Below the pieces are notes generated by a model, which worked only from the letters and a program-made list of their open reading frames with translations, ran no database searches and was not told the origin of the DNA. Both the position numbers and the translations under genes were made by a program. From a phage, in sequence record NC_105507.1: a DNA stretch of 49,995 bases. The stretch is one strand, 5' to 3'. Shown here piece after piece: positions 1 to 49,995 of this stretch. Position 1 is the first letter of the stretch. Each line of letters begins with the position of its first letter.

Positions 1-1
1 T

Positions 2-931
2 TTATAGCAGTGATTCGGGCTTGTAGAGTTTTCTTTCTACTCCCTGTTTAAAATTATCGTTAACAGGCATCATTATGTCAAGCCCTCTTTCCTCTGCCGC
101 GATTATCACATCACGATCATCTTTCCGGCAGACTACGCGCATTCTTCTTTCTCCTTTATATCTATGCGCAACCATTTCAAGATTTGAAGGAGTAAAACAG
201 GCCCACACCTCTTGACCAGTTGATAAATGAACATGCTGAGAATCAACCCAATCAAGGCACAAATAGATCGTCTTATCTGTACTACCTGTTTTAACAACAG
301 ATCCGCGCGTGTAGTCGCGAGCTAAAAACCAATCCTTTCCATCCTCATCAATGAAAAGCACGTTACACATTTCATCATCCAGCCCGTCATCATGCACCAG
401 GTGACAAGGTAGCGCGTGAATGTATCGACCATCCTTGACGCCGCAATCATAATGACAATCTTCCGGCGGATATATCCCCTCATAAACGCTTAAAGGTGTG
501 CGATCGAATTTTAATGTTTTTGCCATCACTTTTTCGCAACATTCATGACTTGCCTGTTTCCCGAACGAGTAACCAGAAGAACGCGAAGCGCGTTTGTTTG
601 CTCTGATCCTGTAATCTTGTGGCACTTTTCCGAGGAAGCGGCCCAAAATGTTGATGGCCTCGCTGTAAGGTTCGCCAGTTAATTTCATTAACCAACCGAT
701 CCCCGTGTCGTTGCCGCACACGTTGCAGATCGCGCCGCCGTCGCCCTCTTCATTTAGCTTATCAGTCCATCTAAAACGATCCTTACCGCCGCAGTGTGGG
801 CAAGGTTGATGCTTTTTGTTGAAAACATCGCTATGCAGTCCGCAAATGCTTTGTAGTGCTTCACGCCATAACCCCTTCATATATGGCAAAACATCTTCTT
901 TCTGATAGGTCATAAAGTTTTCAGTATTCAT
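2..931 (-). CDS. DNA primase-like protein (Zn-ribbon plus TOPRIM-like region)
   Basis: CPHCGG...CNVCG zinc-ribbon near N-terminus; start placed at ATG 931 with GAGG RBS (track ORF runs to GTG 1009); stop TAA at 2-4. Confidence 0.6.
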   Translation of the reverse strand: MNTENFMTYQKEDVLPYMKGLWREALQSICGLHSDVFNKKHQPCPHCGGKDRFRWTDKLNEEGDGGAICNVCGNDTGIGWLMKLTGEPYSEAINILGRFLGKVPQDYRIRANKRASRSSGYSFGKQASHECCEKVMAKTLKFDRTPLSVYEGIYPPEDCHYDCGVKDGRYIHALPCHLVHDDGLDDEMCNVLFIDEDGKDWFLARDYTRGSVVKTGSTDKTIYLCLDWVDSQHVHLSTGQEVWACFTPSNLEMVAHRYKGERRMRVVCRKDDRDVIIAAEERGLDIMMPVNDNFKQGVERKLYKPESLL

Positions 932-944
932 GGCAAACCTCAAT

Positions 945-985
945 AAAAAAGCCCAGCAAATATTATCATTTCGCTGGGCCTTATC
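945..985 (-). terminator. rho-independent terminator (minus strand)
   Basis: GCCCAGC/GCTGGGC 7-bp stem followed by T6 on minus strand, directly after stop of 987..1463. Confidence 0.5.
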
Positions 986-986
986 A

Positions 987-1463
987 TTAGCTATTCGTGC
1001 TGTTATCACCTTTGTAGAATCGTCCGCCTGGTTCGTAGTCTGAATTTTTGACTACGCGCAACATATCGTATTTGTCGCAACGGGTAGTAAGAGGCTTACC
1101 GTTAGAATCAAACCGCAGATCTGGACGACAAAATGATGCGCGGTATCCTTTGCATCCATTATATTTGTAGTCGTTATGCACCTTTTGTGCTCCAGCGGCT
1201 GAAATCATACCACGCTTTCGCCACTGGTTAACGACTTGCTGAGATACGCGCAGACGTCGAGCCATAGCAGGAACGCCGCCGTAATACTCGATCAGAATGT
1301 CAAGGCGAGATTTCAGGCTTGCTTTTACCTCATCTCGCAGGATAAGAAATCCGGTTCGGTGTTTTCGTGGTTTTTTGTCTTTACCTCGTCGCGTTCCGTT
1401 GTTACCGTTAATAGTGCGCTTGTCGATCTCACCCGTAGATACTGCAATTCGTGCATCTTTCAT
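987..1463 (-). CDS. HTH DNA-binding protein (Cro/YdaS-like)
   Basis: helix-turn-helix-like segment GVPAMARRLRVSQQVVNQWRKRG; GAGGTG RBS 5 nt upstream of ATG 1463. Confidence 0.55.
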   Translation of the reverse strand: MKDARIAVSTGEIDKRTINGNNGTRRGKDKKPRKHRTGFLILRDEVKASLKSRLDILIEYYGGVPAMARRLRVSQQVVNQWRKRGMISAAGAQKVHNDYKYNGCKGYRASFCRPDLRFDSNGKPLTTRCDKYDMLRVVKNSDYEPGGRFYKGDNSTNS

Positions 1464-1475
1464 CTAGTCACCTCA

Positions 1476-1518
1476 TAGCATTTTTTGTTAAAACAGTTTA
1501 TTGTAATGAGTCTATTAT
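1476..1518 (+). promoter_or_regulatory. TAGCAC-box promoter-like cassette
   Basis: TAGCATTTTTTGTTAAAAC box then TATTAT 22 bp after TTGTTA; upstream of helicase gene. Confidence 0.5.
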
Positions 1519-1550
1519 ATACTCCAAATGGCATTTTTTAAAGGTTTAAG

Positions 1551-3548
1551 ATGATTCCAAATATCGAAAAACAAATATCAGCATTAGGCGAGGCAGTAAT
1601 AAAAAGCATCCAAGAGCGATTCACGGTTGGCAATATAGTGCCTTATCCTTATCAGTGCGTTGCGTATGCAGAGATCGCAAAGCGCATGAAAAACTATGAG
1701 CATCCTTTCTTTGTTAAGGCTTCTGTATCGGCTGGCAAAACATTGATGTTTGCGATGGTTGCGGCGCAATGCCGCAAAATGGGATTGAAAATGATGGTCC
1801 TTGCTCGCCAGGCTGAAATTGTTGATCAGGATTCGGAAGAGATCAGCAATCTTGGCGTGCCAAACTCAATCTATTGCGCCGGACTGAAAACAAAAAGCGC
1901 ATACTTTCCGATCGTAGTCGGTTCTGAGGGCACTGTAGTAAACGGATTGTTTAAGTCGTTAGGTGATTATGTTCCGCACGTTATCGGTATTGATGAATGT
2001 CACCAGGTGGATTGGGAGGATCTCGCGGACGCGATAGAAAATAATGAATCTTACCAGCAGATGACCACTAAGAAGGATTTGCCAGTACTGATTGGAGAAG
2101 AACAGCAATTTGATTCCAATGGCGATCCAATGTTCGGAACAGGGCGCACACAGTACACCGTAATAATCATGGAAATGATGCGCAGGTGTCGCGAGGCATA
2201 CGGGCACGAATTGCGAATATTCGGCATGACTGGATCTGAGTTTCGCGGCGTGGTTCCAATACTGGTTGAAGATAAGAACAAAAAGGGATTCTGGCGTGAG
2301 CAAGTAACTAACATAGACACAAACTACTTAATCAAATTCGGTTCGGTAGTGCCAACAAATTTCGGCGACGTCGGCGACCTGGGGTATGACCTTTCAGAGT
2401 TCGAGGCCAGTAGCGAGGACGGCGTTTCAGACTTTGACGCTAAAACATTGCGCAAGATGGAAGAAAAGATCCATCAAGACGCAACAATGACACAGAAAAT
2501 CATGGCTAAAGTCCATGAGATATGCAAAGACAGGAACGGAGTTTTAGTTACATGCGCAGGGGAAAGGCACTGCAAGGAGGCCGCCGCCGCACTGCCGCCA
2601 GGCGTTGAATACAGGATCATAACTGGCAAGACTGGAGATAATCAGCGTAAAGAGTGGCTGAGGGAGGCATACGAGGGAAAAGTAAAATACATCTTCCAGG
2701 TACAGGCGCTTACCACTGGCGTTAACGTTCCGTTTTGGGATACTTCGGTAATGCTGAGAAAGATAGGATCTCTAACATTGCTTATCCAGCTTTTGGGGCG
2801 CGGCATGCGACTGCTTAAGCAATGGCACATTGAACAGGGATTCAAGAAAAAAGATCATCTTGTATTGGATTTTGCAGGTACTATGGATGAGTTAGGTGAT
2901 TTGTATTTCGATCCAATCCTTGAGCAAGCGCAATTCCAAAAGAGATTTACAAACGGGAAAGAGCCTAAGACTTGTCCGATATGTGGAACGCTAAACAGCT
3001 TTTACGCTCGCCGATGTATGCACGTAGACGATAACGGGAAGCGATGTGAGCATTTTTGGACTTACAGAATTTGCGAGGACCAGGTAGATCCGAGAACGAA
3101 AAAGATAATCAAGCGCGGTTGTGGAACAAAAAACGACGTAGTGGCGAGAGTATGCCGTTGTTGCGATATTTCTCTTGTCGATCCTAACGAGAAGTTAAGC
3201 GGTAAGCACTACACCAAAAACGATTGGTGCAACGTTAAATCTTTCCGCGTTGATATGACGAAAAACCAGAAAGGAATTATTTTTTGCTATGAGCTTGAGG
3301 CCAACGGCGATACGTTCAAGGCATACGAAAGATTTTTCCCTGAGTCAGAAAGCAACATTTGCCGGACGATATGGAGAAAAATAGCATTGCAGCACATACC
3401 GGATCGCAAGATTGCTGGTATGGTGGCGAGCTATAGAAATGCTCGTAAAATAATGTCATACGCTCATCACATCATGCCGCCTGTACGCGTAACGCATCGC
3501 AAAAACGGCAAAGGTGAGGATAACATTGCAAAACGGGAGTTTGTTTAA
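1551..3548 (+). CDS. SF2 DNA helicase with C-terminal Zn-ribbons
   Basis: Walker A SAGKT, DECH box, LLGRGMRL motif VI-like; C-terminal CxxC clusters. Confidence 0.85.
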   Translation: MIPNIEKQISALGEAVIKSIQERFTVGNIVPYPYQCVAYAEIAKRMKNYEHPFFVKASVSAGKTLMFAMVAAQCRKMGLKMMVLARQAEIVDQDSEEISNLGVPNSIYCAGLKTKSAYFPIVVGSEGTVVNGLFKSLGDYVPHVIGIDECHQVDWEDLADAIENNESYQQMTTKKDLPVLIGEEQQFDSNGDPMFGTGRTQYTVIIMEMMRRCREAYGHELRIFGMTGSEFRGVVPILVEDKNKKGFWREQVTNIDTNYLIKFGSVVPTNFGDVGDLGYDLSEFEASSEDGVSDFDAKTLRKMEEKIHQDATMTQKIMAKVHEICKDRNGVLVTCAGERHCKEAAAALPPGVEYRIITGKTGDNQRKEWLREAYEGKVKYIFQVQALTTGVNVPFWDTSVMLRKIGSLTLLIQLLGRGMRLLKQWHIEQGFKKKDHLVLDFAGTMDELGDLYFDPILEQAQFQKRFTNGKEPKTCPICGTLNSFYARRCMHVDDNGKRCEHFWTYRICEDQVDPRTKKIIKRGCGTKNDVVARVCRCCDISLVDPNEKLSGKHYTKNDWCNVKSFRVDMTKNQKGIIFCYELEANGDTFKAYERFFPESESNICRTIWRKIALQHIPDRKIAGMVASYRNARKIMSYAHHIMPPVRVTHRKNGKGEDNIAKREFV

Positions 3549-3967
3549 TGGCTATAACTGATAAAGGAGATTATCTTGAGTTTTACGAAAGAGATCCAAC
3601 CGACACGAGAAAGGAAGTTAATCACCAGATAGATAGCTTTCAGTGGTTGACTTATGCTCATCCTTATTTGCTAGCGTGGCATACGGTAAACGAGAATGAG
3701 AAGTCGAAAGTAACGGCGATGATTGATCAGCAGTCCGGCTTGGTTAAGGGGGTAAGCGATTTCATCATCCTGATTGGTTCAAACGGAAAATACCCCTTTG
3801 CAGCGATTGAGATCAAACGAGTGAATAAATCAGGCAAGGGGAAAGCATCACCAGTCAGCGATGAACAAAAGGCTTTTTTGCGTCGCGTTCGCAGCTTAGG
3901 AGGATTCGCTGCGGTCGCCTACGGATTTAATCAGTTTAAGTTAGCTATTGAATACATGCTTAAATAG
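3548..3967 (+). CDS. VRR-NUC domain nuclease (PD-(D/E)XK)
   Basis: DFIIL...AIEIK...Q pattern typical of VRR-NUC; ATG overlaps helicase stop (TAATG). Confidence 0.65.
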   Translation: MAITDKGDYLEFYERDPTDTRKEVNHQIDSFQWLTYAHPYLLAWHTVNENEKSKVTAMIDQQSGLVKGVSDFIILIGSNGKYPFAAIEIKRVNKSGKGKASPVSDEQKAFLRRVRSLGGFAAVAYGFNQFKLAIEYMLK

Positions 3968-4007
3968 CACTTTTTGTTAAAACTGGCGCGATGGATTGCG
4001 CCATAAT
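3965..4007 (+). promoter_or_regulatory. TAGCAC-box promoter-like cassette
   Basis: exact box TAGCACTTTTTGTTAAAAC, GGCGC/GCGCC hairpin, CATAAT 22 bp after TTGTTA. Confidence 0.55.
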
Positions 4008-4044
4008 TCAATAACACGAGATGGCTTTTAATAGCGGAGAAATG

Positions 4045-4773
4045 AAAATGGCTAAAGATATTTTAGATAAAGACACCCATGACGCATTTGTTAGCTTTGA
4101 GCAGTTGGAGAGAGAAACGTTTATAGGAAATGCTCTTGCAACTGGAGGCCATTACCAGGCAGTAAAGCCAAATCAATATTATAAGGTAAGCGGCAACCGA
4201 TACGCTGGAATCACTACGCCGGACGTTGTGCGCGATATGTGGAGCACACCTCAAGAGATCGTGGAGTGGATGGAATCAGAATTTGGCGAATACGATCTCG
4301 ACGCGGCAGCAAGCCAGGAAAACGCAGTTTGCGAGAAGTTCTATAGCAAGGAAACAAACTGCTTAAAGCGTTGGTGGGGTAGCAACAAGCACGTATGGCT
4401 TAACCCGCCGTACAGCAACCCAACTCCATTTATCAAGAAAGCAATTGAGCAAATGGAGCACAACAACCAAATTGATGTTTTGTTGCCATCCGACAACTCT
4501 ACAGCATGGTTTTATGAGGCGCAGAAAAACGCGGCTGAAATCATCTGGATCACTGGCGAGGTTTACGAAGAGGGGGGAGTGGAATATTCCCGCACCGGAA
4601 GAATCGCCTTTGTGTCTGGATTGACTGGCGAGCCTGTACAGGGCAACAATAAGGGAAGCGTGATTTTTGTCATGCGCAAACTTAAAGAAGGCGAGGAGCA
4701 GAAAACGCGATACGTTAAGATCAGCGATATTTGCCCCTCTGTAACCGAACGCCGCGCGCGCAAACGGAGCTAA
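4045..4773 (+). CDS. dam: DNA N6-adenine methyltransferase (Dam-like)
   Basis: NPPY catalytic motif (WLNPPYSNP); GGAG RBS before ATG 4045 (track ORF starts at ATG 4021). Confidence 0.8.
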   Translation, partial: KMAKDILDKDTHDAFVSFEQLERETFIGNALATGGHYQAVKPNQYYKVSGNRYAGITTPDVVRDMWSTPQEIVEWMESEFGEYDLDAAASQENAVCEKFYSKETNCLKRWWGSNKHVWLNPPYSNPTPFIKKAIEQMEHNNQIDVLLPSDNSTAWFYEAQKNAAEIIWITGEVYEEGGVEYSRTGRIAFVSGLTGEPVQGNNKGSVIFVMRKLKEGEEQKTRYVKISDICPSVTERRARKRS

Positions 4774-4777
4774 CACG

Positions 4778-5035
4778 ATGAAAAAAGAGAGAAGCGTTTA
4801 TTTAAATGAAACTGGCGAGTGGTTGTTATTTCGCGCTATGGTGTGCGATGCACTTGATAAAAACCCTAACGTGAAAAAGATGATTGATTGCGATCCGTGG
4901 GAATTTTCAAGCGCATTAGATATGAGCTTTGATGAGACAAGAAAACTCCCTCTTGAAAAATGGCACGAACAAATCAGAAATGATATGCAAGAGTTTGTAG
5001 ATTCGTGGAATTTTCAGAACGGAATGATCCACTAA
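4778..5035 (+). CDS. hypothetical protein
   Basis: ORF with GGAG RBS, tightly packed after dam. Confidence 0.55.
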   Translation: MKKERSVYLNETGEWLLFRAMVCDALDKNPNVKKMIDCDPWEFSSALDMSFDETRKLPLEKWHEQIRNDMQEFVDSWNFQNGMIH

Positions 5036-5078
5036 TAGCACTTTTTGTTAAAACGCCCGGCATTTTGTCGGGCATAAT
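5036..5078 (+). promoter_or_regulatory. TAGCAC-box promoter-like cassette
   Basis: exact box, hairpin GCCCGGC..GTCGGGC, CATAAT at 22-bp spacing. Confidence 0.55.
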
Positions 5079-5110
5079 TATTTCAACGAAGCAAACATGA
5101 GGAAATAAAA

Positions 5111-5290
5111 ATGGTGGTATTCGATAAACGCGCTTTTAATCTTGCTCAAGAAGTAGCAAAAGGTTCAGTAGAGGGCGGTTCAAAGGAAGGGTTCCAGTTT
5201 GATTGGGGCATCGCAATGTTTTTACTGAAAGTTGCATACGGTCACGCGCCAATTGAACAAGCGGAGGCATATTATAAGCATGAAGGTTGA
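5111..5290 (+). CDS. hypothetical small protein (59 aa)
   Basis: ORF below track cutoff; GAGG RBS 8 nt upstream of ATG; sits downstream of box cassette. Confidence 0.4.
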   Translation: MVVFDKRAFNLAQEVAKGSVEGGSKEGFQFDWGIAMFLLKVAYGHAPIEQAEAYYKHEG

Positions 5291-5522
5291 GCAAGGAAGA
5301 GATGCGGTATGGAATCACGCTAAAGAATGCGGAATTGCAGACGATATAAAGAAGATCGCGCAATACTTTGATATTGCAGATGTGAGCATAATTAGCGGCG
5401 ATAAGATGACTTTCCTCAAGGAAAGGCCGCGAAAAATGGTAAGAGTTCCAGCAGTTCCAACAAAAATTGATTTCAAAGAGGCAATGGCTAAAATCCGAGA
5501 GCCTCGCAAATATTATAAATGA
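5280..5522 (+). CDS. hypothetical protein
   Basis: ORF, GGAGG upstream; start uncertain (track ORF from 5232). Confidence 0.45.
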   Translation: MKVEQGRDAVWNHAKECGIADDIKKIAQYFDIADVSIISGDKMTFLKERPRKMVRVPAVPTKIDFKEAMAKIREPRKYYK

Positions 5523-5616
5523 GGATAGTTATCATGTGGCGCTTGTTTGTTCTACCGTTACCCGTTATCATCGCTGTTACAGTTATGTACCATATAGTGA
5601 TGAGATAGGTAGCAGA

Positions 5617-6732
5617 ATGAAAAATGTAAAAATTACAGATGAGCAATTCAAGATCGAACGGGCGGCAGGCAAGACATATAAACAGATCGCTCAAGAGTAC
5701 GGAATGAATGTGAGAAGCGTCGAGCGTCGCGCGGCGCGTCTTGCAAAGCAAGGACAGTTATCGACCATCGGAGCGCCTGGTTTTGGTGTTCATGGTGAGT
5801 CAGTAATGACTGACAAAGAAGGAAATATAATCCTCAAGTGGACCAAAACCAGCAAGGATAAAGAGCAATTAGAGGCACTGATGCGCGCAGCTATGGAGGC
5901 GTTTAGCGAGGAAGTGCCGCGATTAGATCCAGTTCCATTGCAGGAGCGTAATTATAATGAAACGCTTTCATTGTATCCGATCTTTGACATGCACTTAGGA
6001 GCTATGGCCCATAAGCACGAATGCGGCGAAAATTGGGATACTGCGACGGCAGAGCGCGTTATGAATAACTTTATCGACTATGCTTTGATGTGCGCACCGG
6101 ACAGCGAAAAGGCTGTTATCCTGATTGGTGGCGATATGCTGCATAGCGACGGCCTGGAGGCGGTGACACCTGCAAGCGGTCACGTACTTGATCAAGATAG
6201 CCGATATGCAAAATTGGTTTACGTTGCAATACGTGCAATGCGCCGCGCAATTAATAAAATGCTGTTAAAGCATAAACATGTGGAGGTCCAGATCGTAGAG
6301 GGGAATCACGACCAATCAGGAATGATTTGGCTACGCGCAGCAATGGCGGCAGCATATGAGAACGAGCCGCGCGTTTACGTTGATGTTTCTCCTCGCGTTG
6401 TTCACCACACGCAATACGGAAAAACTTTCCTTGCGTACCATCACGGGCACACAGTGCGTAAACCGGAGACTTTGCTAATGATGTGCGCGTCAGATTGGCG
6501 GGAGGACTTCGGAAACTCAAAAACTATGTATGCGCACGTAGGGCACTGGCATCACCAGACCGTGACGGAAACGTCGCTTGGCATCGTTGAGGTGCATAGC
6601 ACCCTGGCGGCAAAAGACGCATACGCCGCGCGCGGTGGCTGGAGATCTCGACGCCGTGCAGCGGTTATCATTTACGACAAGGAGCATGGGGAAGTTGGGC
6701 GATTTGTTCACTATCCAGAAATGATGAATTGA
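5617..6732 (+). CDS. calcineurin-like metallophosphoesterase with N-terminal HTH-like region
   Basis: motifs DMH, GGDMLHSD, GNHD, HHGH, GHWHH; start at ATG 5617 avoids overlap with upstream gene. Confidence 0.7.
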   Translation: MKNVKITDEQFKIERAAGKTYKQIAQEYGMNVRSVERRAARLAKQGQLSTIGAPGFGVHGESVMTDKEGNIILKWTKTSKDKEQLEALMRAAMEAFSEEVPRLDPVPLQERNYNETLSLYPIFDMHLGAMAHKHECGENWDTATAERVMNNFIDYALMCAPDSEKAVILIGGDMLHSDGLEAVTPASGHVLDQDSRYAKLVYVAIRAMRRAINKMLLKHKHVEVQIVEGNHDQSGMIWLRAAMAAAYENEPRVYVDVSPRVVHHTQYGKTFLAYHHGHTVRKPETLLMMCASDWREDFGNSKTMYAHVGHWHHQTVTETSLGIVEVHSTLAAKDAYAARGGWRSRRRAAVIIYDKEHGEVGRFVHYPEMMN

Positions 6733-6780
6733 TGAATTTTTATTTAAATCAATGACAAATTAAATCAAAAACTTGCAAAG

Positions 6781-6808
6781 GGGCGGCGTTTGTCGCCTCT
6801 TTTTTTTG
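6781..6808 (+). terminator. rho-independent terminator
   Basis: GC hairpin GGCGG..CGCC followed by T8. Confidence 0.55.
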
Positions 6809-6878
6809 TTTAATTTTTTTACCATGTGCGTTTATCATGCGGTCAATATATTGACTTTAATTAATATGGAGAATAAAA

Positions 6879-7094
6879 ATGAAAGATTTTATTAACGCAG
6901 CTACCGCCGGATCTGGCGGTTCATCTATCGCAAGCGCCGCTACAGGGCAGTTAACCATTGCTATTGCCAGTTTTGTTTTAATGGCTGCATTCGGTGCGTG
7001 GGGCGCTTACCTTCGCTGGCGTGATAGTAAAAAATTCCACGAGGCGATCGAAAAAGGTGATATTCAAAAAGCTATTGAGATCAGGGGCAAGTAA
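6879..7094 (+). CDS. putative holin (single TMD)
   Basis: 71-aa protein with one hydrophobic helix and charged C-terminus, immediately upstream of endolysin; GGAG RBS. Confidence 0.55.
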
Positions 7095-7585
7095 TGAGCA
7101 TAAAGAACAAGGTAGCGGCTGCGGCCTTTGGCGTTGCGGTTGCCTTGACTTCTCCACTTCTTGAAGAGATCGAAGGGGTAAGATACAAGCCATACAAAGA
7201 TATTGCTGGAGTATGGACGGTTTGCGCAGGAATCACCGGACCAGATGTTATCCTGGGGAAAACGTACACTAAAAAAGAGTGTGATGCTTTGTTGGCTAAA
7301 CATATCCAGGTTGCTAAAAAAGAAGTTGACAAGCAGGTTAAGGTTGACATTCCTGATAGTATGCGTGCAGCAATGTACTCATTCACTTATAATGCAGGTG
7401 TGGGAGCTTTCAGAAATTCAACAATGCTGAAACTCATCAACCAGGGGAAATTAAACGAGGCTTGCGATCAGCTTTATCGTTGGACGTATTACCATAACCC
7501 CAAAACAGGAAAGCGCGAGAAGTCTAAAGGCTTACTTAACAGGCGCAAGGTCGAATACAAATATTGCACGATGGATCTGAAATGA
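7094..7585 (+). CDS. SAR endolysin (GH24 lysozyme, P21 R-like)
   Basis: N-terminal signal-anchor-release helix then [46 protein letters not shown] lysozyme signature. Confidence 0.95.
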
Positions 7586-7977
7586 TGAAGAAATTTTTAC
7601 TTACACCAATCGCAATGGCGGTGATCTTGTCTGGATGTTCAACCGTTACGCCACTGACCGGATTAATCGGCAGTAAGCCGGAAATCACAGCACAGGCTGG
7701 CGCGGAGAACGTGAAGCAGACAGTTGGCATTACAGCAAAGCAGGACGCCAGCACAAAACAGGAAACCACAATAAAGGAATCTGCGGTTGACAAGGTGGAC
7801 ACGTCCAGCAAGAAGGATTTCACAACATCAACCATTCAGGCCAATACCATCAAGGCAGACAAAATTCAGGTCGTGCAGGGTAATAACGGCAGATGGTACG
7901 ATCCGGTAGTCATATGCGTGGTTGTGTTAATTGTGCTGATTTGTCTTTACTGGAGAGAAAAGAAAAAGGAGGCTTAA
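7582..7977 (+). CDS. unimolecular spanin (T1 gp11-like)
   Basis: lipoprotein signal with lipobox LSGC at N-terminus and C-terminal [19 protein letters not shown]; overlaps endolysin stop. Confidence 0.8.
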
Positions 7978-7995
7978 TGCCTCCTTTATTTTTAT
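7962..7995. terminator. bidirectional rho-independent terminator
   Basis: AGGAGGC/GCCTCCT stem flanked by A-run and T-run between converging lysis and early-left operons. Confidence 0.6.
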
Positions 7996-8216
7996 GCGTC
8001 GGGCCACATATGAGTTTCGTTTGTTGGCTTGTTCGATTCGTCGTACTGCCTTACTTCAATGCTGCAAGTGTCGCCATACATTTCTGCAATCTTGCGCTCA
8101 TTTTCAACCGCCGATTGCTCACTCCATCCAAAATCCCTGTCGTAAATTGTCGGTATTTCAGCAGAAGATCCGTTGTCATGATTATATACGCGAACTACTA
8201 AAAACTTGCTGGACAT
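7992..8216 (-). CDS. hypothetical protein
   Basis: ORF downstream of minus-oriented box cassette. Confidence 0.5.
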   Translation of the reverse strand: MSSKFLVVRVYNHDNGSSAEIPTIYDRDFGWSEQSAVENERKIAEMYGDTCSIEVRQYDESNKPTNETHMWPDA

Positions 8217-8252
8217 AATTTTACCTTTTGGTTGTTTCGTTTCTATGAAACA

Positions 8253-8295
8253 AATATACCCGACACTAGGCCGGGCGTTTTAACAAAAAATGCTA
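8253..8295 (-). promoter_or_regulatory. TAGCAC-box promoter-like cassette
   Basis: box variant, hairpin arms identical to the 5055-5072 copy, TATATT at 22-bp spacing. Confidence 0.5.
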
Positions 8296-8487
8296 TTCCA
8301 TACGCTTTACCGTAACCAGTAATACACCATCATCATTGCATAAAACATGTTCAGTGGTGCTAAAAGCGCGCATATCTGAATAAAGTAGCGTAAGTAAAGC
8401 ATGAATAAAATCCTCATGTGATATTGAATTTACGGCGCAGTGCTTCAAGATCTTGTCTATTAGCTTTTGCCTGGAACAATTCATCAT
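8293..8487 (-). CDS. hypothetical protein (doubtful)
   Basis: track ORF overlapping 8414..8809 by 74 nt; an alternative ATGA-coupled 36-aa hydrophobic ORF 8307..8417 exists. Confidence 0.25.
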   Translation of the reverse strand: MMNCSRQKLIDKILKHCAVNSISHEDFIHALLTLLYSDMRAFSTTEHVLCNDDGVLLVTVKRME

Positions 8488-8809
8488 CGCCCATCTCCCC
8501 TATTCTAGCAATATCCCTGATCCAGTCGTTGCGCATACCATCCAGGCTATACAATTCGAATCCGAAAGGCCGCTTTGACGATCCTTTGGACCAGTATTTA
8601 CCGCAGACCCCATCTATATAGCCAGCCGTCATCATTCTTGCGCAAAATTCCTTAGATGCAAGGCTGGCGAACATTCGCGGCGTAAGTCCGGCGGCCCGTG
8701 CGAGCCGCTCACATTCTCTATGCTGATAGATAAATTTGGCTATGTGCTGCCTGTTAAACCAGTCGTATGACTCACACCATTTATACAGATCAAGCAAAAA
8801 CATAATCAT
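8414..8809 (-). CDS. hypothetical protein
   Basis: ORF tightly coupled to upstream 526-aa gene. Confidence 0.55.
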   Translation of the reverse strand: MIMFLLDLYKWCESYDWFNRQHIAKFIYQHRECERLARAAGLTPRMFASLASKEFCARMMTAGYIDGVCGKYWSKGSSKRPFGFELYSLDGMRNDWIRDIARIGEMGDDELFQAKANRQDLEALRRKFNIT

Positions 8810-10386
8810 CCCAGCAGTATTGGATTGACAAAAATAACACCATTAATCACACAAACATAATTTCTTTCTTCCAGCATTGGCAGCAAGTGCCCTTCTATCC
8901 TCTTCATTACGCCAGCCTGACCAACGAAAGGTTTTACCTTTCTCGCTGATTCGTACAGGGCGCGAATATTCAGAATCCCTTTATTAGCCTTGCCGTGTCT
9001 AGTGATCAATTCAATCAATTTGCCCATTTCAGCATCATCACCAGCATAACCAGAAGCATTGGCGGCGCTAATGTATGTTTTGCTCAATTCCTGAAACATG
9101 ATCAACGCCTCTTGCATTGTTTCCACGTCGATCTCTTTCGACTTCTGCGGGTATCCAGCAGGATTAAACCAGTTGCGGATAACATGCAGGACGGAAGCAA
9201 GCCTGATCACCTGTTTATCCATTTTACCCAGCGCACCGCGTAACATTGTATGAGAATACTTTCCGCCGTCTGCAAGATGCGGTTCCATATCCTGGCGAGC
9301 AATGTTGAGCACTCGCATAGCTGAGCGGCTTATTTTCAGCGATATATTTGATTCGCTCATGATGTTATGCACCAATTGATAATATTGGGCCTTCAATTCA
9401 GGATCCACCGCCTCATAGGTAGAATCACCATTTTCATCAATGAATGAGCGACGGCCTAAGAATGATTCCTCACGGACCAACAAAAAGCGCTCACTCACAC
9501 CGATACCGCGCGATCCAGCGTCCATGATTCCGCTTATCGTTTCATCCTGGGCTATAACGCTCATACATCCAAGCGCGCGAAAACTCATGTTATTGTCAGC
9601 ATTAGCACGGGCAATTGATACGTGACCATTATCCCACGCCTTAAGCACTAGCTCGCTGTTAGTCTTCCTTTCGCTATTGGCATAGGTCAAGCCTAACAGG
9701 CTGTTAATACTTGTTGCTTCGTCAGATATTACGGCAAAGTTACCTTGCTTGTTGTTGATTTTCGCCAAGCCTTCTGGAGTTGTATCTGAAACAGGAAAAG
9801 TTATATCACACATTTTTTCCAGCTTTTCCTCCAGATCCTCTTTTTCCTGGTATAGAGATTCCATATCAGCGCCGGATCTTTCGCTTTTCATCTCCTTTGC
9901 AAGACCTGCCAGCTTTGCCTGTATTTTCTTTCTTTCCTTGCGGCGTTGCTCGTTGATCTTCTCAACTTCCGCAATCATCGGAGCAATAGCCATGCTGTTG
10001 ATCGCAGATTTACCAGTTGACGGCGGCTGGCTTGTAACGACGTAAAGCGCAGTCGGCTGATCGGTTCCGTGATAGTCAACCGTAAAGCGTCCAAGCATAG
10101 CGGCAGAAATGCAGCCGATAAAGTGCATGTAAGCCGATGATTCAGGGAATTGAACGGATCGCGCAATGCTGCGTGATAACTTGCCGACAACATCAATATC
10201 ATTACCAAGAGAAATAACGGGGTAGCGATCGTGACCGCTATTCACATCCTTTACGTCGCCCCAAAAGCTGGACGACTGGCGATAGCCGTTAGCCTGAATT
10301 GATACGCGAACTGGCGAAAGGTTCTGGCTTTCAGCCATAGCGATTATTTGTTGTGGAGTTAATTTGTTCGTTTCTAATGAAAACAT
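8806..10386 (-). CDS. P-loop NTPase-like protein (SF3-helicase-like Walker A/B), function unknown
   Basis: PPSTGKS Walker A-like and FAVISDEA Walker B-like segments, coiled-coil insert; AAGGAG RBS. Confidence 0.6.
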   Translation of the reverse strand: MFSLETNKLTPQQIIAMAESQNLSPVRVSIQANGYRQSSSFWGDVKDVNSGHDRYPVISLGNDIDVVGKLSRSIARSVQFPESSAYMHFIGCISAAMLGRFTVDYHGTDQPTALYVVTSQPPSTGKSAINSMAIAPMIAEVEKINEQRRKERKKIQAKLAGLAKEMKSERSGADMESLYQEKEDLEEKLEKMCDITFPVSDTTPEGLAKINNKQGNFAVISDEATSINSLLGLTYANSERKTNSELVLKAWDNGHVSIARANADNNMSFRALGCMSVIAQDETISGIMDAGSRGIGVSERFLLVREESFLGRRSFIDENGDSTYEAVDPELKAQYYQLVHNIMSESNISLKISRSAMRVLNIARQDMEPHLADGGKYSHTMLRGALGKMDKQVIRLASVLHVIRNWFNPAGYPQKSKEIDVETMQEALIMFQELSKTYISAANASGYAGDDAEMGKLIELITRHGKANKGILNIRALYESARKVKPFVGQAGVMKRIEGHLLPMLEERNYVCVINGVIFVNPILLG

Positions 10387-10414
10387 TCGTTAGCTTCTCC
10401 TTTGTGGGCCGTAA

Positions 10415-10457
10415 ATTTTAACGGCCCAATACTACCCCGTTTTGTCAAAAAGTGCTA
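10415..10457 (-). promoter_or_regulatory. TAGCAC-box promoter-like cassette
   Basis: box variant containing TTGACA; TAAAAT in loop of GGGCCGT/ACGGCCC hairpin at 22-bp spacing. Confidence 0.55.
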
Positions 10458-10676
10458 TTTGATCCGCTCTATTGCAACCAGAAGTCGATCAGGCTGGCGG
10501 TCGCTGTAGCATTCTCCTGTAATCCCATCCTTAAACGTAAAGTAAAGCGCCTTATGATATGAAAAACCAATCAGCCAACCTACCGCCGTTTTTTTGATGG
10601 GCCTGACTATATCGCCAGGATTGAAAGTCTTTGTGGTAGAATGCGTTACTTTGTAACGGTTTTCACTGTTTATCAC
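10455..10676 (-). CDS. hypothetical protein
   Basis: ORF in leftward early cluster. Confidence 0.5.
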   Translation of the reverse strand: MINSENRYKVTHSTTKTFNPGDIVRPIKKTAVGWLIGFSYHKALYFTFKDGITGECYSDRQPDRLLVAIERIK

Positions 10677-11059
10677 AGATATTTGCCCTCAAACAGATAA
10701 CAGCCGCCAGCAGAGAATCCGACCTCTTCACGGTACAGGTTCCAGCGGTCGCCGCACTCATCAAAAACATAACCCGCAACGCTTCCAAGCGGTCGCCCTT
10801 TCTCGATCTGGTATCGCTTGCCCTGCTTAAAGTGCTTTTTACACGGCATGTTATGATCTACAAACGTGCAAAGAACGGTCTTTGTGTTAATGGCGCGGTA
10901 ATCATCTCTGTTTGCTGGAAGCCAACGGCTACCCTTAACAAGCGTCTTAACCTGGAACTCTTCCAACTCGATCACATCATTACTTCCTGCAATCTTCTGA
11001 TAAACCGTTTTAAAACGGCCTTTCATCAATACGTTGGTTTCATTACAGATAACATTCAT
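10673..11059 (-). CDS. hypothetical protein
   Basis: ORF with GGAG RBS downstream of box cassette. Confidence 0.55.
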   Translation of the reverse strand: MNVICNETNVLMKGRFKTVYQKIAGSNDVIELEEFQVKTLVKGSRWLPANRDDYRAINTKTVLCTFVDHNMPCKKHFKQGKRYQIEKGRPLGSVAGYVFDECGDRWNLYREEVGFSAGGCYLFEGKYL

Positions 11060-11088
11060 GATTAGATCTCCTTTGTTTGTTCGATGTG

Positions 11089-11131
11089 ATTATGCCAGGT
11101 TTTTACACCTGGCTTTTAACAAAAAGTGCTA
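11089..11131 (-). promoter_or_regulatory. TAGCAC-box promoter-like cassette
   Basis: box, GCCAGG/CCTGGC hairpin, CATAAT. Confidence 0.55.
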
Positions 11132-11837
11132 TTTTGAGTTTGACTCAAATACGGCGCGAGCAAATCCGCGCGGAGTGAGGGAGCGGATCATCTTTGTGCG
11201 TGATGAATTGCCGCCAGTTTTGGCCCAGCCTGGATTATCTTTGTCTTTCTCTTTCGGCAGGATTAAAGCACGTGGAGGAATAACAAAGCCGTTGCCAGTC
11301 CAGAGGCATGTTTTCTTAAAGTAGCGATCCCGCGCCGGAATAATATCAGGGAAGTCGGGATGTTTATCATCTTCCGGCAGATAGCCAGCGTAATCGCACG
11401 GATGGAACGTATAATCAGGTTTTCGCCATAACGTTGACAACTTGCCAACCGGATTTTCGATCATGTAAGGAACACCGAAATAATCAGCTATATCAGCCGC
11501 GATTCTGCAAGTGTCGGCGGCCTCATCCTGGAACGATGGATTCTCAAGGCGTTTTTTGGCCCAATGGCGAGATCCGCTATTTGCAAGGTCGGTGCAAGGA
11601 GGGAACGCCATAATAAAATCAGGATTGCCCCACTCATTATTGATTGCCTTAACATAAAAAGCATCATCAATCCAGACGTTAACGTATTCGATATTCTCAT
11701 GCTGTATGCGCACTGACTGGTAATCACCGTGATCGCCGCCGTCAGCATTAAAGCAAATGCACTTATATCCATTATCAGCCCAATCTTTAACGGCTTTACC
11801 AGATCCATCAAATAGGGAGAATATTAAACCTTTATAC
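11129..11837 (-). CDS. SAM-dependent DNA methyltransferase-like protein (cytosine-5 type motifs)
   Basis: FSLFDGSG (motif I-like), FPPC (PC dipeptide), ENP (ENV-like); start set to second ATG after GAGG. Confidence 0.45.
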
Positions 11838-11849
11838 ATCGTCATTACC

Positions 11850-12074
11850 TCAAAACGGAAAACAGCGCGGACAACCAGGATCGAAATCGCATCCACAATC
11901 ATTAACAATCATAGTGGGATCTGCAAATATTGCGCTTGATTCAAGATCCATATCCATATCACCTAAAGCCTCATCAAGACTCTTAATTTTATATGCCACT
12001 TCAAGCGCCGCCTCTTTATTTAGTCCGGCATCTTCTGCCATTTGAAGGCGCTCAAAAAATCCGTCTTGACTCAT
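11850..12074 (-). CDS. acidic small protein with C-terminal Cys cluster
   Basis: D/E-rich 74-aa ORF ending CGCDFDPGCPRC. Confidence 0.5.
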   Translation of the reverse strand: MSQDGFFERLQMAEDAGLNKEAALEVAYKIKSLDEALGDMDMDLESSAIFADPTMIVNDCGCDFDPGCPRCFPF

Positions 12075-12187
12075 CGCATAATCCCCTTAATAACAGCCAA
12101 GATAATAGCCAGGCCAGCAGCAGTAACCAAAAAGCCAACCGCGCCAATAATCGAATAAAAAAAGAAATCAATAGCCTTATCTATCAT
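12071..12187 (-). CDS. small hydrophobic membrane peptide (38 aa)
   Basis: below track cutoff; ATGA stop-start overlap with downstream gene. Confidence 0.35.
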   Translation of the reverse strand: MIDKAIDFFFYSIIGAVGFLVTAAGLAIILAVIKGIMR

Positions 12188-12228
12188 TTCCACCTCATTT
12201 AAAAGGCGGCAAAACGCCGCCATATTAA

Positions 12229-12456
12229 TTAAAGAGCACGCCAACTTTGAATATAGAAAGCGTTTTCTTCCAGTAATTCTTTTAACTGATCTCTATTGTA
12301 TTTGCGCACCTTACCGCCTGGATGGATACCAATAAGATAGCCGCCTTTGCCCTCGGTGATAGTGATTTGGCTAATTCCGCAAGACTTATCAAGTTTTACA
12401 GCCACGCGGTGATGAGCGTCAATAGTTGCCATAATGTTTAAAACTTTTGCTTTCAT
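12229..12456 (-). CDS. hypothetical protein
   Basis: ORF in leftward early cluster. Confidence 0.5.
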   Translation of the reverse strand: MKAKVLNIMATIDAHHRVAVKLDKSCGISQITITEGKGGYLIGIHPGGKVRKYNRDQLKELLEENAFYIQSWRAL

Positions 12457-12564
12457 TTAAATATCCTCAATTGAAATATGAATGGCGCCGTGCTCTTTTT
12501 CCGTCGCCGCCGTAATGGTCATTTGCAGCCGATACCATCCAGGCATTTTTGAAAATAAATAGCC

Positions 12565-12777
12565 TCATTTCTTATTTTTCATCTTAAATTTATGGCCTGG
12601 AACACCAGCACCAATATAGCCATCGTTGTATTCCATTAAATAAAGGTGAAGGCCATTATCTGAAATTACATGAGGATCTTCTTTGAGATTTCCCATTAGC
12701 GGGTATTCTTTTCCGCGCGTAAATCTCCAATTTGAGTTATAAGTTTCTACGCATTTAAGTTTTAATTGCTTTGCCAT
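12565..12777 (-). CDS. hypothetical protein
   Basis: ORF in leftward early cluster. Confidence 0.5.
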   Translation of the reverse strand: MAKQLKLKCVETYNSNWRFTRGKEYPLMGNLKEDPHVISDNGLHLYLMEYNDGYIGAGVPGHKFKMKNKK

Positions 12778-12974
12778 TAGATGATCTCCATGTATGTTTC
12801 AAAGCCATTTAACTTGAACAGGCCGTTTTCACATTTGCGAACGTTCCAAGTTAGCCCTGAGTGGTACGCCTCCATATCATCAAGGTCAATGGTGATTTCA
12901 GCACCTTTCTTAAACAAACATTTTTCGTGAGACTTGTCGCGCTTAACAACTTTAACATCAACCTGATTTTCCAT
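12777..12974 (-). CDS. hypothetical protein
   Basis: start moved to ATG 12974 with GAGGA RBS; track GTG start at 13025 would overlap the box cassette. Confidence 0.5.
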   Translation of the reverse strand: MENQVDVKVVKRDKSHEKCLFKKGAEITIDLDDMEAYHSGLTWNVRKCENGLFKLNGFETYMEII

Positions 12975-13005
12975 CTTTAAATCCTCGCTTGTTGTCGATG
13001 GGTGT

Positions 13006-13048
13006 AATATACCATTCAGGCGCACATCGTTTTTAACAAAAAGTGCTA
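13006..13048 (-). promoter_or_regulatory. TAGCAC-box promoter-like cassette
   Basis: box (TTGTTAAAAAC variant), TATATT at 22-bp spacing. Confidence 0.5.
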
Positions 13049-13049
13049 T

Positions 13050-13313
13050 TTAGTCCAGAAATTCGATTTCACGCTCTCCAGTTAACGGATCTACAAGCCA
13101 GAATCCTAGCGGTTCGCCGTGAACACCGCCATAGAATCCAAGAGCCGTCAGATCTTCACCTTTAACGAATACCAGGTTTCCGCTACGGCTTACGTGAGAC
13201 ACGTTAACGATAACCGGAAATGTGCGATCCTTAAATGCAGGCCGCAGGGCGTAACATCCGTTGTTGAGCAAACGTGCTTTGCGCTTAACTGGAATAGGTG
13301 CATTAATTTTCAT
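13050..13313 (-). CDS. hypothetical protein
   Basis: ORF in leftward early cluster. Confidence 0.55.
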   Translation of the reverse strand: MKINAPIPVKRKARLLNNGCYALRPAFKDRTFPVIVNVSHVSRSGNLVFVKGEDLTALGFYGGVHGEPLGFWLVDPLTGEREIEFLD

Positions 13314-13325
13314 GGTTATTACTCC

Positions 13326-13538
13326 TTATCGTAAAGATTTAAAGACGTATAGTTTATTGCGGTAACTATATATCCGCATTGTTATTTCTCGCAGCGCAAT
13401 ATATTCCTTCCTGTTTTCCGGCAGACTGGCGAGCAACAACAGGCAGTATTTATAAGCGCGGTCAAGATTCCTTTCCGTGCCCCTGCAATATCCCTTGTTG
13501 CGCCTGGAGCGGCACAGCCATAACAATTTCTTGAACAT
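13326..13538 (-). CDS. hypothetical basic Cys-containing protein (doubtful)
   Basis: shorter version of track ORF 13326..13724; ATG 1 nt after upstream stop. Confidence 0.3.
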   Translation of the reverse strand: MFKKLLWLCRSRRNKGYCRGTERNLDRAYKYCLLLLASLPENRKEYIALREITMRIYSYRNKLYVFKSLR

Positions 13539-13539
13539 T

Positions 13540-13749
13540 TCAGATCCGCCCATACAGATCGCAAACTTCGTTGATAAAACAGCGTTGAGACTCTTTATCC
13601 TGCTTCTCAAACATCGCACGGCACTCATAGCGGTGATTATGCACGATGACAACAACCATATTTTCAGGCGCTGACGGGTGACGCGCGGAAGCGTCGCAGA
13701 TTGAAACATCCATACCCATCTCACGGGCTTTCTTGATCACATCCAACAT
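13540..13749 (-). CDS. hypothetical protein
   Basis: first ATG with AGGAG RBS; track ORF begins at TTG 13773. Confidence 0.45.
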   Translation of the reverse strand: MLDVIKKAREMGMDVSICDASARHPSAPENMVVVIVHNHRYECRAMFEKQDKESQRCFINEVCDLYGRI

Positions 13750-14003
13750 TTTTTCTTCTCCTGCAATAAGCAAACATCATTGATAAAATCAGCACGGCCC
13801 TTAATGTTGCTGATGTGGAACGTCTTTTCAGCGTACAGGCCATCACCTTCAATCACGATCATTACGCGAGTCGGTTTATTCACGGGCGCACGAGAAAAGA
13901 GTGGTCGCACCGGAAGAAATTTAGTCATCACATCAAGGTTAGCCCTGGCGGCCCTGCAAAACGCCTCCGCCAGATCCAAATCATTTTCGGTAATCACCGC
14001 CAT
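13737..14003 (-). CDS. hypothetical protein
   Basis: ORF in leftward early cluster. Confidence 0.5.
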   Translation of the reverse strand: MAVITENDLDLAEAFCRAARANLDVMTKFLPVRPLFSRAPVNKPTRVMIVIEGDGLYAEKTFHISNIKGRADFINDVCLLQEKKKCWM

Positions 14004-14275
14004 TACTTCTTAATCTCCTTACTGATAAATTTCAGCACCTGGCGCAAGAAAACCTCGTTGTTGATAGTCGCTGGCAATTCTTCTTTCACTTCTTGCGGCA
14101 GATAGATATTGCCGTGCCAGGTCAAGCAATCGTAGTTGATACGATAAGAGCAAAGCCACTCGCAATCGTTATCTGCTTCCCATATGCAGAGTTGCAGAAC
14201 ATCGCCAAAATCTTCAACAGTCAGATCCAGACCGTGACGCTTAGCGAAATTGAAAGTGGTTTTGCTGATGTTCAT
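14003..14275 (-). CDS. hypothetical protein (first gene of leftward early operon)
   Basis: AGGAG RBS; directly downstream of box cassette. Confidence 0.55.
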   Translation of the reverse strand: MNISKTTFNFAKRHGLDLTVEDFGDVLQLCIWEADNDCEWLCSYRINYDCLTWHGNIYLPQEVKEELPATINNEVFLRQVLKFISKEIKK

Positions 14276-14310
14276 TTACTATCTCCTGAGCGGTTCGTTT
14301 CGATGTGTGT

Positions 14311-14353
14311 AATGTACCCGATCAGGCGGCCTGAGTTTTAACAAAAAGCGCTA
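14311..14353 (-). promoter_or_regulatory. TAGCAC-box promoter-like cassette (leftward early)
   Basis: box variant TAGCGC, TCAGG/CCTGA hairpin, TACATT at 22-bp spacing. Confidence 0.5.
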
Positions 14354-14383
14354 TTTGACGGTTAGCACCAGGATTGTGATCGA

Positions 14384-14474
14384 AATAATCAAAAGTAATC
14401 ATTCGTAATCAAATCACGTCAAAATGATGATTGCCTTTGCAAATTTGATGAGAAAAGTAATCACGTTTAATCAT
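14384..14474. repeat. phased iteron-like array (TAATCA x5)
   Basis: TAATC at about 14386, 14396, 14406 (10-bp phasing) and 14458, 14468. Confidence 0.5.
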
Positions 14475-14649
14475 TGGTTGCAGTGGAGATAGTGAAACCT
14501 TCCCCTCTTGCCTCACTTTTCCGCCTGGCTGTCAGTGGTTGTTGTCTTTTGTTCACCCCTGTTACCGATTTCAGGCGGCGTGTTTCCGCGCGGTTTTCCG
14601 GTGTAGCGAAAACGGAAAAAACAAAGAAAATCCTCTATAATACATTGAA

Positions 14650-14810
14650 AATAAAGATTATTTATTTATATATATCTATAATGTTTTCTTTTTGTTCTCA
14701 CTGTTACAGTGCTTTTTGTTGGTTATGGTGTGGTTGTGTGTGGGTATATATGGATAGTTGCGCGCGCGGCGGATTGCATATGTATATATACTTTTTCCGG
14801 CGGATTGCGT
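14650..14810. repeat. AT/GT-rich intergenic element, copy A (homologous to 44060-44205)
   Basis: shared blocks TTTATTTATTTA, T-rich CTTGTT, GT-rich GGTT repeats, CATRTGTATRTATATA..CCGGCG; contains direct repeat CGGCGGATTGC x2. Confidence 0.5.
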
Positions 14811-14909
14811 TAACAGCGTGAACAGAAAAATAACAGCCGCGAAATCAATAACTTGCGCATGATTTTGTAGTTTTTCGATATTGGTAACGTTTTGAATACA
14901 ACAAAAACA

Positions 14910-14937
14910 TTGACACGCACCAAATAGCTTTTATAAT
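14910..14937 (+). promoter_or_regulatory. consensus sigma70-type promoter (rightward early)
   Basis: TTGACA-16 bp-TATAAT, about 30 bp upstream of RBS/ATG 14969. Confidence 0.7.
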
Positions 14938-14968
14938 GCGCCAACAGTCAACAACTGGAGGAAAGGAA

Positions 14969-15430
14969 ATGGAACAGAAGACCACTAAGGACTATTGCGA
15001 TTGGCTTCGCGAGCTTGGTCGCCGCCTGGCTAGTGGCGATATTGAAGAGTATAAAATGTCACTAATTGACCTGGCCGGAATGTTAAGCGGTGACGACTGC
15101 TACAAGATCACGCGCAGTTCATCCTACAGCCGGACCATTATCAACCGCGTTCCAGAAGTAAGGGCCGCAGGTCGGGTAAGCATCAAGGTAGAGGAAACGG
15201 AAGATGATAAATTTTACGTTTTCCGCATGGTCCGAGAATCGAAAAGGAAAATCATCACGCCAGAAGAATTGCCAGCCATCAAGGCAAGGGCGATCAAAAA
15301 GTTTGCCGATCGCTTACTGGCAGCAATCCCGAATATCGTTGACCTGGAAGGGGATAAACTGGCTGGGGCTTGCGAGGGCGTAAGCCGCTACCAGGATATG
15401 ATCCGCGAAATCATCAAAGAGGAAGAGTAA
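14969..15430 (+). CDS. hypothetical protein (first rightward early gene)
   Basis: GGAGG RBS 7 nt before ATG 14969; track ORF start 14936 lies inside the -10. Confidence 0.55.
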   Translation: MEQKTTKDYCDWLRELGRRLASGDIEEYKMSLIDLAGMLSGDDCYKITRSSSYSRTIINRVPEVRAAGRVSIKVEETEDDKFYVFRMVRESKRKIITPEELPAIKARAIKKFADRLLAAIPNIVDLEGDKLAGACEGVSRYQDMIREIIKEEE

Positions 15431-15702
15431 TGAAAAAGGCATTAATCAGCGTTTTGGCGGCAATGGCATTCCTGACCGGATGCAAAGAAAATGGCGCGCA
15501 TGTTGGCAATGTGCAGATGGCTAACCCTGGTGATGACTACAGCGTAAGGGAGCTATTCACCGCTGACGGTTGCACCGTTTACCGATTCTATGACGATCGC
15601 ACTGTTTACTTCACCAACTGCAAGGGCACTACTAGCCGGGAAGTGTCGAAAAGCAATGGCAAAGGCACGAAGACAGAACATATGACCGTCGAGACAAAAT
15701 AG
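15430..15702 (+). CDS. lipoprotein (candidate superinfection-exclusion/receptor-blocking)
   Basis: signal peptide with lipobox LTGC (MKKALISVLAAMAFLTGC); TAATG overlap with upstream gene. Confidence 0.7.
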   Translation: MKKALISVLAAMAFLTGCKENGAHVGNVQMANPGDDYSVRELFTADGCTVYRFYDDRTVYFTNCKGTTSREVSKSNGKGTKTEHMTVETK

Positions 15703-15742
15703 CACTTTTTGTTAAAACTCAAAAACGATAATCAGGCATAAT
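15700..15742 (+). promoter_or_regulatory. TAGCAC-box promoter-like cassette
   Basis: exact box overlapping TAG stop; CATAAT at 22-bp spacing. Confidence 0.5.
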
Positions 15743-15944
15743 ACACACATAGACGGGCGGCAAGGATTGCTGCGGGAGAGGAGCGACGCAGGGGCTTGAT
15801 CGAAGTGTCAGGATTCCCAACCGTGAGGCCAGAACTATCACACTCGCCACCAGGCAGAACGCTAGATAGGTCACTGAGCTGAGGCTACCGACGAAGTGAA
15901 GCCCGTCACCAAAGATTAAACGATTATTTATGTGAAAGGGGTTA
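15743..15944 (+). ncRNA. candidate structured non-coding RNA or long structured leader
   Basis: about 200 bp GC-rich stretch with no plus-strand ORF, downstream of box cassette; complementary GACGGGC/GCCCGTC about 160 nt apart. Confidence 0.3.
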
Positions 15945-16127
15945 ATGATGGATAAGATCATCAAAATGAGCGAAGCCAAGCCGGGAATGATGGTTAAGTT
16001 TGCTGGCAAATATCGCCTAGTGCTGGATAACTGCCGCAAAGAGAACATTCTTACCATTCGTGTAAATGGCAAGGCGCAGCTATTCGCCCCTAACGCAGAT
16101 ATTGACGTTGAAGTTAGAATTAAGTAA
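15945..16127 (+). CDS. hypothetical protein
   Basis: ORF with purine-rich RBS. Confidence 0.45.
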   Translation: MMDKIIKMSEAKPGMMVKFAGKYRLVLDNCRKENILTIRVNGKAQLFAPNADIDVEVRIK

Positions 16128-16142
16128 TCAGGAGAAAGCACC

Positions 16143-16715
16143 ATGTTAAAACTTGCTGACATTAAATTCCCGATCACCTTCCGCACGACTGGTGAGTCAA
16201 CGATTCGCTACACATCGCGCGAAAATGGCGTTTATAGCGATGGTACGAAATCATGGTTGAAAGTTGATTTCTTTGTCAACGGTCACAATAGACACAATCC
16301 GCACAACGAAGAGGATAAAGTGTACTACGTGGAAGACATTACAAAACACTTATTTGGAGAAACTCCATTCGGCGGCGGTAAGACGTCAATTCAAAAAATC
16401 ATTGGCGATGAGATCCACAAAGCGGCTACCGAAATGAAAGCGCCTGGAGGCTGGCGTATTGACAAGAGCGCATTTGCAAATCAAGAAATCGTAACGCAGG
16501 GCGCAATTGAAGATATGCCAGTTGCAGCCACTCTAAAAGGAGTCCGGCTTGATGACGGCACCTGGTATGAAGTAACGGCCACACCAAAGACGATCGAGAT
16601 TCATGATGACGTTGTTATCCTTCTGCTTCACTACGGCGGCTATAAAAACCGGACGATTGCAGGTGAGATCAGCATTAAGCGCGGAACGATGGTTAAGTGG
16701 AAGGTCAAAGTGTAA
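16143..16715 (+). CDS. hypothetical protein
   Basis: AGGAG RBS; 190-aa ORF. Confidence 0.6.
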   Translation: MLKLADIKFPITFRTTGESTIRYTSRENGVYSDGTKSWLKVDFFVNGHNRHNPHNEEDKVYYVEDITKHLFGETPFGGGKTSIQKIIGDEIHKAATEMKAPGGWRIDKSAFANQEIVTQGAIEDMPVAATLKGVRLDDGTWYEVTATPKTIEIHDDVVILLLHYGGYKNRTIAGEISIKRGTMVKWKVKV

Positions 16716-16716
16716 A

Positions 16717-16758
16717 TAGCACTTTTTGTTAAAACTCAAATGTGGGGCCAGGTATAAT
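16717..16758 (+). promoter_or_regulatory. TAGCAC-box promoter-like cassette
   Basis: exact box; TATAAT in loop of GGGCC/GGCCC hairpin (21-bp spacing). Confidence 0.55.
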
Positions 16759-16788
16759 GGCCCTACTTTCAACGAAGGAGATAAAACG

Positions 16789-17019
16789 ATGTACATTAAA
16801 AAGAAGATGAAATGCGTTTCCGTTAACTATGCTTGCTCTGGCATGTTCAAGCCTGGCGAAATCTATACGGCGCAAAAACTGAAATCATCAACCGGATCTT
16901 TTTACGTGAGCAATAGTAAGGGGCATCGCATGTTCCTGAACGGCGGCGAAGGCACTAAGGTTATGGCACACGCTATGGTAATGGCTGAATTTGAGGAAGT
17001 GAAAGATGAAAACAAATAA
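16789..17019 (+). CDS. hypothetical protein
   Basis: AAGGAG RBS before ATG 16789. Confidence 0.5.
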   Translation: MYIKKKMKCVSVNYACSGMFKPGEIYTAQKLKSSTGSFYVSNSKGHRMFLNGGEGTKVMAHAMVMAEFEEVKDENK

Positions 17020-17227
17020 GCGCGTCAAGCACAGGTTTACTGATAACCACGGCGACGCGATTGATGTATACAAGTTTGGCGATCGAGTTTTTATTGATGG
17101 CACGTTTGAAGGTGGGCGTAGGCCGGATTTTAGGTCGATACTTACCGTTGACCAAGTGCGCAAGCTGGCAGATAAGTTAAATGATCTGGCAGATGAAATA
17201 GAATACAAGCAAATCCATTTTAATTGA
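17006..17227 (+). CDS. hypothetical protein
   Basis: ORF overlapping upstream stop. Confidence 0.5.
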   Translation: MKTNKRVKHRFTDNHGDAIDVYKFGDRVFIDGTFEGGRRPDFRSILTVDQVRKLADKLNDLADEIEYKQIHFN

Positions 17228-17238
17228 TAGGTTTTATA

Positions 17239-17949
17239 ATGAAAAAATACACTTTCGAACTATGGGGCAAGAAGTACGAATTAATCACCAGCAAGCCGAT
17301 TGTTATCGTTGACCTGGACGGCACACTATCGGACGGATCGCATCGTTTGCATTTGCTGCCAACTGAAAACTTACACCTTACGGAATCGTGGAGCGAATTT
17401 AACAGGGCCGCCGCCGGAGATTCACCGATTAAAAGCACGATCGCGGTTATTAACGGTTTGTGGGTGTCGGGATTTGCCATCGTCATCTTGACCGGACGCA
17501 GCGACGAGGTGCGCTATGAAACCTGCAAATGGTTGAATGAGAGCGGCGTGAAGTTTGACGAAATCATCATGCGCCGCCAGGAGGACAACCGAAAGGATAC
17601 GGTTATTAAAGAAGAAGCCTTGCGCGCTATTGGCCTGGACAACATTGTTTGCGCCTTTGACGATTCGCCGAACGTGGTTAAGCACTTCCGCAGCTTGGGG
17701 ATCACAACCTATCAGGTCACGGAATACGACAAGCCACACGCTCACATACAATCTCACGGCGTGGAATCAATAAAGATCACGAAGCGCGCCCGATTCGTCG
17801 ACAGCAAAGACAGCATGGTTAATGCCAGCTTTATCAAAGGCAAGGTTTATGATGTTCATAGCCATGATAAAAACCGATTCTTTTTGTGGGATGAAAAAGG
17901 TTTTGGCTGGTGCTTTGAACACGACGACGGCGATTTTGTTAATGCGTAA
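17239..17949 (+). CDS. HAD-superfamily phosphatase (nucleotidase / polynucleotide 3'-phosphatase-like)
   Basis: DLDGT motif I, LTGRS motif II, FDDS motif IV. Confidence 0.75.
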   Translation: MKKYTFELWGKKYELITSKPIVIVDLDGTLSDGSHRLHLLPTENLHLTESWSEFNRAAAGDSPIKSTIAVINGLWVSGFAIVILTGRSDEVRYETCKWLNESGVKFDEIIMRRQEDNRKDTVIKEEALRAIGLDNIVCAFDDSPNVVKHFRSLGITTYQVTEYDKPHAHIQSHGVESIKITKRARFVDSKDSMVNASFIKGKVYDVHSHDKNRFFLWDEKGFGWCFEHDDGDFVNA

Positions 17950-17992
17950 TAGCACTTTTTGTTAAAACATCTTAACGGGCTTGCGGTATAGT
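17950..17992 (+). promoter_or_regulatory. TAGCAC-box promoter-like cassette
   Basis: exact box after TAA stop; TATAGT in loop of GGGCTT/AAGCCC hairpin at 22-bp spacing. Confidence 0.55.
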
Positions 17993-18023
17993 AAGCCCAT
18001 CAACAACAAGCGAGGATTAAATC

Positions 18024-18287
18024 ATGGCTAACAAGATCGAATTTTTCAAAGCGGTAGACATTATTGATGGTGCTCCTAGCTTCTTTGCCATCCATTCCAT
18101 TGACGGCAAGGATATTGGGTACAACGTTATCCGTCGAGATGGAATCTCAAAACTTAGCGATCTGGTAGGGCATATTGTGTCAAACGGGAAGTGCGCATGG
18201 CCCGATTCGCCACGAGAGCCACGCCGCCTCGACATGGTAGAGCCTGTTCTGCTTTACACTCTGGTAGTAGAAGGAGAAAATAAATGA
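18024..18287 (+). CDS. hypothetical protein
   Basis: GAGG RBS. Confidence 0.5.
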   Translation: MANKIEFFKAVDIIDGAPSFFAIHSIDGKDIGYNVIRRDGISKLSDLVGHIVSNGKCAWPDSPREPRRLDMVEPVLLYTLVVEGENK

Positions 18288-18469
18288 TTTGGTTACTTGC
18301 TTTTTTGGTTGTTTTTCTTTACATTTCAGGCTTGTTTACGTTCCGCGCGTTGGTGAAATATTCTGACGCGACAGACAAAGACGATAAAATCGTTCTCGCT
18401 TTCTGGTTTGTTTGGGTGTGGTTAGCAATTTACGAGATCATCAGAGACAAACAGAAATTTGAGTGGTGA
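18284..18469 (+). CDS. small membrane protein
   Basis: hydrophobic 61-aa ORF, ATGA overlap. Confidence 0.45.
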   Translation: MIWLLAFLVVFLYISGLFTFRALVKYSDATDKDDKIVLAFWFVWVWLAIYEIIRDKQKFEW

Positions 18470-18528
18470 TTCTTGCTATGGCGCATTCATGCAGTGCGCC
18501 ATGTTGAGAAAACCTAAAGGGGGAGACG

Positions 18529-18648
18529 ATGCGTAACTTTGAAAAAATCATTACCAAAAAGAAGCGTCGCGGGTACGATGAGCATGTGGAGCTTGTGAAA
18601 GCAACGCAAGAAGCGCAACGAAGACAAGAAGCGCGGGAAAAAATTTAA
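18529..18648 (+). CDS. small basic protein (39 aa)
   Basis: below track cutoff; GGGGGAG RBS; preceded by perfect inverted repeat ATGGCGCA..TGCGCCAT. Confidence 0.3.
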   Translation: MRNFEKIITKKKRRGYDEHVELVKATQEAQRRQEAREKI

Positions 18649-18678
18649 TGCGATTTTTCGCTATGGAGATCATTAATC

Positions 18679-19269
18679 ATGAAGCGAGACATTATCATCC
18701 TTAATGGGCCGCCAGGTTGCGGGAAGGACACTATTGCAGCTTACCTAACGGGCCATCGTTACCCAGCGGTTAAGGCGTCATTCAAACAGCCGATGTTCGA
18801 TATTGCGTTTTCCATGCTTGGCCCGACTCGATATGATGAGTTTATTGACCTGTACAACGACCGAGAGCAAAAAGAAAAGCCTCAAGTTATCTTAGGCGGC
18901 AAGTCACCTCGACAATTCATGATCTGGATTAGCGAGGATGTAATGAAGCCAGTCTTTGGGGAGCAGTATTTCGGGCGTCGAATGGTTGAAGAGATTAACG
19001 AGATGTACCGAGATTTGACGGTTGTGATCAGTGATGGCGGATTCCCCGAAGAAATCAAGCCGCTTGTTAAGGCAGGGCATGAAGTGCATATTTGCCGATT
19101 GCATCGCGACGGCTTCACGTTTGCTGGCGATTCGAGAGACTACATTGACCTGAGCGGTTATCACTATCGAATCCATCACTATGACTTCCACTTGCAGGAC
19201 GGCAAGCCGGAACTGGCTGTAAACGAGATCGTCAATGCTGTCAAATGGAAGCACACACAGATTAAATAG
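18679..19269 (+). CDS. P-loop nucleotide kinase (dNMP kinase-like)
   Basis: P-loop GPPGCGKDT resembling the GKDT loop of phage dNMP kinases; GGAG RBS. Confidence 0.7.
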   Translation: MKRDIIILNGPPGCGKDTIAAYLTGHRYPAVKASFKQPMFDIAFSMLGPTRYDEFIDLYNDREQKEKPQVILGGKSPRQFMIWISEDVMKPVFGEQYFGRRMVEEINEMYRDLTVVISDGGFPEEIKPLVKAGHEVHICRLHRDGFTFAGDSRDYIDLSGYHYRIHHYDFHLQDGKPELAVNEIVNAVKWKHTQIK

Positions 19270-19309
19270 CACTAATTGCTAAACGCGGGGCGCAATGCCT
19301 CGCTATAAT
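19267..19309 (+). promoter_or_regulatory. TAGCAC-box promoter-like cassette (variant)
   Basis: TAGCACTAATTGCTAAAC, imperfect hairpin, TATAAT at 22-bp spacing. Confidence 0.5.
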
Positions 19310-19339
19310 GCAAACACCAATCAACGAGAGGAAACAATC

Positions 19340-19741
19340 ATGGTGGAGTTAAACGACATTCGCGTTGGAACAAAATTTCGCGTAACCTGGGCAGATAAAT
19401 ATTGTGGCGTTAGCAAGGGCCAGGTTGTTGCGGTGGATAGTATTTATCGTGGTGTTAGTGGTGACTTTCGCCGTCCGCGCATCAATAATGGCTATATTAT
19501 TACTCGCCGTATTGGCTTTGATAATTATTGCGTAGTGGCGACTCAAGGAGTTTTGATTGAGCTTAAGAGAATCAGCGATCATCGCGGTCGTCATGTTAAG
19601 GCAATGAAAACACCATTTCAGCGAGCGAGATACGATGCGCGACGTATGCGCCGACTTGCGCGAAATGCGATCAAGTTCAAAAAGCCTGGCGATGATTTTT
19701 ACGGCATGTATAAGGGGATTGCGCGCAATGCTGGGAAATAA
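19340..19741 (+). CDS. hypothetical protein
   Basis: GAGG RBS before ATG 19340 (track ORF from 19295). Confidence 0.5.
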   Translation: MVELNDIRVGTKFRVTWADKYCGVSKGQVVAVDSIYRGVSGDFRRPRINNGYIITRRIGFDNYCVVATQGVLIELKRISDHRGRHVKAMKTPFQRARYDARRMRRLARNAIKFKKPGDDFYGMYKGIARNAGK

Positions 19742-19840
19742 CAATAACGCAACGAATCCTAAGACACCTTTTGATTTTCATTCCGCAATGATTGCGGTAT
19801 TATCAATGCTACTTTTTCTTTATAGCATGAGGGCGCTACT

Positions 19841-20089
19841 ATGGTTTTTAACGCATTGAAACGACTGTTTAAGCCGGAATACCGGATCGTATTTTGCCGC
19901 GACTGTTCTACTTATCATGTGCAGCGACGCAGCTTAGGCGGCAATTGGCACTATGTTACAGACGACTTTTTCGGCATCATTGCCACTGAATTTAAGTATT
20001 ACAGCGATGCTTATATGTACGTCAAGAAGCGCCACCGCTTACGCAAGTGTCGTTTTTCCGTGCTGATTCACGTTAATGATTGTTACTGA
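19841..20089 (+). CDS. hypothetical Cys-containing protein
   Basis: GAGGG RBS. Confidence 0.45.
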   Translation: MVFNALKRLFKPEYRIVFCRDCSTYHVQRRSLGGNWHYVTDDFFGIIATEFKYYSDAYMYVKKRHRLRKCRFSVLIHVNDCY

Positions 20090-20096
20090 GGTGAAA

Positions 20097-20258
20097 ATGA
20101 AAACTGGTATTATTATTCTTTTCCTGATTCTTTTCGGCAGTCATTTAACCATTAACTATGAGGGCATTATGGCCTTTTGGGGCAACTTGATTATGTTTGC
20201 CGCTGGTTCAATTGCTGGCTACTCTGACGGGAAAAGGATGGTGTGCGCAAGATGCTGA
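20097..20258 (+). CDS. small membrane protein
   Basis: hydrophobic; GAGGTG RBS before ATG 20097. Confidence 0.4.
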   Translation: MKTGIIILFLILFGSHLTINYEGIMAFWGNLIMFAAGSIAGYSDGKRMVCARC

Positions 20259-20289
20259 TGGGGCTTAAACAAAAATAAGGGGATATGAA

Positions 20290-20580
20290 ATGGCAAACAA
20301 AACTTACCGCAAACTACTGGTTAACGCTTTTGAAAACATCGCGCAGTGTAACAAGTGGAACGACTCTAAACACTCGCCAGTCACAATGAAGCGCGCTGGA
20401 TTCAAAAATGCTCGTTCATGGGCGAGAGCTTTCGCATCTTGCTATATGCCGGATGGCGGATTAGGGGTGATGAACGATTTTTTGATCAACATGATAGAGC
20501 AAGCGGCGCGAGAGGATCGACCGCTGACACAGCGAGATTTTGACGACTTCGCGCGCGATGAGCTTTACTATCTGAGCTAA
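20290..20580 (+). CDS. hypothetical protein
   Basis: AAGGGG RBS. Confidence 0.5.
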   Translation: MANKTYRKLLVNAFENIAQCNKWNDSKHSPVTMKRAGFKNARSWARAFASCYMPDGGLGVMNDFLINMIEQAAREDRPLTQRDFDDFARDELYYLS

Positions 20581-20623
20581 TAGCACTTTTTGTTAAAACT
20601 TCCGCAAGGGCATTTGGTAAAGT
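20581..20623 (+). promoter_or_regulatory. TAGCAC-box promoter-like cassette
   Basis: exact box right after TAA stop; TAAAGT in loop of AAGGGCA/TGCCCTT hairpin. Confidence 0.5.
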
Positions 20624-20655
20624 GCCCTTATTGAAGCGAAACAGAGGAAAGCGCA

Positions 20656-20868
20656 ATGAAAATCAAAATCACCAAAATCGACACTATCAACGGCGACGGA
20701 TCAATCACTCTTGAGCAATGTGGCTTGGTTGTTGGTGATGTGCTGGAAGTTGACGGACATTTCAGCGACGGATCTTATTGTGTTATTGCGCCGCGCAACA
20801 GCGAGTTTATCAAGGCTGGCGACAATATTAGTGTTAACCATGACGAATGCGAGGTAGTAGAAGAATGA
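20656..20868 (+). CDS. hypothetical acidic protein
   Basis: GAGGAAA RBS. Confidence 0.5.
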   Translation: MKIKITKIDTINGDGSITLEQCGLVVGDVLEVDGHFSDGSYCVIAPRNSEFIKAGDNISVNHDECEVVEE

Positions 20869-21098
20869 TCACGATTAACCTTTCAGAGAAGCAAGCATAT
20901 CAAGTGATGCGCTACATTTCTGGCTTTGGTATGGAAGGCGCTATGGGTGAAGTTGCGGATCAGATTTGCCGTCAACTTACACCAGCACCAACGCGAGCGG
21001 CAGAAACTGCCGCATGGCGCAACGAGGCTGGATACATCCAGAAAGCTATTGAAGACTGGAAGCGCATAAACGAGACTATGGAGGAATCAGGTTTATGA
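20865..21098 (+). CDS. hypothetical protein
   Basis: ATGA overlap, GAGG RBS. Confidence 0.5.
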   Translation: MITINLSEKQAYQVMRYISGFGMEGAMGEVADQICRQLTPAPTRAAETAAWRNEAGYIQKAIEDWKRINETMEESGL

Positions 21099-21409
21099 TT
21101 TATATTCACTACTACCAAATCGGAACTAACGAGAACAAGAAAGAGCATCGTTTCATCCATGATGATTTGGACAAGGCAAAGGCACAGCAACAGGTTTTAG
21201 GCGGTGTCATTCAGGCTTTTGAGCCTGTAGAAGATATTGAGTACCGCGAGCATTTAAAAGATGTTGTTATTGATGAGATCTCTTGCTTGATTGATGATAT
21301 GACAAATCACGGCCCTGGTTCCCCGTGGGAAGATGCAGGATCTGTAACGTGGGATAAGGCCAAAGTTAAGACGCTAAACAACTTTCGAGAGATTCTCGAC
21401 GGTTTTTAA
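21095..21409 (+). CDS. hypothetical protein
   Basis: ATGA overlap. Confidence 0.5.
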   Translation: MIYIHYYQIGTNENKKEHRFIHDDLDKAKAQQQVLGGVIQAFEPVEDIEYREHLKDVVIDEISCLIDDMTNHGPGSPWEDAGSVTWDKAKVKTLNNFREILDGF

Positions 21410-21607
21410 TTAAAAACGCATAGCCGTTAGAGCGCCTAAATCGCATTCTAACGAGCTATTTTTCTGGTAAGGTGATTTAATGGATGAGTACAAACAACCC
21501 TCGCAATGGTGCAAAGAGAAGCAGGAGGAAGCACTTGAGCGCGGAGATGTAGAAGAAGCTATGAACTATTTCAAACTTGCGGAAGAATGGAAGGGGAGAG
21601 GATACTG

Positions 21608-21838
21608 ATGTTCGGCATGAACGAGGCGCAATTCAACGCAGCTAAACGCCAGGCTAAAAAGTGCGGCGAGGCAATGAAAGCGGATGTGGAAAAGCGCGGG
21701 AAGTATGTTGATGAAGTAATGAAGGGCATCATTGCAGAACACTACCAGCCAATCGCGCCAATGTTGACGATCACTCAATTCATTTGGCTATGTGGTTACT
21801 TGCGCGGACGTTGGGGGAACGCTTTCGACAGGGAATGA
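21608..21838 (+). CDS. hypothetical protein
   Basis: ATG overlaps stop of a 42-aa upstream ORF (21480..21608) that has a GGTGA RBS. Confidence 0.45.
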   Translation: MFGMNEAQFNAAKRQAKKCGEAMKADVEKRGKYVDEVMKGIIAEHYQPIAPMLTITQFIWLCGYLRGRWGNAFDRE

Positions 21839-21867
21839 TTGACAACTCTTTCCTGATTGGTTAGCAT
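21839..21867 (+). promoter_or_regulatory. sigma70-like promoter
   Basis: TTGACA-17 bp-TAGCAT; followed by palindrome GTGACgcgataGTCAC (21904-21919). Confidence 0.45.
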
Positions 21868-22000
21868 GGCGTCGTTTACATAAGAGCGGCTTTGTCAGAA
21901 CGCGTGACGCGATAGTCACACAACAACGGCGATATGCAGGAGGTTTTTGCAATGCAAAATAATCCGTAAGACGTATCGCCTTTTTTAATGGAGATCCAAA

Positions 22001-22234
22001 ATGATTAAATACAAATTAACCGTTTCTTTCCGTGATACCGTTATTCATCCTTTCTACAATAGCTTTGTTAACAGCTTTACAGTAGAAGCGACAAATGATC
22101 AGCTTTGCGGTGACGAAACTTGCATTTCTATCGGCAATGTTGCTTATCCGATTCACAACATTACCAGCATTAAGCGTGAGGTTGTAGCTGATGAATTACA
22201 AAGTGAAGATGACGATCCGGCGAATGGGGCGTAA
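22001..22234 (+). CDS. hypothetical protein
   Basis: GGAG RBS. Confidence 0.5.
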   Translation: MIKYKLTVSFRDTVIHPFYNSFVNSFTVEATNDQLCGDETCISIGNVAYPIHNITSIKREVVADELQSEDDDPANGA

Positions 22235-22376
22235 CTGCCAATCATGCAAACAGGAATATGAATGCGTAGTTGATGCTCTTGATGAACTGGAAGCAGTAGC
22301 AAAAGCAAAAGAGCAATCGGGCGCTAATCCTGAAACACATCAATTTTCAATTAATCTTGTGAGGGCTTTACAATGA
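22191..22376 (+). CDS. hypothetical protein with CxxC pair
   Basis: GAGG RBS; overlaps upstream gene by 44 nt. Confidence 0.4.
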   Translation: MNYKVKMTIRRMGRNCQSCKQEYECVVDALDELEAVAKAKEQSGANPETHQFSINLVRALQ

Positions 22377-22597
22377 TCGCATTATCTTTCTGCATTGGTT
22401 TTATCATGGCTATCATTATCTTTTCCGTTGTCATGCGCTTTGCTTATAAGTTCGTGATTAATAAAGGTTGGTACGCTTCTGCAATCTGGAGCGAAAAACA
22501 AAATAAATGGCTTGTACGTGGTCAATACCTGATGATCGGCAGCAAGATCCTAAATTCCATTCGAGCCAAAGATGGAAAAGTAAAATATACAGCTTAA
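22373..22597 (+). CDS. small membrane protein
   Basis: N-terminal TMD; ATGA overlap. Confidence 0.45.
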   Translation: MIALSFCIGFIMAIIIFSVVMRFAYKFVINKGWYASAIWSEKQNKWLVRGQYLMIGSKILNSIRAKDGKVKYTA

Positions 22598-22600
22598 AAA

Positions 22601-22630
22601 TTACCCGCCGCACGGCGGGTTTTTTATTGC
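22601..22630 (+). terminator. rho-independent terminator
   Basis: ACCCGCC..GGCGGGT stem plus T-run. Confidence 0.7.
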
Positions 22631-22675
22631 CCGTTGTCTGGTATAATCAGGCATCTAACCAAAGGAGGATTAATA

Positions 22676-23203
22676 ATGGCTAAAAATGTTGAGCCTGCTG
22701 TAAAGGCATTAAATTTCAAAGAGTTATACAATAAAACTTATGGCGATATTGTCACGCTAAACAACCGCCACAAGTACACGCCGGAACAGGTTTTTGATAT
22801 GGCGATCCGCTATTTCACTTGGGCTGAAGAGAATCACATCCAGGCGGCTGAAACTGCTTCCTTTCAGGGTGACGTGTACGAGAGCAGAGTTTACAAGCCT
22901 CGCGTTTTCACGGTTAACGGATTCAGCTTGTATCTCGGCGTGACTGAGGCTGCCGTAAGCAAATGGCGTAAAGAGCCTGGATTCTGCGATGTGATGGAGT
23001 TTGTTGATAAAGTAATTTACGAGCAAAAATTCCAGCTTGCGGCAAATAACATGATTAATGCTGGATTTATCGGTAAAGAGATCGGCGTAGAGAAGCCAGC
23101 AACAGTGAGCGTTGAAGCTAGCGCGGCAGCTAATGCAAGCATTGACGCAGTAACTGCCGATGAGGTGAAAGAGGCTGTTATTGATATTCTGGAGCAACTT
23201 TAA
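22676..23203 (+). CDS. terminase small subunit
   Basis: HTH-like segment, position immediately upstream of large terminase; AGGAGG RBS. Confidence 0.7.
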   Translation: MAKNVEPAVKALNFKELYNKTYGDIVTLNNRHKYTPEQVFDMAIRYFTWAEENHIQAAETASFQGDVYESRVYKPRVFTVNGFSLYLGVTEAAVSKWRKEPGFCDVMEFVDKVIYEQKFQLAANNMINAGFIGKEIGVEKPATVSVEASAAANASIDAVTADEVKEAVIDILEQL

Positions 23204-24771
23204 TGATCATATGGGAAGATTTGACGGCGGCGCAAAAGCGAGCCATTAAAGAAATCAGTGAGCATTCATTCGAAAAGATGATCAGAATCTGGTTTCAGTT
23301 ATTGCAGGGGCAAAAATTCCAGAGCAACTGGCATTTTAGCTTATTGTGCAGTGAGGTAGAGAAGATCATCAATGGAGAGTCGCAGAATGTGATTTTCAAC
23401 ATTACGCCAGGTAGCGGTAAGACTGAGATTTTCTCGATCCACATGTCACCATACGCGTCATTGAAAACTCGGAAGGTGAGAAACCTTAACCTTTCGTTTA
23501 GTGATGGACTTGTCCAGCAAAACAGCAACAGGATAAAGGAGATTATCGGTTCTCCTGAGTGGCAAGAGCTATGGCCAGGAAAACTGGCAAAGGCGAGCGC
23601 AAAAGATCTCATAGTTACGGATGGCGGCAAGGTTAAATTGCAAGTTAACTCACGTTCTATTGGCGGACAGGTAACAGGTTTGCGTGGCGGCTATATGGAC
23701 GATGGTTTTACTGGTATGCTGGTTCTGGACGATCCAGACAAGCCGGATGATATGCTTTCTAAGGTCAAGCGTGAGGCGATCCACATGCGGTTAAAAAACA
23801 CAGTGCGATCGCGTCGAATGAAAGACACTACGCCGATTGTTATGGTGCAACAGCGACTACACGTTAATGATTCCACCTGGTTCATGCTTAATGGCGGGAT
23901 GGGCGGTATTGAGTTTAAAGTTGTGAGCATTCCTGCGCTGGTTACGAAAGAATACCGCGAAACGCTTCCTGATTGGTTGAAGCCTGAATTTGATCGTGAT
24001 GTGTTGTCAAGTAAGCCAGTGATGATAGATGGCGTTGCTCATTATTCATTTTGGCCTGCGAAGGAAAGCGCGGAGGAATTGCTTGCATTGCGCAATGCAG
24101 ATCCTTATACGTTCGCCAGTCAGTACCAACAGCAACCCATCGCGCTTGGCGGCAACGTGTTTAAAACAGAGTGGTTCCAGTATTACGGCAGCGGCGAAAA
24201 ATGCGCACTTCCTAAACCGGATCGCTTTGAATACACATTTATTACTGGTGATACCGCGCAGAAGGCCGGAGAGCTTAACGACTATTCAGTTTTTTGTTAT
24301 TGGGGGATGTATAAGAATCGCGTTTACTTCATTGATGGCATTCGCGGAAAGTGGGAAGCGCCGGATCTTGAATTAAATTTTATTGCCTTCGTTAATCAGT
24401 GCTGGAAGCGCAATAAGGAGTGTGGCAGCTTGCGACGTATCCACATTGAGGATAAGGCCAGCGGCACGGGTTTGATTCAGGGGGCCAAAAAGAAGATCCC
24501 GATTGATATAAATCCCGTTCAGCGAAGCAATGACAAGGTAACGCGAGCAATGGACGCCGCGCCAGTAATGAGGGCCGGACGTGTGGCACTGCCAGAAAGT
24601 CATCCCATGTTACCTGAGATACTGGCAGAGGTTGCAGCGTTCACTTTTGACGATTCTCATCCCCATGATGATATTGTCGATAATATAGTTGATGCTGTTA
24701 ACGTCGAAATGAACTTGGCTGATGATCCGGTAGCAAGGATGAAAAAGCTGGCTGGTCTACGCAATAAATAG
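23203..24771 (+). CDS. terminase large subunit
   Basis: 522 aa, P-loop-like TPGSGKT, acidic C-terminal nuclease region, synteny. Confidence 0.85.
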   Translation: MIIWEDLTAAQKRAIKEISEHSFEKMIRIWFQLLQGQKFQSNWHFSLLCSEVEKIINGESQNVIFNITPGSGKTEIFSIHMSPYASLKTRKVRNLNLSFSDGLVQQNSNRIKEIIGSPEWQELWPGKLAKASAKDLIVTDGGKVKLQVNSRSIGGQVTGLRGGYMDDGFTGMLVLDDPDKPDDMLSKVKREAIHMRLKNTVRSRRMKDTTPIVMVQQRLHVNDSTWFMLNGGMGGIEFKVVSIPALVTKEYRETLPDWLKPEFDRDVLSSKPVMIDGVAHYSFWPAKESAEELLALRNADPYTFASQYQQQPIALGGNVFKTEWFQYYGSGEKCALPKPDRFEYTFITGDTAQKAGELNDYSVFCYWGMYKNRVYFIDGIRGKWEAPDLELNFIAFVNQCWKRNKECGSLRRIHIEDKASGTGLIQGAKKKIPIDINPVQRSNDKVTRAMDAAPVMRAGRVALPESHPMLPEILAEVAAFTFDDSHPHDDIVDNIVDAVNVEMNLADDPVARMKKLAGLRNK

Positions 24772-24788
24772 CACTAATTGCTAAAAAG
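24769..24788 (+). repeat. degenerate TAGCAC box copy
   Basis: TAGCACTAATTGCTAAAAAG overlapping terminase stop; no -10 at canonical spacing. Confidence 0.4.
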
Positions 24789-24800
24789 TTATATAATCAA

Positions 24801-24830
24801 GGCTGGATTTTTCCAGCCTTTTTTATTATG
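24801..24830 (+). terminator. rho-independent terminator
   Basis: GGCTGGA..TCCAGCC stem plus T6. Confidence 0.6.
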
Positions 24831-24841
24831 GAGATTTGACG

Positions 24842-26134
24842 ATGAGCGAAAAAACAAGGCTAGTTAAGGCCGATGGATACAACGAGATTTTCAAGGGTAG
24901 TAAGGGCAATGGGCGTGTAGAGTTGCCTTTCTTTATGCAGGGGTTCGAACACACCACGCACGCTGATTTTTACATTCGTGACGGCCTAGCAAAACGAATC
25001 ATCGACGTTGTTCCAGAAGAAATGGTGACGCCTGGATTTAATATTGATGGCGTGGAAGATGAGGAAAGTTTTAGATCTTTGTGGGATGAGAAGCGACTAA
25101 ACGATAAAATCATTGATGCGCTTTGCTGGTCGCGTCTTTTTGGTGGCGCTGCAATCGTGGCAATCGTCCAGGATGGCAGGTCGTTAAAGTCACCTGTAGC
25201 TCCTGGTGCAATCCTTGAAGATGTTCGCGTTTACGATCGCTTTCAGGTTAGGGTAGAAAAGCGCGAAACTAATCCACGCAAGGTAAGATATGGTGAGCCA
25301 TTAATTTACACCATTTCACCTGGTGTCGACTTGCCAGAATACCAGGTTCACTATTCGCGAGTCTGTATTATCGACGGTGAGCGGCTACCAAATCAGCGGC
25401 GTCAATCAAATGATGGGTGGGGTGAGTCGATCCTGAATAAGAGACTTGTTGAGGCTATTTGTGATTATAACTACTGCGAAAACTTAGCAACTCAATTGTT
25501 GCGACGTAAGCAACAGGCGGTATGGAAAGTTAAAGGTCTTGCTGATCTTTGTGATGATGATGATGGTGTTAGTGCCGCACGTTTGCGACTTGCTCAAGTT
25601 GATGATGAGGGTGGCGTAGGCCGTGCGATCGGCATTGATGCGGAAGATGAGGAATATGATGTTTTAAATTCTGATATTTCTGCCGTCGATTCATTCCTGG
25701 AAAAGAAGATGGATCGCATTGTATCTCTTTCCGGCATCCATGAAATCATCCTCAAAAACAAGAACGTTGGCGGTGTTAGCGCGAGCCAAAACACGGCGCT
25801 TGAAACCTTCTACAAGCTGATCGACCGAAAGCGAAAGGAAGAATACAAACCAATCCTTGAATTTCTGATCTCGTTCCTTATTCAAGAGGAAGAATGGAGC
25901 ATTCAGTTTGCGCCGTTAAGCGTTCCAAGCGAAAAGGACCAGGCCGAAATCTTGAACAAGAACATTGATTCTTTGAGTAAGGCTATTGACGGTCAATTCA
26001 TGGATGCAGAAGAGGCGCGCGACACATTGCGAGCCATTGCGCCTAACGTTAAACTAAAAGACGGCAATGACATTAAATTACCTGAGCAAGACGTAGAGCC
26101 GGAGCCAGGAACAACAGAGGGTAGCAATCAATGA
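24842..26134 (+). CDS. portal protein
   Basis: about 430 aa directly after terminase; acidic C-terminus. Confidence 0.8.
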   Translation: MSEKTRLVKADGYNEIFKGSKGNGRVELPFFMQGFEHTTHADFYIRDGLAKRIIDVVPEEMVTPGFNIDGVEDEESFRSLWDEKRLNDKIIDALCWSRLFGGAAIVAIVQDGRSLKSPVAPGAILEDVRVYDRFQVRVEKRETNPRKVRYGEPLIYTISPGVDLPEYQVHYSRVCIIDGERLPNQRRQSNDGWGESILNKRLVEAICDYNYCENLATQLLRRKQQAVWKVKGLADLCDDDDGVSAARLRLAQVDDEGGVGRAIGIDAEDEEYDVLNSDISAVDSFLEKKMDRIVSLSGIHEIILKNKNVGGVSASQNTALETFYKLIDRKRKEEYKPILEFLISFLIQEEEWSIQFAPLSVPSEKDQAEILNKNIDSLSKAIDGQFMDAEEARDTLRAIAPNVKLKDGNDIKLPEQDVEPEPGTTEGSNQ

Positions 26135-26886
26135 TAGTGAAAGGCGTCGTTAAACAATGGCGCTTTCCTGAAGCAAGCGAGCGGCAATTGCGCCGCTCAA
26201 TTCAGGAGGCGATAAGGGATCTTGTTGTGCTGATGCGCAGCAAAACAAAGGAAATGAAATTTGACGCGGACACCGAAGAAATCAACGCCGCAGAGGATGA
26301 GATTAGTAGCTTCGCGTTAAAGCTAATAGCTGGCATCGCCGCATCACTTCCGGCTATCGGTCTTGCTGTTTATAAATTCAACGCGAAGCAATTTATTAAC
26401 GTAGCCAAATCAACGGGAGGCAAGTCAAATTCAGCCGTTATCATCCTTATGGCTATTGGGGCCAATGCGAATGAGAGTTGGTATAGGACGCTATACGGTC
26501 AATGGCATGACATGACGATCGCATCTCTTCAAAAGCTATTTGGAAACATCGTGTCTGACTGGTCAACCAATATTAGATTGGCAAACTTTCGCGGAATGAG
26601 AGATAGCCAGGTTAATGAATTGGCTGGTAAGAGGTTCGCAGTGTATAGCTCTTGGGGTAAGACAAGGGCGGAAAACATCATAGGCGCTTGGAATAGTAGA
26701 CTCATGCGCCAGCGTCTTTATGATTCAAAAGTAACTCATTATTTTTGGCATGGTATGCTTGATGACAGAGAGCGATTGCAGCATGTACAATGGGAAGGTA
26801 AGCGCATTGCGCTAGATTCTGAACATGATTTTCCTGGTGAGCCTTTCGGTTGTCGTTGTTGGGCCATACCAGATTGGAACAGTTAA
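26131..26886 (+). CDS. head morphogenesis protein (Mu F / SPP1 gp7-like)
   Basis: position after portal, conserved C-terminal CRC segment. Confidence 0.65.
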   Translation: MIVKGVVKQWRFPEASERQLRRSIQEAIRDLVVLMRSKTKEMKFDADTEEINAAEDEISSFALKLIAGIAASLPAIGLAVYKFNAKQFINVAKSTGGKSNSAVIILMAIGANANESWYRTLYGQWHDMTIASLQKLFGNIVSDWSTNIRLANFRGMRDSQVNELAGKRFAVYSSWGKTRAENIIGAWNSRLMRQRLYDSKVTHYFWHGMLDDRERLQHVQWEGKRIALDSEHDFPGEPFGCRCWAIPDWNS

Positions 26887-26896
26887 GAGGTATTAA

Positions 26897-28012
26897 ATGA
26901 AGGCAAAACAAAGATTTGATAGCGCCAAAGTAAAGGCGCACTTTGATGATAACGGGTTTTTAGTTGATCGCCCTATCGTGGCGCGAATTGGTTTACAAGT
27001 CTATCAGACTCCTTTCGGTGAGCGCCGAGAATTTCGCCCTGCGTCAGAAGTATTCAAGGCCGACTCGCTCGCCACCTTTGCAGGGAAGCCGGTCACGGTT
27101 GGTCACGTCACGGTAACGCCAGAAAACGCCGAAAAGGTTGTAGTTGGTTCTTGTGCTGGCGCTGGTGTGCCGAACGGGATCGGCGTAGAGGTTCCGTTAA
27201 GCATTTACTCAAAACGAGCAATCGAAAGCGCAAAGAAGCGAGACACGGCGGAAATTTCAGTTGGTTATACATCGGTTGATATTGATAAACCAGGCTGGGG
27301 CAATAATAAAACTGGTGAGTACGTTTTCGATGAGGACGTTAGCGAAGACTGGAAACCTGATTCTCCTGATTGGGTTAAGTTTGATGCAATCCAGACTGAA
27401 ATCAAGGTAAACCACATCGCGTTAGTTTTCCGAGGTCGAGCTGGCATTGCAAAATTAAACCTTGATAGCCAGCAAGATTTTCCGTATAGTGACGACGTTA
27501 TTAACAACAAAGAGGATCAAATCATGACTGTAAAAATTAAACTGGATGGCGCTGTAGAGTTTGACGTGCCGAAAGCGGTTGCGGATCACATTGAATCACT
27601 GAAAGCTGATACCAAAGCGCAGAAAGAAAAGGCTGACAGCCTAGAAGCTGAGCGAGACGCACTGCAAACCAAAGTAGATGGCATTCAGGATCAGATTGAT
27701 GCCGCAGTCAAGAAGGCCAAAGAAGATGCCGAGCAATATGCTCAATTAGTGGCAGACGCTAAAGAGTTAGGCATCAAGTGCGACGGCCTGGATGCGAAAG
27801 CAATCAAGGTTGCATACATCAAGGAAGTTATGGGCAATGACGTTTCTGATAAAACTGATGCCTATATCGAAACAGCTTTCGACATCGCCAAAAACTCTGA
27901 TAAAATGGCGGCGCAGCGTAAGAGCATTAAAGGTGACTCTTTCGCGAATGAAAAGCAGGATGACGCAGGTTCTAAGCTGAATCCTAACGCTCGTTTTGAG
28001 AAACTGAAATAA
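26897..28012 (+). CDS. putative prohead protease/scaffold protein
   Basis: position before capsid genes; C-terminal coiled-coil Ala/Lys/Asp-rich segment. Confidence 0.5.
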   Translation: MKAKQRFDSAKVKAHFDDNGFLVDRPIVARIGLQVYQTPFGERREFRPASEVFKADSLATFAGKPVTVGHVTVTPENAEKVVVGSCAGAGVPNGIGVEVPLSIYSKRAIESAKKRDTAEISVGYTSVDIDKPGWGNNKTGEYVFDEDVSEDWKPDSPDWVKFDAIQTEIKVNHIALVFRGRAGIAKLNLDSQQDFPYSDDVINNKEDQIMTVKIKLDGAVEFDVPKAVADHIESLKADTKAQKEKADSLEAERDALQTKVDGIQDQIDAAVKKAKEDAEQYAQLVADAKELGIKCDGLDAKAIKVAYIKEVMGNDVSDKTDAYIETAFDIAKNSDKMAAQRKSIKGDSFANEKQDDAGSKLNPNARFEKLK

Positions 28013-28024
28013 GGAGTAATTAAA

Positions 28025-28534
28025 ATGGCTAAAATTGGAGCAAGTTATTTTGACACTATGGCGCGTGCGCTTCCTGGTCAGGTATCCGATACTTCGGCAT
28101 ATAACATCGACGGCGCTTGTGTTCTTGACAAGGAAGACGGCATCCCAATCCTGGTTGGCGTGGCTGTTAAGCTAAAAGGCGTTGACTCAATGGGTAATAA
28201 GCTGATCGACTCCATTTCCGCTGGCGGTGACGTTCCTTATGGCGTTGGCATCCGTTCGCACTTTCAAACTACGGCTGATAATGGACGAATGGTTTATGAG
28301 GCTGGCGGCGGGATCAACGTTATGACAGAGGGCCGCGTTTGGATGGTTGGCGATGATACCGACAAGAGCAAAAAACCATCGTATCGTGAGCCTGTAAAAA
28401 TTGATGAAAACACTGGCAAGGTGAAAAGTGCTGGCACTATCAATACCAACTGGATTTACACGGGAGATAAAACCACATTTGGAACTGGCGATGATGTGTT
28501 GACTTTGTTTGAAGTTCAGGTCTTCCCAAGCTAA
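28025..28534 (+). CDS. structural protein (putative capsid decoration), paralog 1
   Basis: shares YNIDG, GVxIRS, TxGRVW motifs with 28585..29367. Confidence 0.45.
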   Translation: MAKIGASYFDTMARALPGQVSDTSAYNIDGACVLDKEDGIPILVGVAVKLKGVDSMGNKLIDSISAGGDVPYGVGIRSHFQTTADNGRMVYEAGGGINVMTEGRVWMVGDDTDKSKKPSYREPVKIDENTGKVKSAGTINTNWIYTGDKTTFGTGDDVLTLFEVQVFPS

Positions 28535-28538
28535 AATT

Positions 28539-28567
28539 AAGGCGCTCGCTTGAGCGCCTTTTTTATT
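28539..28567 (+). terminator. rho-independent terminator
   Basis: GGCGCTC/GAGCGCC stem plus T-run. Confidence 0.6.
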
Positions 28568-28584
28568 ATGTAAGGAGAAATGAA

Positions 28585-29367
28585 ATGGCTAAAGATTATT
28601 CATCTGTTATGGGTCTTTCTTGCCCTGGTTGTTTGGTTGATTCTACTCGCTACAATATTGATGGAACTGGCGTTTGCGGATCTGAGTCGATCATTGCTGG
28701 CAAAGTTGTTTTCTTCAAAGAGAGAGTGGAAGGTTATAACATATTTGTTGATCATAAAGAGTATGATGCTGTGGTTGCTGGTGTTGCTATAAGGAGCAAT
28801 ATCACGACAACGGTTAACGAGGAAGACGGATACTCTGACTATAAGGAAGGAGATTCTATCAATATTTTAACAAGAGGGGTTGTATGGTGCTTAACTCAAA
28901 CGATTGAGTCTGCGCCTGAACATGGCGATCTTGTTTATGTTAACAATGATGGTTTTGTAGCAAAAGGTGATGGCGATGAAATCGTCGATGGCTGGATTTT
29001 TACTGGTGACTTCTACAAGTTTGATGAAACAATGAACATAGTCGGAGTCAGAATAACGCCGCTTCATCATAGAAAATACCTTCTTACTGGTGCGATCATT
29101 GAGGCCGAAAATGGCTACATAGAGGGAACAGAGACGATTAATAACGTTCAATTAAAGGTAACGGTTGTTCCTACTTGGGCTGATGACAAAACGGGTCAGT
29201 GGACAATTACAAACGAGCAAGATCCAAAGGTTGCCAGCGTTAGCCGTACAGGTCTTGTTGTTCCTACTGGTGTAGGAGGCAGAGTTAACGTCAACTGGAC
29301 TGCTAATGATGGTTCTGGAGTTGCTGACCAGTTTGATATTGTATTTAAGAAAACCGCTGGCGAATAA
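28585..29367 (+). CDS. structural protein with C-terminal Ig-like domain, paralog 2
   Basis: N-terminal domain paralogous to 28025 gene; C-terminal Ig-like pattern. Confidence 0.5.
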   Translation: MAKDYSSVMGLSCPGCLVDSTRYNIDGTGVCGSESIIAGKVVFFKERVEGYNIFVDHKEYDAVVAGVAIRSNITTTVNEEDGYSDYKEGDSINILTRGVVWCLTQTIESAPEHGDLVYVNNDGFVAKGDGDEIVDGWIFTGDFYKFDETMNIVGVRITPLHHRKYLLTGAIIEAENGYIEGTETINNVQLKVTVVPTWADDKTGQWTITNEQDPKVASVSRTGLVVPTGVGGRVNVNWTANDGSGVADQFDIVFKKTAGE

Positions 29368-29392
29368 CTGATAGCATAAAAAAACATTGCAC

Positions 29393-29410
29393 GTTTAACA
29401 AAAAGTGCTA
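29393..29410 (-). repeat. degenerate TAGCAC box copy (antisense in structural module)
   Basis: revcomp TAGCACTTTTTGTTAAAC; no good -10 at canonical spacing. Confidence 0.4.
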
Positions 29411-29417
29411 TCATCTA

Positions 29418-29444
29418 GGCCGTTACATTTAACGGCCTTTTTTA
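29418..29444 (+). terminator. rho-independent terminator
   Basis: GGCCGTT/AACGGCC stem plus T6. Confidence 0.6.
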
Positions 29445-29457
29445 TGGAGGAAGCAAA

Positions 29458-30429
29458 ATGGCTAAAAAATACGATGAATTAGATGCTACCATTGTAGCAA
29501 ATCATTTACAGGTTCAGGGCGTTAAGGGTGATGCTTCTGATATGGGTATTTGGACCGCTAAAGAGCTACACAAGATCCGCTCAACCGCATACGAGAAAGA
29601 ATATCCGGCAGGTTCCGCACTTCGCGTATTCCCTGTAACAAACGAGCTTTCTGATACTGATAAGACTTTTGAGTATCAGACTTTTGATAAGGTTGGCTAC
29701 GCGAAAATTATCGCCGACTACACCGACGATCTGCCGACTGTGGACGCGCTGATGACTTCTGAGTTTGGCAAAGTGTTCCGCCTGGGTAACGCTTATCTGA
29801 TCTCCATTGATGAGATTAAAGCAGGTCAGCGAACTGGCAAGAGCCTGTCAACTCGCAAGGCTAACACTGCGCAAAATGCGCATGATCAGTTGATTAACTT
29901 CCTGGTGTTCAAAGGTTCCAAGCCTCATAAGATCGTTTCCGTTTTCGATCACCCTAACCTTACGAAAATTGTTTCTAAAGGATGGATGAGCCAGGATGGA
30001 AACACCAAGTTCCCTGATGTGGCAAGCGATGAACTGGAGGCTGCAATCGAGACTATCGAGGAAGTAACCAAAGGTCAGCACCGCGCGACTAACATCCTGA
30101 TCCCGCCGTCCATGCGTAAAGTCTTGACGGTTCGAATGGAAAATACCACTGAAAGTTATCTTGAATACTTCCAGAAGCAAAACGGCGGCATCACTATCGA
30201 CTCTATCGCAGAGCTTGAGGATATTGACGGCAAAGGTACGAAAGGTTGCTTGGTTTACGAAAAAGATCCAATGAACATGAGCATTGAGATTCCAGAAGCG
30301 TTTAACATGCTTCCGGCGCAGCCAAAAGACCTTCATTTCAAGGTTCCTTGCACTTCCAAGTGTACTGGCCTTACTATTTACCGTCCGTTTACGATGGTGC
30401 TTATTACTGGCTTGAAAAAGTCAGATTAA
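29458..30429 (+). CDS. major capsid protein
   Basis: 323 aa, strong GGAGG RBS, followed by strong terminator, synteny. Confidence 0.75.
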   Translation: MAKKYDELDATIVANHLQVQGVKGDASDMGIWTAKELHKIRSTAYEKEYPAGSALRVFPVTNELSDTDKTFEYQTFDKVGYAKIIADYTDDLPTVDALMTSEFGKVFRLGNAYLISIDEIKAGQRTGKSLSTRKANTAQNAHDQLINFLVFKGSKPHKIVSVFDHPNLTKIVSKGWMSQDGNTKFPDVASDELEAAIETIEEVTKGQHRATNILIPPSMRKVLTVRMENTTESYLEYFQKQNGGITIDSIAELEDIDGKGTKGCLVYEKDPMNMSIEIPEAFNMLPAQPKDLHFKVPCTSKCTGLTIYRPFTMVLITGLKKSD

Positions 30430-30440
30430 TTAGATAACAT

Positions 30441-30469
30441 GGGGAGCCTTAAGGGTTCCCCTTTTTTTT
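30441..30469 (+). terminator. rho-independent terminator
   Basis: 8-bp GC stem plus T8 after capsid gene. Confidence 0.75.
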
Positions 30470-30487
30470 ATTTACGGAGTACACAAA

Positions 30488-30754
30488 ATGAGCAAAACTT
30501 TAAAACTTAAAGTAACTGGCGTTTGCATGATTATTATGGACGGTAAGCGTTATCACCCTGGTGATGAGATTGAAATTGAATCTGATCGCATTAATGATTC
30601 CGCAATTGAATACCTGATCGCTCGCGGCGATGTGGAAGTTAAAGACAATTCCGAAATTAACGAGCAAATCAAGGAGAAAGCGGAGAAGAAGCGCAAAAAA
30701 GATCCTACCGAGGGCAAGAGCCGCAAAGAGCTAGAGGATGGCGGCGAATATTAA
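30488..30754 (+). CDS. hypothetical head-associated protein
   Basis: ORF with Lys/Glu-rich C-terminus. Confidence 0.45.
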
Positions 30755-30800
30755 TAATTGGGGCGCTTATGCGCCCCTTGTCATATCTGGAGAAAACAAA

Positions 30801-31220
30801 ATGGTAGATGAATTTTACACAGACGCTGAAATCGTTCAGCAAATCGTAAAGTTGGCCCCACCAATGCAGCAGGTTGATCCCGATTTAATTGTGGCATGGA
30901 TTGAGCTTGCTAAAGAATTTGTTTGCAAAAAACGGTTTAAAAACTCATACCCGAAAGCGGTTGCGCTTTACACTCTTCACCTTATGACCTTAGACGGGGC
31001 AATGAAACAGGAAGGTGAAAGCGTAGAAAGCTATTCCCGCCGCGTTGCATCGTTCACTCTGACTGGTGAGTTTAGTCAGACGTTTGATCGAATTTCTTCC
31101 GATACAAGCGGAAAGCAGATCCGACAAACGCCGTGGGGCAAAATGTACGAAGTGTTAAACCGTAAGCACGGTGGCGGCTTTGGACTTGTAACTGGATTGC
31201 GCCGGAGATGTTGCCGATGA
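30801..31220 (+). CDS. head-tail connector/adaptor protein
   Basis: synteny; start at ATG 30801 after GGAGAAAACAAA RBS cassette. Confidence 0.5.
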
Positions 31221-31591
31221 ATTACAATGAGATTGCAAGAATGGCTACTGCTGGGATTAACTTTTTCAGCGACGCTAACGGTATGTTTAAGTGCATCACG
31301 CAGCAGGGAGGGGTTGAGATTATCGGCGGAGAGGAAGTTGCCAAGCCTGAGATTTCAGTGATGATAAAGGGGCTTGTTAGATCTCCGAGAACTAGAGAGG
31401 TTGACGGTGAAACGATCCGAGTAACCGACAAGTTGGGGGTATTCACCAATGAAACTGAGATCAAAAATGGTTATCAGATTGAAATTGATGGCGATCGTTA
31501 TGTTGTCGTTGAAGCAAGACCAGTCAGACAGACTAACATCACGGCAGCTTATCGTCCGATATTAAGGAGGATTGCAGTGCATGGCGGATAA
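31208..31591 (+). CDS. head-tail joining protein
   Basis: synteny. Confidence 0.5.
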
Positions 31592-32024
31592 TTATAAGAT
31601 CAGGGAATTTCACGGTGATATAAGCAGGTGGATTGATTCAGTAAGCAGCGGCCTTGTTGATTGCGTTGAAATGTTCGCGACAAACGTCCACGAGGATCTT
31701 GTAAAGCGTTCGCCAGTTGATACGGGCCGATATAAAGCTAACTGGCAGGTAACAGCAAACAAGCCGCCGCTATATGCTCTCAATCAATACGATCGCGATG
31801 GTAGTAAAACCATTGCAGAAGGCAAGCGAGCAATATATGCAATCATGCGGGGCGGTGGAGCGGTGCGGTCAATCTATTTTTCAAACATGCTTATTTACGC
31901 CAATGCGCTTGAATACGGGCATTCAAAACAAGCGCCGTCCGGCGTGCTGGGAATCGTGGCGGTAAAGCTGCGATCCTATATGACTAAGGCAATAAAGGAT
32001 TCGAGGGCAAAAAATGCACTATGA
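31572..32024 (+). CDS. tail completion protein
   Basis: synteny. Confidence 0.5.
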   Translation: MQCMADNYKIREFHGDISRWIDSVSSGLVDCVEMFATNVHEDLVKRSPVDTGRYKANWQVTANKPPLYALNQYDRDGSKTIAEGKRAIYAIMRGGGAVRSIYFSNMLIYANALEYGHSKQAPSGVLGIVAVKLRSYMTKAIKDSRAKNAL

Positions 32025-32415
32025 TTTAATGTTAGCGGCAAGAAAGGCGCTGGCGGAGGAATATGAATCACGATTCAAGATCGCCTATGAAAACGTTGAT
32101 TTTGTTCCGCCTGGTGATGGTTCGATGTGGTTAAAATTTGACTACATGGAAGCCGACACAGATCGCATATCTCTTGATAGAAAATGCGTTTCTTATATCG
32201 GATTGGTTCAGGTTGGAATTGTTATGCCTCCTGGCGGCGGCACTGATAAAGCGCGTTTGCTGGCTAAAGAGATTGCGAGATTTTTCTATGATGGTAGAAT
32301 GTTTGAAACTGGCTATATTAGCGAGGGGGCAAACGTCCACGCATTACTAAAAAGTGAAACAGGTTGGTTCTTACCGATCCGTTTCAGTGTTAGGCTTGAC
32401 ACAAAGGAGGAATAA
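32014..32415 (+). CDS. tail terminator protein
   Basis: synteny (lambda U position). Confidence 0.5.
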   Translation: MHYDLMLAARKALAEEYESRFKIAYENVDFVPPGDGSMWLKFDYMEADTDRISLDRKCVSYIGLVQVGIVMPPGGGTDKARLLAKEIARFFYDGRMFETGYISEGANVHALLKSETGWFLPIRFSVRLDTKEE

Positions 32416-32417
32416 TC

Positions 32418-33083
32418 ATGCACTTGCCTAATGGTTCTCAAATTTTCATCGGCGTTAATATGGGTGATCCGATTCAGGCTACGGCTATTTCAAATGCTGA
32501 TGATCCTGTTTTTACGACTGCAAAAAACACTCAAAGCATCAAAAAAGGCGCTTATGTTCTTATTGAAACATCTTCCTGGGGCAAACTTGTTAGTCGCGTG
32601 CTTCGAGTTAAGGAGGTATCAGATGATGCAAGCGTTACTCTTGAGGGTGTAAGCACGAAAGACACCAATGTTTTTCCGGCTGGTTCTAATACCGCAACTT
32701 TCCGAGAAGTGAAATCTTGGGTAGAGGTTCCTTGCGTACAGGATCTTGCGCAGGACGGCGGCGAGCAACAGTATTACACTTATCAGTGTTTGGCTGATGA
32801 CCAAGAGCAGCAGTTACCGACCTACAAGAGCGCGGTTTTTCTTACCTACACTTTCGCTCATGAATATGATAACCCGATTTATCCGATCTTGCGCGAGGCT
32901 GATGAATCCGGCGACGTAACCGCTTTGCGTATGTACGTGCCGAAAGCTAAAGAGATGCGTTGCTGGGCTGGCGTATTGTCTTTTAATGACATTCCGCAAA
33001 CAACTATGAACGAAATGGAAACTGTTTCCCTTTCTGTATCTCTGAAAGGCCGATTCACGTTCTTACCTTCCGACGTTAAGTAA
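32418..33083 (+). CDS. major tail protein
   Basis: lambda V position, followed by terminator, GGAGG RBS. Confidence 0.65.
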   Translation: MHLPNGSQIFIGVNMGDPIQATAISNADDPVFTTAKNTQSIKKGAYVLIETSSWGKLVSRVLRVKEVSDDASVTLEGVSTKDTNVFPAGSNTATFREVKSWVEVPCVQDLAQDGGEQQYYTYQCLADDQEQQLPTYKSAVFLTYTFAHEYDNPIYPILREADESGDVTALRMYVPKAKEMRCWAGVLSFNDIPQTTMNEMETVSLSVSLKGRFTFLPSDVK

Positions 33084-33088
33084 AACAA

Positions 33089-33110
33089 GGGGGCGTTGCG
33101 CCCCTTTTTT
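33089..33110 (+). terminator. rho-independent terminator
   Basis: GGGGCG/CGCCCC stem plus T6. Confidence 0.7.
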
Positions 33111-33125
33111 CATTCCTGTAAAATC

Positions 33126-33168
33126 AATCTATCAAATAAATTAATTCCACTTTTAACAAAAAGTGCTA
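33126..33168 (-). promoter_or_regulatory. TAGCAC-box promoter-like cassette, antisense to tail genes
   Basis: revcomp box, TAGATT at 22-bp spacing, pointing leftward into terminator hairpin. Confidence 0.4.
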
Positions 33169-33183
33169 TAAGGAGATCTTAAG

Positions 33184-33501
33184 ATGGCAAAGATGAAACT
33201 AACGTTAGGCCCACTGCCTGATTTTAAGCTGCCTGTTTCTTTCGTGCTTCCAAATGGTGATGAGCAAGTTATTGTTTTTACCGTGCGCCACAAGAAGGCA
33301 AGCGAAATTCACGAACGATACACGGCAGAAAAGCCGATGAGCGACGTAGAAATGATCACCTTCCTTGCTTCCGGTTGGGATCTGGAAGATGAATTTAACG
33401 AGGAAAACGTTGCTAAATTGCTGGATTATTACCCGTCTGCGTCATTATCGCTGACTGGTCATTATATGAAAGCACTTGCGGGGCAGCGGGTAAAAAACTA
33501 A
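33184..33501 (+). CDS. tail assembly chaperone (lambda G-like)
   Basis: position upstream of tape measure; AAGGAG RBS; slippery site near 3' end. Confidence 0.8.
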   Translation: MAKMKLTLGPLPDFKLPVSFVLPNGDEQVIVFTVRHKKASEIHERYTAEKPMSDVEMITFLASGWDLEDEFNEENVAKLLDYYPSASLSLTGHYMKALAGQRVKN

Positions 33502-33818
33502 AGCGGGCGGTTTACCTGTTTTACCTCAAGCCGCCAACTGACGCACAATTAGAGGCCGTCGGCCTATCCCGTTCAGACTACGAAGGGGAGGATCCGCCGG
33601 AGGTAATTTTTGATGAATCAATGTTTCAATCTTGGGATCTGTTTTGCGCTATGCAGACGCAATGGAGATCGACTAGCGGCAGTGTGTATGGGTTCGACTA
33701 TAACGTTTTGCCTATGCTTTTTGACATTTACAAGATTGAGGATCGGGAGATGGCGCTAAATGATTTGCGCATCATGGAACAAAAGGCGCTAGAAATGATT
33801 CATTCAAACAAAACATAA
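33184..33818 (+). CDS. tail assembly chaperone frameshift product (G-T-like, -1 frameshift)
   Basis: A_AAA_AAC heptamer at 33492-33498 one codon before stop; -1 frame stays open to 33818. Confidence 0.7.
33492..33498 (+). other. -1 programmed ribosomal frameshift slippery heptamer
   Basis: AAAAAAC in X_XXY_YYZ register relative to chaperone frame; GGCGG..CCGCC hairpin just downstream. Confidence 0.7.
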
Positions 33819-33857
33819 GCGCCGCGAGGCGCTTTTTTAATATCTGGAGGTTTTAAA

Positions 33858-36539
33858 ATGGCTGAAAAATACGCTGGCCTAACGCTAGGCGTTGACGTGT
33901 CGCAGGTCAACAATGCTGTTAAATCATTGCAGCAATTCAAGAAGGCAAACGACGACGCAAAAAAAAGCGTTAATGAATTTGTTGATTCTGAGGTTGTGGC
34001 CCGACAGCAAGCAAAACAGCTTGCCGAAGAACTGGCGCGCCAGAAAGCAGAATTTAAGAAAATCCAGGAGTCAATTGATCCCACTGCATCAAAGATGGAT
34101 AAGCTGCGAAAGGCAGCGACACAGCTTGATGCGCTATGGAAAAAGGGCGTTGTTCCTGATCAGACTTTTTTTGAGCTTGGGGCAATTCTTGAGACGCAGC
34201 AAAACAAGCTGATCGCAACCAAAAAAGCGATGACAGAGGAAGGCCGCGCGGCGCTTGAGGAATCAAAGAACAAGGCGCGTGCAGCGGAAGAGGCTAAAAA
34301 ATTCGTCCAGGCTTTGCGTGAGCAGGAAGAAGCAGCAGGAAAAAGCAAGTCTGAATTGCTGGAAATGAAAGCGGCACAGCTTGGAGTTAGCCAGGAGGCA
34401 GCACCTTACATCGCAAGGCTGAAAGAGCAGGAAAAGCAGATCCAGAAACTTGGGATTTCTACAGGCCAATACAAACAAGCAATGGCGCAATTGCCAATGC
34501 AGATCACAGACGTGGTGACTTCACTTGCTTCTGGTATGCCAGTTTGGTTGGTCGCAGTCCAGCAGGGTGGACAGATCAAGGATTCTTTTGGTGGTGCATC
34601 CAATGCTTTAAAAGCGTTGCTATCTTTCCTGAATCCGGTAAACGTGGCGTTTGGCTTGCTTTCCGGCACACTGGCAATTGCTGCATATAATGCCTACAAA
34701 GCACAGACAGAGCTTGAGGCAATTAAAAAAACCGTTCAGGAAACAACTGGCTTGAGTGGTGAGTTTGCCGAAAAGATTGCTATAGGAATCCAGGAGCTTT
34801 CCGACAAGACAGGCGAAAGCGCCGAAGATCTGGCAAAGGCTTACATAACAACGAAAGACGGCGCGAGCGAGGCGATTAAAAAACTGGTTGACGTTGGCAT
34901 GACTTATGATGACGCAAAAAAGAAAGTCAACGAGTACAAGGGCGCGTCTAGCTTTGTCAGCTTGAATAACGAAATTGCAAACCACAAAAACAAAGTCCTT
35001 GAGTTGGGCGATTCGTGGTATGAGGTTTTGAAAGCGAAGCGTGATTACGCTTCCCCGTCCGGCGGCCTGTTAGGTAAGGAGCTTGGCTATGTTAACCCTA
35101 TGCTTAAGTTTGCACTTAACACTTATGAAGACATTGGAAAGGTCGTAAAAGATGCGAATAAGGACATGGCGGAACGAGCGGAGCGAATCGACAAAGAAAA
35201 CCTGGCCTTAAACAGAGTGCGCGCAGCACAGGAGGCTTTAAACAAAGCCATTGAGGATCAGAAAAATGTGGCGCGTTCGGCTGATGAAGAACTGAAAAAG
35301 CGCGCGGCTGAAAACGTGGAGTTTAGGCGCAAAGAGCTTGAGGAAATCAAGAAGCAGGAGCAGAAAAAGAAAGAGGCTAAAGGTGGAATAGTTCGCGGCC
35401 CGACTGAGCAGCTTGATAAAGAGTTGTACGTTTTAAAAGCGCAACTGGAGATGCTTAAAGAGCATCGCACTGTTAACGATGTTATTTCTCGCCAGCGTAA
35501 ATCATTATGGAGTATCGAAAAGCAGATCGAGATCCTGGAGGAAGCGCAGAGCAAGCGTAAATTGACCGGAGCGGAACAGGCGCTACTAAACGAGCAAAAG
35601 GCCGTTCTTGAAATGGCAAGACAAAAAGCTGAGCTAGGGGATCAGATTGTTTTGCAGGAGCGCAAAAACAAGCTGGAGCAAGATAGTCTTAAGTTTATCC
35701 GTGAAACTGAGGCTGCTATTGATGCGATTGGCCTTAAGCAACTTGGCTACACTGAAAAGCAGATCGAGCGTGAGCTAGAGTTACGCAAGCTGCGCACCGA
35801 CTACGAGGCGCAAGGCGGAAGCGTTAGCGACGAAGTTTTTCAGCAAATGGAGACGAAACTTAAGCTGTATTACCAGGCACAAGACGAGGCGCAAGGCAAC
35901 TGGTTAGCCGGAGCAAAGAACGCATGGGAGCTATTCGCGGAAGATGCAAACAATGCCTATGGCAATGTTCAGCAGATCGCAAGCGAGGCGTTAAACGGCC
36001 TTACAAACCAATTAGCGAATTTTATCGCTACTGGCAAGGCAAACTTTAAAGACTTCTCGACGGCTATCATCAAAATGATTATTCAGATGATCACGAAAAT
36101 GGTCGTCTTTAATGCGTTATCTGGCCTGATGGGTGGTCAAACCTGGACGATGGGGAGCTTGCTTAAGAATATTGGCGGATTTGCTGGCGGTGGATACACT
36201 GGCGACGGCGGGAAGTATGAGCCAGCCGGAATTGTCCATAAAGGTGAATTTGTCATGACGAAGGAGGCGACGCAGCGTATTGGGGTAGGAAACTTGTACC
36301 GCATGATGCGAGGCTATGCTAACGGCGGCGTTGTTGGTAGTTCCGGCTATACTGGCGGTGGCGCTGTAACTGGTGGAGCACCTCAATTTAACATCGGCGG
36401 GATTGATGTTAGCATCAATAACGGCAGCGATCCGAAGGGCATCGAAACTGGTGTTAAGATGATCTTTACTGATATGATTAAACGTTCCTGTATGCAGGGC
36501 GGCGAGGTTTACGAATTTGTTATGAGCAAGCGAGGTTGA
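33858..36539 (+). CDS. tail tape measure protein
   Basis: 893 aa, long coiled-coil Ala/Lys/Glu-rich region, Gly-rich C-terminus, synteny. Confidence 0.9.
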   Translation: MAEKYAGLTLGVDVSQVNNAVKSLQQFKKANDDAKKSVNEFVDSEVVARQQAKQLAEELARQKAEFKKIQESIDPTASKMDKLRKAATQLDALWKKGVVPDQTFFELGAILETQQNKLIATKKAMTEEGRAALEESKNKARAAEEAKKFVQALREQEEAAGKSKSELLEMKAAQLGVSQEAAPYIARLKEQEKQIQKLGISTGQYKQAMAQLPMQITDVVTSLASGMPVWLVAVQQGGQIKDSFGGASNALKALLSFLNPVNVAFGLLSGTLAIAAYNAYKAQTELEAIKKTVQETTGLSGEFAEKIAIGIQELSDKTGESAEDLAKAYITTKDGASEAIKKLVDVGMTYDDAKKKVNEYKGASSFVSLNNEIANHKNKVLELGDSWYEVLKAKRDYASPSGGLLGKELGYVNPMLKFALNTYEDIGKVVKDANKDMAERAERIDKENLALNRVRAAQEALNKAIEDQKNVARSADEELKKRAAENVEFRRKELEEIKKQEQKKKEAKGGIVRGPTEQLDKELYVLKAQLEMLKEHRTVNDVISRQRKSLWSIEKQIEILEEAQSKRKLTGAEQALLNEQKAVLEMARQKAELGDQIVLQERKNKLEQDSLKFIRETEAAIDAIGLKQLGYTEKQIERELELRKLRTDYEAQGGSVSDEVFQQMETKLKLYYQAQDEAQGNWLAGAKNAWELFAEDANNAYGNVQQIASEALNGLTNQLANFIATGKANFKDFSTAIIKMIIQMITKMVVFNALSGLMGGQTWTMGSLLKNIGGFAGGGYTGDGGKYEPAGIVHKGEFVMTKEATQRIGVGNLYRMMRGYANGGVVGSSGYTGGGAVTGGAPQFNIGGIDVSINNGSDPKGIETGVKMIFTDMIKRSCMQGGEVYEFVMSKRG

Positions 36540-36892
36540 TAATGAAGCTGGATCAGTTTAAGTGGTGTACGCAGGTTCAGAACGGCGGCGGGTCCATGAC
36601 GTCATCAAATAACGATCGAGAGATTGCATTCGGTAACGGATACACTCAGGTAGCATCTGGAGGTTTTAACACAATCAGGCGAGAGTTTAGCATTGTTTAC
36701 GCTGGGCTTGATTACAGAGATGTTGTCAAGTTCCTGAATGAGCACAGGCTAAAACCTTTCTTGTGGATCATGCCAGATGGAAGCCCTGGGTTGTTTAGGG
36801 TTAAAAGCGGTAGCGTCGGGCTTACCCCATTGTCGCCAACCGTTCAGGAAGTAAAAGCCACTTTTACGGAACAATTTACATCAATGCAGTAA
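36536..36892 (+). CDS. minor tail protein (lambda M-like)
   Basis: size and FGNGYTQ..FLW pattern comparable to lambda M; synteny. Confidence 0.85.
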   Translation: MIMKLDQFKWCTQVQNGGGSMTSSNNDREIAFGNGYTQVASGGFNTIRREFSIVYAGLDYRDVVKFLNEHRLKPFLWIMPDGSPGLFRVKSGSVGLTPLSPTVQEVKATFTEQFTSMQ

Positions 36893-36896
36893 TTTT

Positions 36897-36922
36897 AAAG
36901 CCGCCTTTGTGCGGCTTTTTTC
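36897..36922 (+). terminator. rho-independent terminator
   Basis: AGCCGC/GCGGCT stem plus T6. Confidence 0.6.
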
Positions 36923-36955
36923 TTGATGTTACAATGAGCAAAAAGGAGGTAGAAA

Positions 36956-37717
36956 ATGGCTAATAAAGAATCAGGTAGAGTTGAATTTGAGAACTGCCTA
37001 CAAAGTTTGTACCCAGGCGAAATTATAACGCTTGTAGAGATTGACGGGACGAAGTTCGGAGCAAATATTTACCGATTTCACAATGAGAACATCTCTTATA
37101 CTGCCGAGGAATTAATGCAAGCGCAGCAAACAGGAATCTTGCCGCCGAAAGATATTATTTTTCAGGGTGATGTTTACGGAGCGCGGCCCTTTGGTGTGAG
37201 CGGGATTAACTTCACAAGTAACGGCAGGGCAGATAAGCCTCAGCTTATAGTGTCAAACATTGACAGCAGGGTGAGCGCCATGATCAGAAATTACAATGGC
37301 ATGATGCAAGCAAAGGTGACTTTCTGGATAACGGCAAAGGAATTTATCGGAGAAGGCGGAGCAATCAAAGATGGCGCTTACAGAAAATTGGTTTATTACA
37401 TTGAGCGCCCAAGCCAGTACAATAGAGAGATAGCGAAATTTGATCTAACATCGCCTTACGATATGGATGGATTGATGATCCCGCCGCGCATCACTCAAAG
37501 CGTTTGCTATTGGGCGCAAAGGGGGTGGTACAGGAGCGGAAAGGGTTGCTCTTATAACGGATCGGCAATGTTCGATAAAGACAATAAGCCAGTAACAGAT
37601 CCATCACAAGACTATTGCGCCGGAACTGTAACGGCTTGCAAATTGAGATTCGGTCAGCAAAACGAGTTGGATTTCGGTGGTTGCGCGGTGGCGTCACTGC
37701 TACGGAGGAATCAATAA
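36956..37717 (+). CDS. minor tail protein (lambda L-like)
   Basis: C-terminal Cys cluster as in lambda L; synteny. Confidence 0.9.
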   Translation: MANKESGRVEFENCLQSLYPGEIITLVEIDGTKFGANIYRFHNENISYTAEELMQAQQTGILPPKDIIFQGDVYGARPFGVSGINFTSNGRADKPQLIVSNIDSRVSAMIRNYNGMMQAKVTFWITAKEFIGEGGAIKDGAYRKLVYYIERPSQYNREIAKFDLTSPYDMDGLMIPPRITQSVCYWAQRGWYRSGKGCSYNGSAMFDKDNKPVTDPSQDYCAGTVTACKLRFGQQNELDFGGCAVASLLRRNQ

Positions 37718-38448
37718 TGATTAGTGCAAAAATTAAACTTGAAATAATGCAGCACGTTAAAGAGGAATACCCTAAAGAGGCTTGCGGTGTCATAACTCAA
37801 AAGTCACGGGTACAGAAATATCACCGCATAACCAATGTGCATGACGATCCAGAAAATCATTTTGAAATGGACGCCGTAGAATACGCTGAATCGCTCGACA
37901 AAGGCGAATTAATCGCGGTGGTGCATTCCCATTGCGGGGATGGTGCTAGTACGATACCGAGCGCGCACGACTCATGTATGTGCGATGAAATGGGTGTATC
38001 GTGGATTATAGTTTCATGGCCCGAAGGTGATATGAGAATTGTCGAGCCGCAGGAGAGGCCGCTTATCGGTCGCCCGTGGTCGCTGGGGTCGTTCGATTGC
38101 TGGGGTCTTATCATGGCATGGCATAAACAGCACGGAGTAGTATTGAATGACTTCCGAAAGCCTTACGAGTGGTGGAAGTCAGAATATGGTGAAAATCTTT
38201 ACCAGGATAATTATTTGAAAGAGGGATTTGTTGAAACTAACGAGCCTCCAAAACCTGGTGATATGGTGATTATGCAACTATCATCACCAGTCTGGAATCA
38301 TGCGGGAATTTATTTGGGTAACAACCAGCTATTACATCATGCGTTTGGAAAGCTATCTCGCATCGACTTGTATTCTGGATGGTATCAGGAGCACACTGTA
38401 AAAATTTGCCGACATAAGGATCTGAAATATGACATTGAAAGTAATTAA
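37717..38448 (+). CDS. tail assembly protein (lambda K-like, MPN/JAMM plus NlpC/P60)
   Basis: HSHCGDG...SAHD JAMM-like motif and DCWG Cys; GGAGG RBS; TAATG overlap with L. Confidence 0.9.
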   Translation: MISAKIKLEIMQHVKEEYPKEACGVITQKSRVQKYHRITNVHDDPENHFEMDAVEYAESLDKGELIAVVHSHCGDGASTIPSAHDSCMCDEMGVSWIIVSWPEGDMRIVEPQERPLIGRPWSLGSFDCWGLIMAWHKQHGVVLNDFRKPYEWWKSEYGENLYQDNYLKEGFVETNEPPKPGDMVIMQLSSPVWNHAGIYLGNNQLLHHAFGKLSRIDLYSGWYQEHTVKICRHKDLKYDIESN

Positions 38449-39025
38449 ACTATCAGGTTCCCTGGGGCGTAGATTTGGCGTCTTTCACAAAATGGCGGTT
38501 GACTCATACCCCGAAGCAATACGCGCGTTATCTTCCCAGGTTGAAGGGTTCAAGGACTACATGCAAAGCGAAGTAGGATCGCGAATGAAGTATGCTGTAT
38601 TCGTTGATGGAAAAAACGTTGGTCAGCATGATGAAAAATCATGGAAGTGCGCGCGAGAGGTTCGAATAGTTCCTGTTCCAACTGGTTCTAAGTCCGGCGG
38701 CCTGTTCAATGTTGTTTTTGGTGCTGTAATTATGGCTACTGCGTTCATTACTGGCGGTGCAAGCCTGGCGGCTATGGGCGCTTTTGCATCTTCCGCATTT
38801 ATGATGGGTGGTGCTATCGCGCTTGGCGGTGTCATGCAAATGATCTCGCCGCAGCAGGGCGGAATGAAACTGCAAAGCCAATCAGCAGAAAACAAGCCTT
38901 CTTACGCTTTCGGCGGTGCTGTAAATACCACGGCGGCAGGTTATCCGGTTCCTTTGCCATATGGATATAGGACAGTAGGCGGCGCAATCTGGTCGGCTGG
39001 CAGCTACGCAGAAGATAAAGCATAA
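38429..39025 (+). CDS. tail assembly protein (lambda I-like)
   Basis: Gly/Ala-rich hydrophobic central region, synteny. Confidence 0.8.
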   Translation: MTLKVIKLSGSLGRRFGVFHKMAVDSYPEAIRALSSQVEGFKDYMQSEVGSRMKYAVFVDGKNVGQHDEKSWKCAREVRIVPVPTGSKSGGLFNVVFGAVIMATAFITGGASLAAMGAFASSAFMMGGAIALGGVMQMISPQQGGMKLQSQSAENKPSYAFGGAVNTTAAGYPVPLPYGYRTVGGAIWSAGSYAEDKA

Positions 39026-39055
39026 AAAAATACCCGCCTTGCGCGGGTTTTTTTG
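39024..39055 (+). terminator. rho-independent terminator
   Basis: CCCGC/GCGGG stem plus T7, flanked upstream by A7. Confidence 0.65.
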
Positions 39056-39103
39056 TGCATTTATAATGTGCAAACCAAGAAACAGCACAAAAGGTTAAAA
39101 GTC

Positions 39104-42100
39104 ATGGCTAAATATATGATAAGCGGCAGTAAGGGCGGAAGCAAAAAGCCATACGTGCCAAAAGAGATGGAAGATAACCTGATCTCGATAAACAAGATTA
39201 AAGTTTTGCTGGCTGTATCTGATGGCGAGTGCGATCCAGATTTCACGTTGCGCGATCTTTATCTTGATGATGTTCCGGTTATTGCCAGCGATGGCACTGT
39301 TAACTACGAGGGAGTTACGGCTGAATATCGACCAGGTACGCAGACGCAAGATTACATCCAGGGTTTTACTGACACATCAAGTGAGGTGACAGTTGCAAGA
39401 GATATTACAGGAGACAATCCTTATGTTATTTCTGTTACAAATAAAAATCTATCTGCGGTAAGAATAAAGATCCTGATGCCAGTAGGCATTAAAACAGAGG
39501 ATAACGGCGATCTTGTTGGCGTAAGGGTTGAGTATGCCGTAGATATGGCTGTTGATGGCGGTTCTTATAGCGAGGTTATGAGAGATGTAATTGACGGCAA
39601 GACAAGATCAGGATACGACCGCAGCAGAAGGATTGATCTTCCTAAGTTTGATGAGCGCGTTTTAATCCGAGTAAAGCGACTGACTCCAGACAGCACATCT
39701 TCAAAGGTGACTGATAAAATCAAGCTGCAAAGTTACGCTGAGGTTGTTGATGCAAAATTCCGCTATCCTCTGACTGGACTTGTATTCGTAGAATTTGACA
39801 GCGAATTGTTTCCTACGCAAATCCCTAACATTTCTATAAAAAAGAAATGGAAGATTATTAATGTGCCAAGCAACTATGATCCAATATCAAGAGAATATCA
39901 CGGGTCATGGGATGGGACTTTTAAAAAAGCGTGGTCAAATAATCCTGCTTGGGTTCTTTATGATCTGGTGACAAATCAGCGTTATGGACTTGATCAGCGA
40001 GAGTTAGGAATACAGATCGACAAGTGGAGCTTATACGAGGCGGGCGTTTACTGCGATCAGAAAGTTCCAGACGGTAAAGGCGGCACTGAGCCTCGCTACC
40101 TATGCGATGTGGTGATTCAGAATCAAGTTGAGGCTTATCAGCTAATCCGTGACATTTGCTCAATCTTTCGCGGAATGAGTTTTTGGAATGGTGAGAGCTT
40201 ATCAATCGTGATTGATAAGCCGCGCGATCCATCATACGTGTTTACTAATGAAAACGTCATCAACGGTGATTTTCAGTACACAAACGCAAGCGAAAAAAGC
40301 ATGTACACGCAGTGTAACGTGACGTTTGACGACGAACAAAACATGTATCAGCAGGACGTAGAGGGGGTTTTTGATACTGAGGCTGCATTACGATTTGGAT
40401 ACAATCCAACAAGCATTACAGCGATCGGTTGTACACGCAGGAGCGAAGCGAATCGTCGCGGTCGGTGGGTTTTGAAAACAAACCTTAGAAGCACTACTGT
40501 AAACTTTGCTACCGGACTAGAGGGGATGATTCCATCAATAGGTGATGTGATTGCTATCGCTGATAATTTTCAGAGCAGCAACCTAACGTTAAACCTATCG
40601 GGCCGAGTGATGGAAGTTTCAGGATTGCAGGTTTTCGTTCCGTTTAAGGTTGATGCTCGTCCTGGTGATTTTATTATCATCAACAAGCCGGACGGAAAGC
40701 CAGTTAAGCGCACGATCTCAAAGGTTAGCGCAGACGGAAAAACCATTGAGTTAAATATTGGATTTGGTTTTGATGTTAAGCCTGATACTGTTTTTGCGAT
40801 TGACCGTACTGACCTTGCGTTGCAGCAATACGTTGTGACAACTATCAGCAAGGGTGATGACGAAAACGAGTTTACCTATTCAATCACTGCTGTAGAGTAC
40901 GATCCGAACAAATACGACGAGATTGATTATGGAGTAAACATTGATGACAGACCGACTTCAATTGTTCAGCCTGACGTGATGGCAGCGCCTGAGAACGTTA
41001 AGATCTCATCTTATTCTCGCGTCGTGCAGGGTGTTAGCGTTGAGACTATGGTTGTTTCATGGGATAAGGTTCCTTACGCATCGCTTTATGAAATGCAGTG
41101 GCGAAAAGGTGATGGTAACTGGCTGAATACGCCGCAGACCGCTAACAAAGAGATAGAGGTAGAAGGGATTTACTCTGGCAACTACCAAGTAAGGGTGAGA
41201 TCAGTTTCTGCAAGCGGTAACGCTTCCCCGTGGTCAAAGATTGCAACCGCCACTCTGACAGGTAAAGTTGGAGAGCCAGGAGCGCCGATTAATCTTACGG
41301 CTTCTGATAATGAAGTTTTTGGCATTCGTGTCAAATGGGGTATGCCGGAAGGATCAGGCGATACGGCTTACATTGAGCTTCACCAATCGCCAGACGGAAC
41401 GGTTGAAAACTCAAGTCTGCTTACGCTGATTCCATATCCTCAATATGAGTATTGGCATAGCACGTTACCAGCGGGGCAAGTTGTATGGTATAGAATCCGC
41501 AGCGTTGACAGAATAGGCAACGTTTCAAGCTGGACTGACTTTGTTCGCGGCATGGCGTCAGATGACGTTGAATCTGTTTTGGGCGACATTCTGGACAAGA
41601 TTTTTGATACAGAAGCTGGTCAAGAAATCAAAGAGAACGCCATAGACAGTGCCAATAAAATCAAAGACCAGGCGCAATCAATCATACAGAACGCGTTGGC
41701 AAATGATGCAGATGTGAAGTGGACGCGAGTGCAAAACGGAAAGCGCAAGGCTGAATATGGTCATGCTCTTGAGCTTATCGCCAATGAAACAGAAGCGCGC
41801 GTAACTCAAATCGAAGAATTAAGGGCATCAATTGATGGCGAGATAACATCAAGCATCAAGACAGTGCAGGAGGCAATTGCCACTGAATCAGAGACGCGAG
41901 CGACTCAAATTCAGCAGCTTGATTCTAAATTCACAAAAGAAATCGACGGCGTGCGCAAGGATACTTCTGCAAGCATTAGCGATGTAAGGCAGACAATCAC
42001 TAACGAGTCAGAAGCGCGCGCTCAGGCCGTTCAGCAGCTTGACGCTAAGTTCACGAAAGAGATAAACGACCTTGACGGAGTTATCAAAACAGAAGTCGAG

Positions 42101-42682
42101 GCTAACATCTCAGAAGTGAAACAGGCGATCGCCAATGAGACAGAGGCAAGGGTTCAGGCTGACCAGGCATTAACAGCACGATTTGGCGACGTTGAATCTG
42201 CATTGGTTGAAAAGTTGGATTCTTGGGCGAGCGTTGATTCAGTTGGGGCTAAATACGCTATGAAACTTGGCCTTACTTACAAAGGCCAGCAATACAGCGC
42301 AGGAATGGTGATGCAGCTTTCGCAGGGTTCATCCGGCCTTATCTCGCAAATTTTGTTTGATGCTAACAGGTTCGCCATTATGACTAGCTCTACTGGAGGG
42401 ACTTTTACTTTGCCTTTCGTGGTTGAGAATAATCAGGTTTTCATTAATAGTCTTTTGGTGAAGAACGGTTCAATCACTAATGCGATGATTGGTAATGTGA
42501 TTCAGTCAAACAACTTTGTTCAAAACCAGCAAGGATGGAGGCTTGATAAAAACGGAATCTTTGAGAATTACGGATCAACGCCAGGAGAAGGAGCTACTAA
42601 ATTCACCAATGAGGGATTGAAGGTAAAAGATGCAAACGGAGTATTGAGGGTTGAAGTCGGAAGGATTACCGGAAGCTGGTAA
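39104..42682 (+). CDS. tail tip / host specificity protein (lambda J-like)
   Basis: about 1190 aa, synteny after I. Confidence 0.9.
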   Translation: MAKYMISGSKGGSKKPYVPKEMEDNLISINKIKVLLAVSDGECDPDFTLRDLYLDDVPVIASDGTVNYEGVTAEYRPGTQTQDYIQGFTDTSSEVTVARDITGDNPYVISVTNKNLSAVRIKILMPVGIKTEDNGDLVGVRVEYAVDMAVDGGSYSEVMRDVIDGKTRSGYDRSRRIDLPKFDERVLIRVKRLTPDSTSSKVTDKIKLQSYAEVVDAKFRYPLTGLVFVEFDSELFPTQIPNISIKKKWKIINVPSNYDPISREYHGSWDGTFKKAWSNNPAWVLYDLVTNQRYGLDQRELGIQIDKWSLYEAGVYCDQKVPDGKGGTEPRYLCDVVIQNQVEAYQLIRDICSIFRGMSFWNGESLSIVIDKPRDPSYVFTNENVINGDFQYTNASEKSMYTQCNVTFDDEQNMYQQDVEGVFDTEAALRFGYNPTSITAIGCTRRSEANRRGRWVLKTNLRSTTVNFATGLEGMIPSIGDVIAIADNFQSSNLTLNLSGRVMEVSGLQVFVPFKVDARPGDFIIINKPDGKPVKRTISKVSADGKTIELNIGFGFDVKPDTVFAIDRTDLALQQYVVTTISKGDDENEFTYSITAVEYDPNKYDEIDYGVNIDDRPTSIVQPDVMAAPENVKISSYSRVVQGVSVETMVVSWDKVPYASLYEMQWRKGDGNWLNTPQTANKEIEVEGIYSGNYQVRVRSVSASGNASPWSKIATATLTGKVGEPGAPINLTASDNEVFGIRVKWGMPEGSGDTAYIELHQSPDGTVENSSLLTLIPYPQYEYWHSTLPAGQVVWYRIRSVDRIGNVSSWTDFVRGMASDDVESVLGDILDKIFDTEAGQEIKENAIDSANKIKDQAQSIIQNALANDADVKWTRVQNGKRKAEYGHALELIANETEARVTQIEELRASIDGEITSSIKTVQEAIATESETRATQIQQLDSKFTKEIDGVRKDTSASISDVRQTITNESEARAQAVQQLDAKFTKEINDLDGVIKTEVEANISEVKQAIANETEARVQADQALTARFGDVESALVEKLDSWASVDSVGAKYAMKLGLTYKGQQYSAGMVMQLSQGSSGLISQILFDANRFAIMTSSTGGTFTLPFVVENNQVFINSLLVKNGSITNAMIGNVIQSNNFVQNQQGWRLDKNGIFENYGSTPGEGATKFTNEGLKVKDANGVLRVEVGRITGSW

Positions 42683-42710
42683 AAAAGGGGGCATAGCCCC
42701 CTTTAATTTT
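42681..42710. terminator. bidirectional rho-independent terminator
   Basis: GGGGGC ata GCCCCC flanked by A6 and T-rich run between converging genes. Confidence 0.7.
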
Positions 42711-43323
42711 AATCATAGTGTGATGCATTTATAACCAAAACAGATGAAGCGGTGTAAATACCAACAGGTCCAGGAGTTTGTGCAACCTGCCTAGAAAAAG
42801 AGTAGATCCCGTTACCATACGCGGCAGCTTGAGACTCAAAAATCATGAATCCACCTAAAGCCGGATTAGGAACAGAGTTTAATGCTGTCAGTGATGGCAT
42901 TATGGCGCAAGGATAGCCCATGTTAACATCAAATGCGATCCCGCTTACGCCTACTTGCTTTGCATCTAGCGGCCTCATTTTTCCATGATAAACCATTTCA
43001 CCATGAGCATTATAAAACGCTATGCCGTGACTACCTGGGGGAGTCACCATATTACTAAAAGCATAAACAATAACCTCACCCTGATTATCAGATCTATCAA
43101 GTCTTATTGCGTGCCTTCCACCATTGTTAAATTGCGTGAATGATATGTATGATTTAGCGGTCAATCTAACAAAGAAAAAACATACCCTATCAACAGGAAT
43201 TGACGAAGTAAAAACGGTTCCGGTATTAGCAGATATTACGGCCCGATCAATTAGATTAACTGGAGTGAAATCTGGACTTAACCATAACGATCCGTCTGAT
43301 TTTTTTATACTCATCCCGTACAT
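42709..43323 (-). CDS. hypothetical protein (reverse cassette gene 3)
   Basis: ATG 2 nt after upstream stop; track ORF starts at TTG 43335. Confidence 0.5.
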   Translation of the reverse strand: MYGMSIKKSDGSLWLSPDFTPVNLIDRAVISANTGTVFTSSIPVDRVCFFFVRLTAKSYISFTQFNNGGRHAIRLDRSDNQGEVIVYAFSNMVTPPGSHGIAFYNAHGEMVYHGKMRPLDAKQVGVSGIAFDVNMGYPCAIMPSLTALNSVPNPALGGFMIFESQAAAYGNGIYSFSRQVAQTPGPVGIYTASSVLVINASHYD

Positions 43324-43325
43324 TA

Positions 43326-43604
43326 TCACCCCCAAAAAGTATATATATATCTTGAATCAGATCCAGAAAGCCCACTCCATGTAACGGTGTCGCCACTTAC
43401 CCCTAAGTTTGGTGCGCCAGGGTCGCCACCACGCCAGGAATTCATGCCAACATATATTGCTTTCAATGATTTACCTGGCGGCCTGTTTTGGTAAGTCTTG
43501 CTACCTGATGGCTGAGTGAATTTATCAAGGAAGAAAACAGGCGTTAAAAGCCCTGTAACTTCCCTTCCTCGATCGTCATATATTGCATAACCATATTGCG
43601 CCAT
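43326..43604 (-). CDS. hypothetical protein with YDxxGR-like segment (reverse cassette gene 2)
   Basis: ORF; TAATG overlap with lipoprotein gene. Confidence 0.5.
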   Translation of the reverse strand: MAQYGYAIYDDRGREVTGLLTPVFFLDKFTQPSGSKTYQNRPPGKSLKAIYVGMNSWRGGDPGAPNLGVSGDTVTWSGLSGSDSRYIYTFWG

Positions 43605-43879
43605 TAATTACACCTCAAATCAATAAATTTACTTTCATTTTGCCAACGGTTGATAAATTTAACTTCTTTATTGTCAACGCTCAACCTGTATTGCTTTTGG
43701 CTGAATCTGTTTTCTCGGACTGCATTAATTTTGACTTCATGTAATCCGTTAACAGGGAATGTTTTAACGTTAAATTTTGCCGTGCAATCGATCTCCTTGA
43801 AGTTGCCAGTAGGCGACGCTGCGCATCCTGTCAGAGCGGCTACAGTGGCGATAACTGCGATTAACTTTTTCATCTTCAA
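43604..43879 (-). CDS. outer-membrane lipoprotein, Cor-like superinfection-exclusion candidate
   Basis: signal peptide with lipobox LTGC; AAGGAG RBS; placement next to tail genes as for cor. Confidence 0.65.
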   Translation of the reverse strand: MKMKKLIAVIATVAALTGCAASPTGNFKEIDCTAKFNVKTFPVNGLHEVKINAVRENRFSQKQYRLSVDNKEVKFINRWQNESKFIDLRCN

Positions 43880-43904
43880 TACTCCTTAGTTGTTGTTGGA
43901 TGCA

Positions 43905-43946
43905 ACTATACACGATCTTGGGCATCGCGTTTAGCAAAAAGTGCTA
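43905..43946 (-). promoter_or_regulatory. TAGCAC-box promoter-like cassette (variant) for reverse cassette
   Basis: revcomp TAGCACTTTTTGCTAAAC, TATAGT at 21-bp spacing, then AAGGAG RBS. Confidence 0.5.
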
Positions 43947-44059
43947 TTTGTTATTTTTTGTTTTCCGGTGTTATCGAATTTAAGACGGCGTAAATTTAGC
44001 GCAAAATTTAGACAACATAAGATCAATAAACAATCAACAAAATAGATATATACATATAA

Positions 44060-44205
44060 AATCAATAGTTTATTTATTTATGTATGTATATTTGTTTTTT
44101 CTTGTTATCTGCGTTTCTTGTGGTTTTGGTTGTTTGTGGTGATTTTTCTTTCTGAGTATCTGTATGTGCCATCATTCATGTGTATGTATATAATCCGGCG
44201 TATCT
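44060..44205. repeat. AT/GT-rich intergenic element, copy B (homologous to 14650-14810)
   Basis: same block order as copy A. Confidence 0.5.
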
Positions 44206-44316
44206 GAGAGAACATGGGAACAAGAAAAATAACACAAATTAATCATTAACTTATGAGTCAAATCTGTTTTCTTGCCATCTGAGAACGTTTAGAAAACAGA
44301 AAAAACAAAACAGCTA

Positions 44317-44344
44317 TTGACTAAATCAACCAAATGGCTACAAT
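44317..44344 (+). promoter_or_regulatory. sigma70-type promoter for recombination module
   Basis: TTGACT-16 bp-TACAAT about 30 bp upstream of AAGGAG RBS/ATG 44375. Confidence 0.6.
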
Positions 44345-44374
44345 GCACACATAAAGCAACAAGGAGCATTAAAG

Positions 44375-45430
44375 ATGAGTGATTTTAACGCCTACACTAG
44401 CGAAGAAATGAGCAACGAGCTTTATCATGATCCTAACGCGTGGACGGCTGAATATGTCAGCGGTTCCAGCCTGGCGGAGATTTACAGCACTTGCCCGGCG
44501 TACTGGAAGTACAAGCCGCGCCAGGAAACTAAAGCACTTGTTTTCGGTACGCAGTCGCATACCAACTTTGAAAGCAAGGAGCTATTCGAAAAAACATATC
44601 GCCGCGCACCGTCGCAGGATGATTTTAAAGACCTGATCACTAGTCAAACGGCGTTAGCATCAAAGCTGAAATCTTTTGGCCTGAAAGGTACGACGGGTAA
44701 ACAATACCCTGAATTACTGGAAATGCTGTACAAGTGCGGCGAGGATCTCAATGTGTGGTGGCTTATCGAAATGATGGCAGAATGCCAGGCCGCAGCGGAC
44801 GGAGTGCAGTTAATAGACGCTAAAGATTATGATGCCTGTGTAGCGATGCGGCGCGTACTTGAGGCCATACCGGAGCATAACGCTTGCATGAACAGCCCAA
44901 CCGCGCAGCGTGAAATGTCAATATTTGGGATCATCAACGGCGTAAAAGTAAAAGTGCGTCTTGATCACGTTGACGTAAACAAGGATGTAAAGGCAACAAT
45001 CATTAACGGTTACGACGAAAAAGGCAGGCCGATTTATGAAGAAGTCACCTATCCAGAAGCGGTGATTATCACTGACTACAAAACAACGGTTAGCGCAAAT
45101 CCGGTTGACTTCCAGCGCCTGGCTTACAATCACGGCTATTATCTTAAAATGGCTTTGCAACATGACTTATTCAAAAAGGCTTATCCAGACGAGGAAAGGC
45201 CAGTAATTGTAAGATTGCTTGCGCAGGAGAAGAAAGAGCCTTACTTGCCGCTTGCTTTCCGTATGAATATTGAGCAATTGAAGATCGGGCGCATCCAGTA
45301 CATGAGCGTGATCAACAAGTTCAACGTTTGCCAGCAGTTAGACGAATGGCCTTCGTATGCAAACGGGCAACCGGAAATTGATCTTGATACTCCTGATTGG
45401 GTTCGTGCTCAATTCAGGCATTATCTTTGA
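44375..45430 (+). CDS. recombination exonuclease (PD-(D/E)XK, RecB-like nuclease domain)
   Basis: LDHVD ... ITDYKTT ... Q..Y motifs; adjacent to Erf and SSB. Confidence 0.6.
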   Translation: MSDFNAYTSEEMSNELYHDPNAWTAEYVSGSSLAEIYSTCPAYWKYKPRQETKALVFGTQSHTNFESKELFEKTYRRAPSQDDFKDLITSQTALASKLKSFGLKGTTGKQYPELLEMLYKCGEDLNVWWLIEMMAECQAAADGVQLIDAKDYDACVAMRRVLEAIPEHNACMNSPTAQREMSIFGIINGVKVKVRLDHVDVNKDVKATIINGYDEKGRPIYEEVTYPEAVIITDYKTTVSANPVDFQRLAYNHGYYLKMALQHDLFKKAYPDEERPVIVRLLAQEKKEPYLPLAFRMNIEQLKIGRIQYMSVINKFNVCQQLDEWPSYANGQPEIDLDTPDWVRAQFRHYL

Positions 45431-45505
45431 TAAACTAAACAAATAGCTAAACTTTTATAATGGTTGGTGATATAATTCGCCAACCAGATAACTGGAGAAT
45501 GAGAA

Positions 45506-45763
45506 ATGACAGACAAAGACAATGCCACATTATTGCATTTAGAACGATTCATTGATCGAGTAACCATTGCAATGAAAGAATTTATTAAGCCGATGAACAT
45601 TAAAGAGTCGGAAGAAATGAAGACTTACATCAAGGACGTGGTTGCATCCATTGACAACGTTATCCTTGTTGCAACGATGAGCAAGGGAAACAAAGAGCGC
45701 GAGAGGTTGGTTGCTGAATCAACAGAAGAATTTATTAAAATGCTTGAAAGCGAGAAGGAATAA
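45506..45763 (+). CDS. hypothetical protein
   Basis: GGAG RBS; preceded by hairpin with TATAAT-like loop. Confidence 0.5.
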   Translation: MTDKDNATLLHLERFIDRVTIAMKEFIKPMNIKESEEMKTYIKDVVASIDNVILVATMSKGNKERERLVAESTEEFIKMLESEKE

Positions 45764-46420
<657 letters not shown>

Positions 46421-46463
46421 TAAACGGGGCGCTTGCGCCCCTTTTGTCATAGGAGAAAACAAA

Positions 46464-46916
46464 ATGCACGTTATTACAGGTGAGATTCGAAAAGAGCCAA
46501 AAGTAAAGCAAATGCCTAACGGCAGCACGCTATATGTTATTGAGCTTTCCGAGCGATACAAAGACCGAGAAGGAAATTGGCAGTATACAAACTATGTGTT
46601 TTTCTTTAACGCGAAAACAGACGGCCTGAATGGTTGGTATGCCGAGGCGTTCCAGGTAGGCAAGGTTGTTTCTGTTTCCTGCGATACCTTGCGAGTTGAA
46701 ACGCGAGAATACAACGGAAAGATTTACAGCACCGTGCAGCCTGGCGGATTTGCAAACTTGCTATTTAGCCAGAGAGGTGAAAGCCAGCAACAATATCAGC
46801 AGCGAACGCAAGGAGGATGGGGGCAACCACAACAGCAACAGCAACAAAATACTCAACAGCAGCCGCAGCAAAGCAATCAGCCTCCGATTGACTTTGACGA
46901 CGATATACCATTCTGA
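46464..46916 (+). CDS. ssb: single-stranded DNA-binding protein
   Basis: OB-fold-like N-terminus, Gln-rich linker, acidic tail DFDDDIPF; start ATG 46464 after GGAGAAAACAAA RBS. Confidence 0.9.
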   Translation: MHVITGEIRKEPKVKQMPNGSTLYVIELSERYKDREGNWQYTNYVFFFNAKTDGLNGWYAEAFQVGKVVSVSCDTLRVETREYNGKIYSTVQPGGFANLLFSQRGESQQQYQQRTQGGWGQPQQQQQQNTQQQPQQSNQPPIDFDDDIPF

Positions 46917-46920
46917 TAAC

Positions 46921-46950
46921 AAAAAGCCCCGCATATGCGGGGCATTTTTT
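46921..46950. terminator. bidirectional rho-independent terminator
   Basis: perfect palindrome GCCCCGCATATGCGGGGC flanked by A5 and T6. Confidence 0.75.
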
Positions 46951-47644
46951 AGTCTAACGTGGTTGGTTTGTTTACCAGTGCCGCTACAACCGCTTTTAGC
47001 TCGTCAATTTCTTTTCTCATCTCATCGTTTTCCGCTTTCAGTTTCTTAACGTGGTGAATCAGTGGAACAGTGAGGCGGTCATACATAACGCCTTCCGCCA
47101 CCATGCCATTACTTGAAGCAATGGCAGAATCTTCTCCTTCTTGCAGCGGTCGCCAGTGAACGTACTCCGGCGCAATTTCTCCAACCTCTTCCGCGATTAG
47201 CCCGTACCATCCCCAATCTTTACGGTCGCTTTCACAAGTTGACCGATACCAAACAGGACGCATTTCAAGCATCAGATCCGCATATTCATCAATAACCGAT
47301 TCTACGCTGCTCTTATAACGAGAAGAGGAAGTGGAGCGTAAAACTTGCGACACTCCAGCATTTGGATCAAGCCATAAGTTTGCTGATTGAGCGGTTGTGT
47401 TAAGATTAAATAAATAAAATGCATCGTTACCAGTTAGGGGGTAAAAACTCCCACTATACCTTCCGCTATCCAACTCGGATGATAGATCAGTTTTTTTTAG
47501 ATACGGTTTCAACTTATTGTCAACATCAGCAGTTGATGCCTTTCCGGCAACATCCTGTTTTAGTGTCGAAACATCCTGTTTTAGTGTCGAAACATCATTT
47601 TTCAGCTTCGTTATATCACTAGGTATAACAGTGACTGTAGCCAT
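46949..47644 (-). CDS. tail fibre-like protein with C-terminal intramolecular chaperone (S74-like) domain
   Basis: WYGLIAEEVGEIAPEYV motif resembling fibre chaperone domain; N-terminal DVSTLKQ repeats. Confidence 0.6.
   Translation of the reverse strand: MATVTVIPSDITKLKNDVSTLKQDVSTLKQDVAGKASTADVDNKLKPYLKKTDLSSELDSGRYSGSFYPLTGNDAFYLFNLNTTAQSANLWLDPNAGVSQVLRSTSSSRYKSSVESVIDEYADLMLEMRPVWYRSTCESDRKDWGWYGLIAEEVGEIAPEYVHWRPLQEGEDSAIASSNGMVAEGVMYDRLTVPLIHHVKKLKAENDEMRKEIDELKAVVAALVNKPTTLD
47549..47597. repeat. tandem 21-bp direct repeat (coding)
   Basis: AACATCCTGTTTTAGTGTCGA x2.3 encoding DVSTLKQ heptads. Confidence 0.8.
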
Positions 47645-47656
47645 TTTCCTAACTCC

Positions 47657-47935
47657 TTAAGCCCATTCTCTAATAGGCTGATCTAACTCAACCACGTATC
47701 CATTAAAAATTACGGCATCAAACTTATCATCAATGATTCGCACATTAACGAAATAGCCGTCGTTCTTTCGCGCAATCTCCTCGCCATCGTCAGATCGTGC
47801 AATTACTGTATAAGTATTGCCGATTACATCGAGCAGGATTGCATCCTGAATGGATTCGTTATCATCCCAATTAATTTTTCCTAAAAAGGCCGAAAACTCG
47901 GCCTTGTCTGAAAATTTTAATGTTAAATCACGCAT
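47657..47935 (-). CDS. hypothetical protein (between tail-fibre genes)
   Basis: ATG overlaps stop of tail fibre gene (TAATG); track ORF extends to 47980. Confidence 0.45.
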   Translation of the reverse strand: MRDLTLKFSDKAEFSAFLGKINWDDNESIQDAILLDVIGNTYTVIARSDDGEEIARKNDGYFVNVRIIDDKFDAVIFNGYVVELDQPIREWA

Positions 47936-49890
47936 TAAACAATTTCCCCCAATTGATGATCTGTTAGTGCCTTGTGCCATATACGGAAGTTTCTAACGTG
48001 CCCGAAAAGATGGCGTTCGCCTGTACTTGTTTGTCCGCCAATCCTTATAGTAGCCGTTGATACTATATATCTCCATTCCGTTTTTGTTTCGCTTGATATT
48101 CTGGCATTACTTACACAACAAGTATTGTAATCACTCTTTACTCTCATTCCTATGATCATCTTTTTTAGTTTCGCATTCTCGTTAACCCTTCTGTTTGATT
48201 TACCTATATCGCAATAAGGGAATCCATCATTATCGCCCTCGGCAGATCCGAAAGCAAGAATAATTGCCGCACCAGATTGATGACCTCCAGTATCAAAAAC
48301 ACGAGGCGCAGCATTTGGCGTCATACTCCAGTTTTTATTAGCCTCCACAAGAACTGTAAACGGCAAATTGTAAAGGTTGTTTTTTATTGGCACTGTAACC
48401 ATATCGCTTGCCCTTGTTGTCGGACTTTCATTAGTTACAATGAATGATGAAGCGCAAGATCCAACCTCTACTTGAGGAGTTGTTAAATCCATAAAGCTAT
48501 TTTCATCAAAAACTTCTCCTTGTTTATTAACGACCTGTATTACCCCCCTAATGGAAGTTGATTCATCAGTAACTTTGTAAACTATTTCTGCAAAAATCCA
48601 TTCCCCGTCTATGGTAGCGTTCTTTAGCACTATGTTTTTTGCGTCAACTCCAGAAGTTGCCACCCCTAAGTTATCGCAATCAATAATAGCAGAAGCAACA
48701 GAAGATAAAGGATCTCCCTTGTCAAATCTTGCTGCAAATCTTACATTTTTCCCCTTAGCCCTAAAAGATATTGTAACTCCATCACCCTTTACAACTGCAA
48801 TCTTATTTGTAGTAAGTCCAGCTATAATAGTGTAAGAGCCTACGCCACCTAAATATTCCCCTGGTTTAAATGTTGCATACTTAAACCCCCTTTCATCAGT
48901 CTTAGTTTTACCTCTTTCTAATCCTGGATTTGGATTCCATGATTCAGGCTTATTTGAATTTACAAAATAGTTTGTTCTCTGCCCTTCAATCAAAAGACCA
49001 TCCTTTTCAAATCTAGGTTCATCAATAGCAGCATTAGTAAGCACCCCAGACTTATTAATGTAAGTAGCGGTTGATGCGCGTTTAAACTTAACAATCTTGT
49101 CACCTGGCATCGTGATCTCATCGTCACCTATAACAATCTTTTTATATGACGGAGAGAATCCGGTGATCATATCCAGGGAATCATTAAACGGTATCCACAC
49201 GTCCGGCAACGGTTGCAATAAATCTTTGTAAGGTTCTGCGGCCTGCTTTGCGTATTCCTCCGCTTGATCTCGCGCACTTTCAGCTCCTGCCTTTGCAGTG
49301 TTCGCAGCGTCACGCGCGGATTCAGCGCCAGACTTTGCTGCTTCAGCGCCAGTCTTTGCAGTGTTTGCAGCGGCGCGCGCGGATTCAGCGGCAGCCTTTG
49401 CAGTGTCAGCACCTTTCTTGCTATTCTCTGCATTTGTTGCGCTTGTCTTTGCGTTATTCTCGCTAGTTTTAGCTGCCTTCTGGCTTGCTGCGGCTGCGTC
49501 AGCATTTGTCTTTACGTCTTCCTGGATCTTCTGTAGCTTATCCCAATCAAAATCCTTGATGATCTCAATAAATCCAGCAAGCTCCGACTCCTTTCCCTGG
49601 TAATAACGCAACGTTTCCGCTACGTCTTGCGCAAGACCGTCAACCGTTAACGAGTCATGAAGCAAGATCAGGTAATTTGTCTTCTTGACTACCGCGCCGC
49701 CAGTAGTAATTGCGCGAATGCTTGTATCGCTAATCACTTCTGTAATCACAGCAGCTTGCAAAGGTTGAGCAAGAAAGAAAATAGTTGCGCCTGGGCGAAT
49801 CAAGGTTAATTGCTCACGCCATTTTGTACCGTAACCAGTTACATAACCTTGCGCGTCCATAGACGCTTGGCCTTGTCTGTAAATCGCCAT
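47935..49890 (-). CDS. tail fibre protein
   Basis: Ala-rich degenerate repeats (AKTSENNAKTSATNAE...), C-terminal beta-rich domain; AGGAGG RBS before ATG 49890 (track GTG 49914). Confidence 0.8.
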   Translation of the reverse strand: MAIYRQGQASMDAQGYVTGYGTKWREQLTLIRPGATIFFLAQPLQAAVITEVISDTSIRAITTGGAVVKKTNYLILLHDSLTVDGLAQDVAETLRYYQGKESELAGFIEIIKDFDWDKLQKIQEDVKTNADAAAASQKAAKTSENNAKTSATNAENSKKGADTAKAAAESARAAANTAKTGAEAAKSGAESARDAANTAKAGAESARDQAEEYAKQAAEPYKDLLQPLPDVWIPFNDSLDMITGFSPSYKKIVIGDDEITMPGDKIVKFKRASTATYINKSGVLTNAAIDEPRFEKDGLLIEGQRTNYFVNSNKPESWNPNPGLERGKTKTDERGFKYATFKPGEYLGGVGSYTIIAGLTTNKIAVVKGDGVTISFRAKGKNVRFAARFDKGDPLSSVASAIIDCDNLGVATSGVDAKNIVLKNATIDGEWIFAEIVYKVTDESTSIRGVIQVVNKQGEVFDENSFMDLTTPQVEVGSCASSFIVTNESPTTRASDMVTVPIKNNLYNLPFTVLVEANKNWSMTPNAAPRVFDTGGHQSGAAIILAFGSAEGDNDGFPYCDIGKSNRRVNENAKLKKMIIGMRVKSDYNTCCVSNARISSETKTEWRYIVSTATIRIGGQTSTGERHLFGHVRNFRIWHKALTDHQLGEIV

Positions 49891-49908
49891 TTGTAAAATC
49901 CTCCTAAA

Positions 49909-49926
49909 TAGCACTTTTTGCTAATG
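49909..49926 (+). repeat. degenerate TAGCAC box copy
   Basis: TAGCACTTTTTGCTAATG overlapping tail-fibre RBS region, no -10 at canonical spacing. Confidence 0.35.
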
Positions 49927-49955
49927 ACAATGCAGATAATAGCATTTTCAAGTGC

Positions 49956-49981
49956 AAAAAAAAACCCCGCATAAGCGGGGC
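49956..49981 (-). terminator. rho-independent terminator (minus strand)
   Basis: CCCCGC ataa GCGGGG stem followed on minus strand by T9; would terminate the primase transcript if the genome is circularised. Confidence 0.6.
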
Positions 49982-49995
49982 AATACTAGCGGAGT

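What the first reader, a model, noticed from the sequence alone, without database searches (positions are those of the whole stretch)
43880..44374. 495-bp divergent control region between the lipoprotein cassette and the recombination module
This gap holds a leftward box cassette (43905-43946), copy B of the AT/GT-rich element, a TAATCA-like site and the rightward promoter TTGACT-16-TACAAT (44317-44344). It is a second divergent regulatory hub resembling the 14.3-14.97 kb region.
Basis: seen in the sequence. Interest (0 to 1): 0.45.

Follow-up and report, generated by a model that had tools for sequence, protein, structure and literature searches.

The report
T1-like phage divergent promoters, origin-like module
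This gap in a T1-like coliphage holds two outward-facing promoters, and most of its length is a conserved, duplicated non-coding module that looks like a replication origin, a site not reported for this phage family in the papers searched here.

Summary
The window is a T1-like phage (Drexlerviridae, Warwickvirus). The gap is 501 bp from the likely cor ATG at 43873. It lies between the leftward cor lipoprotein operon and the rightward exoVIII-erf-ssb module.

Known parts:
- The "box cassette" is one of 18 copies of the published 21-nt Drexlerviridae direct repeat, here followed by a -10-like hexamer.
- The rightward TTGACT-16-TACAAT promoter is family-conserved and equals TLS "P51".

The single TAATCA is at chance level. 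What is conserved there is an IHF-type consensus.

Promoters account for about 100 bp. The remaining ~360 bp (43948-44307) is truly paralogous to 14539-14909 (z 13-33 against shuffles). Both copies share this layout:
- TGTT sites at exact 10-bp phasing, with inverted AACA groups;
- an AT core that, with its partner, is the least stable duplex in the genome, also in T1 and SRT8;
- clade-specific motifs confined to the two regions.

The phage encodes a P4-alpha-type primase and an MCM-like helicase with a C-terminal winged helix.

Best reading (about 0.45): a paired iteron/unwinding-element origin module between divergent promoters. Main rival: an operator or enhancer array for the early promoters. 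No transcript or replication data were available.

The parts
43607..43873 (-). cor-like lipoprotein gene (flank). It is the first gene of the leftward three-gene operon.
   Evidence: PHROG 1119, Cor superinfection exclusion, E 8.5e-8. Lipobox LTGC in MKKLIAVIATVAALTGC. SD AAGGAG lies at 43887-43882.
43905..43910 (-). -10-like hexamer TATAGT of the leftward repeat-type promoter.
   Evidence: It sits at the fixed distance seen in the logo of 18 repeat copies, where G-n-TATAAT follows 21-22 nt after the dyad. ACTATA is conserved in relatives that have a leftward gene.
43929..43949 (-). 21-nt Drexlerviridae direct repeat (AAATAGCACTTTTTGCTAAAC on the minus strand), with the perfect dyad TAGCA-N5-TGCTA centred at 43939.
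   Evidence: It matches the TLS consensus aaATAGCACnnnTTGnTAAAA and starts 76 nt from the ATG, as reported for TLS (PMC11447400).
43949..43975 (+). Repeat triplet 1: TGTT at 43949, 43959 and 43969, exactly 10 bp apart.
   Evidence: Region A has the same triplet at 14540/14550/14560. It is conserved with the same phasing in PHB17, W011D and TLS.
43986..43995 (+). CGGCGTAAAT motif, first of two copies.
   Evidence: Conserved block. CGGCG occurs twice in the core against 0.02 expected in shuffles.
44014..44039 (+). Inverted-orientation sites (AACA at 44014, 44029, 44036) on the left edge of the AT core.
   Evidence: ACA columns are invariant in the 16-phage alignment.
44029..44106 (.). AT core. 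It is an imperfect palindrome (arms 44029-44061 and 44074-44106), and 44041-44080 is one of the two least stable duplex segments of the window. A strict IHF-type match lies at 44060-44072.
   Evidence: Nearest-neighbour stability -0.935 against a genome mean of -1.366, sd 0.10; it ranks in the top two with the region A core at every window size tested. The same holds in T1 and SRT8. Palindrome I1. IHF pattern.
44093..44110 (+). Repeat group 2: TGTT at 44093 and 44103.
   Evidence: Region A has 14682/14693/14702. TTGTT is invariant across 16 phages.
44111..44200 (+). GT-rich stretch, second TA-rich patch (TGTATGTATAT repeated at 44081 and 44181) and the second CGGCG (44196-44200).
   Evidence: ATCCGGCGTAAAT is conserved.
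44211..44234 (+). Inverted repeat triplet 3: AACA at 44211, 44219 and 44231.
   Evidence: Region A has 14812/14821/14832. The consensus GTGAACAatGGAACAcAAAAACAACA is conserved.
44241..44253 (+). IHF-type consensus AATCATTAACTTA.
   Evidence: It matches the relaxed WATCAWNNNNTTR pattern. Relatives read AATCAATAACTTA or ATCAAGCACTTA at this position, and region A has the strict form at 14843.
44295..44312 (+). Promoter-proximal AACA sites (44295, 44304, 44309).
   Evidence: AAACAnAAAAnAACA is conserved.
44317..44344 (+). Rightward sigma-70 promoter TTGACT-16-TACAAT for exoVIII-erf-ssb.
   Evidence: TTGACTA is invariant, and TTGAC is kept in every phage aligned through this stretch. It equals TLS P51. 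It is paralogous to TTGACA-17-TATAAT at 14909-14937.
44361..44377 (+). SD AAGGAG and the ATG of the exoVIII gene.
14539..14942 (+). Paralogous copy A of the module plus its promoter, at the other large divergent junction.

Best explanation
The gap is a composite of three parts.

(1) Leftward promoter. The cor operon is driven by a repeat-type promoter: a dyad-symmetric 21-nt box centred about 41 bp upstream of the predicted start, plus a -10 hexamer and no usable -35. I infer that it needs a phage-encoded dimeric activator. The Cro/YdaS-like regulator at 990-1463 is the only annotated candidate.

(2) Rightward promoter. A family-conserved near-consensus sigma-70 promoter drives exoVIII-erf-ssb, presumably early and by unmodified host polymerase.

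(3) Central module. The ~360 bp between the promoters is one of two paralogous copies of an origin-type nucleoprotein assembly site. Short 7-8-bp sites (TGTTnnC here, TGTAACA in T1, TGTAATC in SRT8) are arrayed at helical phasing, with groups in opposite orientation bracketing an extremely unstable AT core. IHF-type bends are also present.

Proposed mechanism for the module:
- A phage protein binds the arrays. The best candidate is the MCM-like helicase through its C-terminal winged helix, as in self-loading SaPI Rep-type helicases.
- The flanking outward transcription supplies negative supercoiling.
- The AT core melts and the helicase loads.
- The P4-alpha-type primase primes, and host polymerase III extends.

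Shown here: the anatomy, the paralogy, the conservation, the helix instability and the protein folds. Inferred: binding, melting, timing of transcription and origin function.
For: Identity and context: the window is 99.7% identical to Warwickvirus phages.

Paralogy: A and B align over 381 columns, with z 33 against dinucleotide shuffles and 13.5 against block shuffles. The same pairing is seen in W011D, and a shorter one in T1.

Architecture: the 10-bp phasing is identical in A and B. TGTT plus AACA occur 15 times in the B core against 8.0+-2.1 in shuffles, with 0 of 500 shuffles reaching that count.

Clade-specific motifs confined to A and B:
- T1: TGTAACA, 6 inside and 0 elsewhere in 47.6 kb.
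- SRT8: CTCTATA 5 inside and 0 outside; ATAAGAT 4 inside and 0 outside.
This argues for a phage-encoded binder rather than a host factor.

Helix instability: the AT cores of A and B are the two least stable segments genome-wide in the window, in T1 and in SRT8.

IHF-type sites: two of the six strict matches in the window lie in A and B.

Replication proteins:
- The primase is homologous to the P4 alpha primase domain (tblastn E 2e-14).
- The helicase model has pLDDT 88.7, all top-50 PDB fold hits are MCM subunits, and it ends in a winged helix.

Precedents:
- P4 ori and crr carry the 8-bp TGTTCACC repeat in 10-bp-phased triplets and doublets at two separate cis sites.
- PICI origins have two iteron sets flanking an AT-rich region (PMC6092414).
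- SaPI Rep recognises iterons through its C-terminal domain (PMC7581432).

Promoters.
Against: - There are no experimental data on transcription, protein binding or replication for this or any related phage in the searched literature.
- The repeat is short and T-rich, so in this phage part of the signal could be A/T-tract curvature.
- The module always travels with a strong promoter in one orientation. A purely transcriptional role would explain that equally well.
- Unlike PICI/SaPI origins, neither copy adjoins the helicase gene. B is about 34 kb from the helicase gene and about 5.6 kb from the primase gene.
- In T1, region A carries its TGTAACA sites over the promoter, which is operator-like.
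- Hairpin energies of the core are not significant (z -0.2 to -2.2).
- The winged helix being more divergent than the ATPase core is weak evidence.
Confidence: 0.45

Rival explanations
1. The module is purely transcriptional. It would be an array of operator or enhancer sites for a phage regulator that boosts or later shuts off the two strong early sigma-70 promoters. The AT core and phased T-tracts would provide curvature or polymerase wrapping, and IHF would bring upstream DNA to the promoter.
For: - The module and the promoter are duplicated together, in fixed orientation and at fixed distance, including similarity in the promoter spacer.
- AACA sites abut the -35.
- In T1 region A, TGTAACA sites bracket the predicted start site.
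- The phage encodes a Cro-like HTH protein.
- The TLS authors found only three sigma-70 promoters, two of which sit at these modules.
Against: - The AT core lies about 250 bp upstream of the -35, too far for an UP element.
- This reading does not explain why the two cores are the genome-wide stability minima in three diverged genomes.
- The third early promoter has no such module.
- The repeat layout, with inverted sets bracketing an AT core, matches that of known iteron origins.
Confidence: 0.3
2. The gap encodes small proteins, the 44-, 32- and 29-codon minus-strand ORFs that some GenBank records annotate.
For: ExeQuayColi, KMB46 and other records annotate three hypothetical proteins here.
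Against: The ORFs are intact only within the genus. Hanrivervirus, the TLS group and other relatives have stops and frameshifts although the DNA is conserved. No SD was noted upstream of these ORFs. The composition is simple and AT- or GT-rich.
Confidence: 0.03
3. The module specifies a structured non-coding RNA.
For: The plus-strand RNA fold has z -2.55.
Against: There is no Rfam match even at E<=1. The minus strand gives z -1.39. The fold signal comes from the TGTT/AACA inverted sites. No conserved internal promoter or terminator was seen. The sequence changes motif between clades rather than keeping base pairs.
Confidence: 0.05
4. The module is a packaging (pac-type) or terminase recognition element, because region A lies where T1-like genomes are opened.
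For: T1 map position 1 and the start of the XY3 record fall inside region A.
Against: Those ends fall in the part of A that is not shared with B (window ~14492, left of 14539). B lacks region A's phased TAATCA cluster. T1-like phages show a single pac fragment (TLS paper).
Confidence: 0.04

Closest known systems
Satellite phage P4 ori and crr (alpha-protein iterons)
   Same: - Short 8-bp repeats (TGTTCACC) occur in 10-bp-phased triplets and doublets, in both orientations.
- They sit next to AT-rich DNA, at two separate cis regions of one genome.
- The Tempevirinae site TGTTCAC shares 7 of 8 bases with the P4 repeat.
- The phage primase is homologous to the alpha primase domain.
   Different: - No homologue of the alpha helicase or origin-binding domain was detected by sequence.
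- The helicase here is a separate MCM-like protein.
- The repeat differs between clades.
- The two copies here are full paralogues, each with its own promoter, and lie 20-29 kb apart.
- No function has been tested.
PICI/SaPI replication origins with self-loading Rep helicases
   Same: Two sets of iterons flank an AT-rich presumed melting site. The initiator is a helicase that reads the iterons with a C-terminal domain (PMC6092414, PMC7581432). The phage helicase here is AAA+ MCM-like with a C-terminal winged helix.
   Different: PICI origins lie immediately downstream of rep; here neither copy adjoins the helicase gene. There are two copies per genome. Each is flanked by divergent promoters.
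TLS promoter P51 and the 21-nt direct repeats of T1-like phages (PMC11447400)
   Same: The rightward promoter and the leftward box are the same elements as those listed for TLS. The consensus, the orientation and the 76-nt distance to the start codon all match.
   Different: TLS has no leftward gene or box at this gap. That paper reports finding no such repeats (iterons) anywhere in the genome and treats the function of the repeat as an open question. The paired module is not described there.
Class II activator-dependent promoters / T4 MotA-type middle promoters
   Same: These promoters have a good -10, no usable -35, and a conserved upstream box replacing it. Here a dyad is centred near -41/-42.
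   Different: The activator is unidentified, no AsiA-like factor is known, and the geometry is inferred from predicted start sites, not mapped ones.
Bacillus phage SPP1 oriL/oriR (recalled from memory, not checked here)
   Same: A virulent siphovirus with two related origin elements, each with repeated boxes next to AT-rich DNA, bound by one phage initiator.
   Different: The protein family and repeats are unrelated, and one SPP1 origin lies inside the initiator gene.

Membership tests
Drexlerviridae 21-nt intergenic direct repeat (TLS DR family) | Match to the consensus aaATAGCACnnnTTGnTAAAA. | tested here: met
   The minus strand of 43949-43929 reads AAATAGCACTTTTTGCTAAAC; only the last base differs.
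Drexlerviridae 21-nt intergenic direct repeat (TLS DR family) | Intergenic, oriented with transcription, about 76 nt upstream of the start codon, with many copies per genome. | tested here: met
   The repeat start 43949 is 76 nt from ATG 43873. There are 18 copies in the window, nearly all pointing at the next gene.
Sigma-70 promoter | -35 and -10 hexamers with a 16-18 nt spacer. | tested here: met
   TTGACT-16-TACAAT matches 10 of 12 positions. The match alone is not above chance in this AT-rich stretch.
Sigma-70 promoter | Conservation of the hexamers and spacing in relatives. | tested here: met
   TTGACTA is invariant in the 10 clade representatives. TTGAC is kept in every phage aligned through this stretch, where two read TTGACAC. 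TAnAAT is kept in nearly all, and there are no gaps in the spacer apart from L032.
Sigma-70 promoter | A transcript 5' end about 7 nt downstream of the -10. | not testable with these tools
   No transcript data were found.
Iteron-type replication origin (P4 ori/crr, PICI/SaPI ori) | Multiple short repeats in phased arrays, in both orientations. | tested here: met
   TGTT lies at 43949/43959/43969 and 44093/44103. AACA lies at 44211/44219/44231 and 44295/44304/44309. The pattern is mirrored in A and is enriched over shuffles.
Iteron-type replication origin (P4 ori/crr, PICI/SaPI ori) | An AT-rich, easily melted segment bracketed by the repeat sets. | tested here: met
   44041-80 and 14635-74 are the two stability minima of the genome. 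The same holds in T1 and SRT8.
Iteron-type replication origin (P4 ori/crr, PICI/SaPI ori) | Repeats co-vary with a cognate element-encoded initiator. | tested here: inconclusive
   The motif changes by clade and is shared by A and B within a genome. The binder is not identified. The winged helix is the most divergent helicase part, but only modestly so.
Iteron-type replication origin (P4 ori/crr, PICI/SaPI ori) | The origin adjoins the initiator gene (PICI/SaPI rule). | tested here: not met
   The helicase gene is at 8809-10386 and the primase gene at 5-1009. B is at 43.9-44.3 kb and A at 14.5-14.9 kb.
Iteron-type replication origin (P4 ori/crr, PICI/SaPI ori) | Supports initiator-dependent replication, and the initiator binds the repeats. 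| not testable with these tools
   This needs plasmid ori assays, marker-frequency analysis, and EMSA or footprinting.
IHF binding site | Match to WATCAANNNNTTR. | tested here: met
   A strict match lies at 44060-44072. A one-mismatch match lies at 44241-44253, which is strict in most relatives and in A (14843). Binding was not tested.
Any Rfam RNA family | Covariance-model match. | tested here: not met
   There were no hits at gathering score for the whole window, and none at E<=1 for 43800-44450.

The most novel reading that the evidence does not exclude
The two paralogous modules (43.95-44.31 kb and 14.54-14.91 kb) are the unidentified replication origins of T1-like phages, or an ori plus a crr-like enhancer. 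The phage's MCM-like helicase would recognise the clade-specific 10-bp-phased repeats through its C-terminal winged helix. Divergent early transcription would activate the origins by melting the AT core.
Probability: 0.4. Interest if true: 0.65.

Novelty: new member of a known kind. Interest (0 to 1): 0.5.

Why it matters
T1 is one of the classic T phages, yet I found no report of where its replication starts. The 2024 TLS re-annotation reports finding no iteron-type repeats anywhere in that genome. It also lists the function of the 21-nt repeats as an open question.

This analysis gives two precise and cheaply testable candidates for the origin. It also suggests a candidate initiator and a mechanism involving divergent transcription.

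It also offers a concrete model for the repeat boxes as activator-dependent promoters. If that holds, the family's regulatory scheme becomes simple: three sigma-70 early promoters, and about 18 activator-dependent promoters.

T1-like phages are common laboratory and fermentation contaminants and are candidates for phage therapy, so knowing their origins and early promoters would help in engineering and in control.

Tried and rejected
- **Rfam.** The whole window at gathering score and the gap at E<=1 gave nothing.
- **Small ORFs.** The ORFs annotated in the gap by some records are not conserved outside the genus.
- **ncRNA or hairpin.** RNA fold z-scores are weak. DNA hairpin or cruciform energies of the AT core are not significant.
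- **Plasmid collection.** A search with the module found no match.
- **TAATCA as a shared box.** It occurs once in B, is at chance level genome-wide, and is not conserved as such.
- **pac function for B.** Rejected because the genome-end-associated part of region A is not shared with B.
- **Host-factor binding of the TGTT sites.** Judged unlikely because the motif changes between clades that share hosts.
- **DnaA boxes.** By eye only 6-of-9 matches were seen; not pursued.
- **Helicase by sequence.** The PDB sequence search and Pfam on the C-terminal 96 residues gave nothing. Only the predicted fold was informative.
- **Region A relatives.** The search for related loci with the gene downstream of A returned only two loci, so region A comparisons rest on the window, W011D, T1 and SRT8.
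- **Literature.** Searches for T1-family transcriptomes or origins returned nothing relevant.
- **GC skew.** Not used, because it is confounded by the switch of gene orientation at both junctions.

Full report
**Identity and context**

The window is a nearly complete T1-like phage genome. The stretch 43400-44900 is 99.7% identical to Escherichia phages JLBYU19, Phunderstruck, tonn and others of Drexlerviridae, Tempevirinae, Warwickvirus.

To the left of the gap lie three leftward genes:
- a Cor-type lipoprotein at 43607-43873 (PHROG 1119; lipobox LTGC);
- an outer-membrane protein;
- a membrane-associated protein.

To the right lie exonuclease VIII, a small ORF, Erf and SSB.

The likely cor start is ATG 43873, because the Shine-Dalgarno sequence AAGGAG sits 8 nt upstream. 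The gap is therefore 501 bp rather than 495 bp. An equivalent gap exists in T1 itself, between cor and exoVIII (527 bp).

**The observation**

- *The box.* It occupies 43929-43949. It is one of 19 matches to AAAAAGYGCTATTT in the window, against 2.2 expected.
- *The rightward promoter.* TTGACT-16-TACAAT lies at 44317-44344. As a bare consensus match it is unremarkable in this AT-rich DNA: 7 sites were found against 6.4 expected.
- *Conservation of that promoter.* TTGACTA is invariant in the ten clade representatives, and TTGAC is kept in every phage aligned through this stretch. TAnAAT is kept in nearly all of them. These phages are otherwise only 42-97% identical to the window in this region.
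- *Copy B.* 43948-44307 aligns with 14539-14909 at 65% identity over 381 columns. The local alignment score is 73. Dinucleotide shuffles give 12.5+-1.8, and shuffles that keep local composition in 40-nt blocks give 23+-3.7.
- *The TAATCA site.* This is the weak item. The hexamer and its complement occur 54 times in the window, and it occurs once in B.

**What is already known**

The 2024 re-annotation of phage TLS (PMC11447400) describes 18 intergenic copies of a 21-nt repeat, aaATAGCACnnnTTGnTAAAA. They lie in the direction of transcription, about 76 nt before start codons. The authors state that the function is unknown. The same paper lists only three sigma-70-type promoters, one of which (P51) lies upstream of the exonuclease gene.

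Here the repeat starts exactly 76 nt from the cor ATG.

TLS and SP-126 have no leftward gene at this gap. They carry a terminator there instead of the box, which fits a promoter role for the box.

**The leftward cassette**

Aligning the 18 window copies shows that the repeat is a dyad, TAGCA-N5-TG(C/T)TA. A conserved G-n-TATAAT follows 21-22 nt later.

The TTGTTA inside the repeat is about 22 nt from the -10, too far to serve as a -35. The dyad centre falls near -41/-42 relative to a start predicted 7 nt after the -10.

That is the geometry of promoters that depend on a dimeric activator overlapping the -35 position. I therefore read the leftward cassette (repeat at 43929-43949; TATAGT at 43910-43905) as an activator-dependent promoter.

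The only annotated regulator is the Cro/YdaS-like HTH protein at 990-1463. In TLS its counterpart is expressed from one of the three sigma-70 promoters. Assigning it as the activator is inference.

**The bulk of the gap**

The two promoters account for about 100 bp. The rest is conserved at about 73% identity across genera. That is more than expected for spacer DNA, and it is not coding: the small ORFs annotated by some records break down outside the genus.

Its anatomy is regular, and it is mirrored in copy A.

| Feature | Copy B | Copy A |
|---|---|---|
| TGTT triplet, 10-bp phased | 43949 / 43959 / 43969 | 14540 / 14550 / 14560 |
| AT core, W=40 stability minimum | 44041-44080 | 14635-14674 |
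| Second TGTT group | 44093 / 44103 | 14682 / 14693 / 14702 |
| Inverted AACA triplet | 44211 / 44219 / 44231 | 14812 / 14821 / 14832 |
| IHF-type consensus | 44241-44253 | from 14843 |
| AACA sites abutting the -35 | 44295 / 44304 / 44309 | 14900 / 14906 |

Further details:
- A CGGCGTAAAT motif follows the first triplet and recurs later in the module.
- Inverted AACA sites sit on the left edge of the B core (44014, 44029, 44036).
- The B core is an imperfect 33-nt palindrome, 44029-44061 against 44074-44106. It carries a strict IHF-type match at 44060-44072.
- A GT-rich stretch and a second TA patch lie between the second TGTT group and the AACA triplet.
- TGTT plus AACA occur 15 times in the B core, against 8.0+-2.1 in dinucleotide shuffles of the same sequence (0 of 500 shuffles reach this).

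**Evidence that this is a protein-binding, helix-opening module**

First, the repeat changes with the phage clade at aligned positions:
- TGTTCAC in TLS and W011D;
- TGTTATC/TGTTTTC in the window;
- TGTAACA in T1;
- TGTAATC in SRT8.

Second, within a genome the clade-private motifs are confined to regions A and B:
- T1: TGTAACA, 6 copies there and none in the other 47.6 kb;
- SRT8: CTCTATA 5 against 0, and ATAAGAT 4 against 0.

These phages share hosts, so a host factor does not explain the change. A phage-encoded binder does.

Third, nearest-neighbour duplex stability was scanned at windows of 40, 60, 100 and 150 bp (40, 60 and 100 bp for SRT8). At every size, the A and B cores are the two least stable segments of the whole genome. 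In the window they lie more than 4 sd from the mean. The same is true in T1 and SRT8, although there the cores can barely be aligned to the window.

Fourth, the A/B pairing is seen in all four genomes examined: the window, W011D, T1 and SRT8.

**Replication proteins**

The phage has no DNA polymerase gene (TLS paper).

- The primase (5-1009) has the primase-helicase zinc ribbon. It aligns with the primase domain of P4 alpha (E 2e-14).
- The DUF3987 protein (8809-10386) was modelled with high confidence (pLDDT 88.7).
- All of its top 50 fold matches in the PDB are MCM subunits (best E 4e-6).
- It ends in a canonical winged helix: helix 450-467, strand, helix 474-481, helix 493-507, beta hairpin 511-520.

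Self-loading initiator helicases of SaPIs recognise iteron origins with a C-terminal domain, and the MCM-like Cch is related to them (PMC7581432).

The annotated P4 record shows the 8-bp TGTTCACC repeat in 10-bp-phased triplets and doublets at two separate cis regions, ori and crr.

The layout found here is of that kind. The Tempevirinae repeat shares seven of eight bases with the P4 repeat. I treat that as a lead, not as evidence of homology.

**Most likely mechanism**

B and A are origin-type assembly sites. The proposed steps are:
1. A phage protein, most plausibly the MCM-like helicase through its winged helix, occupies the phased arrays on both sides of the AT core.
2. IHF bends the DNA.
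3. Outward transcription from the flanking promoters leaves negative supercoils between them and lowers the cost of opening the core.
4. The helicase loads, the primase primes, and host polymerase extends.

Shown: the anatomy, paralogy, conservation, instability and folds. Inferred: every binding and melting step, and the early or delayed timing of the two promoters. I put this at about 0.45.

**Rivals**

*Transcriptional array (about 0.3).* The arrays could be operators or enhancers for the two strong early promoters.
- For: the promoter is part of the duplicated unit, AACA sites abut the -35, and in T1 region A the motif brackets the start site.
- Against: it does not explain the distant, extreme AT core. 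The third early promoter also lacks such a module.
- The two readings are not exclusive.

*Low-probability rivals.* Small proteins, a structured RNA, a pac-type site, and a neutral spacer (considered but not scored separately) are all unlikely.

**Limits**

- No transcript, binding or replication data exist in the searched literature.
- Region A comparisons rest on four genomes.
- The repeat is short and T-rich in this phage.
- The PICI rule that the origin adjoins the initiator gene is not met.
- The winged helix being the most divergent part of the helicase (65% against 88-90% for the core between T1 and SRT8) is only weak support for it as the specificity determinant.

**Verdict**

The box and the rightward promoter are already published for a relative.

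The new content is the paired, structured module, which I did not find described in the papers searched. It gives the T1 family a concrete and testable origin candidate. I rate it a new member of a known kind, with moderate interest.

Noticed in passing
window 14386-14473: Region A, but not B, has five TAATCA boxes at 10-bp phasing (14386/14396/14406 and 14458/14468). They lie just left of where the XY3 record is opened (window 14492). T1 has CGATTA(A/C) repeats in the equivalent place, and its map position 1 falls nearby. They may be a pac or small-terminase site, or operators.
   Followed up: partly
window, 18 sites (e.g. 3964, 5035, 11132, 16716, 17949, 20580, 43947): The 21-nt repeat is a dyad (TAGCA-N5-TGYTA) followed at a fixed 21-22 nt by G-n-TATAAT. 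This puts the dyad near -41/-42, which is the geometry of an activator-dependent promoter. In most copies the repeat overlaps the stop codon of the upstream gene.
   Followed up: partly
window 16716-16770, 17949-18000, 20580-20630, 10400-10458: In several repeat cassettes the -10 hexamer sits in the loop of a GC-rich hairpin. In others the hairpin fills the spacer. The T1 record annotates many of its intergenic hairpins as rho-independent terminators, although those in the window's cassettes mostly lack a clear T-run.
   Followed up: no
window 8809-10386 (-): The DUF3987 'DNA helicase' is predicted with high confidence to be an MCM-like AAA+ protein with a C-terminal winged helix. The C-terminal domain also matches a separate PHROG (7327) of unknown function.
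   Followed up: yes
window 49880-49995: A perfect-dyad repeat (49908-49925) sits directly against the SD and start of the leftward tail-fibre gene. It lies next to a terminator hairpin for the primase operon (CCCCGC-ATAA-GCGGGG). There is no room for a -10 leftward, so this copy may act as an operator or drive an antisense transcript.
   Followed up: no
window 45506-45763 (+): The 85-codon ORF between exoVIII and erf is labelled 'tail length tape measure protein' in RefSeq and PHROGs. That label looks like a propagated misannotation for a gene inside the recombination module.
   Followed up: no
GenBank MG0656xx records: About 18 records named 'Campylobacter phage' with host C. jejuni carry this T1-like region at about 74% identity and have T1-like genome sizes. 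They look like Drexlerviridae coliphage genomes, so the host label is doubtful.
   Followed up: no
window 1463-1551: The third divergent junction (regulator/primase leftward, SF2 helicase rightward) is only 88 bp. It holds a repeat-type promoter for the helicase and a TATAAT leftward (the TLS P57 equivalent), but no iteron/AT module.
   Followed up: partly
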